Source of the DNA: Spirochaetia bacterium
Lineage (GTDB): Bacteria > Spirochaetota > Spirochaetia > DSM-2461
Direction of reading: 5' to 3'
DNA: 64,000 bases
Assembly: GCA_963668315.1 (NCBI GenBank)
Contig: OY764216.1
Coordinates: 2,912,001-2,976,000 of the forward strand
The notes beneath the pieces were generated by a model. That model had not been told where the DNA came from and made no database searches. It worked only from the letters and a program-made list of their open reading frames with translations. Of this stretch, positions 1 to 64,000 are shown in pieces; within the stretch, counting starts at the first letter, position 1; every line of letters begins with the position of its first letter. The position numbers were made by a program, and so were the translations under genes.

Positions 1-1992
1 GTGTCCCACGGGCTGGACGAAGAGGAGGAACCCGACGACTTTGAGGATGAGGGGCTGGACGACGGCGAAGATTATGCCGATACCATCTTTGACGATGAAG
101 AACTGGGCGAAAGAATCGGCCGGGCGAAAAAGAAGAAGAAAACCGCCCTCAGCCGTTTTACCGTTGATCTGACCGCCATGGCGGAGGAGGGTAAGCTGGA
201 ACCCCTCATCGGGCGGCGTGAAATACTGGAAAGGACGATTCAGGTCCTCTGCCGCCGTCTGAAGAATAATCCCCTCCATGTGGGAGAGCCGGGTGTTGGT
301 AAAACGGCTATCTCCGAGGGGCTGGCCCAGCGCATCATCGAAGGAAGCGTGCCGGAGCAGCTCAGGGATTACCGTATTTACTCTCTTGATATGGGATCTC
401 TCCTGGCGGGAACCAAATACCGGGGCGACTTCGAAGAGCGGATGAAGCTTGTCATGGCCGAGCTGGCCGAAGAGGAGCGGGCGATTCTGTTTATCGATGA
501 GATACATACCATCGTGGGAGCCGGTTCCGTCTCGGGCGGTTCCATGGATGCTTCCAATCTGCTGAAGCCGGCTCTTGTGCGCGGCTCGCTCAAGTGTATC
601 GGTTCCACCACCTACGGGGAGTACAAAAAGTACTTCGAAAAGGACCACGCCCTGGCGAGGCGTTTTCAGAAAATCGATGTCCCCGAACCGAGCCACGAAG
701 AGACTCTGGAGATTCTCAAAGGGCTTAAGTCGGCCTTTGAGGAGCATCACCACGTGACCTATACCGATGAGGCTCTCGAAGGGGCAGTCAGGCTTTCCGC
801 CATTCATATACAGGAAAGGTTTCTGCCCGATAAGGCTATCGACCTGATTGACGAAGCCGGCTCATGGAAAGTGCTTTATGGAGATCCCTCCCGCGGGAAG
901 GAGACGGGTAAGAGTGAGGAAGAGAAGGATTACGGGGGAGACCTTTTTTCCGAGGATGATCTCCCCGAAAGCCCTCCCTCTTCCGATGAAAGCCGTATCG
1001 TCACACTGGAGGATGTGGAGAAGGTGGTGGCCCGCATCGCCCGTATTCCCGAGAAAAGCGTATCCTCCGATGAAAGGGGACAGCTCCAGGATCTCAAAGA
1101 CAGAATCTGTGCGAACATATTCGGCCAGGACAATGCGGTGGACAGCGTGGTCAAGGCCATCAAGCGCTCCCGGGCGGGCTTCGGGAAGCAGGAGAAGCCC
1201 GTGGCGTCCTTTCTTTTCGTCGGGCCTACCGGTGTGGGCAAGACGGAGCTGGCCCGCCAGCTGGCCGATGAGCTGGGCATCACCCTTCTGCGCTTTGATA
1301 TGAGCGAATACCAGGAGAAACATACCGTCTCCCGACTGATCGGATCGCCTCCGGGATATGTGGGATTCGAAGAGGGCGGTCTTCTCACCGAAGGGGTGAG
1401 GAAGCATCCCCATGCGGTTCTTCTTCTCGATGAGATAGAGAAAGCCCATCAGGATATCTATAATATACTGCTTCAGATCATGGATTACGCCACGGCAACG
1501 GATAATCAGGGCAGGAAGGCGGACTTCCGTCATATTATCCTCATCATGACTTCCAACGCAGGGGCGAGGAACATCGGGAAGCCTTCCATCGGTTTTACCG
1601 GCAGTACGGCTGACTGGGGGGTGGTCGACGAAGCGGTGGAAAAGACTTTCTCCCCCGAGTTCCGCAACCGGCTGGACCGTATTGTCCCCTTCGCCCACCT
1701 TCCCCAGGACGTGGTGGAAGATATTGTCCGCAAGGAGATCAAGGCCTTCCGCTCCGTTCTGGAAGAGAAAAACGTCATGCTTCAGATCACCAAGCAGGCC
1801 GTCACCTTCCTGGCTAAAAGCGGCTACTCCCCCGAGTTCGGTGCCCGGAATGTGTCCCGGATCATCGATGAGAAAATCAAGGAGTTCTTCGTCGATGCCG
1901 TACTCTTCGGGGATCTTTCCAGGGGAGGAACGGCCCGTGTCTCCGTTCAGGAGGACGATATCCGCATCGATATCGTGGAAACCGGTGAGTGA
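1..1992 (+). CDS. clpA: ATP-dependent Clp protease ATP-binding subunit ClpA (5' part outside window)
   Basis: Two AAA+ modules ([31 protein letters not shown]), no ClpB coiled-coil M domain, directly upstream of aat. Confidence 0.92.
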
Positions 1993-2710
1993 GGGGGACT
2001 TCCCCTGGCTCGATACGGAGGACCGGGTGGAATTTCCCGATCCCGAGACGGCTGACAGGGACGGACTTGTCGGTGTAGGGGGCAATCTCTCTCCCGGCAT
2101 GCTGTTAAGCGCCTACTCCCAGGGCATCTTTCCCTGGTTCAATGAGGGTGAGCCGGTTCTGTGGTGGAGCCTGGACCCCCGTTTCGTCCTCTACCCCCGT
2201 AATATCCGCATATCCCGTTCCATGAAGAAGTTCATGAAAAAAGGGGAATACACCCTTAGCCTGGACAGGGATTTTCCCGGGGTTATACGGAATTGCAAGG
2301 AGATCCGCCGGAAGGGGCAGGGGGGCACCTGGATTACCGATGATATGGAAGCCGCCTATGTACGGCTTCATAGGGACGGATATGCCCATTCCGTGGAAGT
2401 GTGGCGGGATGATGAGCTGAAAGGCGGCCTGTACGGGATTTCCCTGGGCGCGGCTTTTTTCGGCGAGTCCATGTTTGCCCTGGAGCCCAATTGCTCAAAG
2501 CTGGCCCTCATTTATCTGGCCCGCATACTCAGGGAGCTGGATTTTGATATGATCGACTGCCAGCAGCATACGGAGCATCTGGGGTCTCTGGGGGCGGAGG
2601 ATCTTCCCCGCAAACGTTTTCTCAGAGAGCTGGACCGGTCATTGAACAAGCAGAAGACCTGGAAGGGCAACTGGGGAAAGTACACCCACCTGATCAAGGC
2701 GGCTCAATGA
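1985..2710 (+). CDS. aat: Leucyl/phenylalanyl-tRNA--protein transferase
   Basis: AYSQGIFPWF, WWSLDPR, AHSVEVW, FFGESMF, IDCQQ motifs; GTG start at 1985 overlapping the clpA end (the ORF-track start 1682 is too far upstream). Confidence 0.93.
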   Translation: MSEGDFPWLDTEDRVEFPDPETADRDGLVGVGGNLSPGMLLSAYSQGIFPWFNEGEPVLWWSLDPRFVLYPRNIRISRSMKKFMKKGEYTLSLDRDFPGVIRNCKEIRRKGQGGTWITDDMEAAYVRLHRDGYAHSVEVWRDDELKGGLYGISLGAAFFGESMFALEPNCSKLALIYLARILRELDFDMIDCQQHTEHLGSLGAEDLPRKRFLRELDRSLNKQKTWKGNWGKYTHLIKAAQ

Positions 2711-3699
2711 GGCACGCCGCGGCGGTACTCCTTTTTCTCCTCGCCTCTCTCCTTTGTGCCCAGGTTTCCGATATACCGGCCGCCCAGGCTTTTGCGGAGG
2801 AAGGACTGGCTCTTATAGAGGCGGAGCGCTACGGGGACGCCCTCCAGAAATTCCTTCTCGCCCGCGATCTGGACGGGGAGAATGAGCGGATAGAAGGGTA
2901 TATCACGTCTCTGAACCGTCTTATCACCCTTGAGAATTACCAGTCCGATTCGGAAAGCATTGACCGCTTCATCGAGGAACGGGAGAAAACCCGCGATGAG
3001 AAGAAAGAGGAATCTGAGCCTGTCGAAGGGGAAGTCGATTTTATCACCCAGGAACAGAATAAGGAAAAAGCGCGCCTAGATCGGGTGGTGGGGCTGATTA
3101 CTCTCCGCTTTCCCTTTCTGAATTCATCCAACGGCGACCCCCGGGTGGATAACGATCTGAGGCAGACGGGAGAGGTCTTCCAGGGGTTCTCCTACAGTCT
3201 CTCCTATTTCCCCGATATTTTTAACAGGACCATGGGGGTGGAAGGGGGATACGGCAGTTTTTCCATGGAAGTGAATGATGAGCTCAACCTCTATGATGAA
3301 GCCTACTGCGGTTTTGTCCTGCGCAATTATTTCAATGAGCAGCCCGGTTCCTACTCCCTTATCGGAACCCATTTCAATGTGGGTTTTTTCTTTCAGGAGA
3401 ATGTTGATGCCGAAGAGCGTCGGCTGCTTAATTTCTTCCGTTCCGAAGTTTTTCTCCACGATCCGCTTTTCTACCGATTCTTCAAATCCCCGGTTTTGAA
3501 GAACATTTCCGTGGACGGAACGTTCCAGATTACCTTTTTTGATGAGACCTATTTGCTCGCTTACGGAGGAGGCGGTACGGTGAAACTCGGAAGCCGTCTG
3601 GATCTGACGGCCAAATTCCTTTACCGAAACCTGATGGTTGACAATACCCCCTATCCCTCATGGACGACATTTATGGGGATAGACTACTCCTTCCGGTAG
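2707..3699 (+). CDS. Exported hypothetical protein: signal peptide, TPR-like N-region, beta-strand-rich C-region (possible outer-membrane barrel)
   Basis: Hydrophobic N-terminus; helical TPR-like segment; alternating aromatic/Gly strands ending GIDYSFR; ATGA overlap with aat. Confidence 0.6.
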   Translation: MRHAAAVLLFLLASLLCAQVSDIPAAQAFAEEGLALIEAERYGDALQKFLLARDLDGENERIEGYITSLNRLITLENYQSDSESIDRFIEEREKTRDEKKEESEPVEGEVDFITQEQNKEKARLDRVVGLITLRFPFLNSSNGDPRVDNDLRQTGEVFQGFSYSLSYFPDIFNRTMGVEGGYGSFSMEVNDELNLYDEAYCGFVLRNYFNEQPGSYSLIGTHFNVGFFFQENVDAEERRLLNFFRSEVFLHDPLFYRFFKSPVLKNISVDGTFQITFFDETYLLAYGGGGTVKLGSRLDLTAKFLYRNLMVDNTPYPSWTTFMGIDYSFR

Positions 3700-4868
3700 A
3701 TATTGGAATTGAGAAATTCGGTCCAGAGCTCTTTGGCACGGCTTTCGGAGAGACAGCACTCTATGCTCTCTTCATCAAGGGCGGCTTTGAGCAGTTCTTC
3801 AAATGTCACATCGTTTGGTTCCGAAGCGGGGACGAATCCTTTCTGATCTGTTTTAATAATAAGAACGTAACGGATGAGCCTGTCCAGCAGTACGAGCAGT
3901 TCCATTTCGGGAAGGCCCGTGAAGGCCGCCAGATCCTCAAGCTGGGGCGGTTTCCTTTTCTCCTTGAATTCCCGGACCACCTCCATGTAAACCTCCATGG
4001 CCATGACGGTCTGCAGTGACGGGGCATATCTGTTCTCTTCGAAATAGAGAAGGTATTTCGGGTGCTGGTGGAGATAGGCAATCTCCAGGGAGGATAATAT
4101 GATTATCCATGCCAGGTTGATCCAGATGAACAGGAGGGGAATCAGAAAGAGCGAGCCGTAGATAACCGAATTTCTTATGGAATAGGTCGCCCAGAGGGAA
4201 AATCCTTTCTTTGCCAGCTCCCAGACGACAGCCCCTGTAAAGGCGCCGGTAAGGGCGCTTTTCCATTTCATCCGTGCCGATGATACGAACATCATGAGAA
4301 GGAGTATGGTCACTCCAATAAGGACGATGGAGCCAAGCGATGAGAGAACCATCCTGAAGGTGGTGAACTCTTCGGGCAGTTTCAGTGTCATGATCTCTAT
4401 TAAGTCATTGGTCAGGGAGAAGCTGCTTCCTATGGTAAGGGTTCCGACAATTAACGTTACTATGTAGATGGCCAGACGGGTGAGCAGACTCTTGTTCGGC
4501 CGGGCCCTGAGAAGGGCATTCACATCGATCTCGATCTTGTTGATGAGAAGAAAAACCACCACAATGGTAATGGCCAGACCCCATGACCCCAGTTTGCGGC
4601 TGTTTTCCGCAAAGGATGTGAGCTGGTCAAAAATATATTCCTGGCTGGTCGGCAGGATCGTCATGGTGATATAGTCTTTGATGGGCCCTTCCACCAGCTC
4701 CCGGGAACCGAAGGAGATCAGCATGGCCATGAGAGGCACCATGGCAAGAATTGTCGTATAGGCCAGTGAAGACGCTTTCGCCGGTATCCTGTCGCTGATG
4801 ATCAGTTTCAGGAGAGTTTTCAGGTAGTCGAGAGGAGTAATTTTCTCCTTCGGGTACAGGATGCTCAT
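3684..4868 (-). CDS. YihY/virulence factor BrkB family membrane protein with C-terminal wHTH
   Basis: ASSLAYTTILAMVPL, YGSLFLIPLLFIWINLAWII motifs; about 6 TM helices; start 4868 or 4871. Confidence 0.85.
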   Translation of the reverse strand: MSILYPKEKITPLDYLKTLLKLIISDRIPAKASSLAYTTILAMVPLMAMLISFGSRELVEGPIKDYITMTILPTSQEYIFDQLTSFAENSRKLGSWGLAITIVVVFLLINKIEIDVNALLRARPNKSLLTRLAIYIVTLIVGTLTIGSSFSLTNDLIEIMTLKLPEEFTTFRMVLSSLGSIVLIGVTILLLMMFVSSARMKWKSALTGAFTGAVVWELAKKGFSLWATYSIRNSVIYGSLFLIPLLFIWINLAWIIILSSLEIAYLHQHPKYLLYFEENRYAPSLQTVMAMEVYMEVVREFKEKRKPPQLEDLAAFTGLPEMELLVLLDRLIRYVLIIKTDQKGFVPASEPNDVTFEELLKAALDEESIECCLSESRAKELWTEFLNSNIYRKE

Positions 4869-4908
4869 CATTCAATCATAGCCGATGGCATCCTGATTGG
4901 CAACAGCT

Positions 4909-6561
4909 TTATTCCCGGTCCAATCCGTTCATGATGAGAAACGCCGCCAGGGAGATCAGAATAAGAAGGGTTCCCATGGCGCAGGCTCCCGGATAGTTGT
5001 AACTGCCTATGAGCCGGTAAACGGCAATGGGAATGGTTATACGGTTGGGGGGGGCCAGAATAAGGACGGCATTGATCTCACCCATGGAGAGGGCGAAGGC
5101 GAAGATCGCCCCCGAAACCAGGGACCTGGCCAACAGGGGAAGCTCGATGTACAGGAGGGTCTGCCACTCTCCGGCTCCCTGGATAAGGGCCGATTCCCTG
5201 AGGCTCCTGTCCATCTGTCCCAGGGCGGTGGCTATACTTCGGTAGACGAAGGGCAGAGCGATGAACGTATGGGCCATAATGACGGACAGATCGGACAGGA
5301 AGGGACCGGTTCGCAGGCGGGAGGAGATCAGAAGATAGCCCAGGGCGGTGACGATGGAGGAGATCCCCATGGGAAGGAGAAGGAGCAGCTCGGTAAGACC
5401 GGGAAGGATCATTTTCTTCCTGTGAGAGAGAAAAGCGGCTCCCGTTCCCGTCATCAGGGTGAGGCATGTCGTCCATCCCCCGTAAAAAAGGCTGTTTTTC
5501 AGCGCCCGGAACGTGACTTCCGCTCCCGTTCTGCCCGTGGGGGAGAAGAGCCGCCTGTACCAGAAAAGGGATAACTGCGGTTCCGCCGTACGGGAAGGGG
5601 TGTACTGGAAGGAACGGGCTATCAGGGAGAGCATGGGACCGCCGAAGAACAGTGCCGAGAGAAGGAGATAGAGAAGAAGGAGAGGCAGGGCTCTGCGTCC
5701 GATTTTCCGGGGACGCAGGGTTTCTTCCGAGGAAAGGTCCTCCTCCTGACTGCTCTTTTTCAGATAAAAGAAAATGGCCAGGAGACAGATCAGGGTCTCT
5801 CCCGCCGCCAGGGCGCTACCCAGGGGGAAATCCAGGTTGAATTTTATCTGCCGGTAGATTTCCACTTCGAGCGTGCTGTACCGGGGGCCTCCCCCCAGGA
5901 CCAGTATGATGGCGAAACTGAGGAAGCAGTAAAGAAAGATGATCAGCAGAGAGGATGCGGCGGAGGGGGCAAGGCGGGGCAGGGTCACATGGCGGAACGT
6001 CTGGAACCGGGATGCTCCCAGGGTAGAGGCCGCTTCGTAATGGCTGCGGGGAAGGGATGACCACTGGGTGTAGAGATAGCGGAGCGCCAGGGGAACATTA
6101 TAGAAAACATGGGCAAGGATGATGGCCTTGAAGGAGTAGAGGAGAGAGAGGGGCGGTTCCTCCCAGTGAAGAAGGGACATGAGGAAGCCGTTGACCGTTC
6201 CCCTGTTCCCCCAGAAAATGACAAAGCCCAGAACCACGAGGATGGGAGGGAGTATAAAGGAGAGGGTGGTCAATGAGAGGAGAGCCTTCTTTCCGGTGAA
6301 ATCGTAATGGACGAACAGGGCGGCGCAGGGAAATGCCACCGCCAGAGACAGAAGGGCGCTCAGAAGGGCCTGGCCCAGGGTGACGAGCGCCAGCCTGCCG
6401 TAGTAGGGGTCTGTCAGAATCTGTGCGAAATTGCCCCAGCCCGGCCGGCCGTCCCGGAAGAACGCCTGAATGAGGATCATCAGGACCGGCAGGTAGAACA
6501 GGGCAAGCCAGCCGAGGAGGGCTGACCCGGGAATCTTCCGGACAAGGCGGGGCAGAATCAT
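4909..6561 (-). CDS. thiP: Thiamine ABC transporter permease ThiP
   Basis: Duplicated permease with two EAA motifs (EAASTLGA, ESALIQGA), AHVFYNVP; follows thiB and a TPP riboswitch. Confidence 0.85.
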   Translation of the reverse strand: MILPRLVRKIPGSALLGWLALFYLPVLMILIQAFFRDGRPGWGNFAQILTDPYYGRLALVTLGQALLSALLSLAVAFPCAALFVHYDFTGKKALLSLTTLSFILPPILVVLGFVIFWGNRGTVNGFLMSLLHWEEPPLSLLYSFKAIILAHVFYNVPLALRYLYTQWSSLPRSHYEAASTLGASRFQTFRHVTLPRLAPSAASSLLIIFLYCFLSFAIILVLGGGPRYSTLEVEIYRQIKFNLDFPLGSALAAGETLICLLAIFFYLKKSSQEEDLSSEETLRPRKIGRRALPLLLLYLLLSALFFGGPMLSLIARSFQYTPSRTAEPQLSLFWYRRLFSPTGRTGAEVTFRALKNSLFYGGWTTCLTLMTGTGAAFLSHRKKMILPGLTELLLLLPMGISSIVTALGYLLISSRLRTGPFLSDLSVIMAHTFIALPFVYRSIATALGQMDRSLRESALIQGAGEWQTLLYIELPLLARSLVSGAIFAFALSMGEINAVLILAPPNRITIPIAVYRLIGSYNYPGACAMGTLLILISLAAFLIMNGLDRE

Positions 6562-6562
6562 A

Positions 6563-7600
6563 TCAGCGGGAAACGGTCTCCACCCACTCTCTGATCCATC
6601 TTTCCGAATTGGCTTCGATAAGTTCGTCGGAGAGCATGAGGGGTTTATCCGATTTCAGGGCGTAATCATAGGAAGGGGGGAGAGGGGTGGAAGAGACCAC
6701 GGGGAACATGGTGTTGGACATGGCCAGGGTATTCTGCGACTCTTCGGTGAGCATAAAATCGATGAACTTTTCCGCAGCCTCCCTGTTGGCCGTGCCCTTG
6801 AGGATGCCCATTCCCTCGATCTGGATATAGTTCCCCTCTTCGAACATCAACGCCTGGTATCTTGTTGTGTCCTCCCACTGAACATGGTAGGCCGGCGAGG
6901 TGCTGTAACTGAGAACGAGGGGAGCCTCCCCTGCCGTGAAAAGACCGTAGCCCGTGCTCCAGCTGTCGCTGATCGTGAGGATATTGGGAGCCAGCTGTTC
7001 CCAGTAGCTTTTCCAGCCGTCTTCACCGAAGGCGTCTATCGTCCAGAGAAGGAAACCCATGCCCGGCGTGGAGGTGCGCGGGTCCATGAGGACAACGCTG
7101 TCCTTGAAGCGGGGATCGGTCAGTTCGGTCAGGGAGCGGGGAGGATCGGTCAGGGTTTCCGTATCATAGCAGAGGGCGAAGAACCCCCAGTCGAAGGGGA
7201 CGAGGTGGAAGGATTTGTCGTAAATCAGATTCTCCGCCACTCCGGAAATCCCCTCCGGCTTATAGGGAGAGAGGATATCCTCAGAGAGAGCTCTGGTCAG
7301 GAGGTTGTTGTCCAGGCCGATAATGACGTCCCCCCGGGGAGCCGCCTTCTCCATGATGGCCTTAGTCATCACGGTAACCGCGTCACCGGGCGCTTCGAGG
7401 TTCACTTTGATTCCGTACTCTTTTTCAAAATTTTCCGCAATAATAGGGCCGGGGCCCCAGTCGGAGGCGAAGGAGTCGTAGCAATAAACGGTCAATTGTG
7501 CCGGTTGCTGACTCTGGGTGGATGATTCTTCACTTTTCGCCATGGAAAAAAGGGAGAATCCCGAAAGGATACAGAAAAAATAAAGACATAACTTTTTCAT
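6563..7600 (-). CDS. thiB: Thiamine ABC transporter substrate-binding protein
   Basis: YDSFASDWGPGP, DPRTSTPG, VLSYSTSPAYH motifs; ATG at 7600 with SD and signal peptide. Confidence 0.9.
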   Translation of the reverse strand: MKKLCLYFFCILSGFSLFSMAKSEESSTQSQQPAQLTVYCYDSFASDWGPGPIIAENFEKEYGIKVNLEAPGDAVTVMTKAIMEKAAPRGDVIIGLDNNLLTRALSEDILSPYKPEGISGVAENLIYDKSFHLVPFDWGFFALCYDTETLTDPPRSLTELTDPRFKDSVVLMDPRTSTPGMGFLLWTIDAFGEDGWKSYWEQLAPNILTISDSWSTGYGLFTAGEAPLVLSYSTSPAYHVQWEDTTRYQALMFEEGNYIQIEGMGILKGTANREAAEKFIDFMLTEESQNTLAMSNTMFPVVSSTPLPPSYDYALKSDKPLMLSDELIEANSERWIREWVETVSR

Positions 7601-7660
7601 AAGAAAAGCTCCTTTGATAAGGAAAATATGTCCCCGATGTGATGATAATAGAAAGGATGG

Positions 7661-7745
7661 GAATCCGCTACCTACGCCGGTATTATCCGGTTCAGGTTCT
7701 ATGGGTTTCATCTCAGGCCCTCAACAAGGACCACCCCAGGGATTG
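7661..7745 (-). promoter_or_regulatory. TPP riboswitch
   Basis: Minus strand reads GGGG...CTGAGATGAAACCC...ACCTGAACCGGATAATACCGGCGTAGG with AATCC/GGATT P1; upstream of thiBP. Confidence 0.95.
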
Positions 7746-7809
7746 AAAAAAGAATAGCCAAAAGAGAAAAAAAGATCAAGCCGTCAGGCTCTTCCCCTTT
7801 GTCCGTTTC

Positions 7810-7838
7810 TTGACATTGATTTAGGCACGCCTTATACT
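7810..7838 (+). promoter_or_regulatory. Sigma70 promoter of pgsA (probably leaderless transcript)
   Basis: TTGACA-17-TATACT, 7 nt before the ATG at 7846, no SD. Confidence 0.75.
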
Positions 7839-7845
7839 CGGGGCT

Positions 7846-8427
7846 ATGAATACGGCCACTAAAATTACCCTTTCGCGTTTTATCATCACCCCTTTGTTCT
7901 TTCTGGGGTTTTATTTTTTTATCTACCTCTCAGGAGGAGAACCTTCCCCGGCGGGACTGATCCTTTTGTGGATACTTTTCGCGGTCAGCGAAGTTTCCGA
8001 CGTTCTGGACGGACATATCGCCCGCAAGTACAACCAGGTTACCGATCTGGGCAAGCTGATGGATCCCTTTGCGGATGTGATCTTCCGGGTCACCTATTTT
8101 GTCTGCTTCGCCGCGTCCGGCTGGATTCCCTGGTGGGCCGTCATGATTATTCTCTGGCGGGAATTCACCATTATGTTCATCCGTACCCTTCTCATGAAGG
8201 AAGGGACAGCCCTGGCCGCCCGTTTCTGGGGTAAATTCAAGGCGGTATTCTACTTCCTTACCGGACTGGCCGGAATGATCTATGTGACCCTTTCCCGATT
8301 AACAACCTCCTTCCAGGAGGCGGGATTGATCGTCATGTACCTGCTGGCGGGACTCTCGGCCCTCTTTGCACTTATCTCTCTGATCAGTTATCTCATCCTC
8401 TTCGCAGGGAGAAACAAGGGAAAATAA
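7846..8427 (+). CDS. pgsA: CDP-diacylglycerol--glycerol-3-phosphate 3-phosphatidyltransferase
   Basis: DVLDGHIARKYNQVTDLGKLMDPFAD CDP-alcohol phosphotransferase motif. Confidence 0.9.
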   Translation: MNTATKITLSRFIITPLFFLGFYFFIYLSGGEPSPAGLILLWILFAVSEVSDVLDGHIARKYNQVTDLGKLMDPFADVIFRVTYFVCFAASGWIPWWAVMIILWREFTIMFIRTLLMKEGTALAARFWGKFKAVFYFLTGLAGMIYVTLSRLTTSFQEAGLIVMYLLAGLSALFALISLISYLILFAGRNKGK

Positions 8428-8445
8428 TTATTTTTCCCCGGGAGA

Positions 8446-8486
8446 TTGACGAACTTTCCTAGCATCACTATATTAGATGGGACTAA
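8446..8486 (+). promoter_or_regulatory. feoB promoter with overlapping palindrome (candidate DtxR-family operator)
   Basis: TTGACG-17-TATATT; TTAG-atggga-CTAA at 8473-8486. Confidence 0.6.
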
Positions 8487-8508
8487 CAAAGGAATAAGGA
8501 AGTAATTC

Positions 8509-10431
8509 GTGAAGAATGTACTATTCACCGGTCTCCCGAACAGCGGGAAAACCCATATATTCAATGGCCTGACCGGAAGCTATGACATCGAAGCCAATTA
8601 TGCCTACACCACCATGGATTTCCGCGAAAGAGTGATTACTCTCTCCGGGGAGGAGTGGTGTCTGACCGATAGTCCCGGTTTTCACGGCTTGTACATTCAT
8701 TCCGAGGAGGAGATGCTCCTTCGCGAGTATATCTACAGGAACAAGCCCGATGTTCTTCTTCACTGCATCGATACGGGCCGTTTCAAACAGGGCCTGCTGC
8801 TGGCCCTGGATCTGGCCACCCTGTCCATTCCCATGGTTATCGTCATAAACAATGTGGATAACACCGCTTCGGGGGGAATGATCATTTCCCCGGAAAAACT
8901 GTCCGCGGAAACGGGGATACCCGTGGTCGAGGAGGATACCTTCTCATTCAGGGAGACGGCGGTTATCGGCAACGCCCTGAAAGAGGCATCCCTCCTTAAA
9001 CCGGCCGATCTGCCTGAGCGGGAAAAGCGTCTGCTCGGGGAGTTCGAAGAGAATCTTTTCCCCCTGAACATTCCCTTTAAAAGAACGACGGCCCTTCTTA
9101 TGCTCCAGAACGATGATACTCTGGAACCCTCTCTCCTTTCCCTTACCGGCGAAGAGCTGGCCCGCCTGAAAAGACTGGGGCAGCATATGATTTTCGGGAG
9201 GACAAGGGAGGATTTCAACGCCCAGGTTCTCCGGAGCCGGCAGGAACGGGTGGATCTGCTGGCCGAAGCCTGCCTCCGGGCCAAGGGTTCCTGGAAGGAG
9301 GATTTTCCCGAAAAGCTGGCGGCCATCAGCCGTCATCCCGTGTACGGTCTTCCCCTTCTGGCTCTGACCCTTGTCTCCGGTTATCTTCTTGTCGTCAATC
9401 TGGCAGGTTTCCTGGAAGGGCTTCTTTCCGGTTTTATCTTTGATCCCCTGGTCACCTATCTGTCGGCGCGGATCAATCCGCCTTTTCTCAGGGACATGCT
9501 GGTCGGGGAGTACGGCATCATCACCCTGGGACTTATCGCCGCCCTGGCCACGGTCCTTCCTGTCCTGACGGTCTTTTTTTTCTTTTTCGCCATTATCGAA
9601 GATACGGGCTATCTTCCCAATCTCATGGTTCTTCTGCGGAGGATGGGCGAAAAGCTCGGCCTCTCCGGTAAATCCCTTATGCCCCTGCTGCTGGGGTTCG
9701 GCTGCAAGACCATGGCCACCCTCTCTACGAAAACCATATCCAACAGGAAAGAGAAGCTCATCGCCATATTTCTCATAGGCTTCGCCATCCCCTGTTCCGC
9801 TCAGATGGGCTTGAATATGGCCATCCTGGGGCAGGCGGGAATCGCCGCCTTCCTCGTGGCTCTGATTTTTCTTGTCATGGCGGAAACGGGAGCGGGGCTG
9901 ATTCTCAACCGTATCCTCCCTGAACAGTCGGGTATGCCCTTTATTCAGGAACTGCCGCCCTTCCGCTGGCCCCGCCCGGCGGCGCTCTTCAGGAAAACCG
10001 GTTTCCGCATTATGAATTTTCTGCAGGAATCTCTCATCGTTTTCCTTATCGCCGCGATCTGTCTCTATCTGCTGGATATTACGGGCCTTCTGCTGGCGCT
10101 GAAAAGGCTGGCTTCGCCCATCGTCGTCCACTGGCTGGGCCTGCCGATAGACATGGTGGAGGGGCTGCTTCTCATTCTGGCTCGGAACGAAGCGGGTGCC
10201 GGTTACATCCTGCGCCTGGCATCGGAGGGCGGATTGACCGTACGGCAGACGATTCTGGCCGTTGTTCTGACCACCATGTTTGTTCCCTGTTTCGCCAATA
10301 TGGTCGCCATGGTGCGGGAAAGCGGAAAAAAAATCGGCCTCTTAATGATTCTGGCCATCAATATCTCTTCCCTGCTTCTGGCGGGAGGGCTTAATTTTCT
10401 GATACAGCTGGTCTGGAAGGGGGCCCAATGA
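8509..10431 (+). CDS. feoB: Ferrous iron transporter FeoB
   Basis: G1 GLPNSGKT, G3 DSPG, EDTGYL, GFGC, IPCSAQ gate motifs, FIQELPPFRWP. Confidence 0.88.
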   Translation: MKNVLFTGLPNSGKTHIFNGLTGSYDIEANYAYTTMDFRERVITLSGEEWCLTDSPGFHGLYIHSEEEMLLREYIYRNKPDVLLHCIDTGRFKQGLLLALDLATLSIPMVIVINNVDNTASGGMIISPEKLSAETGIPVVEEDTFSFRETAVIGNALKEASLLKPADLPEREKRLLGEFEENLFPLNIPFKRTTALLMLQNDDTLEPSLLSLTGEELARLKRLGQHMIFGRTREDFNAQVLRSRQERVDLLAEACLRAKGSWKEDFPEKLAAISRHPVYGLPLLALTLVSGYLLVVNLAGFLEGLLSGFIFDPLVTYLSARINPPFLRDMLVGEYGIITLGLIAALATVLPVLTVFFFFFAIIEDTGYLPNLMVLLRRMGEKLGLSGKSLMPLLLGFGCKTMATLSTKTISNRKEKLIAIFLIGFAIPCSAQMGLNMAILGQAGIAAFLVALIFLVMAETGAGLILNRILPEQSGMPFIQELPPFRWPRPAALFRKTGFRIMNFLQESLIVFLIAAICLYLLDITGLLLALKRLASPIVVHWLGLPIDMVEGLLLILARNEAGAGYILRLASEGGLTVRQTILAVVLTTMFVPCFANMVAMVRESGKKIGLLMILAINISSLLLAGGLNFLIQLVWKGAQ

Positions 10432-11192
10432 CAAATATCACACGTTTGGAAGATGAGCATCTGGAAGTTCTCTGGCTTCTGGAGGAGAAGGGACTTTCCA
10501 GTGAGAGGGCCCTGTCCGAAAGACTGGGAGGCCAGTATGATCCGTCCATTATGGAGAGACTGGAAGAGAGGGGGCTGTTAAAAGGCCTTCTCCTGACCGA
10601 GGGGGGGAAGGACTATACGAAAAGGCTCATAAGGGCCCACCGTCTGGCTGAGCGTCTCCTGAACGATGTTCTGGGCTTACGCGATTACGAAGTGGGAGCC
10701 TGTGAGTTTGAGCATATCATGAACCGGGAGATCCTCGACGGGCTGTGTACTCTTCTCGGCCATCCGACCCAGTGCCCCCACGGCCTTCCCATTCCCCCGG
10801 GAGACTGCTGCATCAAAAAGGAGAGCCACGTTAACCAGGCGGTTCACTCCCTTACTTCCCTGCGGCCGGGGGAGAGTCTGAAAATCCTCTACATACAAAC
10901 CCAGAACGACAGGGAGCTGCATATCCTGGAGGGGATGCAGATCCGACCGGGAAAAACGGTAAAAATTCATCAGACACGGCCGGCTCTGGTCATAGAAGTG
11001 GAAGGGACCCATATCGCCCTGGACGAATCGGTGGGAGATAAGATTCTCGGGCTTACGGAAGACCTTGATAACGAACTGCCCCGGGAGCGGGGGGCGGGAA
11101 ACAGGGGCAGACGCCCAGGATCACGCCGTCACGGCCGGGGCCGGGGGTTTCACCGGCACGACCATAATCCCAAAGCGGGATTGGATATATAA
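10428..11192 (+). CDS. DtxR/MntR-family metal-dependent regulator with C-terminal FeoA domain
   Basis: RAHRLAERLL, ACEFEH, LGHPTQCPHGLPIP; SH3-like FeoA region; coupled to feoB. Confidence 0.88.
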   Translation: MTNITRLEDEHLEVLWLLEEKGLSSERALSERLGGQYDPSIMERLEERGLLKGLLLTEGGKDYTKRLIRAHRLAERLLNDVLGLRDYEVGACEFEHIMNREILDGLCTLLGHPTQCPHGLPIPPGDCCIKKESHVNQAVHSLTSLRPGESLKILYIQTQNDRELHILEGMQIRPGKTVKIHQTRPALVIEVEGTHIALDESVGDKILGLTEDLDNELPRERGAGNRGRRPGSRRHGRGRGFHRHDHNPKAGLDI

Positions 11193-12406
11193 TAGATATC
11201 CTCTCCCTTCACGCTGTTCCAGCCGTCCTTAAGCCTGTCGGAATCGTAGAGAGATTCGGTTGCCGCCAGATCGGCATAGCGGAAACCGGCGTTTTCTATC
11301 TCTTCCCTTGAAAGGCCGCCCGGGCAGTAGGTAATGGAGAACCGTCCCTCGGAAGAACCGTGGATAAGATGGGCCGCCGCGCTCAGGTTGGCGGCAAGAT
11401 CCTCCTCCTTCTCCACCAGTTCCAGAGTGCGCGGCGTTCCCTTATAGCCGTAGCGGCGGATGAGCCCGTCTATGGTCTTGTCCTCTCCGAATTCCCTGAC
11501 CCCCGGAGCCAGAACAATAAGTTCTCCCCCGTCCGCCATAGCCATTCTTGTGCGGTAGATGGACTTGTTGCCCAGCCAGGTTGACTTGAACTCATCCCCG
11601 TCCAGCCGGACGATACATTTGCGGAAGGGCTTGTCCACACGGATAAAATTGATCTCCTTCGAAAGGGCCGCCGCCCGGAGATAGCACTCCCTGTCATTGC
11701 CGATGAAAAGACCCCTGACCGCCAGGGAACCGTCCTTCCGTGCGCCGATGACGGTGAGGACATACACCAGGGGAAGATGGGCGGCAAAATGATCCGCTCC
11801 GTAATTCAGAACCCTTCTTACCGGGGAATCCGCCTCACCCATGATCCTCTCCATACCGTAGACGGCCCCCAGGAAATGGCTTTTGTGAATGGCCTCTTCC
11901 CCTCCGGTGCCCACAAAGACGTTTTTCGTGTAATTGGCCATGCCGATGACTTCATGGGGAACCACCTGGCCGATGGAGAGAATGAGATCATGGCCCCCCT
12001 CTGCCAGGAGGCGGTTTACCTGGGCGGGCCAGTCGTAGTGGAGCTTCCCTTCGGAAACTTCTTCGATAAAGGAGGCGGGAACTCTTCCCAGGGTCACCAG
12101 GTCTTCCCTCCATTGATGCTCCCGGAAAAGGGAGAGAGGGACGGGACCGAACATTTTTCCTATCTGTTCCGGCGACATGGGGGCATGGGTTCCCAGGGCG
12201 GGCATGACGTCGCTCAGTGAGTCTCCGTAGTGCTCCCAGGCCATTCTGGTCAGATCTCCCGCCCTTGAATGGAACCGGGTGAAATCCGGAGGAAGGGCAA
12301 GGACCTTTTTTCTTGAACCCAGCTTTGCGAAAGCCTCTTCCAGGCCTTCCCTCAAATCGGAATCGGACAGATCATCGGTGGGCGATCCCTTGGAAAAATA
12401 GATCAT
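11150..12406 (-). CDS. Lactate-racemase (LarA)-like / DUF2088 protein
   Basis: PPDFTR, ALGTHAPM, VVPHEVIG, ADGGELIVLAPG motifs. Confidence 0.75.
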   Translation of the reverse strand: MIYFSKGSPTDDLSDSDLREGLEEAFAKLGSRKKVLALPPDFTRFHSRAGDLTRMAWEHYGDSLSDVMPALGTHAPMSPEQIGKMFGPVPLSLFREHQWREDLVTLGRVPASFIEEVSEGKLHYDWPAQVNRLLAEGGHDLILSIGQVVPHEVIGMANYTKNVFVGTGGEEAIHKSHFLGAVYGMERIMGEADSPVRRVLNYGADHFAAHLPLVYVLTVIGARKDGSLAVRGLFIGNDRECYLRAAALSKEINFIRVDKPFRKCIVRLDGDEFKSTWLGNKSIYRTRMAMADGGELIVLAPGVREFGEDKTIDGLIRRYGYKGTPRTLELVEKEEDLAANLSAAAHLIHGSSEGRFSITYCPGGLSREEIENAGFRYADLAATESLYDSDRLKDGWNSVKGEDIYYISNPALGLWSCR

Positions 12407-12463
12407 TTTTTTTCTCCCCGTTTCATTAACTGTACTATGGTTTTACCCCGCTGGCAAGATATT

Positions 12464-13285
12464 TCAGACCCGCTCCAGAATCCACCGGGCATAATCGCGC
12501 CGTACCTCATCCCCGCAGCTGTCGTTTATCAGGTTGTGATAGGCATCGGGGTATACCTTCAGGGTTTTATCATCGGAAGCAGCCTTTTCGTAGAATAGGG
12601 AAATCGGTTCGAGGGGAACCATTTTGTCTCCCGAACCATAGGCAATGAGAAGGGGCGTCGGGAAGTCCGGCGCTCCGGCCAGCAGCCGCTTCTGGGCTTT
12701 GATCATCTCGCTGCCCCAGCGGGCCGTCACTCTTCCGTCGCAGAGGGGGTCTTCATCATACCGACGGACGACCTGTTCCTCCCGGCTGACATAATCTGAT
12801 TTCAGGCCGATATCTATGCGCAGGGCGGGAAAGAGTTTGGATATAAGAGAGCTGACCATAACAAGAAAGGGAGGGACATTGTCGGTGCCGAGACCGGGGG
12901 AAGAGGCGATGACTCCGGCCGATTTTTCTCTGCTTCCCAGGGCAAAGTCGAGGACAACGGTTCCCCCCATGCTGAATCCCAGAAGAAACACAGGGAGATG
13001 GAAATAGCGCCTTTTCTGCAGGAACATCACCTCGGCGAGATCGCTGCGGTACTCCTCCCAGCGGGAAATATACATTCGTCTGCCCGCCGACCGGCCCGCT
13101 CCCCGGCAGTCATAGGCCAGCACGGCGATTCCCCTTTCGGATAGGGCCAGGCATGCCTCTTCATACATTCCCCCGTGCTCACCCGTTCCGTGGACGAGAA
13201 TTAAAGAGGCCCGGGGTTCCTCCGGATCGAAAAAGCGTATGAAAAGTTCCGTCCCGTCTCTGGTCATAAGAGTCGTCTCTTCCAT
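12464..13285 (-). CDS. Alpha/beta hydrolase, lysophospholipase/monoacylglycerol-lipase type
   Basis: VHGTGEH, GFSMGG nucleophile elbow, D and H triad positions; ATG 13285 with AAGGAG SD. Confidence 0.85.
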   Translation of the reverse strand: MEETTLMTRDGTELFIRFFDPEEPRASLILVHGTGEHGGMYEEACLALSERGIAVLAYDCRGAGRSAGRRMYISRWEEYRSDLAEVMFLQKRRYFHLPVFLLGFSMGGTVVLDFALGSREKSAGVIASSPGLGTDNVPPFLVMVSSLISKLFPALRIDIGLKSDYVSREEQVVRRYDEDPLCDGRVTARWGSEMIKAQKRLLAGAPDFPTPLLIAYGSGDKMVPLEPISLFYEKAASDDKTLKVYPDAYHNLINDSCGDEVRRDYARWILERV

Positions 13286-13440
13286 ATTGATACTCCTTGA
13301 AGGAAGATGTACTGATTGAATTTTAATCCACTTTGAAGGGGGATGCAAAATCTCGCCCCGCTCCCTTAGGGGGATTTCCGAAAAAACTGGCCATTTCATC
13401 CTATTCATGATAAGGTGTTCACCGGAGGATAGACTACTGT

Positions 13441-14184
13441 ATGAGAGAGCCCAAACCTAAAACCGAAGCCGCCGTCCGATCGGGAGTGGTCGTTTCACTG
13501 ATTGAAGAAATGCTGGAGTCCGATGAGGGGCTCAGAGCGTCCCTGCCTTCCGGTGCGTACGCCGTCGCCCTGTCCGCTCCGGAGGGTCTTCGCCGGAAAG
13601 TGAGTTTCAACGGAGGGAGGAGCGGGGTCTCCCTGTTTTTTCCCCGGTGGCAAAATATGACTTCCCTTCTTTCCGGAGAGAAGGGGACGGTTATTCCCCT
13701 CCCTTCCGGCACCGCTTTCCCCAAGGCGGTCAAGGCGTTTCAGAAGGCGGCGGGAGCCGTCGCCTCCGCCATGGGGGAAAAGCCCGTTGACGGCGATGTG
13801 GAGGGGCTTGAGAAAAAGACGCGCCTTTTACTGACCGCCGCGCTGAGGGGGGTCTGCGAAGTATACAATTACGACCACTGGGTCGATGTCAAAGCCCGGA
13901 ATATTCCTGCGGGAAGAATCGGCGTCAGGGTCGCGGACCGGCCCGATATGTGCGGGGTTCTGACCCTTGACGGTAAGACCATGACCCTGAGCCGCAGGGA
14001 CTATACCGACCGGGTCAATGCGGTGCTGGAGTTCCGCGACCCCTCCGTCTGCTACGCCGTTCTGACCGGGGCCGAACCGGCCCTGGGAGCGCTGGGGGAC
14101 GGACGGGTGATGATTAGGGGGCGTTTGCCCATGATACAGGGGCTTTTTCCCCTGCTGGACAGATTCGGGGAGATAATGGGATGA
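13441..14184 (+). CDS. Hypothetical protein with SCP2 (sterol carrier)-like domain(s)
   Basis: C-terminal VLEF...VLTG...ALGDGRVMIRG pattern typical of SCP2; GGAGG SD. Confidence 0.55.
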   Translation: MREPKPKTEAAVRSGVVVSLIEEMLESDEGLRASLPSGAYAVALSAPEGLRRKVSFNGGRSGVSLFFPRWQNMTSLLSGEKGTVIPLPSGTAFPKAVKAFQKAAGAVASAMGEKPVDGDVEGLEKKTRLLLTAALRGVCEVYNYDHWVDVKARNIPAGRIGVRVADRPDMCGVLTLDGKTMTLSRRDYTDRVNAVLEFRDPSVCYAVLTGAEPALGALGDGRVMIRGRLPMIQGLFPLLDRFGEIMG

Positions 14185-15395
14185 GATACGAGAAAAGTCA
14201 GGAAATATACAAACGAGCCATCAAGTGCATACCCGGGGGGATTTACGGGTCGAAAAGTCCCGGATTCACCGTGCCGGGGCAGTTCCCCTACTATTTTACC
14301 GAAGGCGAGGGCTGCCGGGTCAAGGATCCCGACGGGAACGAGTATATCGATTATCTGTGCGGTTTCGGTTCGATGCTTCTGGGATTCGGCCATCCCCGGG
14401 TGGACGAGCCGGCCATCGCACAGCTCAGGAAAGGGGACCTTCTGGACTGCCCTTCACCGGTCATGGTGGATCTGGCGGAGAGGCTGGCCTCGTTGATCGA
14501 CGGCATGGACTGGACGGTCTTCGCCAAAAACGGGACGGATGCGACGAATCTGGCCGTATCCCTGGCCCGGGTGCATACGGGGAAAAAACGCATTCTCATG
14601 GCCCGGGGGGCGTACCACGGTTCGGCCAACTGGTGCTCCACCAACGACTATCCCGTTCTGGATGACAAAGTCCATGTGCATACCTTTCCCTACGGAGACG
14701 AAGCGGCCCTGGAAGAGCTGTTTGAGAGGTATAAGGGGGAGATCGCCTGTATCATTCTCACCCCCTATCACCATCCGACTTACGGAAATCAGATACTGCC
14801 GGAAACAAGCTGGTACCCCAGGGTGGAGAGCCTTTGCGATTCCGAGGGAGCCCTCTTCATCATGGATGATATCCGGGCGAATTTCCGTCTCTCCCTCAAC
14901 GGTTCCCACAGTTACTTCGGGGCCCGTCCCCATATGGTGACCATGGGGAAATCCCTGGCCAACGGCTATCCCATCGCCGCCCTGATGGGAACGGAGAAGT
15001 TGAAATCCACGGCGGGGGGCTTTTTCATCACCGGAACCTTCTGGACCTCTTCTGTGCCGATGATCGCCGCCATGCACTGTCTGGATGTGATGGAGGAGGA
15101 GAAGGTGCAGGATCACGTTCTGAGGGTGGGGCGTCTGCTCAAGGACGGCCTGAAGCAGGCTGCCGCCGACGCCGGCCATGAAGTAACCCTGTCCGGTCCC
15201 GATTCCATCCCCTTCATGACCTTCGACCGTGATCCCGATTCCTATCTGAGTCAGCAGTTTTCCGCCTCCATGGCCCGGAGGGGCGTCTATCTTCACCCCC
15301 ACCACAACTGGTTCCTCTCCCTGGCTCACAAGGAGGAGGATATCGCCGAAACGGTGGAGAAGGCTGCCCTGGCTTTTAAGGAGCTAGAGGGCTGA
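14181..15395 (+). CDS. Class III PLP aminotransferase (GSA-aminomutase-like subfamily, substrate unknown)
   Basis: DGNEYIDY, NGTDAT, YHG, MDDIR, GKSLANGYP (PLP Lys). Confidence 0.85.
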   Translation: MRYEKSQEIYKRAIKCIPGGIYGSKSPGFTVPGQFPYYFTEGEGCRVKDPDGNEYIDYLCGFGSMLLGFGHPRVDEPAIAQLRKGDLLDCPSPVMVDLAERLASLIDGMDWTVFAKNGTDATNLAVSLARVHTGKKRILMARGAYHGSANWCSTNDYPVLDDKVHVHTFPYGDEAALEELFERYKGEIACIILTPYHHPTYGNQILPETSWYPRVESLCDSEGALFIMDDIRANFRLSLNGSHSYFGARPHMVTMGKSLANGYPIAALMGTEKLKSTAGGFFITGTFWTSSVPMIAAMHCLDVMEEEKVQDHVLRVGRLLKDGLKQAAADAGHEVTLSGPDSIPFMTFDRDPDSYLSQQFSASMARRGVYLHPHHNWFLSLAHKEEDIAETVEKAALAFKELEG

Positions 15396-16532
15396 CATCA
15401 GTTTGAACATGAGAATCCCCAGGTAGTTCCCCAGGGCGTATCCCATCAGGCCGGCGGTTATGCCAGGCCCGATGAGGGACGGTCTTTTCAGGGCCGTGCC
15501 GGTGACGCCCACAAAGGGAGGGGAGCAGATGGCCGCCGTACTGGCGATGAGCATGGTATCCACGTCTATCCGGAAAATCCGGCAGAGCACCACATGGACG
15601 ATCATGGAAAAGAAGAGGGCGTAGGCCACGAAGAGAAACACGCCGGGAGTGGAGCCCAGGATGCGGGAAAAATCCCCCATAGCCCCGGTGGAAGCGCTGA
15701 ATACCAGGATAAAATACTCCCCGAAGGCGAAGGTATCGGGAATATTTCTGACCTTTTCATTCAGTGAAGCCAGGAGGCTGAGAGTGGTGATGACAAGTAT
15801 GACAACGAGGGTCTGATTCTCCTGGCCGACGAAAAGGGTGAAAGAGGCTCCCACGGCGAATATGATAACCGCCAGCAGCAGCGCCAATGCCAGAGGCCCG
15901 GTTTTTTCCCGGGTGAAAACTTCCCTGAGAGGCTTCAGCTCCTCCCCGTAGTCCCGGCCCTCATCCTCCCGTTCCGTTATCGATTCCTGTCTGAGGACGC
16001 GGGAGAGGACGGGGCGGGCGACGGTAATGACGAACATCAGGTAGAGGGAGCTCAGAAGAATATCCGAGGCATGGACGGCCAGGTAGAGATCCGCCGGAAC
16101 GGACAGGGCCGATCTTATGGCCGCCAGATTGGGCGTTCCCCCCGTATATACCCCCACAAGCATGCCGGCCAGGCGGGGGAAATCCTCCAGCCGGGGGGCG
16201 AAGAAGAACCGGCCCATTCCCAGAGTCAGTGCAATGGAACAGGCGGCCAGGGCCATGGCAATACCGGTTTTCCCCGATTCGGCGAACCAGGTACGGATAT
16301 TGACCGAGAAGAGCATGAGTGGGATGGAGAGGGCCACCGTGACGGTGGCAATAGTGTCCAGAAGGGGGGCGGCCTCCTCCCCGATGATGCCGGCGTTCAC
16401 CAGAATCAGACCGAAAAGGTAGGCGGCCACTATGGGATTGATCTTTCTGAGAAGGGGGTAGGTCGTCCGTGCATAGTGGACTCCTACGGGAAAGCCGAAC
16501 ATGGCGGCTGAGAGAAGCACTGTTTCCGTCAT
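15384..16532 (-). CDS. DUF819 family membrane protein
   Basis: GVYTGGTPNL and GYALGNYLG motifs, multiple TM helices. Confidence 0.75.
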   Translation of the reverse strand: MTETVLLSAAMFGFPVGVHYARTTYPLLRKINPIVAAYLFGLILVNAGIIGEEAAPLLDTIATVTVALSIPLMLFSVNIRTWFAESGKTGIAMALAACSIALTLGMGRFFFAPRLEDFPRLAGMLVGVYTGGTPNLAAIRSALSVPADLYLAVHASDILLSSLYLMFVITVARPVLSRVLRQESITEREDEGRDYGEELKPLREVFTREKTGPLALALLLAVIIFAVGASFTLFVGQENQTLVVILVITTLSLLASLNEKVRNIPDTFAFGEYFILVFSASTGAMGDFSRILGSTPGVFLFVAYALFFSMIVHVVLCRIFRIDVDTMLIASTAAICSPPFVGVTGTALKRPSLIGPGITAGLMGYALGNYLGILMFKLMSAL

Positions 16533-16609
16533 AGGGACATATCCTAGACGCAGGGGAGAATTACGTCAAGTTTATTAAGGATTATCCCCCGGGGAGAAAG
16601 GAAAAAACG

Positions 16610-17863
16610 CTATAAATCACGGGAATAGAGGGTGATGCGGTTCTTTCCCCTCTTCTTGGACTGGTACATGGCTTCATCGGCCCTGCTGATAATGTTCTTT
16701 TCATCCCCTTCCCAGTGGCGGCTGCAGAGGATTCCCATGCTCAGGGTAGGCTGCCGGTCGAATCCCAGGTCGGAAAGGGCTTCCCGGCTTTTAGCCTGAA
16801 AACGGTCTCGGATGCCTTCCGCTGCGTTCAGAGCCTGTTCTGGAGGGCAGTCATCCATAAGAAGGAGGAACTCATCCCCGCCGATTCGGGCGGGAATATC
16901 GCTTTCCCGGGTCTCATGGAGGAGAACCTCGCCCAGAATCTTAAGGATTTCATCACCCCCTTCGTGACCCGCTTCATCGTTGATCTCCTTCATCCCGTCC
17001 AGGTCGATGTAGAGTAGGGCGTAGAGGCGGAAATTCCTCCTCAGCTGGGATATGCAGTGGGAGAGGCTTTCCCAGATATAATCCCTTGAATAGACACCGG
17101 TCAGACCGTCATGGATGAGATCTTCCAGATACCGGGTCATCTCCTGCTCCAGAATCTCCTTTTCCTTCTGATCCTTACAGATGAAGGACTGGGTGTACCA
17201 GGTGAAACAGGCGGTCATGATGATCATGCCGATCCAGGACTGGGTTCTGGCCAGGGAGAACACAGCTGAGAGCAGTCCGTAGGCCCCCAGTACAAGAAAG
17301 CCTCCTGCCAGACCGATCATTAAAGGGCGGAATTCCCCGGCTTCCTTTCTCAGGAATACGGAGAGAGAGGTTCTTATGACCAGATAGGCGCAGATCAGAA
17401 TGTTGAGGATAATAAAGGGGGAAAATAACTCTCCTTTGACGAGGGAGTTATGGTTTTTTGCAGGATTCAGAACGGGAAGGAAGTAGTGATTTCCCTTCAG
17501 CCAGATCGAAAGGGTCAGCAGAATGAGGACCGTGAAGAGCCCCGCCCTAGTGATGGGGGGGATTTTTTTTATCCGATTGCTGAAAAGGGCGCCGGTCAGA
17601 GCGATGAGAAGGATGGCCGTGTAGTTCATCCTTGTCCAGAATAGTACCGAAGGAATACCCGGCAGCCAGGAGTAGAGGGAAAAACTGAATAGATGGAGAA
17701 AAATCGCCAGCTGAATAAGAATGATCTCCCCGATCGGCCTGTCCGTGCGGATGGTTCTGGCCTGTGATGCCAGAACCAGGGTTAAGCTGAGGATGATCAG
17801 AGCCGAGAGCAGGCTGATGGCGCTGTCGCAGGGGATATGGATATAGGAAGAGGAATCGGTCAC
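16610..17863 (-). CDS. Membrane-anchored diguanylate cyclase (about 7 TM + GGDEF)
   Basis: HDGLTGVY, DLDGMK, RESD I-site, GGDEF, ADEAMYQSK. Confidence 0.88.
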   Translation of the reverse strand: MTDSSSYIHIPCDSAISLLSALIILSLTLVLASQARTIRTDRPIGEIILIQLAIFLHLFSFSLYSWLPGIPSVLFWTRMNYTAILLIALTGALFSNRIKKIPPITRAGLFTVLILLTLSIWLKGNHYFLPVLNPAKNHNSLVKGELFSPFIILNILICAYLVIRTSLSVFLRKEAGEFRPLMIGLAGGFLVLGAYGLLSAVFSLARTQSWIGMIIMTACFTWYTQSFICKDQKEKEILEQEMTRYLEDLIHDGLTGVYSRDYIWESLSHCISQLRRNFRLYALLYIDLDGMKEINDEAGHEGGDEILKILGEVLLHETRESDIPARIGGDEFLLLMDDCPPEQALNAAEGIRDRFQAKSREALSDLGFDRQPTLSMGILCSRHWEGDEKNIISRADEAMYQSKKRGKNRITLYSRDL

Positions 17864-19107
17864 GTCCCGTCCCCCCTGTAATGGGTGATTCGGTCTTTTC
17901 CCGATTTCTTGGATTGATACATGGCCCGGTCGGCGCGGGACACCAGCTCCTTGGGGGAATCGGTCCAGTACTCACGGCTGACGATTCCTATGCTCAGGGA
18001 GAGACTCTCCCTGTTGCTCCAGTCGGAGAAATCGCCTTCCCTCCGGGAGGCGAAAAGCTTCTGGATATGGCGGGCCACTTTCTCTGCCCCCGCGGATGAG
18101 CTGTCCGGAAGAAACACGACAAATTCATCTCCCCCCATACGGGCGGCAATATCATAATTCCTCGTTTTGTCGAGTAGTATGTTTCCCAGGGCCTTAAGGA
18201 GAGCGTCCCCGGCGGCATGACCTCTTTCGTCGTTGAGAATTTTAAAATTGTCCACATCGAGATAGAGCAGACTGCATTCGTGGATGTTTCTGTTAATCTG
18301 GCTGTTTACCTGATGAATCGTTTCATAGAGATAATCCCGGGTGTAGACACCGGTAAGATTGTCATGGATGAGGTTATGATAGATTTTTGCCCTCTCCTTT
18401 CTGAGCCTTTCCAGTTCCTCGTGGTTTTCATGGACGCTGCGGGATACGTAGAGGGCCAGGGAAAAGGCCAGGGCGGCCGGTCCTACCCAGAGCTGGGGCT
18501 TTCCCCGGGACAGAACCGCCGAATATATCCCATCGAAGGAAGCGGAGAGAAAGAAAACCGCCATCCCGAAGACGACAGGTTTCAACCGGGGCTGCCGTTT
18601 CCGGTTTCTGAGGATGAAAATAATCATTTTGATGAGAACAAAGGCTGAAAGGAGAATCAAAAGGCCGATGTAATAGGGAAAAAGCGGACCTTTGATGACG
18701 GAATGATGGGATTTTTCCGGATTAAGACTGCCGGTGAAAATATAGGAGCCGGGAAGGAACATGATGGCCGTCAGAGCCAGGGAGAAGACGGCGTAGACAC
18801 GGCTCGTCAGGCCGTGTTTTCTCCCTTTGAGAGAATCATCGAGTAAACTGCAGGCACCGGGAGTAAGGGACGCCCCGGCGTAACAGATCCTGGTCCAGAG
18901 CAGAACATTTTCTGCCTCAAGGGATGATGTGTACAGAGCATATCCCAGAAGAAAAATGAAAAGGGACAGCTGGATGAGAATAAAATCCAGGGTCAGAATC
19001 ATGGTATGTCTCATTCTTATGTATAAGAGGCTGTATAAAGTGAACAGGAATACCAGGAACGCCCCCGCCAGGCTTCCCAGGGCATCCGTGTGAATGGCCA
19101 GATACAT
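17860..19107 (-). CDS. Membrane-anchored diguanylate cyclase (about 7 TM + GGDEF), paralog of neighbour
   Basis: HDNLTGVY, DVDNFK, RNYD I-site, GGDEF, ADRAMYQSK. Confidence 0.88.
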   Translation of the reverse strand: MYLAIHTDALGSLAGAFLVFLFTLYSLLYIRMRHTMILTLDFILIQLSLFIFLLGYALYTSSLEAENVLLWTRICYAGASLTPGACSLLDDSLKGRKHGLTSRVYAVFSLALTAIMFLPGSYIFTGSLNPEKSHHSVIKGPLFPYYIGLLILLSAFVLIKMIIFILRNRKRQPRLKPVVFGMAVFFLSASFDGIYSAVLSRGKPQLWVGPAALAFSLALYVSRSVHENHEELERLRKERAKIYHNLIHDNLTGVYTRDYLYETIHQVNSQINRNIHECSLLYLDVDNFKILNDERGHAAGDALLKALGNILLDKTRNYDIAARMGGDEFVVFLPDSSSAGAEKVARHIQKLFASRREGDFSDWSNRESLSLSIGIVSREYWTDSPKELVSRADRAMYQSKKSGKDRITHYRGDGT

Positions 19108-19178
19108 CCGTTTCTCCTTCCCTGTAAGTAATATTGTAGCAGGAAATAGTCCGATGTACAGTCAAAAATTGTAAATCC

Positions 19179-19207
19179 TTGACAAAGCGGGATTTTGTCG
19201 ATATAAA
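19179..19207 (+). promoter_or_regulatory. Sigma70 promoter of the valS leader
   Basis: TTGACA-17-TATAAA, 7 nt before the leader ATG. Confidence 0.7.
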
Positions 19208-19214
19208 AAGAGAC

Positions 19215-19307
19215 ATGAAAATTATTCTTTCCGCAGGAAAATCGAATGTCTCACTCGTCGTCGTCAGCGTGGTCGGCAGGAAAAAAGACATTTTTAGCGG
19301 AGAGTAA
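19215..19307 (+). CDS. Val-rich leader peptide MKIILSAGKSNVSLVVVSVVGRKKDIFSGE (not in ORF track)
   Basis: Manual translation; 6 Val codons in 9 consecutive codons; lies upstream of a terminator and valS. Confidence 0.8.
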   Translation: MKIILSAGKSNVSLVVVSVVGRKKDIFSGE

Positions 19308-19323
19308 GCAACCATAAAGGCAT

Positions 19324-19353
19324 AAGGCTCCGCTCTGGCGGGGCTTTTTTTTT
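19324..19353 (+). terminator. Attenuator terminator before valS
   Basis: AAGGCTCCGC-tctg-GCGGGGCTTT followed by a T run; 5' arm alternatively pairs with AGCGGAG at 19296-19302. Confidence 0.85.
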
Positions 19354-19378
19354 GGGGCGATTACAGGAGGACAGGAAC

Positions 19379-22012
19379 ATGAAGGCGATAGAGCTGGAGA
19401 AAAATTACAACCCGGAAGATTTCGAAGACCGGATTTACAAAGACTGGATGGACGAAGGCTGTTTCAAGCCCGCCGGAGACGACAGTAAAGATCCCTTCGT
19501 CATTGTGATCCCCCCTCCCAATGTTACCGGCGTCCTGCACATGGGACACGGTTTGAACAACTCCCTGCAGGATGTGCTCATCCGGTATCACCGGATGCAG
19601 CAGAGACCGACACTTTGGGTTCCCGGAACGGACCATGCCGGTATCGCCACACAGAACGTCGTGGAGAGAAGACTGCTGAAAGAGGGGAAGAGCCGCCACG
19701 ATCTGGGCCGTGAGAAGTTTATCGAAGAGACCTGGAAAGTCAAGGAGGAGCATCACAGCATTATTAAAAAACAGCTGATGAAGATTGGAGCCTCCTGTGA
19801 CTGGAGCCGGGAGCGGTTTACCATGGACGAGGGCCTTTCCAAGGCGGTACGGGAAGTTTTTGTAACCCTGTACGAAAGGGATCTTCTCTACAAGGGCGAG
19901 TATCTGGTCAACTGGTGTCCCAGCTGCGGCACCGCCCTGGCCGACGACGAAGTGGACCACGAGGAGAAACCGGGAAAGCTTTACGATATCGCCTATCCCC
20001 TGTCCGACGGATCCGGTGAGATTATCGTATCCACGACTCGCCCGGAAACCATGTTCGGCGATACGGCCGTGGCCGTTCATCCCGACGACGAAAGATACAC
20101 CCATCTGGTGGGCAAAACTCTCGACCTGCCCCTGACCGACAGGAAAATCAGGATCATCGCAGACTCCTACTGCCGGATGGATTTCGGTTCCGGTGCCGTT
20201 AAGATGACCCCCGCCCACGACCCCAATGACTGGGAAGTCGGACTCCGCCATGATCTGGAGAGAATCAATGTTCTGAATCCCGACGGGACCATGAACGGGA
20301 ATACTCCCGCCCATATTCAGGGAATGGACGCCAAGACCGCCCGGAAGCAGACACTGGCCGACCTGGAAGCGGGCGGCTACCTCAAGGGCAGCAAGGACAA
20401 TCCCCATCAGGTGGGGCACTGCTACCGCTGCAAGACCGTGGTGGAGCCCTATATGTCCAAGCAGTGGTTCGTGCGGATGGAGCCCATGGCCGAGAAAGCC
20501 CTGAACGCCTGGAAGAAGGATGAGATCCGCTTCTATCCGCGTAAATGGGAGAACACCTACGCCCACTGGATGGAAGGCATCCGGGACTGGTGCATCAGCC
20601 GGCAGCTCTGGTGGGGCCACAGGATTCCCGCCTGGACCTGTTCCGACTGCGGCGAGCTCTCCGTTTCCCGGGACGATCTGACCGTCTGTCCCAAGTGCGG
20701 CAGCAAAAATGTTCAGCAGGATCCCGATGTTCTGGATACCTGGTTCTCCTCCTGGCTGTGGCCCTTCAGTACCCTGGGATGGCCGGAGAAAACGGCCGAT
20801 CTGGAGAAATTCTTCGCCACCACCGCCCTGGTTACGGGATACGACATCATCTTTTTCTGGGTGGCCCGCATGATTATGGCCAGCCTTGAGTTTATGGGGG
20901 AAGTGCCCTTCCGCGATATCTATATGACCGGTCTTGTGCGGGATGCCCAGGGACGTAAAATGAGTAAATCCCTGGGGAACGGACTCGATCCTCTGGAGAT
21001 CGTCGATAAGTACGGGGCCGACGCCATGAAATTCACCCTGGTTTATCTTTCAAGCCAGGGGGAGGACATCCCCGTGGGCATGGACACCTTCCAGATCGGA
21101 TCAAAATTCTGCAACAAGATCTGGAACGCCACCCGTTATATCCTCATGAATCTGGAAGGCCGGGAACTGGTGGAAAATCCCGAGCTCAGAACGGTGGACA
21201 AATGGATCTACCACAGGCTGAACGAGGCGGTGAAATCCATGGAGAAGGCCTTCGACTCCTACCGGTTCGATGACATGGGGCACGGTATCTACGAATATTT
21301 CTGGAACGACTTCTGCGACTGGTACGTGGAGGCCACCAAGCTTTACCTCTATTCCGACGACGAGGCGGAGAAGAACCGGGCCGTAACGGTCATCCTCAAC
21401 GTACTGGAAGAGTCCCTCCGGCTGATGCACCCCATGCTGAGTTTCCTGACCGAGGAGATCTACCGGAAGCTTCCCAATACCCGGGGAAACATCATTTCCG
21501 CCCGCTATCCCCAGGTTGAGGAGGCAAGGGAGGACCAGGCTCTGGCCGCCCATTTCGAACTTCTCCAGGATCTGGTCCAGAAGGTCAGAACTCTGCGCAG
21601 CGAGTTTACCATTCCCCCTTCCAAGAAGATCGGACTGGCCGTTCGCTGTGACGAAGAACTCTACGAATTCTTCAAGGAAGCGGGTGATCTGATCGCCTCT
21701 CTGGTCAAAGCCGAGGAGATCACGTTCGTCACCGGAGAAGAGGCTTTCTCCGGCGCGGTCACCGCCGTCGGCAAAGGGTTCGAAGCCCATGCCCTGATCC
21801 GTGATCTCATCGACATGGATAAGGAAATTGACCGAATGAAGAAAACCCTTGAGAAAAATATCAAGATGAAGGCCCAGACCGAAAAGAAGCTGGCCAATGA
21901 GAATTTTACCAGCCGCGCTCCCGCCGATGTTATCGCCAAGGAGAAGGAGAAACTGGACGAGTTCGCCCAGGCCATAGAGAAAATGGAAGCCTATCTGAAG
22001 GATCTGAGCTAA
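19379..22012 (+). CDS. valS: Valine--tRNA ligase
   Basis: PPPNVTG, HMGH, DWCISRQLWWGH, KMSKS, C-terminal coiled coil; ATG 19379 with AGGAGG SD. Confidence 0.97.
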   Translation: MKAIELEKNYNPEDFEDRIYKDWMDEGCFKPAGDDSKDPFVIVIPPPNVTGVLHMGHGLNNSLQDVLIRYHRMQQRPTLWVPGTDHAGIATQNVVERRLLKEGKSRHDLGREKFIEETWKVKEEHHSIIKKQLMKIGASCDWSRERFTMDEGLSKAVREVFVTLYERDLLYKGEYLVNWCPSCGTALADDEVDHEEKPGKLYDIAYPLSDGSGEIIVSTTRPETMFGDTAVAVHPDDERYTHLVGKTLDLPLTDRKIRIIADSYCRMDFGSGAVKMTPAHDPNDWEVGLRHDLERINVLNPDGTMNGNTPAHIQGMDAKTARKQTLADLEAGGYLKGSKDNPHQVGHCYRCKTVVEPYMSKQWFVRMEPMAEKALNAWKKDEIRFYPRKWENTYAHWMEGIRDWCISRQLWWGHRIPAWTCSDCGELSVSRDDLTVCPKCGSKNVQQDPDVLDTWFSSWLWPFSTLGWPEKTADLEKFFATTALVTGYDIIFFWVARMIMASLEFMGEVPFRDIYMTGLVRDAQGRKMSKSLGNGLDPLEIVDKYGADAMKFTLVYLSSQGEDIPVGMDTFQIGSKFCNKIWNATRYILMNLEGRELVENPELRTVDKWIYHRLNEAVKSMEKAFDSYRFDDMGHGIYEYFWNDFCDWYVEATKLYLYSDDEAEKNRAVTVILNVLEESLRLMHPMLSFLTEEIYRKLPNTRGNIISARYPQVEEAREDQALAAHFELLQDLVQKVRTLRSEFTIPPSKKIGLAVRCDEELYEFFKEAGDLIASLVKAEEITFVTGEEAFSGAVTAVGKGFEAHALIRDLIDMDKEIDRMKKTLEKNIKMKAQTEKKLANENFTSRAPADVIAKEKEKLDEFAQAIEKMEAYLKDLS

Positions 22013-22022
22013 AAACGACGGT

Positions 22023-22106
22023 TGAAAACTGAAGTGTGAAAGCTGAAAGCGGATGGGCGAAAGCTGAAAGGGAATTTCCCGGCTTTTCTGTCTGCTTTCA
22101 GTTTTT
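22023..22106. repeat. Short degenerate heptamer repeats (GAAAGCT-like) with an inverted copy downstream of valS
   Basis: tgaaaactgaag..gaaagctgaaagc..gaaagctgaaag and complementary ctttcagtttt. Confidence 0.4.
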
Positions 22107-22319
22107 CCCGTTTATAACGGTTTTCCTGAGAAAACTGTCCAGTAAATCCCGGGAAAAATGCCCGCCCCTTTCCCGTCTTATCAACCGGCAATTACCTAAG
22201 AATCCGGCTGTCATTTCGGCCGTGACATAGGGAATATTCTCACTGTCCAGGCTGTGTTCCATTATCCCATTCGATTTAAGGTCCGCAAGATCAAAACCCC
22301 AGTTTTCACATCTGATCAC
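22098..22319 (-). pseudogene. C-terminal remnant of an alpha/beta hydrolase
   Basis: WGFDLADL...HS..S.NIP...AE.....L.NCRL......GGHF resembles a hydrolase C-terminus; no N-terminal part present. Confidence 0.45.
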
Positions 22320-22429
22320 CGCCTTTGATATGGGATATCGTCCATCAACGTTCCGTCTTTATCTTATCCCCTGAGGATTGCTTTTTTTCCTCCCCTTATC
22401 TAAAATAGGATTAAATCCCTGGAGGAAAT

Positions 22430-23854
22430 ATGAAAACATTTTTCACAAGACTCGAAACACTGGCAAAGGAGAAAAACAGTCTCCTTTGTGTGGGCCTTGA
22501 TCCGCGTATCGACTGGGAGGAAGGAACCTCTCCCTACCGTCCCCTGGTGGAATGGAACGAAAGAATCATCGAAGCCACCGCCGATTACGCCATATGCTAT
22601 AAACCGAACATCGCTTTCTTCGAATCCTACGGTCCGGAGGGACTCAGAGCCCTGGAAAAGGTCATGGAGACGGTTCCCGAAGAGATCCCCGTGCTTATCG
22701 ATGCCAAAAGGAATGACATCGGTTCCACGGCGCAGGCCTATGCGGATGCCCTTTTCGGTTATTACAACGCCGACTGCGTCACCCTTTCGCCCTACATGGG
22801 CCGCGACGCCGTAGACCCCTTCCTGAAATGGGAGGATCGGGGGATGTTCCTCCTGGCAAGAACGACGAATCCCGGAGCCCCCGCGTTCCAGGATCTGATG
22901 GTAACCCTTCCCGGCGGGGAACAGGGCGAGATGTATGTGAAAACCGCTATTGAATGCACCTCCTGGTCTGACCGGGTGGGGCTGGTTGTGGCCGGCAACG
23001 ATCTGGATGCCCTGCGGAAAATCCGTTATTACTGCCCGGATACCTGGTTCCTGACTCCCGGCATCGGAAGTCAGGGCGGTTCCATGGTCGACGCCGTGGC
23101 CGCCGGACAGAGAAAGGACGGGCTGGGAATCCTTCCCAACGTCTCCCGGGGAATAGCCGGAGCGGATGACCCCGCTAAGGCGGCCAGGGAGTTTGTCGAC
23201 AGCCTGAACAAGGCCCGCGAGAAGGCTTCCGTAACCGTTCAGGGTGCCGATATCAAGGAGATACAGAAAAGGGAAGTCATTGACGGCCTGATCGAAAATG
23301 AATGTTTCCGGGTAGGGGAGTTCACCCTTAAATCGGGGAAGAAATCTCCCTTCTACATCGATCTGAGAAGAGTCTCCTCCGATCCCTCCCTGCTGGCGAA
23401 AGTCGCCAGAGCCTACGCCTCCCTCCTCAAGGGGAAAAAGTATGACCGCCTGGCCGGTATCCCACTGGCCGCCCTGCCTCTGGCCACGGCCGTTTCTCTG
23501 GAAGCGGGAATCCCCCTTATCTACCCCCGCATGACCATGAAGGCCCACGGTACGGGAAACCGCATCGAAGGGGAGTGGAAAAAGGGAGAGAAAGTCGCCC
23601 TTCTGGACGATCTCATCACCACCGGCAAAAGCAAGATTGAAGCCATCGATATCCTCCGCGAGGAGGGACTGGTTGTGGAAGATCTCTTTGTCCTTCTGGA
23701 GAGGGGGGCTCAGGGGCGCAAGGACATGACCGCCGTGGACATCAGCCTTCACGCCTATGCCCATGTGGAAGAGTTCCTGGTTCCCTGTCACGAGAAGGAT
23801 CTGATCGATAAGGACCAGCTGGAGTCGATGCTCACCTACGCCCGGGAGGAATAG
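22430..23854 (+). CDS. pyrF: Bifunctional orotidine-5'-phosphate decarboxylase / orotate phosphoribosyltransferase (PyrF-PyrE fusion)
   Basis: CVGLDP, DAKRNDIGST, PGIGSQGG; then FTLKSGKKSPFYIDLR, LLDDLITTG. Confidence 0.93.
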   Translation: MKTFFTRLETLAKEKNSLLCVGLDPRIDWEEGTSPYRPLVEWNERIIEATADYAICYKPNIAFFESYGPEGLRALEKVMETVPEEIPVLIDAKRNDIGSTAQAYADALFGYYNADCVTLSPYMGRDAVDPFLKWEDRGMFLLARTTNPGAPAFQDLMVTLPGGEQGEMYVKTAIECTSWSDRVGLVVAGNDLDALRKIRYYCPDTWFLTPGIGSQGGSMVDAVAAGQRKDGLGILPNVSRGIAGADDPAKAAREFVDSLNKAREKASVTVQGADIKEIQKREVIDGLIENECFRVGEFTLKSGKKSPFYIDLRRVSSDPSLLAKVARAYASLLKGKKYDRLAGIPLAALPLATAVSLEAGIPLIYPRMTMKAHGTGNRIEGEWKKGEKVALLDDLITTGKSKIEAIDILREEGLVVEDLFVLLERGAQGRKDMTAVDISLHAYAHVEEFLVPCHEKDLIDKDQLESMLTYAREE

Positions 23855-23855
23855 T

Positions 23856-25022
23856 ATGGATTTTCTGACCGCCCCGCTTACCATGGAAATAGGAGAATTT
23901 GTCATCTCCATCAGTATTATGTCTGTCATTTTCAAGCTGATTCTGCCCGTGGCGGGTATGATACTGGGCTATTCCCTCATCATGATGGCGGTCAGAAAGA
24001 TCCTCAGAATTGCCAAGGCGGAGGAGATCGTTTCCAACCGGGTGCTCAAATGGAGCCGGATGCTTCTGAAGCTGGCTCTCTTCCTGGGTATCCTGGGAGC
24101 CCTCGGCTCCCTGCTGGGAATCTCCGCCTATAAGTACATCAACGACTTCCTCCGGTTTCTGAAGAGCCCCTTCTTTGAAACGGGAGGAACGTCCATCTCC
24201 ATCATTACCATCATCCTGGTGATCCCCATATTCTATCTGGCTGCCTGGGCCGGCCGGCTGGTGCAGAATCTGCTGGAGAAGAATATCTTTCCCGAAATAA
24301 CCACCCTGGACGAAGCCCGGAAGAGCTCCATGGGAAATTTCGCCCGTTTCGCCACCCTTTCACTGGTCCTGCTGTTCATGCTCTCCATGATCGGTATTGA
24401 TCTGACGGCTCTGGGAGTGGTATTCGGTGCCCTGGGAATTGGTGTCGGATTCGGTCTTCAGGATCTGGTGGCAAACTTTTTTGCCGGCATTATTCTTCTC
24501 TTTGCCCGGCAGATCAAAATGTATGACCGGATACTGGTTAACGATGTGGAGGGCAATGTGACGGATATCAAGCTCATGTCCACCACGGTCACCACCCTGA
24601 AAAATGAAAATATCATAATCCCCAACTCCCAGTTTATTAATCAGGTCGTCAATAATTTTTCCTATAACAACCGGCAGGTCATGCTGGTGAATACCATAGG
24701 AGTTCACTATAACACGGATATCGAGAAGGCCCTGGAAGTCCTTGAGCGGATCGGAAAGGATAATCAGTGGTATGTGAAGGGATCGGAAATCCGTTCCTTT
24801 ATCCGCTCTTTCGACGATTCGGGTATACTCCTGGAGCTTTGGGTGACCGTGAATGATGTTACCCACAGGGCGAAGGCTTTCGCCTGGACCAATCTGGAGA
24901 TCTGGAGAAGGTTCAAGGCGGAGGGAATAGAGATCCCCTATCCCCAGATGGATGTTCATGTCAAGGATCAGGCCCTTCCCACGAGACCGGTCAACCTCCC
25001 GGGAGACGGCAGTTCTGTCTAA
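23856..25022 (+). CDS. MscS-family mechanosensitive channel
   Basis: GIGVGFGLQDLVANFFAG, IIPNS, GIEIPYPQMDVH. Confidence 0.9.
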   Translation: MDFLTAPLTMEIGEFVISISIMSVIFKLILPVAGMILGYSLIMMAVRKILRIAKAEEIVSNRVLKWSRMLLKLALFLGILGALGSLLGISAYKYINDFLRFLKSPFFETGGTSISIITIILVIPIFYLAAWAGRLVQNLLEKNIFPEITTLDEARKSSMGNFARFATLSLVLLFMLSMIGIDLTALGVVFGALGIGVGFGLQDLVANFFAGIILLFARQIKMYDRILVNDVEGNVTDIKLMSTTVTTLKNENIIIPNSQFINQVVNNFSYNNRQVMLVNTIGVHYNTDIEKALEVLERIGKDNQWYVKGSEIRSFIRSFDDSGILLELWVTVNDVTHRAKAFAWTNLEIWRRFKAEGIEIPYPQMDVHVKDQALPTRPVNLPGDGSSV

Positions 25023-25710
25023 GGCCGAAGAGAATCAGAATCCCATTCAGTATTTCATCGCCTTTCTTCTCATGATTCTGGGAGGCTTTCTCGATGCCTA
25101 CTCCTATATTCTCAAGGGAGGCGTTTTCGCCTGCATGCAGACGGGGAATGTCACGTTTTTCGTTCTATCCCTGGTCAGGGGAGAGTATGACCGGCTCATT
25201 CGCTATATACTTCCCGTCATTTTCTTTTCCCTGGGCATACTTACCTCGGAGTTTATCAAAAGCAGCTGCGATGCGGAAAAAATGACCGGAAGGAGAAAGC
25301 GCATCATGCTTATCAAGATCGTCTTTTTTGCCATAATCGGGTTGGCGGGAAAGAATCTGAACAATCTGATAGCCATTAGCCTGATTGCCTATGTGGCCGC
25401 TCTGCAGGTATCCTCCTTCGACCAGTTAAGGGGGGGGAGTTTCGCTTCCACGATGATTACCGGGAATCTGAGAACCCTGATGGTCCATCTCCATCGCTTT
25501 ATCCTGACCAGGGAGCGGGAGTCGGGGGTGCTGTCACTGCTATACCTGGCGCTGATCGTCTTCTTCGCCCTGGGGGTCGCTTTCGGCGCCTATGCCAGCC
25601 GGATTTTTGAAGAGAGGGCGGCCTTTTTCTGTCTTCTTCTGCTGGTACCCGTCTTCATTCTTCTCTCTGTTCTGGAAAAACGGGAGAAATCCTCCCCGAA
25701 GAATCGGTAA
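24952..25710 (+). CDS. YoaK/DUF1275 family membrane protein (start uncertain)
   Basis: GGFLDAYSY, QTGNV, STMITGNLR motifs. Confidence 0.82.
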   Translation: MFMSRIRPFPRDRSTSRETAVLSKAEENQNPIQYFIAFLLMILGGFLDAYSYILKGGVFACMQTGNVTFFVLSLVRGEYDRLIRYILPVIFFSLGILTSEFIKSSCDAEKMTGRRKRIMLIKIVFFAIIGLAGKNLNNLIAISLIAYVAALQVSSFDQLRGGSFASTMITGNLRTLMVHLHRFILTRERESGVLSLLYLALIVFFALGVAFGAYASRIFEERAAFFCLLLLVPVFILLSVLEKREKSSPKNR

Positions 25711-25815
25711 ACGTCAGTAAAACAAAACAAAGAAAAAATAAAAGAAAGACCTCGGCTTGACAATTTTTTCCCTTTCTTATTAACTATGTAAATAGGAAAA
25801 AAGGATGGGTGTTTT

Positions 25816-27327
25816 ATGAATGGGAAAATCAGCAAAGAAAAGGTGTCCCTGTGGGACTACACGGAACTATGCATAACGGCCGGATTCGGGGGAAATCCCT
25901 TTTCCGAAGTGGACTTTGCAGCTCTTTTTACTTCCGGAGGAAAGAGTGTGACCGTTCAGGGGTTTTACGATGGAAAGGATGAGTGGAAAATCCGTTTCAT
26001 GCCCCCCTCCGAGGGAAGATGGCATTATCGAACTTCCTCCACTCTTCCCGCCCTTGACGGCAGTGAAGGGGAGATTCTCTGCGAAGGCCGGGAAGAGGGG
26101 AACCATGGCATGGTGCAGGTGGCCGATAAGATCCATTTCGCCTATTCCGACGGCACGCCCTACTATCCGGTGGGCACGACCTGCTATGTATGGAACCTCC
26201 AGGGGCCGGAGCTGGAGGAGAAAACCCTTCGCTCCCTGGCATCATCGCCTTTCAACAAAATCCGTTTCTGCGTCTATCCCAAGAGATACACATTCAACCA
26301 TAACGAACCGCCCCTTTACCCCTTCAAAGGAGAAATCGACAGGGCCTGGACGCGGGAGGAGCAGGATGACTATACTCCCAAGCCCCGGGATTTCTGGGAC
26401 TTTGATGAATTGAATCCCGACTACTTCCGCCATATAGACGAGTGTGTCCTCGCCCTGCGGGAGAGGAACATCGAAGCGGATCTTATTCTGTTTCACCCCT
26501 ATGATTTCGGGGCCTGGGGTTTCGACTGTATTCCGGAAGAGAAGAACCGGGTCATTCTGAAATACCTGGTGGCCCGCCTGGGGGCTTTTCGGAATATCTG
26601 GTGGTCCTTTGCCAATGAGTATGATCTCTTCCAGAACAAAGCCCTCCATGAATGGCACCGCTATATCCGGTTCGTGCAGGAGCTCGATCCCTACGGCCAT
26701 CTCCGCTCAATCCATAACTGCCGGGAATTTTACGACCATCACAAGCCCTGGATTACCCACTGCAGCATTCAGTCCGACCGTTTCGACCTGATAAAGGAGT
26801 GGCTGGAGGATTACGAGAAACCGGTGGTCATCGATGAGTGCGGTTATGAAGGCAATATCGACCGGGACTGGGGGAATCTCTCCCCCCGCGAGATGGTTCA
26901 CCGCTTCTGGTCAGGTTTCTGCCAGGGGGGGTACGTGGGCCACGGGGAAACCTATATGCACCCGGAGGATACCCTCTGGTGGAGCAAGGGGGGGACGCTT
27001 CACGGGGACAGCCCCGAGAGAATCGGATTCCTCCGGCAGGTCATCGAGGCGTTCCCCACTAAAAACTCGGCCCCCTTTGAAAGGCACAACGCTTTCATGG
27101 ACGGAAAAGGGTACGGGGTTTATCCCGAGTTCGGCCTCTACTACCTGGGCGTGAGACAACCCTCCTTCCGGGAAGTGACCCTGCCGGAAGAGGGGGAATG
27201 GGAAATCGATGTCATCGATACCTGGAATATGACCGTTAAATCCCTGGGGAAAAATTTCTCGGGCCAATGCCGTATCGATCTGCCCGGCAGGGATGGAATG
27301 GCCGTAAGGTTTCAAAAGAGGGGTTAG
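25816..27327 (+). CDS. DUF5060/DUF5605-type putative glycoside hydrolase
   Basis: GFYDG...WKIRFMP N-domain, GTTCYVW, ANEYD, DECGYEG, GGYVGHGETY, IDTWNM. Confidence 0.7.
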   Translation: MNGKISKEKVSLWDYTELCITAGFGGNPFSEVDFAALFTSGGKSVTVQGFYDGKDEWKIRFMPPSEGRWHYRTSSTLPALDGSEGEILCEGREEGNHGMVQVADKIHFAYSDGTPYYPVGTTCYVWNLQGPELEEKTLRSLASSPFNKIRFCVYPKRYTFNHNEPPLYPFKGEIDRAWTREEQDDYTPKPRDFWDFDELNPDYFRHIDECVLALRERNIEADLILFHPYDFGAWGFDCIPEEKNRVILKYLVARLGAFRNIWWSFANEYDLFQNKALHEWHRYIRFVQELDPYGHLRSIHNCREFYDHHKPWITHCSIQSDRFDLIKEWLEDYEKPVVIDECGYEGNIDRDWGNLSPREMVHRFWSGFCQGGYVGHGETYMHPEDTLWWSKGGTLHGDSPERIGFLRQVIEAFPTKNSAPFERHNAFMDGKGYGVYPEFGLYYLGVRQPSFREVTLPEEGEWEIDVIDTWNMTVKSLGKNFSGQCRIDLPGRDGMAVRFQKRG

Positions 27328-28559
27328 TTTTTTCTGAGAATGAGGCAGCGGTTACCCTTGCTCCGTTCATCGGCCAGCGGGGTATAGCCGCGGTTGCCGC
27401 CCTTCATAAACTGATGAAGATCGTTGCTCTTGCCGTAAATAACGAGCAGACCGCCCTTTTTCAGCAGATTTTTTCCCGTCTCTTTGAGGGGGGTATACCA
27501 GTCCGTTCGGGGAATGAGGTCATTCAGATCGGCCAGAAAAAAATCAAGGGTGCCCTCGTCCAGCCTCTCTTCCAGGGAAGAGAACGTTGAAACGCTTTGA
27601 AGCTGTATCTCCCCCTCGAAGCCGTTTTTTTTCAGATTATGCTCTGTGATGCGGCACTGGAGAAGGTCACGGCCGGACAGGATGATGCGGTCGGCGGAGG
27701 GGCGGCATTTCTCCTGGAACCAGGCGGCCAGATGGCCTTGTCCGGGATTCCAGAAGCACCAGGTGCCGCTTTTGGAATGGGGCTTCAGAAGGCGGGCTGC
27801 CAGCTTATGCCGCCATCCTACCATATCAAAGTCGGGAACATTGTAAACCGTATCCAGATCGTAACGCCGACCTTCCAGTTCATAGTCGGCCCTATGGCGG
27901 ATATAGGGCGTCAACCCTTCGTCGGCACCTCTGTTATCGGCTCTTTTATAGTGGTAGACCGAGTGCATTTTCGTATGTTCCGAATAGGTCACCTCCACCC
28001 CGTGGCGTTCCATGAGCCGTTCCGCCTCTTCGCGCAGAGGGGAAACGATAACCAGGGCAACGGTTCCCCTGTCCGTCAGATAGTTGGTGGAACGGAGGAA
28101 AAAGTCCTCAATCACCTCTTCCCCCGCCTTGGCGGGGATATTGGTGACAAGTAGATCAAGGCTGTTCTCTTCCAGTCCGAAGAGCATCAGCTCCTGTTCT
28201 ATCCGGTCGGGAGTGATCTTATTCAAGGTTCCGTTCCAGCGGGAGAAATCCACCGCCAGAGCGTCACGGTCCCTGAGAATTACCCGGGATTCGGGCAGAT
28301 ATTTTTTCAGGGCCAGACCGATCGTTCCCACTCCGCATCCTATGTCGGCCAGGGAGCGGCACTGCTTGAGATCCACTTCCTTGGCCAGAGTTTTGAGGAG
28401 AAGGAGAGTTCCCGAGTCTACGTCGTTGCTGGAAAAAAGGCCCATGCTCAGGGCCAGTTTCATTTTCTGTCCGTAAAATTGAAAGGGAACCGTCTTATTG
28501 GATAGGGCGGAGAGATCCTGCTTAGCTATTGATGCGCTCCTGATACTCCATGGTATCAA
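27324..28559 (-). CDS. RsmC/MTS-like class I SAM methyltransferase, two-domain (start uncertain)
   Basis: LFSS..VD.GT.LL, DIGCGVG, TNIPAKAG. Confidence 0.75.
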   Translation of the reverse strand: MIPWSIRSASIAKQDLSALSNKTVPFQFYGQKMKLALSMGLFSSNDVDSGTLLLLKTLAKEVDLKQCRSLADIGCGVGTIGLALKKYLPESRVILRDRDALAVDFSRWNGTLNKITPDRIEQELMLFGLEENSLDLLVTNIPAKAGEEVIEDFFLRSTNYLTDRGTVALVIVSPLREEAERLMERHGVEVTYSEHTKMHSVYHYKRADNRGADEGLTPYIRHRADYELEGRRYDLDTVYNVPDFDMVGWRHKLAARLLKPHSKSGTWCFWNPGQGHLAAWFQEKCRPSADRIILSGRDLLQCRITEHNLKKNGFEGEIQLQSVSTFSSLEERLDEGTLDFFLADLNDLIPRTDWYTPLKETGKNLLKKGGLLVIYGKSNDLHQFMKGGNRGYTPLADERSKGNRCLILRKN

Positions 28560-29097
28560 CGTTAATACGGATTTTTTCGCCCTGCTTGATGAAGATGGGA
28601 ACCTTGACGGTCAGGCCGGTTTCCACGACAACATATTTGGTGGCGCCCGTTACCGTATCGCCTTTGACGGCTTCTTCCGCTTCTGTGACGATCAGATCCA
28701 TCTTGGGAGGAAGTTTGATATCCAGTGTTTCCCCTTCCCACTGAACCACTCGATAGGTTTCGCCTTCAATGAGGAAGTACTTTTTATCCCCCAGAACGGC
28801 GGCGGAAACTTCGTACTGGTCGAAGGTATCGTTATTCATGAAGTGGAAAGACTCACCGTCGGTGAAGAGGTACTGAGACGCCACATCGGAAACATCGATC
28901 TGCTCCATGTTGTCCTGAGCTTTATGCGTTACCTTGAGTACCGCTCCGGTTTTCAGGTTCTTCAGCTTAAGTCTAACAAAGGACGAGCCTTTTCCGGGAT
29001 TGACGAACTCCCTCTCTACCACGGAATAGGGATCACCCTTTTCCTCTATGAACATGCTGTTATCGAGAGCACCGGCTTTAATTACACCCATTTTCAT
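28522..29097 (-). CDS. efp: Elongation factor P
   Basis: VNPGKGSSFVR loop (Lys), KGDT, ETG..VKVP.FI..GEKI.I. Confidence 0.95.
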   Translation of the reverse strand: MKMGVIKAGALDNSMFIEEKGDPYSVVEREFVNPGKGSSFVRLKLKNLKTGAVLKVTHKAQDNMEQIDVSDVASQYLFTDGESFHFMNNDTFDQYEVSAAVLGDKKYFLIEGETYRVVQWEGETLDIKLPPKMDLIVTEAEEAVKGDTVTGATKYVVVETGLTVKVPIFIKQGEKIRINVDTMEYQERINS

Positions 29098-29281
29098 ATC
29101 CTTTTATACGGAGAAACCGTCCGCGAACCGTAAAAACGGGATCGGCGGGGGAATCTCATATTTTTTGTTTCGGAGCAACAGTATATCAGAAAAAAAAGAA
29201 AGAATAAAGCTATATCTCCCCGTTTCGCAATTTTCCGGCGGAGCGGCACAGGCCCTGAGGAAAAACGGAGTCCCTCCCGTC

Positions 29282-30265
29282 TCAGCGCTTACCGTCGGAA
29301 AAGAGAAGCACGTCCTTAATGGAATCTGCCCCGGAAAGTGCCATTATCAGCCGGTCTAGGCCAATGGCGTTTCCCGATACGGCGGGGTAATCCTTATGGA
29401 AATAATCTCCGTAACGGGAATCTATCCCGTGGGGGACCCGGGCGGACTCCTTTGCTTTCCCTTCCAGGGCAAAGTATTCGGAAATCCGGGATTTCACTGT
29501 CTCCTCTGTGTAGCAGTTGGCCACTTCCATTCCGGCGATATACATTTCCCATCGCTCGCACCACAATGTCCCTTCCTTTCTCCTGGAGAGGGTCGGTACG
29601 AAAGCGGGGTAATCGGTCAGCACAACGGTCCTGTCTTCCGGCAGGGAGGGTTCCACCAGGGTCAGGAAGGCCCGGTTGAAGAGAACCTCTTCATCATCAT
29701 CCCCGTCATAGGGGATCTCCCGTGAGCTCAGTTCCCTCTGAAGGCCCTCAATGCTCCCCCTCTCTTCCAGGCTGAATCCGGCCCATTTCATGAAAGCCTC
29801 CTCCATGGAAATAAGGAGAAAGGGTTCGGTAAAATAGGAGCGCATCTCCTCTGAGGCAAGGGGGGCGAGGGCGTGGAAGAGCTCTTCGGTCAGGCCTATG
29901 TTATCCCGGTAATCCCTGTCTATGGCATACCACTCCAGCATGGAAAATTCATTGCTGTGGAGCCTGCCGGACTGTTCGCTGTTTCTGAAGCATTTGCTTA
30001 TCTGAAACAGGCTGGGAGATCCCTGGGAGAGGAGTTTCTTCATCCATACTTCGGGAGAGGGGACGAGGTAGCGATCGGCGCTCCGGCCGAGAAAATCAAA
30101 TTTTTCCGTTTTGAAAATCTCTATGGCGCTTTCGGGGATCAGATCGGGGGAGAGAAGGGGGGTTTCCACTTCCAGGTATTCCCGGCTCATGAAAAAATCT
30201 CTTATGGTGCGGTATACCCGGGAGCGAAAACGGGCGGCCTCCCAAATGTTTGAAAAGCCGTGCAA
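29282..30265 (-). CDS. epmA: EF-P lysine aminoacylase EpmA (GenX/PoxA)
   Basis: LysRS-like catalytic domain only: EVETP, SPE..MKKLL, FRNSE, EFSMLEWY, IGLDRL; next to efp. Confidence 0.88.
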   Translation of the reverse strand: MHGFSNIWEAARFRSRVYRTIRDFFMSREYLEVETPLLSPDLIPESAIEIFKTEKFDFLGRSADRYLVPSPEVWMKKLLSQGSPSLFQISKCFRNSEQSGRLHSNEFSMLEWYAIDRDYRDNIGLTEELFHALAPLASEEMRSYFTEPFLLISMEEAFMKWAGFSLEERGSIEGLQRELSSREIPYDGDDDEEVLFNRAFLTLVEPSLPEDRTVVLTDYPAFVPTLSRRKEGTLWCERWEMYIAGMEVANCYTEETVKSRISEYFALEGKAKESARVPHGIDSRYGDYFHKDYPAVSGNAIGLDRLIMALSGADSIKDVLLFSDGKR

Positions 30266-30266
30266 A

Positions 30267-30440
30267 TCAGGCCTGGCTGATGCAGTCTGCCGGACAGGCG
30301 TCTACGCAGGAGCCGCAGTCGGTACAGGAATCGGGATCAATAACTCTTACTCCGTCTTTTTCGCTGATAGCTTCGACGGGACATTCCGGTTCGCAAGCAC
30401 CGCAGTTTACGCATTCACTGGAATCAATTACGTGGGCCAT
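30267..30440 (-). CDS. 2[4Fe-4S] clostridial-type ferredoxin
   Basis: Two CxxCxxCxxxCP motifs in 57 aa. Confidence 0.93.
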   Translation of the reverse strand: MAHVIDSSECVNCGACEPECPVEAISEKDGVRVIDPDSCTDCGSCVDACPADCISQA

Positions 30441-30555
30441 AGTGGTCCTCCCTTTATTGGATTTTCTCAAAGATTAAGGCCAAAAGGGGGGAAAAGCAAG
30501 GGGAAAAGGAAGAATTATTCTTAACTATGAGCCGATTTTATGATAGTTTTGAATT

Positions 30556-30972
30556 ATGAATACAGACCTGCCTCCCCTGGTCCTTATCGTGGGTATCCTT
30601 TCGTTTGTGCTTTTCCTGGCAGCTCTTATTACCATGCCCTGGATCATTGGCTCTCTGCCCCGGGACGTTTTTCTGAGAGGAAAAGAGAAGGAGCAATCCC
30701 ATCCTGTCGTCTCTATTCTCATCCTTATTGCTAGGAATGTCATGGGACTGCTTTTTTTTACCATGGGGTTTGTCATGCTGTTCATGCCCGGTCAGGGGCT
30801 GCTGACGATGCTGGCCGGTCTGGTTCTTATGAGATTTCCCGGGAAAACCCGGCTGGTACACCGTATCCTGTCCCTGTCAATCATTCAAAAGGGATTGAAC
30901 GGATTGAGAAGGCGGATGGGAAAGGAAACCTTCCTCTTCCCGGGAGAGGAAAGACCAGGGAAGGGTTCTTGA
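30556..30972 (+). CDS. PGPGW-family small membrane protein
   Basis: G.VML.MPGQGLLT motif between TM helices. Confidence 0.7.
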   Translation: MNTDLPPLVLIVGILSFVLFLAALITMPWIIGSLPRDVFLRGKEKEQSHPVVSILILIARNVMGLLFFTMGFVMLFMPGQGLLTMLAGLVLMRFPGKTRLVHRILSLSIIQKGLNGLRRRMGKETFLFPGEERPGKGS

Positions 30973-31053
30973 CTAATATCAACAAATCATAATATGGTGT
31001 TCCGAATCGAATTTAACCAGGTCTGCCGCCAGGCGTCCTAAGGAGTATTATCC

Positions 31054-31944
31054 ATGAAAGTCGTAGATATTTTGAAATCGGGAAATCAGACATCGGTCAG
31101 TTTCGAATTTTTCCCGCCCAAGACGGAAAAGGGCTTCCAGAAACTCTACGAAACCATGTCAGAGCTGGACACTCTCAAACCCTCCTATGTAAGCGTTACC
31201 TACGGGGCCGGCGGATCAACCAGGGAGAATACCCATAAGCTTGTGACGCGCATAAAAAAAGAGTCAAGCTTTGAAGTGGTGGCCCATCTGACCTGCGTCG
31301 GTTCCACCCGGGACGAAGTCGCCCGTATTCTGGATAATTATGACGAGGCGGGGGTTCAGAATATCCTGGCTCTGCGCGGTGATCTTCCCAGGGGAATGAC
31401 CGAGTGGAACCCCTCCGGGCAGGGTTTTGACCATGCCGCCGATCTGGTTGCCTTCATCAAGGAAAGGAAGCCCCACTTCGGTATCGGTGTGGCCGGTTTT
31501 CCCGAAGGCCATCCCGAAGCCTTCAACCGTCTGAGAGAGATCGATTACCTGAAAGAGAAAATAGACCGAGGGGCCGACTATATCGTGACCCAGCTGTTCT
31601 TCGATAACCGTGATTTCTATGATTTTGTCGACCGCTGCCGCGTTGTGGGCATTGAAGTTCCCGTAGTCGCCGGTATCATGGCCATCACATCCCGTCAATC
31701 GATGCTGCGCATGGCCGATCTTTCCGCCAATGCCCGTTTCCCCGCTCCTCTCCTCAGGCTTGTCAACAGGGCCGATGAGGACGAAGCCGTTTCCCGGGCG
31801 GGGATTCACTGGGCCGCCGAACAGGTCAGGGACCTTATCGATAACGGGGTCGCCGGCGTGCATATCTACACGCTGAATAACTCCCGGGTCTCCAAAGAGA
31901 TCTGCCTTAATCTGGGGTTAAAGGATTTCGCCTCTCTCCGATAG
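31054..31944 (+). CDS. metF: 5,10-methylenetetrahydrofolate reductase
   Basis: SFEFFPPK, SVTYGAGG, AHLTC, LALRGD, TQLFFD, YTLN. Confidence 0.95.
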   Translation: MKVVDILKSGNQTSVSFEFFPPKTEKGFQKLYETMSELDTLKPSYVSVTYGAGGSTRENTHKLVTRIKKESSFEVVAHLTCVGSTRDEVARILDNYDEAGVQNILALRGDLPRGMTEWNPSGQGFDHAADLVAFIKERKPHFGIGVAGFPEGHPEAFNRLREIDYLKEKIDRGADYIVTQLFFDNRDFYDFVDRCRVVGIEVPVVAGIMAITSRQSMLRMADLSANARFPAPLLRLVNRADEDEAVSRAGIHWAAEQVRDLIDNGVAGVHIYTLNNSRVSKEICLNLGLKDFASLR

Positions 31945-31947
31945 GCC

Positions 31948-32841
31948 CTATATCTGATTTCTCAGATAAATCCGCTGGGCCCTCTCCATGAAGAAAACGG
32001 CAAGAAAAGGCGGTTTCCTGATCATCTGGTCGGGAAAATCGGCCAGAGCCTTGTCGAAATTCTCCCTGTTGATGCCTCCCTCAAAGGGATGGCAGGGGGC
32101 TATGTTGCCCGGTTTGTCCACTATGAGCAGGGGATAGGGAGCCTCCCCGTCCCAGAGAAAATGTCCTTCGCCGGCCAGGAAAAAGGGCGCTCTTCCCTCC
32201 AGGAGGGGAATAAGCTGATTCAGTTTGCCCTTCAGGTTTTTCTCTCCCCCTTCCTCCAGACTGTCCAGGAGCAGGGGATTCTGTATGTAAAGATTGGGGA
32301 TATCCTCTTTTCCTTCAAGAGAGTAGATGATTCCCTTTTCTCCCTCTTCCGGCAGAACGGCCAAGGTGATTCCTTCCTCCCCCTCTTCCAGATTATGGTT
32401 GAAATCATAGAGATAGCGGAGAAAATCAATATGTTCTTCGTAAAGTGTCAGGTAACCGGTACGTCCGCTTAATTCCGCCGCCGAATCGGCGAAGAAGCGG
32501 GAGGCACGGAGAAGGGCATTGGCCTGGAGGAGGCCGTCGTCGGGGATAAACCAGAGATCCAGGTTCGTGATACCCCTGCTGTGGAGCAGGGGAAGGAGGT
32601 ACTTGAGCACTTCCAGTCCCTGTCCATAGGCGGCGCCGTCCACCAGATTCACCGTATCGGTGCCTTCCAGGGCTTCGATGACCCACCGGTCCGGCTTGTC
32701 GCTGTGCCGCCGGATCTCGGCGGCCAGTTTTTCCGCTTCGTCGGCGCTGTAGGGCTGAACGGCTTCCTCTTCCCGGCAGGAAAAGAGAAGGAGAAGGAGG
32801 AAAAGGGGCAGGCCGATTCTTGTCGCCATCCGTCTCATCAT
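31948..32841 (-). CDS. Hypothetical lipoprotein
   Basis: Lipobox LLLFSC after a basic N-terminus; coupled to the upstream gene. Confidence 0.6.
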   Translation of the reverse strand: MMRRMATRIGLPLFLLLLLFSCREEEAVQPYSADEAEKLAAEIRRHSDKPDRWVIEALEGTDTVNLVDGAAYGQGLEVLKYLLPLLHSRGITNLDLWFIPDDGLLQANALLRASRFFADSAAELSGRTGYLTLYEEHIDFLRYLYDFNHNLEEGEEGITLAVLPEEGEKGIIYSLEGKEDIPNLYIQNPLLLDSLEEGGEKNLKGKLNQLIPLLEGRAPFFLAGEGHFLWDGEAPYPLLIVDKPGNIAPCHPFEGGINRENFDKALADFPDQMIRKPPFLAVFFMERAQRIYLRNQI

Positions 32842-33119
32842 TTATCTTCCCCCTTCACAAACCTCAGAGTGGCCGCTTCCTTGCTGTCGTCACGGAACTC
32901 CTCGATAAGGGAGACCGACTGAAAGGGAATCATGAGATGGTCGGTTCCGGCGAATTCCTTCTTCAGGTCATCTTCGCCTGGATTGATGATAAGACTGCTT
33001 TCCCGGGTGAATACCAGATCTTTTATGGAAACAAAATAGGGATGGGTCAGATCCAGACTTCTGGCCTTCAGTTTATGATCCTTCCCGTTCCATTTGAAAT
33101 GGACTCTATATAATGACAA
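32838..33119 (-). CDS. DUF1820-like protein
   Basis: YRVHF...IINPGEDDLKKEF...IPFQSVSLIEE pattern; TTG start with GGAG SD. Confidence 0.65.
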   Translation of the reverse strand: MSLYRVHFKWNGKDHKLKARSLDLTHPYFVSIKDLVFTRESSLIINPGEDDLKKEFAGTDHLMIPFQSVSLIEEFRDDSKEAATLRFVKGEDK

Positions 33120-33250
33120 GTTGTTTACTCCTTACGGGTCCCGGCGGGGGGTACTTTGCCGGATAGATTAACACCTATCGGTGAAAAAAAAAAGTATTAT
33201 GGGATAAAAATCGCTTGTTCGCCCCTTCGCGAAGGTTATATAATTGTCCC

Positions 33251-34024
33251 ATGGTATCGGCAATTGGACGGTGGGCTAGGCTCCGGTTGGCCGTCTTTTC
33301 CGAGGCGGTCGGTTTTTTCCTCTTTCTTATCAAGGAAACCTTTCTCTTTCTTCAGAAGCGCAGGATAGGTCTGCGTGTTCTGATTATGCAGATTTTCTTC
33401 ACCGGCGTGGAAGCCCTGTCGGTCATCGCCCTGATCTCCCTGGGCGCGGGAGCGGTACTCATTGTGCAGGGAAACTCCATTCTTCCCCTCCTGGGCGACC
33501 CCAATCTGCTTTATGAGATCCTCATCACGGTGATCATGCGGGAAATGGGCCCCCTGATGACGGCATTCATCATTACCGCCCGCTCGGGAAGCGCCATCAC
33601 CACCGAACTGGGCAACATGGTCATTTCCCATGAGATGGAAGCCTATATGTCGGTGGGGATCAATCCCATCTCCCAGCTCGGAGTTCCCCGTCTGATAGGC
33701 GTGACCACCGCCATGATCCTTCTGAACATCTACTTTAATCTTTTCGGACTCCTCGGATCCTATATGGTGGCCAACCTGATCTCCCCCTTTCCCTTCAAGG
33801 AGTATCTCACCGGCCTCGTTATGCAGATGGAGGCGGTCGATGTCATCGCTTCCTTTGTCAAGAGTTTCGTCTTCGGCATCATAATCGCCGTCGTGTCGGT
33901 CTATCACGGATTCAAGGTCAATCTGGCGGTGACGGAAGTGCCTGTCAGGACGATCCGTTCCATCGGGTCCTGCATCGTTTACTGTATCCTGGCCGATGTG
34001 ATCATCATCGCCGCGCTTTTGTAG
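33251..34024 (+). CDS. mlaE: MlaE-family ABC permease
   Basis: REMGPLMTA, RSGSAITTELGNM, GINP...PR; ATG 33251 lies 6 nt after TATAAT. Confidence 0.88.
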   Translation: MVSAIGRWARLRLAVFSEAVGFFLFLIKETFLFLQKRRIGLRVLIMQIFFTGVEALSVIALISLGAGAVLIVQGNSILPLLGDPNLLYEILITVIMREMGPLMTAFIITARSGSAITTELGNMVISHEMEAYMSVGINPISQLGVPRLIGVTTAMILLNIYFNLFGLLGSYMVANLISPFPFKEYLTGLVMQMEAVDVIASFVKSFVFGIIIAVVSVYHGFKVNLAVTEVPVRTIRSIGSCIVYCILADVIIIAALL

Positions 34025-34032
34025 GGAGAGAT

Positions 34033-34773
34033 ATGGAAGAAGTTCTGAAGCTGGAAAATGTGACCTACGGCGTAGGCGATGAAGTGATTATCGGAGACAT
34101 CAACCTGTCCTTCTACCAAGGGAGCACCACCATCATCATCGGCCCCTCGGGCTGCGGTAAATCCTCCCTTCTGAAGGTGGCCGCCGGGCTGTACCCGCAG
34201 ATACAGGGCAGGGTCTTATTCCGGGGAGACGATGTTTCCCGGATGAATGAGAAGGAGTACCAGCACATGCAGAGGCAGACGGGGTTCCTGTTCCAGGACA
34301 GCGCCCTCTGGGCCAATATGTCCCTTTATGATAACCTGACCCTGCCCGTTCTGGTCACTAATCCGGGGATTTCCCGGAAAGAGCTGGATGATATCGTGAA
34401 AAAGACGACGGGGATCATGAATTTCACCGAATCCCTGGACCAGAGGCCCGCCGCCCTGTCCGCCGGGGAGAGGAAGATCTTCTCCTTCCTCCGGTCCATT
34501 GTGACCGATCCCGAGGTTTTTTTTATGGACGAGCCGACCACTTTTATCGACAGGAACAAGGTGGGGCTCCTCAAGGATAAAATACGCCTTCTCAAGGAAG
34601 AGGGCAAAACGATTATCGGCGTGACCCATGACACGAATTTCGCCAGGGAGCTGGCCGATTATTTCATATTGCTGAACGGAGGCCGGATCGTCGCCGCGGG
34701 TAAAGTGGAAGACATCATGGCCAGCCGCGATCCGGTGGTACGGATTTTCATAGATGACTTTTTTCAGGGGTAG
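34033..34773 (+). CDS. mlaF: MlaF-like ABC ATPase
   Basis: GPSGCGKS, LFQDSAL, LSAGE, DEPT, VTHD. Confidence 0.85.
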   Translation: MEEVLKLENVTYGVGDEVIIGDINLSFYQGSTTIIIGPSGCGKSSLLKVAAGLYPQIQGRVLFRGDDVSRMNEKEYQHMQRQTGFLFQDSALWANMSLYDNLTLPVLVTNPGISRKELDDIVKKTTGIMNFTESLDQRPAALSAGERKIFSFLRSIVTDPEVFFMDEPTTFIDRNKVGLLKDKIRLLKEEGKTIIGVTHDTNFARELADYFILLNGGRIVAAGKVEDIMASRDPVVRIFIDDFFQG

Positions 34774-34785
34774 GAGTGTGCAGCC

Positions 34786-35793
34786 ATGACATTTAAATTT
34801 CGCTATGCCGATAGGATCGTTGGTATTTTCATACTGGTCGCTCTCTCTTTCGTCCTGTTTATGCTGATTGTCGCCGGCGTGAACAGGCAGTGGTTCGCCC
34901 ATAAATATCACTACTACTCCCGGTTCTCTTCGGCCGCCGGGCTGAGTGTGGGCAAGGCTATCGATTTCAAGGGGATCGAGGTGGGGTCGGTCAAGTCTAT
35001 CAGCCTGAACGACGAGAATACCATCGATGCGGAGATCGTTATCTACGAGGCGTATATCGATAAGCTCAGACCCAATTCCGTCCTGGAACTTACCTCCAAC
35101 CCCCTGGGGCTGGGAGGGGGACTCACCCTCTATCCCGGGAACAACGATCTTCCCCGTCCCGAGGAGGGGGCTTTTATCCCCTCCACCCAGTTCCCCGAAG
35201 GCAAACGCCTCGTGGAGGAGGGGTATACCCTCAAGGAGGGAGGCAGCGATATGGTGGGCGAACTGCTCGCCTCCGTTCCCGAGCTTCTTGACCATGTCGA
35301 CCAGACAGTGGTCTCTGTCAACAGTCTCATCCTGACTCTGGACCGCTCCCTTCAGGGGGATCCGGCCGCCGGACCGGTGGGAAGCATCCTCTGGGATGTG
35401 GACGGCCTGGTGGGAGAGGCGGAAGGCCTGGTGAATCAGCTGGCTTCCCTTATCGGACAGCTGGAGGACGCGGAGCACATACTTCCCGCCCTTGTGGGTA
35501 CCGAGGGAGTGGTGGGAGGTCTCTTCTCCGATGAAGCGGATTTTTACGGGCGGATTACCGGTCTGACCGACGAGGTGCTGGTCAGCCTGAATAATCTTTC
35601 CGGCCTTACCGGCGCTCTTCATGCGGACAGTCCCAAAATCGACCTGATCCTCTCCGAGCTGGCGGTCACTCTGGACAGGGCCCAGGACGTGATGGAAGGA
35701 TTGAAGAATAACCCGCTCCTTAAGGGGGGAATCGAAGAAAACAGGGAAATCCCCCCTTCGGGAGGGGCGGCGATGAGGAATGAGGAGTTCTGA
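34786..35793 (+). CDS. mlaD: MlaD/MCE-domain protein with helical extension
   Basis: N-terminal TM, AAGLSVG...KGIEVGSV MCE motif. Confidence 0.85.
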   Translation: MTFKFRYADRIVGIFILVALSFVLFMLIVAGVNRQWFAHKYHYYSRFSSAAGLSVGKAIDFKGIEVGSVKSISLNDENTIDAEIVIYEAYIDKLRPNSVLELTSNPLGLGGGLTLYPGNNDLPRPEEGAFIPSTQFPEGKRLVEEGYTLKEGGSDMVGELLASVPELLDHVDQTVVSVNSLILTLDRSLQGDPAAGPVGSILWDVDGLVGEAEGLVNQLASLIGQLEDAEHILPALVGTEGVVGGLFSDEADFYGRITGLTDEVLVSLNNLSGLTGALHADSPKIDLILSELAVTLDRAQDVMEGLKNNPLLKGGIEENREIPPSGGAAMRNEEF

Positions 35794-36736
35794 AATGACG
35801 GAGAATAGAGACCTAAGAGACGCAGCTGGCAGGAATTATCGACCGGATGATAAAAAAAACCGTTTTTATTTGCGCTATGTCATATGTTCTGTTATTATGA
35901 TTTTAATTGTTTCCGCCTGCTCCTCCCTGCCCAAGGGGGTGGAACCGGTCACGGCAAAGTATGAAGCGGCCGCCCAGTCATACGAACTGGGGGAAAATCA
36001 GCTGCACCAGGGATTATATCCCGCGGCTATTGGAAATTTCGAAGCCGCCCTTAATCAGTTCGCCGTTCTTGACGAGAGACGGGGGGTGATCAAGGCGTTT
36101 CTGGCCATCGGCCGGACCGCCGTGACAATGGGGGATTACGACAGGGCTTTACGCTGTTACGAGTGGGCCCTTCCCCTGGCGGAAAATCTGGATGATTCCG
36201 TCCTTTTGCTGGATACGGCCAATCATCTGGGGAACTGCTATCTGGCCCTCGGCGATCTTGACGGAGCGGAAGAGTGGAGCCTGCGCAGTTCTGTTCCGGA
36301 GGAACCTTCCGAGGTCCTGGCGGAACACTACAGACTTAAAGGAACGATTTTCAAAAGAAAAGGGGATTACGGGAAGGCCCTGGAATTTTATGAAAAAGCT
36401 CTGACCATAGACAGAGACATACCCGATTCCGTTCAGATCGGGACAAATCATTACCTGATGGGTTCGGCCTACTCTTTGATGGAAGACTACGCGAACGCCG
36501 AAATATCCCTGCTGACGGCCCTGGAAAAGGACCGTTTTTACGAATTACTACCCGGTATCGCCGCCGACCTGCTGGCCCTGGGGCTGGTTATGGAACATGA
36601 CGGCAGAACAGAGGAGGCTCTCCTCTACTACGACAGAGCATTCCTGGCCTGGAAAGGCCTGGGAAACGAGGACAGGATGGAAGAGCTGTCCCGCAGAGTA
36701 GCAGATATCAGGGGGGAGCCTTTGATTTTCCCCTGA
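35780..36736 (+). CDS. TPR lipoprotein (start uncertain)
   Basis: Lipobox VSAC; several TPR repeats (GDYGKALEFYEKAL). Confidence 0.75.
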   Translation: MRSSEMTENRDLRDAAGRNYRPDDKKNRFYLRYVICSVIMILIVSACSSLPKGVEPVTAKYEAAAQSYELGENQLHQGLYPAAIGNFEAALNQFAVLDERRGVIKAFLAIGRTAVTMGDYDRALRCYEWALPLAENLDDSVLLLDTANHLGNCYLALGDLDGAEEWSLRSSVPEEPSEVLAEHYRLKGTIFKRKGDYGKALEFYEKALTIDRDIPDSVQIGTNHYLMGSAYSLMEDYANAEISLLTALEKDRFYELLPGIAADLLALGLVMEHDGRTEEALLYYDRAFLAWKGLGNEDRMEELSRRVADIRGEPLIFP

Positions 36737-36818
36737 TGTTTAATAAACGCCGAGCCGAAGCCGGAGCCCTCCCGGGCACTATTCCATCGGACGCCCGGTA
36801 AAAAAGGGGTATTATAAA

Positions 36819-38978
36819 ATGCTGGGTTTAGTTTTTATCGCCGCCGTAGCCGCTCTGGCTTTCGCGGCCGTCAACTTTACCGCCGTAAAGAAGCGGGACG
36901 CCGGTACGGATTCCATGAAGGAGATCGCCGGTGCCATCCAGGAAGGAGCCGATGCATTCATTTCCCATGAATACAAGGTCATCCTGAGAATAGGCCTGAT
37001 TATCGTCGGCCTTTTGCTGATCGTCGTCTCATGGCAGGCGGCGGTCGCTTTCGTCATCGGCGCCTGTATGAGCGCCACCGCCGGGTGGATCGGCATGAAG
37101 ATCGCCACCCTGGCCAACGTAAGGGTTTCCAACGAAGCCCGCCGGACCCGAGACATCGGCTCGACCCTCAAAGTCGCCTTCCAGGGCGGTTCCGTCATGG
37201 GGTTGTGCGTCGCCGGTTTTGCTCTTCTCGGTCTGGGAATCGTCTATCTTGTGTTCGGTAAGTTTCTCCATCAGGCTGATCCGGATCATCTGACATTCCA
37301 CTCCAACTGGCTGGGTATCAGCGATATTCCGCTGACCATGACCGTCACCTCCTACGCGCTGGGCTGTTCCATCATCGCCATGTTCAACCGCGTGGGCGGA
37401 GGTATCTATACCAAGGCGGCCGACATGGGGGCCGATCTGGTGGGAAAGACCGAAGCGGGTATTCCCGAGGACGATCCCCGCAACCCCGCGACCATCGCCG
37501 ATAACGTGGGCGATAACGTGGGTGACGTGGCCGGACTGGGAGCGGACCTTCTGGAGAGTTTCGTCGGGGCCATCGTTTCCAGTGTGATTCTGGCTTCCTA
37601 CATGTATTTCGCGTCCACCCACACGGGCGTTACCATTCCCGAAGCTCTTGTCACTAAAATGATCTATTTTCCGATCATTTTCGCTGCCATGGGACTGCTG
37701 GCCAGTATAATCGGCATTCTTTCCCTGGTGTTGAAAAAAGCTTCGGCCAATCCGCACAGGGAATTGAACATCGCCACCTGGATCTCCGCCGGGTTAACAT
37801 TGATCGGCGCGGGCGTTCTCTCCGCCGTCTACTTCAAGGGTTTCGATCTGACCGTGGTCGGCTTCAATCTGGGAGCCATCAGCCCCTGGGTCGCCGCCGT
37901 GATGGGAATCGTCAGCGGCATCGTGATCGGCCAGCTGGCCGAGTACTACACGAGCTTCGACTTCAAGCCGACCCAGACCATATCCGCCGCGAGCCATGAG
38001 GGCGCCGCCCTGACCATTACCCAGGGACTGGCCGTGGGCATGTTCAGCGTGTTCTATCCGGTTATCGTGCTGGCCGCCGCCATCATCGCCGCCAATGGCG
38101 TGGCCGGTCTTTACGGCGTTTCCATGGCCGCCATCGGTATGTTAAGCTTTGTGGCCACCACCGTATCGGTGGATACCTACGGCCCCATCGCCGACAACGC
38201 CGGCGGTATTTCCGAAATGGCGGCTCTTGATCCGGAAGTGCGGGAAATCACCGACACCCTGGATTCGGTGGGCAACACCACAGCCGCCATAGGCAAGGGA
38301 TTCGCCATCGGTTCGGCCGCCTTCGCCGCCCTGTCCCTTTTCGCGTCCTTTCTCTACGCCCTGGGCGGGGAGAGCATCAATGCCGATTTCTCCCTGGTTC
38401 TGAACATGATCAACACCATGACCCTGGCCGGCGGTCTCGTCGGAGCGGCGCTTCCCTATCTTTTCTCCGGAATCCTGATCGAAGCGGTGGCCAAAGCCGC
38501 CCGGAAGATGGTGGACGAGGTGAGAAGGCAGTTCAGGGAGAAGCCGGGAATCCTCACGGGCGAGGACAAACCCAACTACAAGGAGTGTATCGAGATCTCC
38601 TCCATGGGAGCCATCCAGGAGATGAGGCTTCCCGCTTTGATTTCCGTTGTCATCCCCCTCATCGCCGGTTTCGTATTCGGCGCCCAGTTCGTGGGCGGTC
38701 TTCTGATCGGTACCACCCTCTCCTCCATCATGCTGGCCCTATTCACGGCCAACTCGGGAGGCGCCTGGGACAACGGAAAGAAGTATATCGAGCAGGGCCA
38801 TTTCGGTGGTAAGGGTTCGGAAGCCCACAAGGCGGGCGTCGTGGGCGATACGGTCGGCGACCCCCTCAAGGATACGGTGGGACCGTCCCTGGACATCCTC
38901 ATCAAAATCATGTCCGTCGTATCTCTGATTACCGTTTCGATATTCAGCAAGTATAATCTTTTTGACCTGATATTCTAA
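36819..38978 (+). CDS. hppA: K+-dependent, probably Na+-translocating membrane pyrophosphatase
   Basis: DMGADLVGKTE, EDDPRNP, DNVGDNVGD; GNTTAA (Ala = K+-dependent); ADLLESFVGAIVS as I recall from the Thermotoga Na+-PPase. Confidence 0.93.
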   Translation: MLGLVFIAAVAALAFAAVNFTAVKKRDAGTDSMKEIAGAIQEGADAFISHEYKVILRIGLIIVGLLLIVVSWQAAVAFVIGACMSATAGWIGMKIATLANVRVSNEARRTRDIGSTLKVAFQGGSVMGLCVAGFALLGLGIVYLVFGKFLHQADPDHLTFHSNWLGISDIPLTMTVTSYALGCSIIAMFNRVGGGIYTKAADMGADLVGKTEAGIPEDDPRNPATIADNVGDNVGDVAGLGADLLESFVGAIVSSVILASYMYFASTHTGVTIPEALVTKMIYFPIIFAAMGLLASIIGILSLVLKKASANPHRELNIATWISAGLTLIGAGVLSAVYFKGFDLTVVGFNLGAISPWVAAVMGIVSGIVIGQLAEYYTSFDFKPTQTISAASHEGAALTITQGLAVGMFSVFYPVIVLAAAIIAANGVAGLYGVSMAAIGMLSFVATTVSVDTYGPIADNAGGISEMAALDPEVREITDTLDSVGNTTAAIGKGFAIGSAAFAALSLFASFLYALGGESINADFSLVLNMINTMTLAGGLVGAALPYLFSGILIEAVAKAARKMVDEVRRQFREKPGILTGEDKPNYKECIEISSMGAIQEMRLPALISVVIPLIAGFVFGAQFVGGLLIGTTLSSIMLALFTANSGGAWDNGKKYIEQGHFGGKGSEAHKAGVVGDTVGDPLKDTVGPSLDILIKIMSVVSLITVSIFSKYNLFDLIF

Positions 38979-38989
38979 GGAGGGTAGAT

Positions 38990-39760
38990 ATGGCCATTCA
39001 TTACTATTTCACCGTATTTCCCATGGAAGCCATGATTGCCTCGGAACTGGAACCGGAGAAGTTCGCTTCCTACATGGCCCTGGGACAGAAAAAAGGATCG
39101 GCCGAACAGTTGATCTTTATGGAGGTCACTAAGGAGTTCGGTGACTATTTTGACTGGGAATACGCCAGAAAAAAGTGTGTGTCCCACCATGACGGACGGC
39201 AGAAAAACTCCGTTTACCTGGGGGTCTACCGCGTTCTCGAACACATTCCCGTGGATGCCCTGGGCGATCTGTACCTGACGACCAGGGACGGCCGTTCCCT
39301 TAAGCTCTCCCAGGAGGAGTATGCCCACCCGAAGGAGTGGAAGGGATTCGCCCTTTACAAAGAGCTCTGTCCCGTCAATCCTCTGGTCGTATCGGTGAAT
39401 AATCCGGAAAAATTCGCCGAGTATATGACATCTCCCTTAAGCAAGGTGAACGTGCCCGCCATGGTTTTCGCCGATATGAAAGTGGTTGACCCGGAGGATT
39501 ACGAGAACAGCGGAAATCTAGGCGACGTCTACGACAAACACCTGGATCATCTGAAAATGTGTATCGAATCTCTCCAGGACGGCAAGGGGAAAATCACCAA
39601 GATTGTCGACCGTTCCTATGCGGGCAAATTCGCCTATCAGGTGATTAATACGGGCATCTATGTCGCGGCCCGGGGGGGAATTGTTCTTTACCCCATGCCT
39701 ACGCTGGATGAGCTGAAGAAAATTGATTACGACTGGGGACGTTCGGCCAACATTTTTTAG
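38990..39760 (+). CDS. Hypothetical cytoplasmic protein with internal duplication
   Basis: Strong SD, 11 nt after the hppA stop; repeats PEKFASYM / PEKFAEYM. Confidence 0.75.
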   Translation: MAIHYYFTVFPMEAMIASELEPEKFASYMALGQKKGSAEQLIFMEVTKEFGDYFDWEYARKKCVSHHDGRQKNSVYLGVYRVLEHIPVDALGDLYLTTRDGRSLKLSQEEYAHPKEWKGFALYKELCPVNPLVVSVNNPEKFAEYMTSPLSKVNVPAMVFADMKVVDPEDYENSGNLGDVYDKHLDHLKMCIESLQDGKGKITKIVDRSYAGKFAYQVINTGIYVAARGGIVLYPMPTLDELKKIDYDWGRSANIF

Positions 39761-39786
39761 GCTGATTGTATACACGTGATTAACCT

Positions 39787-39820
39787 AACCGGCGGATGTT
39801 CCCAATCCGCCGGTTTTTTT
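39787..39820 (+). terminator. Rho-independent terminator
   Basis: AACCGGCGGAT / ATCCGCCGGTT stem followed by a T run. Confidence 0.85.
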
Positions 39821-39924
39821 ATCCTTCCGGGCCGAATTTATCTGAAAGGAGGGAGGTAAGAAAAAAGTGATAGAAAATCCCTCCCGTTTATCGTAGAATT
39901 CCCCGTAACAGGGGGCCCGATATT

Positions 39925-40608
39925 ATGCGCTTAACGTTATGTTTATTTCTTACACTCTCATCTGTCTTTTCACTTTTCGGCCAGGTCGATGACGGCTGGA
40001 CACCGCGGCTTCTGATGATAAAGAGTCTGGCAGAAACCAGTGATAGGGAGCAGAAAACCATGGCTCTTTCGGAAGCGGAAACGCTGCTGAAGGAAGATCC
40101 TTCCCCTGAGGCGAGGCTTAAGGTTCTGGATATACTGGCATTTCTGGCCAATGAAGGGGTGACCAGCCTTACCTATGAAGGAATGGCGCCGGGGATGTCC
40201 TACGGGACGGTCAGGGCCGGAGCGGCCGCCCTGCTGGGACAGTACGGCGGGGAAGAGTCTGTTCGCCCTCTGGTGGATATTATTTTTTATGACAACGATC
40301 CCCTGTCCATTGGAAGCGCCGCCTCGGCCGTCGTTATAATAGACGGAGAAAATATGGGCAATGTGGTGCTGGCCTTCAGCCGCGTCCTCAAAAATACCCG
40401 GAAAGTCTATGACAATGAAAGGCTGATCCAGGAAGTCCTTGCCGCCGTGGAGTTCTGGGCGGAAAAAAGGCCGGAGATCCTGGAGAGCGAAGACCTCATG
40501 GACGGCCTGAGCTTCTGTTCCCAGAGTTCCTCAGGCTACGGGAGAAATACCAGGAATATGGCTTCCGATATAATCAGAAAGGCGGGGCTTTCCAGGGAGA
40601 AAACCTGA
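39925..40608 (+). CDS. Exported HEAT-repeat-like protein
   Basis: Signal peptide; VRAGAAALLGQYGGEESVRPLV. Confidence 0.7.
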   Translation: MRLTLCLFLTLSSVFSLFGQVDDGWTPRLLMIKSLAETSDREQKTMALSEAETLLKEDPSPEARLKVLDILAFLANEGVTSLTYEGMAPGMSYGTVRAGAAALLGQYGGEESVRPLVDIIFYDNDPLSIGSAASAVVIIDGENMGNVVLAFSRVLKNTRKVYDNERLIQEVLAAVEFWAEKRPEILESEDLMDGLSFCSQSSSGYGRNTRNMASDIIRKAGLSREKT

Positions 40609-40697
40609 TTCGCCCGGAGGAAATACCGACATTTTCCGGGGAAAGTCTCGCATTGAGAGCGTATCTGTCGTAAAATTTCAGCAGGGGATAAAGGAAG

Positions 40698-41372
40698 GTG
40701 TCTATGAAAGTGAAATTCATACTGATTCTTTTATGTCTTTCCGCCATTCTCTATGGCCAGGACGAGGAGGAGTGGTCCACCCGTCTGCTCATGATCAGAG
40801 ATCTATCCCAGGCCAGGGGCATGGATGAGAAGGAGCTGGCCCTGAAAGAGGCTGAGCGATTTCTGGCCGAAAACCCTGTGGAAGAGGACAGAGAGAGGGT
40901 TCTGGGGATCTTGACGGCCATGGTGCATGAAGGGTTGTACAGCGTGACCTATGAGGGGAACGACAAAAGGCATCCTTACAGCACGGCCAGGGCCAAAGCG
41001 GCGGAGTTGCTGGGAAACTACGGGGGTGAGAAAGCTTTGAGAACCCTTGTGGAAGTCCTCTTCTACGGCAATGATCCCTTTGTCATGGGAAGCGCGGCCA
41101 TAGGGGCGGCTTCCATGAATATTCCCGATAAGGATAATGTGATTACCGCCTTCAGCCGTATCCTGAACCAGACCCGGGATGTCTACTCCGATGAGATGCT
41201 GATCCAGAATGTTCTGATAGCCACAGGAAGGCTGGGAGAGGATTATCCCGAGGTTTATGAGAATGAAGGGATCATGGAAGGACTGAATCTCTGCGCCCGG
41301 GCCTATACCGGCTTCAGCCGCAATACACGCAATATGGCCCTTGAGTTGATCAGGACGGCGGGAGAGGACTGA
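40698..41372 (+). CDS. Exported HEAT-repeat-like protein, paralog of the preceding gene
   Basis: Signal peptide; ARAKAAELLGNYGGEKALRTLV; shared RLLMI, AFSR, RNTRNMA blocks. Confidence 0.7.
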   Translation: MSMKVKFILILLCLSAILYGQDEEEWSTRLLMIRDLSQARGMDEKELALKEAERFLAENPVEEDRERVLGILTAMVHEGLYSVTYEGNDKRHPYSTARAKAAELLGNYGGEKALRTLVEVLFYGNDPFVMGSAAIGAASMNIPDKDNVITAFSRILNQTRDVYSDEMLIQNVLIATGRLGEDYPEVYENEGIMEGLNLCARAYTGFSRNTRNMALELIRTAGED

Positions 41373-41392
41373 CCGGGCCGAAAGGCCAGCGG

Positions 41393-42142
41393 CTAACGAT
41401 CCATTTCGGGAAGATAAACCTCTATATTCTTCAGGTGAAAAGAATAATCCACCCCTTCGGATTTCTTCAGGGGAGCCCCCTCCAGGGCGGCTCTCACAAT
41501 GGTCTTGTTGAAAATATGGGTATCTTCCCGGTTCAGAAACTCCTCCACATCCATCCAGAGAGCCTCGTGTATCTCCCGGGGATCGATGGTGATCTCTTCG
41601 GAGAGGGGTTTGAGGCGGCAGACGAAGTAGAAATCGGACTTGCCGAACTGGTAGCCGTGGGTATGGCGGAAGCAGGCCACCGACTGGAACTCCGCCCGGA
41701 CGCCGGTCTCTTCGAACACTTCCCGGGCGACCCCGACGGAAATATCCTCCCCCTGATCGAGAAGCCCGCCGGGCAGTTTATAGTGCCGCGTATGATGGGC
41801 CTTTTCGGTGATGACCAGAAGCTGATTCCGGTCGTTGATCACCACGCCGCCGGCGCCGACGTAATGGGTGGCGAAGGAGGGGATGAAAGCGTTCGGCTTG
41901 AGCCGCTTGACCAGAGTCAGCTGTTCGGCGGAGCAGTTATGCCAGACGAAATCCATGGCCATGACAGAGGCAACCAGGGCGTTCCGTTCGGCGGGAAGGG
42001 TCAGCCAGGCCAGGGAGGCGTCCTCTTCGGTCCATTGGGAGAGGGATTCGGTCAGTTCCTTAAGGAGTACGTCATCCCGTGCGGGGAGGGTTTCCGGATC
42101 GATGAGCATGCCGCCGTATATATTTCTTTCTGCCTGTAACAT
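41393..42142 (-). CDS. Nudix hydrolase (NUDT6-like)
   Basis: Nudix box GGLLDQGEDISVGVAREVFEETG; THYVGAGG, GKSDFYF. Confidence 0.88.
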   Translation of the reverse strand: MLQAERNIYGGMLIDPETLPARDDVLLKELTESLSQWTEEDASLAWLTLPAERNALVASVMAMDFVWHNCSAEQLTLVKRLKPNAFIPSFATHYVGAGGVVINDRNQLLVITEKAHHTRHYKLPGGLLDQGEDISVGVAREVFEETGVRAEFQSVACFRHTHGYQFGKSDFYFVCRLKPLSEEITIDPREIHEALWMDVEEFLNREDTHIFNKTIVRAALEGAPLKKSEGVDYSFHLKNIEVYLPEMDR

Positions 42143-42164
42143 GGTGTCTCCTTGGGAACGGGGT

Positions 42165-42268
42165 AGGGATGGGAGGGGAGGCGAAGCCTGTCGCCTCGGA
42201 GAGGGGACGGGACCCCCGGACAGCCCGGTCCCGTCTGAGCAGGGCTCAGGCGGGAACCCCCCGAAAAA
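42165..42268 (+). repeat. Structured GC-rich intergenic element related to the one at 56.1 kb
   Basis: AGGGAT...CGGAcAGCCCGGT-hairpin-CCCCC.AAA; two internal hairpins. Confidence 0.45.
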
Positions 42269-42275
42269 TGATGAT

Positions 42276-43658
42276 TTAGAAATCGATGTTTTTCACCGTG
42301 CGGGGGAAGGGGATCACGTCGCGGATGTTCCCCAGGCCGGTGACGTACTGGATCAGGCGTTCGAAGCCCAGGCCGAAGCCTGAGTGGGGGACCGTGCCGA
42401 AGCGGCGGAGTTCCAGATACCACCAGTATTCCGACTCGTCCATGCCCATTTCGGCGATGCGGGCCTGGAGCTTTTCCAGGTTTTCCTCCCGCTGGCTGCC
42501 GCCGATGATTTCGCCCAGCCGGGGGACGAGGACGTCCATGGCGCGGACCGTTTTGCCGTCGTCGTTCATTTTCATGTAGAAGGCTTTGATCTCCTTGGGG
42601 TAGTCGGTGACGATGACCGGGCCTTTGCAGACCTCTTCGGTGAGGTAGCGCTCGTGCTCGGTCTGGAGGTCGCACCCCCAGGAGACTTTGAAGTCGAACT
42701 TGTCGTTGGCCTTCTCAAGCTCGGCCACGGCGTCGGTATAGGTCATGTGCTTGAAGGGGGTGTCGATGACCTGCTGGAGGGTGTCTTTTACCCCTTTGAG
42801 AACCCACTGGTTGAAGAAATCCATGTCCTCCGGGCAGTGTTCCAGAACGTAGCTGAGGATGTATTTGATGAAGTCCTCGGCCAGTTCCATGTTTCCTTCC
42901 AGCTCGCAGAAGGCCATTTCCGGCTCGATCATCCAGAACTCGGCCAGGTGGCGGGTGGTGTTGGAGTTTTCCGCCCGGAAGGTGGGGCCGAAGGTGTACA
43001 CGTCGCCCAGGGCGCAGCAGTAGTTCTCCACCTGGAGCTGCCCGGAGACGGTCATGTGGGTCTTCTTGCCGAAGAAGTCCTGGCCGTAATCGGTGGCGCC
43101 CTCTTCGGTTTTGGGTATATTGTCCAGATCCAGAGTGGTGACCTGGAACATCTGGCCGGCCCCTTCCGTGTCGCTTCCCGTGATAATGGGGGTGTGGACA
43201 TAGAGGAAGCCCCGCTCCTGGAAGAAGCTGTGGATGGCGTAGCTCATGGCGTTTCTGACCCGGGCCACGGCGCCGAAGGTATTGGTCCGGGGGCGCAGGT
43301 GGGCTATCTCACGGAGGAATTCGTAGGAGTGGCGCTTTTTCTGCAGGGGGTAGTTCTCGGCGGGGACGGTGCCCACGATGGTGAGGCCGGTGGCCTGCAT
43401 TTCCACGTTCTGGCCTTTGGCGGGGGATTCCACCAGGATGCCTTCGCAGGAGACGGCGGCGCCTGTGGCGGCTTCGGCCAGGGCCTGTTCGGAAATGTCT
43501 CCCGATTTATCGATAATGATCTGCAGCCCCTTCATGGTGGAGCCGTCGGTGACCTCCAGAAAACAGACGTTCTTGGAGTCTCTTTTGGTTTTTACCCAGC
43601 CCCGGGCGGTAATGGCCTGGTCGGAGGGATTGCTCTGCATGATTTCTTTGATTCTCAT
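42276..43658 (-). CDS. asnS: Asparagine--tRNA ligase
   Basis: [47 protein letters not shown]. Confidence 0.97.
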
Positions 43659-43729
43659 GGGGGCATTGTACGCTTTTCGGGGGGGATTGGCAACAGAAAA
43701 GTGAAGTTCGAAGAGGGAAGGGAGAGGGC

Positions 43730-43780
43730 GTTATGTTGAAAACTAGCTAATAGGATAATTTGGGGTGTTATGTTGAAAAC
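43730..43780. repeat. 14-bp direct repeat GTTATGTTGAAAAC (two copies) at the left edge of the AT-rich region
   Basis: Copies at 43730-43743 and 43767-43780. Confidence 0.6.
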
Positions 43781-44126
43781 AGTATAAGGGGGTGTACTAT
43801 AGATTAAAGAGATAGTTCATTTTTTCATCCCTGTAAAATTGGGCCTTTAAAATGCACTCTGCTTTCTCCCCTCTGGGAGTTAGAATAGAAATAGGGCCTT
43901 TAACCCCAGTGGAAGAAGAGCTTTGGAGAGAACCTCCGTTGGAGGATTGTGCTTCGAAGGATTCATTCCAGATCTCTTCGGAGTGAAAATCTTCAGGATC
44001 TTATAGAAAATGATTATTCTCATTTTATTTTATTTGCCTATAAACATCCCTGCGCGGAACTGTCATATTTATAAATATCCTGCTATAATATTTCTTCCGG
44101 AAACTTCAATATGGAAGGAATATATT

Positions 44127-44657
44127 ATGCGTGATTCATATGCCGAAACACAAAAAAAAATTACAAAAGAGAGCATTGTCACCGCATTAATCAGGATATT
44201 AAAAAGTAAAAGCTTCAAAGACATAACCATCACTGAAATTACGAAAATCGCCGGTGTTTCCAGAATGGCCTTCTATAGAAACTATGAAGGAAAAGAAGAC
44301 ATTATTGCCATATATCTTGATGATATGGTAACTGATTTTTACGAAAGTTTTTCTGATTTGAAGGCGTCTTCTAAGTATGATATTCTATGCCGCTTTTTCA
44401 CTTTCTTTGAGGAAAGAAAAGACTTTATCACCACATTAATGGCTTCCGGTCTTATCTATATCTTTAAAGAAAAACTTAATTCCAGTCTATTAGATTTCTT
44501 CAAAGGTATAGAAGATAAAAACAAACCTGAATATGGAACCTATCTTGCGCAGTTTGATGCCGGCGGCTTGTACAACGTACTGATAGAATGGATATCAAAG
44601 GGATCACAGGAGAGTGCAGAGACCATGGCAGGCCTGATTAATAAATTTACCTGCTGA
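44127..44657 (+). CDS. TetR/AcrR-family regulator
   Basis: ITITEITKIAGVSRMAFYRNY..KE HTH; ATG 44127 with SD. Confidence 0.9.
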   Translation: MRDSYAETQKKITKESIVTALIRILKSKSFKDITITEITKIAGVSRMAFYRNYEGKEDIIAIYLDDMVTDFYESFSDLKASSKYDILCRFFTFFEERKDFITTLMASGLIYIFKEKLNSSLLDFFKGIEDKNKPEYGTYLAQFDAGGLYNVLIEWISKGSQESAETMAGLINKFTC

Positions 44658-44726
44658 TGATCTCTGCTATCTGACAGCAACTGGCTCTTTATGGGGCATT
44701 TCGTAATCTATCAAGAAATATAAAAT

Positions 44727-45569
44727 TTAATTCCAGGAGACATCCAACGGATTTCTGTCCACATATCTTTGATACTTGTATTTAGGATATCCTACCAGAA
44801 GTCCAGCTGTAATTTTGCGTCCTTCCTTTATTTTAAGAATATCGAATAAGGGACGATAGCCGGAGGAGGCAAATCTTTCAAAGAATCCGGAGATACTTGT
44901 ACCAAGTCCAAGGGTAGGTGCAAATAGTTCTGCATAGGCCAGGGAAAAAAGAGAACTGTCACGACTGGTCTCGTATGAACTTTTTTCAACGGTAAATATC
45001 ACCAGGCATGGTGCGTTTCGAAGTATGATATTAACACCATTCTGCCTATAGTTTTCTATTTGTCTTAATAGAGTTGTTTCATAAGGGGACCCTGCATAAG
45101 GTGGTTTCTTAGTTACAATTTCCAGCCATTCATAGTATGCCTCTGTTATATTGTCGAGTGTTTTACTATTGTCAATCACAAGGTATGATACTCCCTGGGT
45201 GTTCCCGCCTGAAGGTGCAAATCTTGCCATATCAAGAAGTTGCTTGATCTTATCTCTTGTTACCTTGTTTTCTTGAAACACCCTTACAGACCGTCTGCTC
45301 CGAAGAAAATGAGAAGCGTCACTTACATCCAGATAGGTTTTACTTTCGATGGGTATTTGATTTGACAGAGGGGCGTACATATTTTCAAGAGCACTATGCG
45401 GACAAATTGCAACACAATGACCGCATCTAATGCAATTTATTCTTTTTGCTACCGGTCCGCTCTCAGTCATAATTATAGTCCCGATAGGACAAACTCTGGT
45501 ACATATTCCGCATTTCGTGCATTTATCTAATTTAATTTGTATCATTCTATTCTCATTATGCTCATACAT
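44727..45569 (-). CDS. Nitroreductase with N-terminal 2[4Fe-4S] domain
   Basis: Two CxxCxxCxxxCP motifs, RRSVRVF, APSGGNTQ. Confidence 0.9.
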   Translation of the reverse strand: MYEHNENRMIQIKLDKCTKCGICTRVCPIGTIIMTESGPVAKRINCIRCGHCVAICPHSALENMYAPLSNQIPIESKTYLDVSDASHFLRSRRSVRVFQENKVTRDKIKQLLDMARFAPSGGNTQGVSYLVIDNSKTLDNITEAYYEWLEIVTKKPPYAGSPYETTLLRQIENYRQNGVNIILRNAPCLVIFTVEKSSYETSRDSSLFSLAYAELFAPTLGLGTSISGFFERFASSGYRPLFDILKIKEGRKITAGLLVGYPKYKYQRYVDRNPLDVSWN

Positions 45570-45572
45570 ACT

Positions 45573-45863
45573 TCAAATGATAAAAATCAGCGTGTACGCA
45601 ATCATTAGCATTAAGTATAATACCGCTAGGAATAATAGTGCTGTATTCATCAACTTACTGCGGATCATCAATGTTACAGCAGCTATTTCAAAAAACAGTC
45701 CCACGAAGGGAAAAAGTCCAGAATTGAGACTGAATGAGTTGTCGGAAATACACGAATATGTTAGGCGGATAAAAATACTAACTGCCTGAATAACAAAGGG
45801 TATAATGGTGAAGCGAATGCTTAGTTTTGGTATATCCTTATATTCTGCTTTTCTTATGTTCAA
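45573..45863 (-). CDS. Small hypothetical membrane protein (possibly a chimeric remnant)
   Basis: SD GAGGA; GNAT-like first residues followed by hydrophobic segments. Confidence 0.35.
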   Translation of the reverse strand: MNIRKAEYKDIPKLSIRFTIIPFVIQAVSIFIRLTYSCISDNSFSLNSGLFPFVGLFFEIAAVTLMIRSKLMNTALLFLAVLYLMLMIAYTLIFII

Positions 45864-45942
45864 ATTAATAAATCCTCTTGCTTTTTTGTGATAGAATCAC
45901 AGCAATATACTGTTCTATAAATATTTATATGATTTTTCTGGG

Positions 45943-46662
45943 CTAAAGTTGAACCCTTCCGACAAGTTTAAGCATTTTGCTTAAACCGGGCAGGATTTCG
46001 AATTTATCTTTTCTTATTTGGCTGATTGCTACGCTAACCACCTTTGACACCTTCATTGTTGGCATTTTATTTTTCTTTCCTCCTGATTCAGTACGATCAA
46101 TGAGGGCTGCAGAAGTTTTTGGTGGCGCAAGTTCAAATACTTTCACATTTGTATTTTCAAGCTGAAGACGAAGCGTTTTAGTGTATGCGTGAAGGCCAGC
46201 TTTAGCCGCTCCGTAAATTGGTGTTGCAGGGAAGGTAACAAAAGCAAGTCCGGAAGTAACATTAACAATGGCGGCTTCCGGCTGTTTTTTTAATAGAGGT
46301 AAAAATTGTTGAACCATACGGATGGGACCATTCATGTTAATATCTATTTCACTGCAGATCTTTTCGTAGTCCGTATCGTTAAAATCGATTGTACGCATGA
46401 TTCCTGCATTGTTTATTAATACATTTAGATTGGGAAAATCTGCCGACACTCTAGAATATAGTTCCATAACAGATTGCGGATTGCTGACATCACTTTGATA
46501 GATATGGATTGCGGGCAGATCCTTTTTCGTTTTTTCCAATTTAGTCATATCCCTTCCTGTGATTATGACTGTGTTTCCCATTCCGATAAGCTGCTTGGCC
46601 ATTTCAAGACCGATTCCTGATGAACCACCTGTAATTAATATTGTATCCGATTTCAATCTCAT
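45943..46662 (-). CDS. Short-chain dehydrogenase (DltE-like)
   Basis: TGGSSGIG, NNAG, YGAAK. Confidence 0.9.
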   Translation of the reverse strand: MRLKSDTILITGGSSGIGLEMAKQLIGMGNTVIITGRDMTKLEKTKKDLPAIHIYQSDVSNPQSVMELYSRVSADFPNLNVLINNAGIMRTIDFNDTDYEKICSEIDINMNGPIRMVQQFLPLLKKQPEAAIVNVTSGLAFVTFPATPIYGAAKAGLHAYTKTLRLQLENTNVKVFELAPPKTSAALIDRTESGGKKNKMPTMKVSKVVSVAISQIRKDKFEILPGLSKMLKLVGRVQL

Positions 46663-46688
46663 ATGTTTAACCTCATAAATAATACTAT

Positions 46689-46745
46689 GCGTTACGCATG
46701 TAACGCTTATGGTGTTAACATAAGACTATGAAATGAATAAGTCAA
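46689..46745 (-). promoter_or_regulatory. SDR-operon promoter and palindromic operator
   Basis: Minus-strand TTGACT-17-TATGTT; GCGTTAC-gcat-GTAACGC at 46689-46706. Confidence 0.65.
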
Positions 46746-46985
46746 TAGATTCATCCTTATCTGTTACATATAGGGGCATACTGTTATGGATGAATTGATC
46801 AAGAATATATTAAGGAAAAGTCTTTTAAACAGTAGTGAAATAGATTAGTTAAGTGATTTTACCTTATGTGTATTATTTTATAGTATTTATGGGTATTTTC
46901 CCAATGAATTTATAACAGCTAGGCTGAACTGAGTATAAGAATTGAGAAAATGATGCTAAAATAGATATAATGTTTATTAAAGACT

Positions 46986-47091
46986 ATAGAACAATGTTTT
47001 GCTACTGTCAATTTTTCTGACACGTATTTTGTTTACACAAAATAAGCGCCAGCCCTTCGGGACAAAATTGCAGCTGAAAACGGCGTTATAT
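46986..47091 (+). other. Degenerate integron attC-like site
   Basis: ATAGAAC...GTTATAT cores, complementary arms CTGtCAATTTT / AAAATTGCAG with an extrahelical base, internal hairpin. Confidence 0.55.
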
Positions 47092-47123
47092 TTAATCTGG
47101 AAAACATATATAGGAAATAAAAT

Positions 47124-47984
47124 ATGAAAATCTTACATTATGATGCATTTACAAAAATCCCTAATATGGGCAATCCTGCAGGAATTGTGCTTGATGGGAG
47201 TAAATTACATACCTCTGAAATGCAAGAAATTGCTAGAAACGTCGGATTCAATGAAACCGTTTTCTTATTGCCATCTACTGAGGCTGATATAAAACTAAAA
47301 TATTTTACACCAGGTCATGAGATAGATTTATGTGGACATGGAACAATTGCCACATTAGTGGCTGCTATAGATAATAAAATTATAAAGAATATAAATTCAA
47401 TTGAAACAAATGCTGGTATATTGAATGTCGCTATTGATCAAACAGATAGTGATATTCAAATCAAAATGGAACAAAAACCAGCGCAATTCGTTGATTTTAT
47501 TGGAGATATTCATTATTTAGCCGAATCACTTGATATTGATGCTCGAGAAATAGATTCTACTTTACCTATTGTATATGGGAACACTGGAATATGGACTTTA
47601 CTTGTTCCCATAAAAAGCATAAAAACATTTACAAAAATGAAACCAAAGAATAATATTTTTCCCGATATTCTAACACAAAATAAAAAAGCATCGATTCATC
47701 CATTCAGTCTAAGTACATATAATGATGTTGATATGCATGGACGGCATTTCTCATCCCCATATTCAGGAACGATAGAGGATCCTGCGACAGGGACAGCTTC
47801 TGGCGTTATGGGTGCGTATTATTCAAAATATATAAAAAGAAATAAAAATGTAAATCTTAAAATTGAACAGGGCCAAGAAATTGGTAAAGATGCAATCATT
47901 GAAGTAAATGTCAGAGTTAATAATGATATACATTATGTAGGGATTAAGGGTACTGCCACTTTTGTTAAGGAAATAAAAATATAA
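47124..47984 (+). CDS. PhzF-family isomerase
   Basis: DAFT..GNPAG, NETVF, DLCGH, EDPATGTASG. Confidence 0.9.
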   Translation: MKILHYDAFTKIPNMGNPAGIVLDGSKLHTSEMQEIARNVGFNETVFLLPSTEADIKLKYFTPGHEIDLCGHGTIATLVAAIDNKIIKNINSIETNAGILNVAIDQTDSDIQIKMEQKPAQFVDFIGDIHYLAESLDIDAREIDSTLPIVYGNTGIWTLLVPIKSIKTFTKMKPKNNIFPDILTQNKKASIHPFSLSTYNDVDMHGRHFSSPYSGTIEDPATGTASGVMGAYYSKYIKRNKNVNLKIEQGQEIGKDAIIEVNVRVNNDIHYVGIKGTATFVKEIKI

Positions 47985-48045
47985 TAAAGGAGGAGCCATT
48001 CAAAATCTGGGGAATTGTAAAAAGCCTCCGAGTATCGGGGGAAGG

Positions 48046-49382
48046 GGGCCTGTCATAAACTTTGTGTAAATAGCAAAAAATATGCTATTGTACAAGGAGA
48101 AAATTATGACAAGCAACAAGTTGAACAACGAAGTATTGGACCAGCTGATCGGGTCGCTTAACCTGAAAGGCATGACACAGGAGGAGCTGTTAGGGCAAAA
48201 TGGATTAACAGCTCAATTAACAAAAAGAATCCTTGAAACAGCCCTTCAAGCTGAAATGGATGATCATTTAGGCTATTCCAAAAACAGTCCAGCCGGGAAT
48301 AATTCCGGGAACAGCCGAAACGGCACCAGCAAGAAAACGGTAACGACTCCTCATTAGCAGGTGGAAATCAATATTCCGCGAGACCGGAACGGAGAGTTTG
48401 AATCGGTCATTATTCCCAAACATAAAAAACGGGTTCCCCTCTTCAATGATCAGGTTCTGTCGCTCTATGGCGGGGGAATGACGACTCGGGATATTCAGTC
48501 TCATCTGAAGGAGCTTTTTGGGATCGATGCCTCGCCGGATATGATCAGCAATATCACGGATGCCGTAATTGGCGATTTCCGGGAATGGCAGAATCGGCAG
48601 TTGGATTCCTTCTACCCTGTTCTCTATCTGGACGCCCTTGTCGTTAAGAGCCGGGAAAGCGGCAAATCCACAAAAAAGGCTGTCTATGTCGTATTAGGCA
48701 TTAATATGGAAGGCAAAAAAGAAATATTGGGGCTCTGGATATCAGAAAATGAAGGGGCAAAGTTTTGGATGCGCGTGCTCAATGAAATCAAAAACCGGGG
48801 AGTTGAAGATGTTCTTATCGCTTGCACCGACGGGCTTACCGGATTTCCTGAAGCCATCCAAGCGGTGTTTCCTAAAACCGTAATCCAGCTCTGTATCGTC
48901 CATATGGTTCGTAATTCTACAAAATATGTAGCGGCTAAGGATCGTAAGAAAATCTGCGCTGACTTAAGAGCTATTTATTCCAGTGCTACGGAAGACGCCG
49001 CTCTGTCTCAATTGAAAGTATTCTCTGAAAAATGGGATGATGTGTACCCCACAATTTCACAATCCTGGTCACGCCATTGGGAGGATCTGAATGAGTTTTT
49101 CAATTACCCCGATGAAGTAAGAAAAATCATCTACACAACCAATGCCATTGAATCATTGAATTTCAGTCTTAGGAAAGTCACCAAGAACCGCTTGGCATTT
49201 CCCAACGATGATGCTATTTTTAAAATTATGTTTCTGGCATCACAGAAAGCAGCTAAAAAATGGACGCTCCCCGTTAGGGGATGGAACATAGCCATTCACC
49301 AGTTTGCCATTCATTTTGGTGATCGGGTTAGGCTGTAAGAGTAAAGGCGAAAAGCCATTTACACAAAAAATCTGACAGGCCC
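48046..49382 (+). mobile_element. IS256-family insertion sequence (1337 bp)
   Basis: TIRs GGGCCTGTCA..TTTGTGTAAAT / ATTTACACAAA..TGACAGGCCC; 8-bp TSD GGGGAAGG at 48038-48045 and 49383-49390. Confidence 0.93.
48106..49338 (+). pseudogene. IS256 transposase interrupted by an in-frame TAG at 48355-48357
   Basis: ORFs 48082-48357 and 48361-49338 share one frame; NSRNG, PRDR, YLDA, QLCIVH, YTTNAIES. Confidence 0.85.
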
Positions 49383-49432
49383 GGGGAAGGGGAAAAATGA
49401 GGTGCAATGTTTCTGGGAATAGTATATGATTC

Positions 49433-49915
49433 ATGACCATGTTACTTGTAGCCATGGCAATTCTCCTCATTCTAAATATGGCTCTGGATCGTACCTGCAT
49501 TAAAACCTTGGGTATAATTAGCGAGCATCTGTATCTGATTTACCATCGTGAGAAATTAGTCCCCGCCAAAGGGATTATCACCCAGCGCGAATGGGGGCTT
49601 TACGATGAGAGTGCTGATAAGGCATTGGCCTTTTCATATAAATTTCAAAATAAGGAGTACATGAATGATACCTATCGATTGGGCATGTATTTCTCAAACC
49701 CCATAGAACATTCCCAGTTGGAATTATCCAAATTTGAAATTAATCAGGAAATTGATATATTCGTCCATAGGGACAATCCGGAAATTTCGGTCATTGAAAC
49801 TACAAAAAATCCCTTTCCCGCCCTACTCATTTTCCTTATCAATCTTTCCGTTCTTTGCCTATTATGGGGCCTTTTGATCTTTTGTTTTATCTATTGGCTG
49901 AAAACATTGGGATAA
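49433..49915 (+). CDS. DUF3592-like membrane protein
   Basis: TM - beta domain (FSYKFQNKEY, IFVHRDNPEISV) - TM. Confidence 0.6.
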   Translation: MTMLLVAMAILLILNMALDRTCIKTLGIISEHLYLIYHREKLVPAKGIITQREWGLYDESADKALAFSYKFQNKEYMNDTYRLGMYFSNPIEHSQLELSKFEINQEIDIFVHRDNPEISVIETTKNPFPALLIFLINLSVLCLLWGLLIFCFIYWLKTLG

Positions 49916-50199
49916 GAATCTTCGACTATCACAGGGATTTTACTACTGCCCAGTCTTTATTAAATATACCCCCCCTTTGCGGGGATGGAAAGCGGAAAAG
50001 TCAATATGAGAGCAGTCCTCCTTCATTAACAGTGCTGATACGCTGACGATGATTGTACACCATGACATAGCGCCTGACTGCTGTTTTTTACTTCTGTGTA
50101 ATTCCCTTTCTTTATTGTATATATCGGAAAAAATGGAGTGGTAATATATTAGGAGGAAAGAGGCGCAGGATTGTCTATAATATAAGCAAGGAGCTGAAA

Positions 50200-51261
50200 A
50201 TGACAGGGAAAGGAATCTCATTATCCGTTAACCGGGCTTTTAAAGTACTGGGACTGCTATTTGTGGCGGGAGGACTGTATTACGGTCTTCTCATCTATTT
50301 CGATCCCGATTCTGCAACGGGGGTAGTCACCGTGCAGGGTACCGTTGAGACCTTGAAAACCGAGAAAGTGAGGCCTCTGGGATTTGAGCATATTCCGGTG
50401 GATTCGGAAGATCCCGAACATGCCTCGGTTCCGTTGAATATAAATACTTTTGCCACGGTTTCCTATTCTTATAATGGAATGGATTACCGCGGCGACATTG
50501 TCTCCTGGGGAGAGCCGAGGGAATGGGAGGAGGGGAAATCCATTGAACTTTACCTTATCGAAGGGGAGTATGATATTCCTCTGGACTATTATCCGGCCGA
50601 AGCGGTTAAGGGGAGGCAGGATGCTTTTATCGTGGGCATCGTGGCTCCTCTTGCCGGTTTTATTCTGATGATAGCCGGATTTCTCTCTGAAAAAGGGGAT
50701 AGGACGAGAGCGCTGGAGCGGGCCCGGAGATCGGCGGAGAAGAAGATTCTCGCAGGTGTCATGGTTCCTGCCGGTACGGGGAAGATATTGGATGTGAAAC
50801 ACCGGGGCAATCTGCTTATGGGGATCCTTTTGCTTGTGCTCGGGGGAATCCTTATTCTCGCCATGGGATTTGCACTGACCAGGGACGCGGCCCTTTATGA
50901 AAAGCTGATATCCGCTTTTCCCCTGCTTATGGGGGCCGCCCTTATTTATCTGGGACGGGGAGAGTTCGGCTGGGAGAGAATCATTATTGATTCGGGCACT
51001 GTGCGTGTGATACGCCGTTTCCCGGGGAAACGTACGGATAGATCCATAGGACTCAACACTTTTTCCGGGATCGGGGAGAATGAACTGATTCGGGGCAGGG
51101 GATCTCTGATCGGCCGTCATTCCCGGGAGCTGGTGCTTCTCCATGAAGATCCGGATTTTTCCGAGCTTTCCCTGATAAGTGTTCCCTTCGGGGAGGAAGG
51201 TCAGGTAAAGGCCGAAGAGTTGGCCGGGCAGCTGGGGCTGCCGCTGACGGAAAAGCTGTAA
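50200..51261 (+). CDS. Hypothetical membrane protein (DUF3592-like N-part)
   Basis: Four TM helices; VSYSYNGMDY; GGAG SD. Confidence 0.6.
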   Translation: MTGKGISLSVNRAFKVLGLLFVAGGLYYGLLIYFDPDSATGVVTVQGTVETLKTEKVRPLGFEHIPVDSEDPEHASVPLNINTFATVSYSYNGMDYRGDIVSWGEPREWEEGKSIELYLIEGEYDIPLDYYPAEAVKGRQDAFIVGIVAPLAGFILMIAGFLSEKGDRTRALERARRSAEKKILAGVMVPAGTGKILDVKHRGNLLMGILLLVLGGILILAMGFALTRDAALYEKLISAFPLLMGAALIYLGRGEFGWERIIIDSGTVRVIRRFPGKRTDRSIGLNTFSGIGENELIRGRGSLIGRHSRELVLLHEDPDFSELSLISVPFGEEGQVKAEELAGQLGLPLTEKL

Positions 51262-51358
51262 AGTAAACCCCCGAAAAATCTGAACTGATTGTATTTATAA
51301 AACAGAATTCTTTTTTTGAATATGCTAATATTCTATTTTCACGTACAAAGGAAAATTA

Positions 51359-52113
51359 ATGAATATTTCTATTCAAATGAAAAAAAGATTTCCCATTATC
51401 TCAATATTGCTGGTTATAAGTTGCTTGATTTCTTCGATTCCTCAACTTATTTTACCCCCATTATATAATTTCGCAACTGGGCAGTTTCCAAGTCTAACAT
51501 CGATATATCTCATAACATTACCCGTTTTTACCCACGCCCCTCATATTTTCATAAATCATTTAGCTGGAAATCTATTGGTAATCATTCTTTTTGGCGGATT
51601 AGTTGAAATCATACTTGGTTCTTCCAGATTCGCTCTATTAACACTATTTACTTTTATTTCAACCACTTCCCTTAGTTATTTTCATTCCTTAAATAGTGGC
51701 GGTTATACCCATGGCGCTTCGGGAATCTGTTTTGGTTATATTATGTTCTTTATTTTTTTTATTGTTATTGCCATAGAGAATAATAAAATGTCGAGGAATA
51801 CACTGCTAAAAGTCATCATTCCCATTCTATTGGCAACATTTTCTATTGTCGGCTTACCAATTTACGAAGTTACCATTCTAAAAATGGGTTTTTTTGAAAA
51901 TTTTGGACAAACTGTTCATTTAATGTCATATGCAATGACAGTTCCTTTTTTGATTTTATGGAGAAAGGATTTTGAAAAAAATAGTTTGCTTATTCTCGAT
52001 AATAGGAAAATTGAAAAAACAAACAGCTATAAATCTATTTCAATTGTACTTCTCTTTATCATCCTTTTCATGAATTTTATTGCTACCGGAATTGTAGCTA
52101 AGAAAGTGCTGGA
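51359..52113 (+). pseudogene. Rhomboid-family intramembrane protease, 5' part (IS-interrupted; reads on to a stop at 52138 inside the IS)
   Basis: FTH...NHLAGN, GASG, downstream His; frame continues at 53422. Confidence 0.75.
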
Positions 52114-53413
52114 GATAGAGCAACCCCTTTGTCTGTAAAATCAAAAAAGTTAATCAGTCTCCATATTTAAATACCGCTTACCTGTGAACCATTGTTCATC
52201 TATTTCCATTAACAGAGCGGAAACCAATCTATCGACAGATTCCTTATTTGGAAATATCATAGCCACCTTCGTTCTTCTTTTAATTTCCCTCATCTGACGT
52301 TCTGCCAGATTTGAAGTCCTTAACCTTCTCCAATGTGACTTTGGCATTTTAAAGATCGTGAGCGCTTCAGGAACATTCTGATCCATCCAACTGCTTAGTT
52401 CTGGCGCAGTTTTCTCATACTTCTTCACCGCCATAGAAAGAAAACGGTTAGCCTCCTCTCCATTGGGAGCGTTAAAAATGGTTCTTATATCCTCCGCGAC
52501 CTCTTTATCCATACTTTTCTTTGGCACATGATGTCCCGCATCCTGTTGCAGATGGAACTGGCACCGCTGCCAGGGAACTGTTGGAAAAACCGATTCTATT
52601 GCTGATCTCAGGCCGCTATGAGCATCGGAAGTTATCATCTTCACGCCATGGAGCCCCCGATCTACCAGACCGGAAAGAAAACCTCTCCAGTGTACATCGG
52701 CCTCACTGAGTTCTGTAGAAATATCCAATACTCGTCTCATCCCATTATTATCAACACCATAGGCAATTAGAACGGCTGCAGAAACAACAGTTCTATTCAC
52801 TCGAGCCTTCTCATAAGTGGCGTCAACGACAAGATAAGGAAAAGCTCCCAGAGGACGATTACGCCATTTGGTGATCTCTTCATCAAGGAGAGCTGCCGCT
52901 TCTGAAACCTGCGATTGGGAAACTTCGAAGCCGCAGAGCTGTTCTACTATTTTGGTCACTCTGCGAGTTGATACGCCTTGGATGTACATCTGAGCTATGG
53001 CCATTTTCAGGGCTCTTTCGCTGCGGCACCCCTTTTCAATGCTGCCAGGATAGAATTCCATCCCACGGACCTGTGGGATCTCGATGGGAATTTCGCCGAC
53101 TCGAGTCCGGATCTTTCTGCTCTTGTACCCATTCCTATGCCCAATACGATCATCGTTCCGTTCATAATGACTGGCTTGAATTGCCTTCTCCTGCTCTAAC
53201 CGCATAGATAAATTCATTATTGAACTTATGACTTTTGTTAATCCTTCTCTATTCTCTGCCTGGAGGTCTTCAATCATTTGATCGAAAACGCTATAGTAAT
53301 CCTCGTTAGTCATGATGCCTTCTTTTGTTTTTCGTCGAACTAATCGAAGACTGATTGGCTAACTTTTTCAAGCCCCCTTTATTTCTAATTTACAGACACT
53401 ATTGTACACTATC
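52114..53413 (-). mobile_element. IS256-family insertion sequence (1300 bp)
   Basis: Imperfect TIRs GATAG...TGTCTGTAAA; 8-bp TSD GTGCTGGA at 52106-52113 and 53414-53421. Confidence 0.93.
52150..53313 (-). CDS. IS256-family transposase (intact)
   Basis: RNGYK, GVSTRRV, VVDA, SDAHSGL, WQRCQFH, RTSNLAER. Confidence 0.93.
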   Translation of the reverse strand: MTNEDYYSVFDQMIEDLQAENREGLTKVISSIMNLSMRLEQEKAIQASHYERNDDRIGHRNGYKSRKIRTRVGEIPIEIPQVRGMEFYPGSIEKGCRSERALKMAIAQMYIQGVSTRRVTKIVEQLCGFEVSQSQVSEAAALLDEEITKWRNRPLGAFPYLVVDATYEKARVNRTVVSAAVLIAYGVDNNGMRRVLDISTELSEADVHWRGFLSGLVDRGLHGVKMITSDAHSGLRSAIESVFPTVPWQRCQFHLQQDAGHHVPKKSMDKEVAEDIRTIFNAPNGEEANRFLSMAVKKYEKTAPELSSWMDQNVPEALTIFKMPKSHWRRLRTSNLAERQMREIKRRTKVAMIFPNKESVDRLVSALLMEIDEQWFTGKRYLNMETD

Positions 53414-53421
53414 GTGCTGGA

Positions 53422-53743
53422 CACTAATAATGATAATTTTGTCTATACTGTAAGGCCAAATAAATCCATGAATATAGAAGAGATAGATAAGACCGTTTAT
53501 ATCCATTTTAATCAAAAAATGTTAATTGATTCAGAGCATTTGACTATGAAATCGATTAATTATTCATCTGAAGAAGTTCCGAGTTTTCAATTTCAATGGA
53601 TTGATTCACAAAATGCAAAAATTGTATTTTCCAGATTATTTGAAAATGAAGAAAGTATTTTATTGGAATTTCTCATTAAGAGAGAAGTGCTTGGGGGAAT
53701 AAAAAAAGAAGAGCGAATTGTTATAGATTACGGAGTTCAATAA
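53422..53743 (+). pseudogene. 3' part of the IS-interrupted rhomboid gene (soluble beta-rich domain)
   Basis: In frame with 51359-52113 once the IS and one TSD are removed (KKVLDTNNDNF...). Confidence 0.75.
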
Positions 53744-53851
53744 GTAACGGAATATTTATCATATATTTGAGTTCCTATTTCAAGAATACACCCTAAGGCT
53801 TCTTCCGATAATTGAGAAAGGATTACCTCTCATTCGGTGACGCGGGAGGTT

Positions 53852-55951
53852 TCAGCCTATCAACTTTTCCCTATTGTCCTCCACTTTGAAGAATGTCATT
53901 CTGCGGTTGACCTCTTCGGTATTACTGGTCAGGGATTCCGCCATGGCCGCCAGCTGTTCCGCCGCGATGGATTCCTGCTGGACGGCATGGCTGAACTGGG
54001 CCATGGCTTTCTTGATCTCTTCTATCTGGCGGAATTCATCACGGGATGAGCTGTTGATGTTATTCATATTTCGTACCAGCCTCTCCATCTCCGACATGAT
54101 TTCATGGCAGAGTCCCGCGGCCCTCTCCGTCAGGGCGGAGCTATTCTGGGTAATCTCGTGGATCCCCAAGGCGGCGGATTGGCTCCGTTCCGACAGTTTG
54201 CGGACTTCCAGGGCCACTATGGCGAACCCGCGACCCGCTTCTCCCGCCCTGGCCGCTTCGATGGACGCATTCAGGGAGAGAAGACCGGTCTGATGGGCCA
54301 TCTCATCAATCTGGCCGACTTTTTCGCTTATATTCAGATTCATTCCATGATTCTCGTCCATTATCTTCTCGGCTTCATTCAACTTCTCTTTAACCAGGTC
54401 CGCCAGATCCGCCGCGGCGCCCGTATTATTGACATGATCCTTGATGTTTTCGAAAATCTGATTGACCGACGCTTCCACTTCCTCGGAGACGGAAGCCTGC
54501 TCCTCCGCGAGGGAAGAGAGCTCTTCCGCCGCCGCGCTTAGCTCTTCACTGCTGGACGCGTTGCTTCTGACCGATGACTGTATGGTGCTGACGATGTTTT
54601 CCAGCCGTTCCGACATGCGGTGCAGATCAAGAAAAACGCCCCGCAGTCTGTTCATTTCGTGGGGTGGCAGAACCTTTAGATAGCCCTGGGAGACCGATTC
54701 GGCTATATCGCGGATTTCATGGGGCTCGCCTCCCAGGGGACGGGTCGTGGAGAGCGCCAGATAGACCGCGCTCAGGAGACCCAGCGCCAGGGCGCCGCCC
54801 AGAATATACAGGGAAAGCCAGATGGTACGGCGTATCTGGGCGTTCATAGCCTCTTCCTTAATCCTCAGGGCTTCCTCAATTTCATCAATATATACGCCCG
54901 TCCCGATGATCCAGCCCCAGGGTTCAAAATACCGGACATAGGATGTTTTGGGCATCTCTTCGGTCAGTCCGGTATCCGTTGGCTTGGGCCAGCTGTAATC
55001 GATGAATCCCTTTCCCTCTCCCAGGGCGATCTCGACGAATCTCTGGAAAATATTCCTGCCCGTTCCGGTCTCCCTGTTATAATCGCGGCTGTCCATGGGA
55101 AGGCCGTTCAGCTCGGGAGACGTGGGATGCATGATCATGTACGGGTAGGGTTCCCGGGTATCATTAATCCAGAAATATCCCAGGCCCTCATCGTATCTCA
55201 TGTTTTGAATAGCATTTTTCGCCTGATTTCTGGCGTCGGCTTCCGCGTCGTCCACATAGATCCCCGTTCCCACGATCCATCCCCACTCTTCGTCGAGCCG
55301 GACATAGGAAAGCTTGGGTTTGTCCTCGGTCAGCCCGTCCGGTCCCGGCTTGGGCCAGGAGTAATCCACGTATCCCTCTCCCTCGCTGTCGGTCACTTCG
55401 ACAAAGGCCTGGAAGAGAGATTTATCGCTCCTGTAGGCGCAGTTGTACTGGGGGTCGTCCATAACGGCGCCTTCAAGGGCGGGGGACGTGGGGTGCATGA
55501 TCATACGGGGATAGGGCTTTCCCCTGTCGTTGATCCAGATATACCCGGAGCCCTTGTCATAGCGCAGATCCCGTATCTCTTCCGCGGCGAGACGGCGGGC
55601 CTCCTCCTCGCTGATGAGGCCGGCCGTCGCCTGGGATTGATACTTGTCTATGCTGCGCCAGGCCAGGTCCATGATATTCTCAAGGGAGGGCCCGTAGCGC
55701 TGAATCAGATAATCCCTGTCCCGGCTGTTGGCCATGGAGGTCTGGAGAACCTGCCAGGCCAGATCGACATTATCGCTGATTTTCTTTTGAATCTTTGCCA
55801 GTTCTTCACTGCGGAACTGAATCTTCTGTTCCCGGAATTCTTTCAGATCGGAGTAGATATTGTAGAACGAAAGAGAACCGACGACCAGAACGAGAGTCAA
55901 GGCCATGATAACCAGAATACGAGTCCGAAGCTTCCAGATATTCTTTTTCAT
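53852..55951 (-). CDS. Methyl-accepting chemotaxis protein with two tandem sCache_2-type sensor domains
   Basis: TM-Cache-Cache-[31 protein letters not shown] hairpin. Confidence 0.92.
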
Positions 55952-56091
55952 AAATGCTCCCTTATGGGTAAGGCAGGCGGGCTATGTGTTTATTATTAAA
56001 ACAATAGTCTTTTTTTGACGAATTGCAAGTTTTTTGGTAAAGAATTCTCCTAATTCGACGCTCCTGCCTGGTCCGGCTCCCCTGCCGGACA

Positions 56092-56146
56092 AGGGATTGA
56101 AGCGATACCCCGCAGCCGCAGGCGAGGAGTACAAGCGGAAAGCCCG
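56092..56146 (+). ncRNA. Flavo-1-like structured RNA / REP-like element
   Basis: AGGGATTGAAGCG...AGCGGAAAGCCCG framing, flanked by hairpins at 56071-56090 and 56148-56162; family match is from memory. Confidence 0.55.
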
Positions 56147-56233
56147 GTGGCGCGGAGCGCCATGGCCCCCAAAGAAGCTTCTCCTGACCGCTTTAGGCTT
56201 TACTTTTTTCCATCCGCTCAGTATCTTACATCC

Positions 56234-56947
56234 ATGAACAAGAGTCTCGTCACAAATCTGATAGCCCTGGTTTTTATCGGGGCGGGATATTTTTCTCCCT
56301 GGGCGGGGGATCAGCTGCTTTCGGTGGGCATTTTCGCTCTGTCCGGCGCCATCACCAACTGGCTGGCCGTGTATATGCTTTTCGAGCGGGTGCCCCTTCT
56401 GTACGGTTCGGGCGTTATTCCCCGCCATTTCGAAGATATCAAGGTGGGCCTGAAGAATCTGGTGATGGAGGAGTTCTTCTCCGATGAGAAAATCGATCAG
56501 TTCTTCGCCGACAGCCGGGACGCTCTGGTGGGGCAGATCAACATTGCCGGGATGGCCGATAAAATCGACTTTAATCCCATCTACGACAGCCTGATTGATG
56601 AGGTGCTATCCTCCGGCGTGGGCAGTATGCTGGGGATGTTCGGGGGACGGTCCCTTCTTGAGAAGTACCGGGAATCGGCCATTTCCAAGATTCGCGAGTA
56701 TATCGGCCGGGAATTTACCCCGGAGAAGACCGCCGCGTTGCTGGAGAGCGGCGATATGCCCCATATCCCTTCCATGGTACAGAAAAAAGTGGAGGATCTG
56801 GTGCAGGCCCGTCTGGAGGAACTGACCCCAGAGCAGGTCAAGCGGATCGTGCAGAATATGATTCGCAAACATCTGGGATGGCTGGTCGTCTGGGGGGGTG
56901 TCTTCGGCGGTCTGATCGGCCTTGTGGTTACTTTCCTGCCCTTTTAA
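56234..56947 (+). CDS. DUF445 family membrane protein
   Basis: MNKSLVTN, GAITNWLAVYML, HLGWLVVWGGVFGGLIG. Confidence 0.85.
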   Translation: MNKSLVTNLIALVFIGAGYFSPWAGDQLLSVGIFALSGAITNWLAVYMLFERVPLLYGSGVIPRHFEDIKVGLKNLVMEEFFSDEKIDQFFADSRDALVGQINIAGMADKIDFNPIYDSLIDEVLSSGVGSMLGMFGGRSLLEKYRESAISKIREYIGREFTPEKTAALLESGDMPHIPSMVQKKVEDLVQARLEELTPEQVKRIVQNMIRKHLGWLVVWGGVFGGLIGLVVTFLPF

Positions 56948-56967
56948 TTTCCAAGGAGTAAAACGTT

Positions 56968-59742
56968 ATGAATCCCTACCGATTGAACCGGGAAGAGTAC
57001 GCCCGTACGGCGCGGCAGGCGGCGGCCGAAGGCTGTGTGCTTCTGAAGAACGACGGGGAGACTCTTCCTCTGCCCGAGGGCGGAAGGGTGGCGGTTTTCG
57101 GCCGTATCCAGTTTGACTATTACAAGGCCGGCCTGGGATCGGGGGGACTGGTCAATACGGATTATGTGGCGGGGATTCTGGATGCCCTGAGGGAGTCGGG
57201 CAGAGTCCGGCTGAACGAAGGGGTTCTGGCCGCCTACGAGGCGTGGCGGGAGGATAACCCCTTTGACGAAGGGGAGGGCTGGGGCAAGGTGCCCTGGTCG
57301 CAGAAGGAGATGCCCCTGACCGACGAACTGGTCTCCCGGGCCGCTTCCGAATCGGACCGGGCGGTGATTGTCATAGGACGGACCGGCGGGGAGGATCAGG
57401 ATATCCGGGACGAGGCGGGGAGCTTCCGCCTGACCGCGGTGGAAGAGGATATGATCCGCCGGGTGACCGATGCCTTTGAGAAGACCGCCGTGGTTCTGAA
57501 CGTGGGCAATATCATCGATATGGGCTGGGTGGAATTGTATCACCCCTCGGCTGTGCTCTATGCCTGGCAGGGCGGTCAGGAAGGGGGAAACGGCGTCATG
57601 GACGTTCTGACCGGTTCCGTTTCTCCCTCGGGAAAGCTGACCGATACCATCGCCCGGGAGATCGCCGATTACCCCTCCACCGCTGATTTCGGCGGTCTTG
57701 AGAGGAACTTCTACACCGAAGATATCTACGTGGGGTACCGCTACTTCGAGACCTTTGCTCCCGATAGGGTGCTCTATCCCTTCGGCTTCGGACTCTCCTA
57801 TACCGATTTTACCCTGGATACCGTCTCCTTTTCCCGGGGGGATGACGCGGTTGACCTGACGGTGAGGGTGACGAACCGGGGAGGGCGTGAGGGAAAAGAG
57901 GTGGTGCAGATTTACGGCGAACCTCCCCAGGGGCGGCTGGGCAAGCCCGCCCGTGTCCTTATCGGCTACGGGAAAACCGGCGTGATCGCTCCGGGGGAGT
58001 CGGAGGAGCTGGCCTTTCACCTGCCCCTTTCCCTGCTGGCTTCCTACGATGACGGAGGAGCCGCCGGGCACAGATCGGCCTGGATTCTGGAAGAGGGGAC
58101 CTATGCCTTCTTCGCGGGAAACAATGTGAGAGACACCCGTCCGGCGGGTTCCTTTGTACTGGAAGGGCGGGTGCTTGAGCCGCTAGAAGCGGCCTGTGCG
58201 CCGGTTCTGCCCTTTACCCGGATCAGGCCGGAAGGGAACGGGCAAGGCGTCTATCGAGCCGTCAGGGAAGATGTTCCCCTGCGTCCGGAGAGGAGAGAGG
58301 CTGCCCCCGTGGGGGAAATCCCCTTTACGCCGTCAAGTTCTGTGACTCTGGGGCAGGTTTACCGGAAGGAAGCCTCCCTGGACGATTTTATCGCCGGCCT
58401 GAGCGAGGAGGAGATGGCCGCCCTGATCCGGGGCGAGGGAATGTGCAGCCCCAAGGTGACTCCCGGTGTGGCCGCCGCCTTCGGAGGGCTCAGCCCGTCC
58501 CTGGGCGAAAAGGAGCTCCCCGCCGCCTGCTGTGCCGACGGTCCTTCGGGTATCCGCATGGACTGCGGAACCAAAGCGTTCAGTCTGCCCAACGGGACGG
58601 CCCTGGGCTGTACCTTCAATGACGCCCTGGTCGAGGAGCTGTTCGGTTTCCTGGGGCGGGAGCTGAGGCTTAACAAAATCGATACGATTCTGGGGCCGGG
58701 GCTGAATATCCACCGTAATCCTCTGAACGGGCGGAATTTCGAATACGTTTCCGAAGATCCCCTGCTCACCGGTAAGATGGCCGCCGCCCAGCTCAAGGGA
58801 CTGGCCCGGTCCGGCGTGACCGGCACGATCAAGCACTTTGCGGCCAATAACCAGGAGTCCGCCCGGAGCAGGGCCGATTCGGTTGTTTCCGAAAGGGCCT
58901 TGCGGGAGATTTACCTGAAGGGTTTCGAGATCGCCGTGAAAGAGGGCGGGGCCTATGCGGTCATGACCACCTACGGACCGGTCAACGGGATCTGGACGGC
59001 GGGGAATTACGATCTGTGCACCCGGATCCTGCGGGACGAGTGGGGATTTGAGGGCATCGTGATGACCGACTGGTGGGCGGCGATGAACTGGGAAGGGGAG
59101 GGCTCTTCCCGGAGCAATACCGCCGCCATGGTAAAGGCCCAGAATGACCTCTATATGTGCGTGAATGAGGCGGAAACCAATTCCGCCGGCGACAACACCC
59201 TGGAGATGCTGGGGAAAGGGGTTATAACCCGGGGGGAGCTGCAGAGAAACTGCCGTAATATTCTGGCTTTCCTCCTTGGTTCCCTGGCGATGAAACACTT
59301 TATGGGGGATATATCCGCGGAAGAACTGGAGGATATGAAGCAGGACCGGGAGAGCGACTTTGATCCCGGTGATCTTGTCTATTACCGCAGTTCCGATGAC
59401 CGGGTGATGATAGACGGCTCGACCTTTACAACGGTCAAGGGGACAGCGGAAGTGTTCGGTATTACGGTGGAGCAGTTCGGCTTCTATGAAGCCGTCATGA
59501 CCTATTCGTCCTCCCTGGGGGAGCTGGCCCAGCTGCCGGTGAGCCTCTATATGGATAATATTAATAAAGGAACCTTTTCACTTAAGGGAGCGGAGGGGAA
59601 AAGGAAGGAGGCCGTCATCGATCTGGGAATGGTTTTCGGGGTGAATCATTTTTTCAAACTGTTCTTTTCCCATACCGGACTGGACGTGGAGTCTCTGGAA
59701 TTCCGGCTGACAAAGGCGGTGAATCCCTTTGAAGAGTCCTGA
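56968..59742 (+). CDS. GH3 beta-glucosidase with permuted domain order
   Basis: N-terminal EGCVLLKN/(a/b)6 domain, YPFGFGLSYT, Fn3 (KEVVQIY), then TIM barrel (DGPSG, GRNFEY, KHF, MTDW). Confidence 0.92.
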   Translation: MNPYRLNREEYARTARQAAAEGCVLLKNDGETLPLPEGGRVAVFGRIQFDYYKAGLGSGGLVNTDYVAGILDALRESGRVRLNEGVLAAYEAWREDNPFDEGEGWGKVPWSQKEMPLTDELVSRAASESDRAVIVIGRTGGEDQDIRDEAGSFRLTAVEEDMIRRVTDAFEKTAVVLNVGNIIDMGWVELYHPSAVLYAWQGGQEGGNGVMDVLTGSVSPSGKLTDTIAREIADYPSTADFGGLERNFYTEDIYVGYRYFETFAPDRVLYPFGFGLSYTDFTLDTVSFSRGDDAVDLTVRVTNRGGREGKEVVQIYGEPPQGRLGKPARVLIGYGKTGVIAPGESEELAFHLPLSLLASYDDGGAAGHRSAWILEEGTYAFFAGNNVRDTRPAGSFVLEGRVLEPLEAACAPVLPFTRIRPEGNGQGVYRAVREDVPLRPERREAAPVGEIPFTPSSSVTLGQVYRKEASLDDFIAGLSEEEMAALIRGEGMCSPKVTPGVAAAFGGLSPSLGEKELPAACCADGPSGIRMDCGTKAFSLPNGTALGCTFNDALVEELFGFLGRELRLNKIDTILGPGLNIHRNPLNGRNFEYVSEDPLLTGKMAAAQLKGLARSGVTGTIKHFAANNQESARSRADSVVSERALREIYLKGFEIAVKEGGAYAVMTTYGPVNGIWTAGNYDLCTRILRDEWGFEGIVMTDWWAAMNWEGEGSSRSNTAAMVKAQNDLYMCVNEAETNSAGDNTLEMLGKGVITRGELQRNCRNILAFLLGSLAMKHFMGDISAEELEDMKQDRESDFDPGDLVYYRSSDDRVMIDGSTFTTVKGTAEVFGITVEQFGFYEAVMTYSSSLGELAQLPVSLYMDNINKGTFSLKGAEGKRKEAVIDLGMVFGVNHFFKLFFSHTGLDVESLEFRLTKAVNPFEES

Positions 59743-59745
59743 TTT

Positions 59746-60585
59746 ATGAATGGCCGCATATATAAAATCTCAGCCTTTCAGGATAATCATAGGGGATGCA
59801 ATCCTGCTGGTGTCGTATTGGATGCTGATGTCTTATCCGAGAGGGATATGTTAAGCATTGCGAAAGACGTCGGCTATTCGGAGACAGCGTTTATTATGAA
59901 GTCTTTGAATGCTGACTTCAAAGTCAGGTTTTTCACTCCTGTTGCTGAAGTCGATTTATGCGGTCATGCCACCATTGCCGCTTTTAGCTTGTTAAGAGAT
60001 CTTCATGTGATCAAGATGGGCCGCTATACCCAGGAGACGAAAGCGGGGATACTGCAGCTTGAAATACAGGATGAACTTGTTTATATGGAACAGAATATTC
60101 CTGATTTCGGAGATGTTATCGATGGGAAAGAACTTAGTAATTGCTTTGATGTTGATGATAATGCCTTCTGTTCCGATATGCCTGTCCAGATTGTATCAAC
60201 TGGATTACGGGATATTATTCTTCCCATTCGAAGTTTACATACCTTAACTAGGCTAAAAGCTGATGGTAATTGTATTTCCAGGATAAGTGAAAAATATGAT
60301 GTGGTCGGTATACATGCCTTTTGTCTTGAATCAGTAAATGAGGCTGATGGACATACAAGAAATTTTGCACCAAGGTATGGAATAGAGGAAGAGTCGGCAA
60401 CAGGAACGTCAAATGGAGCGTTAGCCTGTTATTTGGTGAAATACGGCGATAAAAACAGCGATTGTTCTTTCGAGTTTGAACAGGGTCATGCCATGAATCG
60501 GCCTTCAAGAATATTTGTCAAAGTAATGATTAATAAGGGCAATATAGAGGGTGTTTATGTCGGGGGAAGGGCAGGTATGCTGTAG
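59746..60585 (+). CDS. PhzF-family isomerase (second copy, AT-rich)
   Basis: NPAGVV, SETAF, DLCGHAT, EESATGTSNG. Confidence 0.9.
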   Translation: MNGRIYKISAFQDNHRGCNPAGVVLDADVLSERDMLSIAKDVGYSETAFIMKSLNADFKVRFFTPVAEVDLCGHATIAAFSLLRDLHVIKMGRYTQETKAGILQLEIQDELVYMEQNIPDFGDVIDGKELSNCFDVDDNAFCSDMPVQIVSTGLRDIILPIRSLHTLTRLKADGNCISRISEKYDVVGIHAFCLESVNEADGHTRNFAPRYGIEEESATGTSNGALACYLVKYGDKNSDCSFEFEQGHAMNRPSRIFVKVMINKGNIEGVYVGGRAGML

Positions 60586-60606
60586 AACTCGGCGCTAGAC
60601 GGAAAT

Positions 60607-60636
60607 AAAAAAGCCGCCCCTCACGGGCGGCTTTTT
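60607..60636. terminator. Bidirectional terminator
   Basis: AAAAAGCCGCCC...GGGCGGCTTTTT between convergent genes. Confidence 0.88.
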
Positions 60637-60651
60637 AACGGGTAACGCTCT

Positions 60652-61761
60652 TTACAGGTCGCCCCGGACAATCTTCAGCATTCTTCTGATCGGTTCGGCC
60701 GCTCCCCAGAGGAGCTGATCTCCCACGGTAAAGGCGGTCAGGTAGTCGGGTCCCATATTCATCTTGTGTACCCGTCCCACCGGAACGGTCAGGGTGCCCG
60801 AAGCGAAGGCGGGGGAGAGCTCGGCCAGGGTGGCCTCCTTCTCGTTGGGAACGAAGCGGGCCCATTCGGTGGAGCTCTTGATCATATCTTCCAGCTCATC
60901 CAGGGGGTAGTCCTTCGTCAGCTTGATAGTCAGGGCCTGGCTATGGCAGCGCATGGCGCCGACCCGCACGCACAATCCGTCGATAGGGATGGGCTTTTCG
61001 TTCTGGAGGATTTTATTGGTTTCGGCGAATCCCTTCCACTCTTCCTTGGTCTGGCCCGCCGCCACGGGTTTGTCGATCCAGGGGATCAGGCTGCCCGCCA
61101 GGGGGGCACCGAACTGTTCCGTGGGGAAAGCAGCAGAACGGATCACATCGGAGACCTGTCTGTCTATATCCAGTATGGCCGAAGCGGGATCATCCAGCTT
61201 CGCGGGAGTATTGCCGATAATCTGCATCTGCTTGACCAGCTCCCGCATATTGCGGGCGCCCGCGCCGGAGGCGGACTGGTAGGTCATGGAGGAGAGCCAT
61301 TCCACGGCACCTTCCCGGAAGAGACCGGCGATGCCCATGAGCATCAGGCTGACCGTACAGTTGCCCCCCACGAAGGTCTTGGTGCCGGCGGCCAGGGCCT
61401 TGTCTATGACATGGCGGTTCACCGGATCCAGAACGATAATCGATTCGTCCGCCATGCGCAGGGTGGAGGCGGCGTCAATCCAGTAGCCCTTCCATCCCTC
61501 GGCCCTCAGTTTGGGGTAGACTTCTTCGGTGTAAGCGCCGCCCTGGCAGGTGACGATAACATCCATCTCCTTAAGAAGGGTAATATCATTGGCATCTTTC
61601 AGAAGTTCCGGTCCGGTACCGAAACCGGGACCCTTCAGTCCTGTCTGGCTTGTGGTAAAGAAGTGGGATTCCATCCCGTCAAAATCCTTCTCTTCCTGCA
61701 TCCGCCCCATGAGAACGGAACCAACCATGCCGCGCCATCCGATAAAACCGGTCTTTAACAT
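60652..61761 (-). CDS. asd: Aspartate-semialdehyde dehydrogenase
   Basis: [33 protein letters not shown]. Confidence 0.96.
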
Positions 61762-61947
61762 TTTCTACCTCATATTTAACAATGCCTTCGGCCCGTCAGA
61801 AGCCGAAAGGGTTATTTTTTCCCATTTTTAGCATAATCGGTGAAAGAAATCTATATAGGTAAAGAAGAAAAAGAGATTTTCCCCAAAAACATGTTTCCCC
61901 GATCCATTCCTATTGAGCTGCGTTGTCAATAGAGATAGAATGAGCCC

Positions 61948-62673
61948 ATGAACTACAAATTAGACATTCATACCCACACGGTCTCCTCGGGCCACGCCTA
62001 CAGCTCCCTGGAGGAAAATATCAAAGCCGCCGGAGAGAAAGGCCTCGAACTCATCGCCATGACCGATCACGCTCCCGCCATGCCCGGGGGCGCCCATCTT
62101 TTTCATTTTCTGAATTTACGAATACTGCCCCCCGTTATCAACGGTATCCGGGTCCTCAAGGGAGCCGAGGCGAATATCATCGATTATGACGGAAACATCG
62201 ACCTGACCGGGGAGGATATGGAAAACCTGGAGTTTGTCATCGCCAGCATGCATCCCCCCTGCCTCAAGTTCGGAACCGAAGCGGAGCATACCCGGGCCCT
62301 TGTCAAAGTCATGGAGAATCCCGCCGTTAAAGCCATCGGCCATCCGGGTGACACCCGCTACGCCTTCGATATCCGGGAAGTGGTCGCCGCCTCCAAAGCC
62401 ACGGGCACCCTGCTCGAGGTGAACAACAGCTCCCTCAAGCCCACCAGCTTCCGGCCCGGAGGGGACGGCTACATCAGGAAGATCTTCGAAGAGTGCCTCC
62501 GCGCCGAAATCCCCGTGATCATGGGAAGCGACGCCCACTTCTCCCGTTCCGTGGGAGATTTTTCCGAGTCGGGCAGGCTTCTCGAAGAGATCGGCTACCC
62601 GGAGGAGCTGATTCTGAACACCTCGTCGGGACGGTTCCTGGAACACATCAGCGGAAAGGTCTGTCTGTCATGA
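61948..62673 (+). CDS. PHP-family phosphatase (YcdX-like)
   Basis: HTHT..SGHAYS, TDH, GAEAN, GSDAH. Confidence 0.88.
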   Translation: MNYKLDIHTHTVSSGHAYSSLEENIKAAGEKGLELIAMTDHAPAMPGGAHLFHFLNLRILPPVINGIRVLKGAEANIIDYDGNIDLTGEDMENLEFVIASMHPPCLKFGTEAEHTRALVKVMENPAVKAIGHPGDTRYAFDIREVVAASKATGTLLEVNNSSLKPTSFRPGGDGYIRKIFEECLRAEIPVIMGSDAHFSRSVGDFSESGRLLEEIGYPEELILNTSSGRFLEHISGKVCLS

Positions 62674-63935
62674 GCAGCGGGGGAGGATTTAAGAAAGACA
62701 CGCAGTACGTCAAATTCTGTCTGTACGGGTTTCTGAAAAACCTGCAGTTCTTTGATCCCTTCCTTGTCCTGTTCTTCCGGGAAATCGGCATAAGCTTCTT
62801 CCAGATCGGCGTTCTCTACTCGGTCCGGGAGATCGCCACCAATCTTACCGAAATTCCCACAGGCGTCATCGCCGATACCATAGGCCGCCGAACCGCCATG
62901 GTGCTGGCCTTTATCAGCTACATCATCAGCTTCGCCCTATTCTATCTTTTTCCCTCCTACTATGTGTTCCTTATCGCCATGGTCTTCTTCGCCTTCGGGG
63001 AGAGCTTCCGGTCGGGCACCCACAAGGCGATGATCATGGAGTACCTGAAGCAGAATGACCTGAGCCGATACAAAGTCGCCTATTACGGCCATACCCGCAG
63101 CTGGTCGCAGATCGGCTCGGCCGTCATGGCCCTCACGGCGGGCCTCCTGGTCTTCTTCACCGGCGATTACCGTTCGGTCTTTCTCTACAGCATCGCCCCC
63201 TATCTCTTGGGCATGATCCTGATCCTCTCCTATCCGAAGTCGCTGGATTTTTCCCGGGAGGAAGGGGAGAGCAAGGAGAAAACCGGAAAGAAAGAGGGCA
63301 TCCTGAAAACTCTTAAGGCTTTCCTGGAACTATTCACCACGAAGAAAATCCGGCGGGCCCTTCTCAGCTCCAGCCTCTTCGGAAGCTTTTTCAAGTCCGT
63401 AAAGGACTACATCCAGCCCATTCTCGAAGGCCTGGCCCTTACGCTGCCCCTTCTGGGAATCCTCGAAGGCACCCAGCGGGTCGCCGTGGTATCGGGGCTC
63501 CTCTATTTCCTGCTCTACCTGATGACCAGTCTGGCCGCCCGGCACTCCTCCCTCATAAGCGAGCGCTTTTCCAGCATCTCCCGGGGGCTGAACGGCACCT
63601 TCCTCGTGCAGTTTGTCCTTATCGGCGGCATCGCCCTCTCCCTCATCGCGGGCGTCACTCTGCCGGCGGTCATTCTGTTTATCGGGCTCTACCTTCTGGA
63701 AAATCTCCGCCGCCCCCTCATGCTCGGCTACCTGAGCGACCAGATCAAGGGCTCCGTCATGGCCACGGGGCTTTCCGGTGAGAGCCAGCTCAAGACCCTC
63801 TTCGTGGCGGTATTTTCCCCCCTCTTCGGCATCGCCGTCGACAGAATGGGTCTGGGAATCGCCATGGCGCTCCTGGCCGGACTCTCCCTCCTGGGGGCGC
63901 TTCTTGTCTCCCTGAAGGACGATCAGATAGAATAA
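62670..63935 (+). CDS. MFS transporter
   Basis: EIPTGVIADTIGRR motif A, about 12 TM helices; ATG 62670 overlaps the upstream stop. Confidence 0.85.
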   Translation: MSSGGGFKKDTQYVKFCLYGFLKNLQFFDPFLVLFFREIGISFFQIGVLYSVREIATNLTEIPTGVIADTIGRRTAMVLAFISYIISFALFYLFPSYYVFLIAMVFFAFGESFRSGTHKAMIMEYLKQNDLSRYKVAYYGHTRSWSQIGSAVMALTAGLLVFFTGDYRSVFLYSIAPYLLGMILILSYPKSLDFSREEGESKEKTGKKEGILKTLKAFLELFTTKKIRRALLSSSLFGSFFKSVKDYIQPILEGLALTLPLLGILEGTQRVAVVSGLLYFLLYLMTSLAARHSSLISERFSSISRGLNGTFLVQFVLIGGIALSLIAGVTLPAVILFIGLYLLENLRRPLMLGYLSDQIKGSVMATGLSGESQLKTLFVAVFSPLFGIAVDRMGLGIAMALLAGLSLLGALLVSLKDDQIE

Positions 63936-64000
63936 TCGGGCAAAGCCCCCTGACTTTCTGTCGCAACTGCCCGTCAAATGACGCAGGGGGCCGGGCTTTC

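Follow-up and report, generated by a model that had tools for sequence, protein, structure and literature searches.

The valS gene of this spirochaete lies at 19379–22012 on the plus strand of the window, the 64,000-nucleotide stretch of contig OY764216.1 analyzed here, and encodes a valine–tRNA ligase of 877 aa that scores 1131 bits against TIGR00422 (cut-off 612) and also exceeds the PRK05729 cut-off. It is the single valS found in the genome of the window (G000) and carries an AGGAGG Shine-Dalgarno sequence at 19365–19370 on the same strand. It is preceded by a promoter, a valine-rich small open reading frame (ORF) and an intrinsic terminator. Since the neighbor upstream of this leader is a divergent GGDEF gene, leader and valS are not read through from another operon; no second promoter-like site was seen between the terminator and valS. 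In G000 an antisense ORF of 132 codons (18917–19315, minus strand) overlaps the leader. In what follows, g1 is the genus of G000, G001, G002 and G003, and g6 the sister genus that holds G008.

The promoter, of sigma70 type and on the plus strand like the features described below, consists of a -35 hexamer TTGACA (19179–19184) and a -10 hexamer TATAAA (19202–19207) separated by a 17-nt spacer, with the transcription start predicted at about 19214–19215; our promoter scan left it out because this -10 hexamer has no T at position 6. Both hexamers are invariant in G000, G002 and G003, and the -35 hexamer is also kept in G001 and reads TTGACT in G008. Seven nucleotides past the -10 box begins a 30-codon leader ORF (19215–19307, ATG at 19215, stop TAA at 19305–19307); neither its length nor its frame differs in G002 or G003. 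Valine occupies codons 12, 15, 16, 17, 19 and 20, so that five GUC and one GUG codons fall within a stretch of nine (19248–19274). The promoter, the ORF and its six Val codons had all been proposed by a sequence-only reading of this DNA, and every coordinate agrees with the sequence. Chance is a poor explanation of the Val cluster: of 200,000 base shuffles of the leader ORF, 4 gave at least six Val in nine codons. Not one small ORF reached five among the 3,098 in intergenic regions of G000, a set without the leader itself, which is masked by the overlapping antisense ORF. GUC, a starvation-sensitive codon in E. coli work, makes up five of the six control codons, compared with 33% GUC genome-wide in G000, where the tRNA-Val genes are GAC and TAC.

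None of the four leaders that we located has either room or a motif for a Shine-Dalgarno sequence, the ATG standing 7 nt past the -10 box in all three g1 leaders and 5 nt past it in G008. Similar spacings recur across G000, where 56 of 662 promoter-like sites have the in-frame ATG of a long ORF 5–9 nt past the -10 box. The spacing peaks with 19 cases at 6 nt and 13 at 7 nt, versus 1–9 per position further out, and an SD-like motif is present at only 4 of the 56 sites. Because the ATG peaks 6–7 nt past the -10 box and SD motifs are few, leaderless translation is likely common in this organism, and we infer that initiation on the valS leader is leaderless as well.

An intrinsic terminator lies between the leader ORF and valS (19324–19353), as had been claimed. 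It combines a hairpin (19324–19347) with a nine-U tail (19345–19353), has a significant folding energy (-15.1 kcal/mol, z -3.8) and keeps seven core pairs invariant in g1. The sequence AGCGGAG at 19296–19302, just upstream of the leader stop, was likewise correctly identified as the complement of CTCCGCT, which we place at 19328–19334 in the terminator 5′ arm. It is the 5′ strand of a predicted antiterminator (2:3), a helix of 6–7 bp that is mutually exclusive with the terminator (3:4). As a chance event this complement is only modestly rare, with 7 nt found in 0.7% of shuffles and 6 nt in 3.6%, and the antiterminator fold taken alone is not significant (z -1.1). The weight of this candidate pairing comes from its conservation: its six core pairs are invariant in all three g1 leaders and are swapped for a different complementary pair in G008.

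The minimum free energy fold also contains a predicted protector helix (1:2) that the sequence-only reading did not describe, in which a 5′ arm at 19227–19238 pairs with 19293–19304. It is conserved in g1, with 86% of cells paired, one-sided variation in 5 of its 12 pairs and two-sided variation in none; no such helix was seen in G008. In ribosome-free g1 RNA it would hide the antiterminator strand.

The valS upstream region could be read in 33 of 38 family genomes, four of which (G000, G002, G003 and G008) have a Val leader and 29 of which do not; the regions of G028, G034 and G038 were not placed reliably and are uncounted, and a ValS match was missing in 5 of the 14 genomes of one set. Within g1 the leader is kept in two of the three other genomes, G002 and G003, whose ValS is 88–89% identical to that of G000. 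The three leaders align over 139 columns without gaps, from the ATG to the end of the U-run, and place stop, antiterminator and terminator at identical positions. All six Val codons are kept, with one synonymous change, while half of the others (12/24) change residue, so that 18 of the 30 residues of the peptide are identical. Variable columns number 17 of 18 in the linker, 11 of 19 in the spacer, 2 of 12 in the antiterminator strand and stop, and 3 of 27 in the terminator.

The leader of G008, whose ValS is 82% identical over 604 assembled residues, has 24 codons with six Val in nine. Its terminator differs in sequence, and its own complementary strand sits just past the stop. Aligning upstream regions of relatives, as the sequence-only reading had suggested, therefore bore out the conserved Val runs, with all six codons in G002 and G003 and a Val-rich leader in G008. 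The covarying stems sought alongside them did not emerge: the three g1 leaders hold no two-sided compensatory change, and their pair counts are not above shuffles. Because g1 is silent in this respect, the whole-helix replacement in G008 is the best structural evidence for the predicted switch.

A midpoint-rooted ValS tree, built from the first 600 residues of 23 rows (22 of 30 loci plus G008), joins g1 and g6 with support 94/93, the bootstrap of 94 falling just below the star threshold. This clade fits a single gain of the leader, which would have been followed by a loss in G001. There the leader is absent and the promoter is joined straight to the hairpin, which has two extra G-U pairs and a folding energy of -10.5 kcal/mol, compared with -15.1 in G000. 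We read this as a probable leader deletion with decay of the terminator, misassembly being an alternative.

The regions searched outside the g1/g6 clade gave no Val leader, and three of the four leaders located are closely related. Among the metagenomic matches listed, at least 80 valS loci (52 distinct upstream ends) reached a maximum of 3 Val in nine codons, and none was near g1. Among 86 valS loci with at least 200 nt upstream, the three with 6 Val were all leaders already counted, and two others had 4 Val without a matching terminator. A g1-specific pattern matched 3 of 38 genomes of the order, and a looser one 6 of 401 genomes of the class, two of them by chance (G044 and G398); the looser pattern needs one particular ValS start and therefore cannot show absence. 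A contig from another study that covers the locus shows 18 differences over 601 nt. They spare the hexamers, the Val codons and the switch helices, and the three within 19179–19353 are too few to weigh.

We modeled ribosome masking at equilibrium by making the 5′ RNA unavailable up to 9–15 nt past the A site and cutting the transcript before the terminator 3′ arm. In this nascent RNA the antiterminator of G000 has a probability of 1.0 with the ribosome at every Val codon and of 0.0 with the ribosome at the stop. In G008 the corresponding values are 1.0 and 0.0–0.5 over footprints of 9–15 nt, the ribosome at the stop codon blocking the antiterminator at footprints of 12–15 nt. All three g1 leaders lose the antiterminator entirely with the ribosome at the stop. 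With a 12-nt footprint the probability at Val codons is lower in the other two, because other helices compete: it is 0.0–0.6 in G003, and in G002 it is 0.1–0.6 at codons 12–17 and returns to 1.0 at V19–V22. The terminator arm is still mostly occupied in both despite these low values. The equilibrium model thus reproduces the masking logic of the sequence-only reading in part: the stop-codon block is seen in the g1 leaders and, at footprints of 12–15 nt, in G008, and release by a Val stall is clear in G000 and G008 and partial in G002 and G003.

With the ribosome at almost any Val position, full-length RNA of the three g1 leaders favors the terminator (P 0.69–1.0), and the switch must therefore be decided co-transcriptionally, which is generally held to be so for classical attenuators. 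When no ribosome is present, the antiterminator still wins in nascent G000 RNA (0.78); since G008 in addition has no protector helix, the outcome without translation is uncertain. Any stall between about codon 4 and codon 24 antiterminates in the model, so that specificity for valine rests only on the codon cluster.

The valS leader has company in its genome. A scan blind to gene identity covered 140 small-ORF-plus-terminator loci in G000. Seven of them pair a complement of 6 nt or longer with at least five of one residue in nine codons: those of valS (Val), pheS (Phe), tyrS (Tyr), leuA (Ile/Leu), an aminotransferase (Ala), an aldolase-like gene (Phe/Tyr) and a locus resembling a gene end. The residue run matches the gene behind it in four of them, valS, pheS, tyrS and leuA. 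Inspection of upstream sequences extended the set to asd (Thr), a second trpS (Trp-Trp), a truncated lysS (Lys) and ilvN-ilvB (Leu/Val/Ile), and found no cognate leader in G000 at ileS, aspS, serS, proS, leuS, metG or alaS. The Tyr leader is present in all four g1 genomes and the Phe leader in all three with pheS assembled; in other genera, 4 of the 6 genomes examined have the Phe leader, and of seven tyrS loci one, a second copy in G011, has the Tyr leader. The gene behind the Ala leader is a PRK06855 aminotransferase. A search for paralogous copies of the valS leader in G000 returned only short terminator-tail matches, and similarity to an ilv leader, from which it might have derived, was looked for and not found.

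The sequence-only reading saw no T-box consensus here, and the Rfam T-box model agrees: it gives no match at the valS leader at the gathering score or at E≤10, yet finds a single T-box in G000, before thrS (E 5e-15, below the Rfam cut-off). Among five relatives it has one match each in four, three of them at thrS by position and none at valS. The best other Rfam leader family at the locus is Phe_leader, with 22.5 bits against a cut-off of 55, mainly on the terminator. A T-box or other Rfam family as the identity of the element was rejected for want of a match.

The element is real and conserved, and by its sequence it has the attributes of a classical leader-peptide attenuator. We read it as a ribosome-mediated, valine-specific transcription attenuator of valS, with a probability of roughly 0.82, because the Val codons and geometry are conserved, G008 has an equivalent switch in a different sequence, masked folding behaves accordingly and cognate leaders stand before other genes of the genome. 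These observations support the interpretation first put forward from the DNA, and we infer a response of the leader to valine. Transcription would start at or beside the AUG, and a ribosome would load without a Shine-Dalgarno sequence. With ample Val-tRNA the ribosome would get to codons 26–31 and cover 19296–19302, the terminator would form and the RNA would end near 19350. With scarce Val-tRNA, a stall at codons 12–20 would keep the protector helix open and leave 19296–19302 free to pair with the emerging terminator 5′ arm, and polymerase would read into valS. The additional ValRS would bring charging back up and so complete a feedback loop. In such a scheme the read-through step must be kinetic, because the terminator, once complete, exceeds the antiterminator in stability.

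The same attenuator could be multivalent, sensing Ile or Leu besides Val as a gauge of branched-chain amino acids. Ile3-Ile4 is invariant in the three g1 leaders, the antiterminator forms in the model from a stall at codons 3–5 onward, and Leu and Ile stand among and after the Val codons of G008. We nevertheless consider this unlikely: the Ile pair is missing in G008, G002 and G003 have Pro where G000 has Leu14, the A/U richness of the 5′ end may be no more than an aid to leaderless initiation, and a stall at codons 3–4 would precede transcription of the switch. That the model antiterminates for a stall almost anywhere over codons 4–24, and that G001 copes leaderless as do most of the family genomes read (29/33 in all without the leader), would also suit a partial terminator that is fixed or senses translation rate, acting through basal read-through or general slowing of ribosomes with no specificity for valine. 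The selective conservation of Val codons ahead of the valine-charging enzyme, and the match of residue to gene seen again at pheS, tyrS and leuA, make such a terminator quite improbable.

Conservation of length and frame in g1, with 18/30 identical residues, could be taken to mean that the ORF encodes a small functional protein whose gene simply ends at the terminator. However, conservation follows the RNA helices and the Val codons, the G008 peptide shares little except the Val run, and G000, if termination were complete, would have its one detected valS switched off, since no second promoter-like site was seen before that gene; we regard a functional protein as very improbable. Least probable of all is that the leader is a T-box that has degenerated, or that it is incidental to the antisense ORF, in which Thr codons lie opposite the Val run; in favor stand the presence of that ORF in G000 and of T-boxes in the lineage that score below the Rfam cut-off. 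The T-box model that detects the thrS element stays empty at the valS locus even at E≤10, and the antisense frame overlaps the next gene in G000 and closes after about 50–70 codons in G003 and G002. The antisense ORF as the origin of the Val run was rejected, its frame not being conserved.

In E. coli, the gene for the leader peptide of pheST is named pheM. Attenuation through this leader peptide ahead of phenylalanyl-tRNA synthetase is established (PMC11802643), and the proposed valS switch resembles it in its cognate-codon leader, the competition of an antiterminator with an intrinsic terminator, the synthetase target and the feedback logic, while differing in that it would sense Val, is predicted to be leaderless, lies in a spirochaete and has no sequence homology to it. 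Comparative work on Streptomyces predicted attenuators for leuS and trpS in a phylum where ileS has a T-box (PMC1262725); they too are lineage-restricted classical attenuators before synthetase genes, for other amino acids and in another phylum, and valS is not mentioned there. Val codons serve as sensors in the ilv leaders of Caulobacter ilvBN (PMC4117421) and M. tuberculosis ilvB1 (PMC13236596), where a ribosome at the stop codon masks the antiterminator strand, as modeled for the valS leader; those leaders are multivalent and control biosynthesis, whereas the valS leader is nearly pure Val and would control a synthetase. In mycobacteria, leaderless polycysteine short ORFs act as attenuators (bioRxiv 10.1101/834739); like the valS leader, which is predicted to be leaderless too, they are sensor ORFs with a homopolymeric codon run and belong to a genome-wide set. 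Ms5788A hides a Shine-Dalgarno sequence and acts on translation, unlike the valS leader, whose predicted output is an intrinsic terminator. Many Firmicutes control valS through a T-box (PMC2494555), which acts on the same target gene with a terminator/antiterminator output and responds to the signal proposed here (charging of tRNA-Val), but needs no ribosome; a T-box match is absent at the spirochaete locus. The sequence-only reading had drawn this comparison, and its statement on Firmicutes stands; the host being a spirochaete, it serves as a contrast only. For Spirochaetales, generic leader ORFs unlinked to amino acids have been described, in a main text that does not mention valS (PMC4833913).

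Our search of the full-text literature, with most subscription papers outside its scope, returned no case of leader-peptide attenuation at valS or in a spirochaete. A 2010 survey by Lopatovskaya et al. reportedly does not have valS in the list given in its abstract. The mechanism is thus textbook, and the target gene valS and the phylum are new as far as this search reached; surprise is limited, the element being confined to four uncultured genomes.

If the valine-specific attenuator is borne out, it would add valS to the short list of synthetase genes under leader-peptide attenuation, extend such attenuation to Spirochaetota and provide a case of a leaderless sensor ORF driving an intrinsic-terminator switch. 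A gain in one clade with a loss in G001 would make the evolution of such switches testable, and matched leaders may hint at the substrates of unannotated genes, as with the Ala leader before the PRK06855 aminotransferase. We lean slightly toward a broader reading, in which this spirochaete family is assembling, gene by gene, leaderless or near-leaderless codon-sensing attenuators over synthetases and amino-acid pathways and keeps a T-box only at thrS. The set would comprise a broadly distributed switch at pheS, one at valS that dates from the ancestor of two sister genera and one at tyrS in a single genus. With an AUG at the transcription start, few mutations would suffice to create such a switch, and G001 would be a case in which the valS switch was lost again through deletion and terminator decay. 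Should this gene-by-gene reading be true, the family would hold a record of how ribosome-sensed control of synthetases is born and dies out.

Small ORFs rich in codons specifying the amino acid handled by the gene behind them, whose regulatory role we infer from sequence, precede tRNA synthetase genes of the source genome, G000 (contig C1), as well as those of its relatives. Upstream of tyrS, a leader with a run of five to six Tyr codons is followed by a terminator (C1:2988800, + strand; L133), with counterparts at loci L132, L134 and L136, and this arrangement is present in all four genomes of the genus. The Tyr-run leader is absent at the main tyrS in six family genomes outside the genus; G011, a family genome outside the genus, carries one at a second tyrS copy. 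Upstream of pheS, a leader rich in Phe (C1:197784, − strand; L183) comes with a terminator and a promoter that is perfect; it recurs in 3/3 genomes of the genus having pheS and in 4/6 other family genomes. The second trpS copy follows a Trp-Trp leader and terminator (C1:5316200-5316520, + strand; L307), the leader likely starting at GTG, and the same pair of elements stands ahead of a second trpS copy in the congener G003 (L135). Finally, a Lys-containing leader and terminator (C1:3906515-3907700, + strand; L306) precede a truncated class II lysS, which stops at 289 codons and also shows an internal loss; the terminator tail matches that of valS over 18 nt.

Leaders also occur before amino-acid pathway genes in G000: an Ile/Leu leader upstream of leuA (C1:872797, − strand), a Thr leader upstream of asd (C1:466043, − strand) and a long Leu/Val/Ile leader upstream of ilvN-ilvB (C1: about 2138200, − strand). 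For the last, no terminator with a U tail is evident, and its target may be the Shine-Dalgarno (SD) sequence. An Ala-run leader with a terminator (C1:255810, − strand; L302) precedes a PLP aminotransferase gene of the PRK06855 family, hinting that this enzyme makes alanine. A leader rich in Phe and Tyr (C1:4111460, − strand; L303), which carries an antiterminator complement of 8 nt, precedes an aldolase-like gene, kin of 4-hydroxy-2-oxovalerate aldolase by a match below cut-off. Upstream of thrS, the Rfam T-box model matches at C1:2656507-2656778 (L031:1508-1779) with 71 bits against a cut-off of 93, and four of five relatives have comparable sub-threshold matches.

In the congener G001 (L002), the 60 nt ahead of valS join the promoter straight to a weakened terminator-like hairpin, an apparent deletion of the whole leader. 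In G000, the window also holds a TPP riboswitch above the Rfam cut-off (7651-7748, − strand), a tandem pair of GGDEF-type genes with membrane anchors that run divergently from valS (16610-19107, − strand; assignment scan-confirmed for one of the two) and, downstream of valS, a pyrF-pyrE fusion (22430-23854, + strand).

Across the G000 genome, ATG codons peak 5-9 nt past −10 boxes without SD motifs, which suggests that many mRNAs of this spirochaete, including that of alaS, are leaderless.
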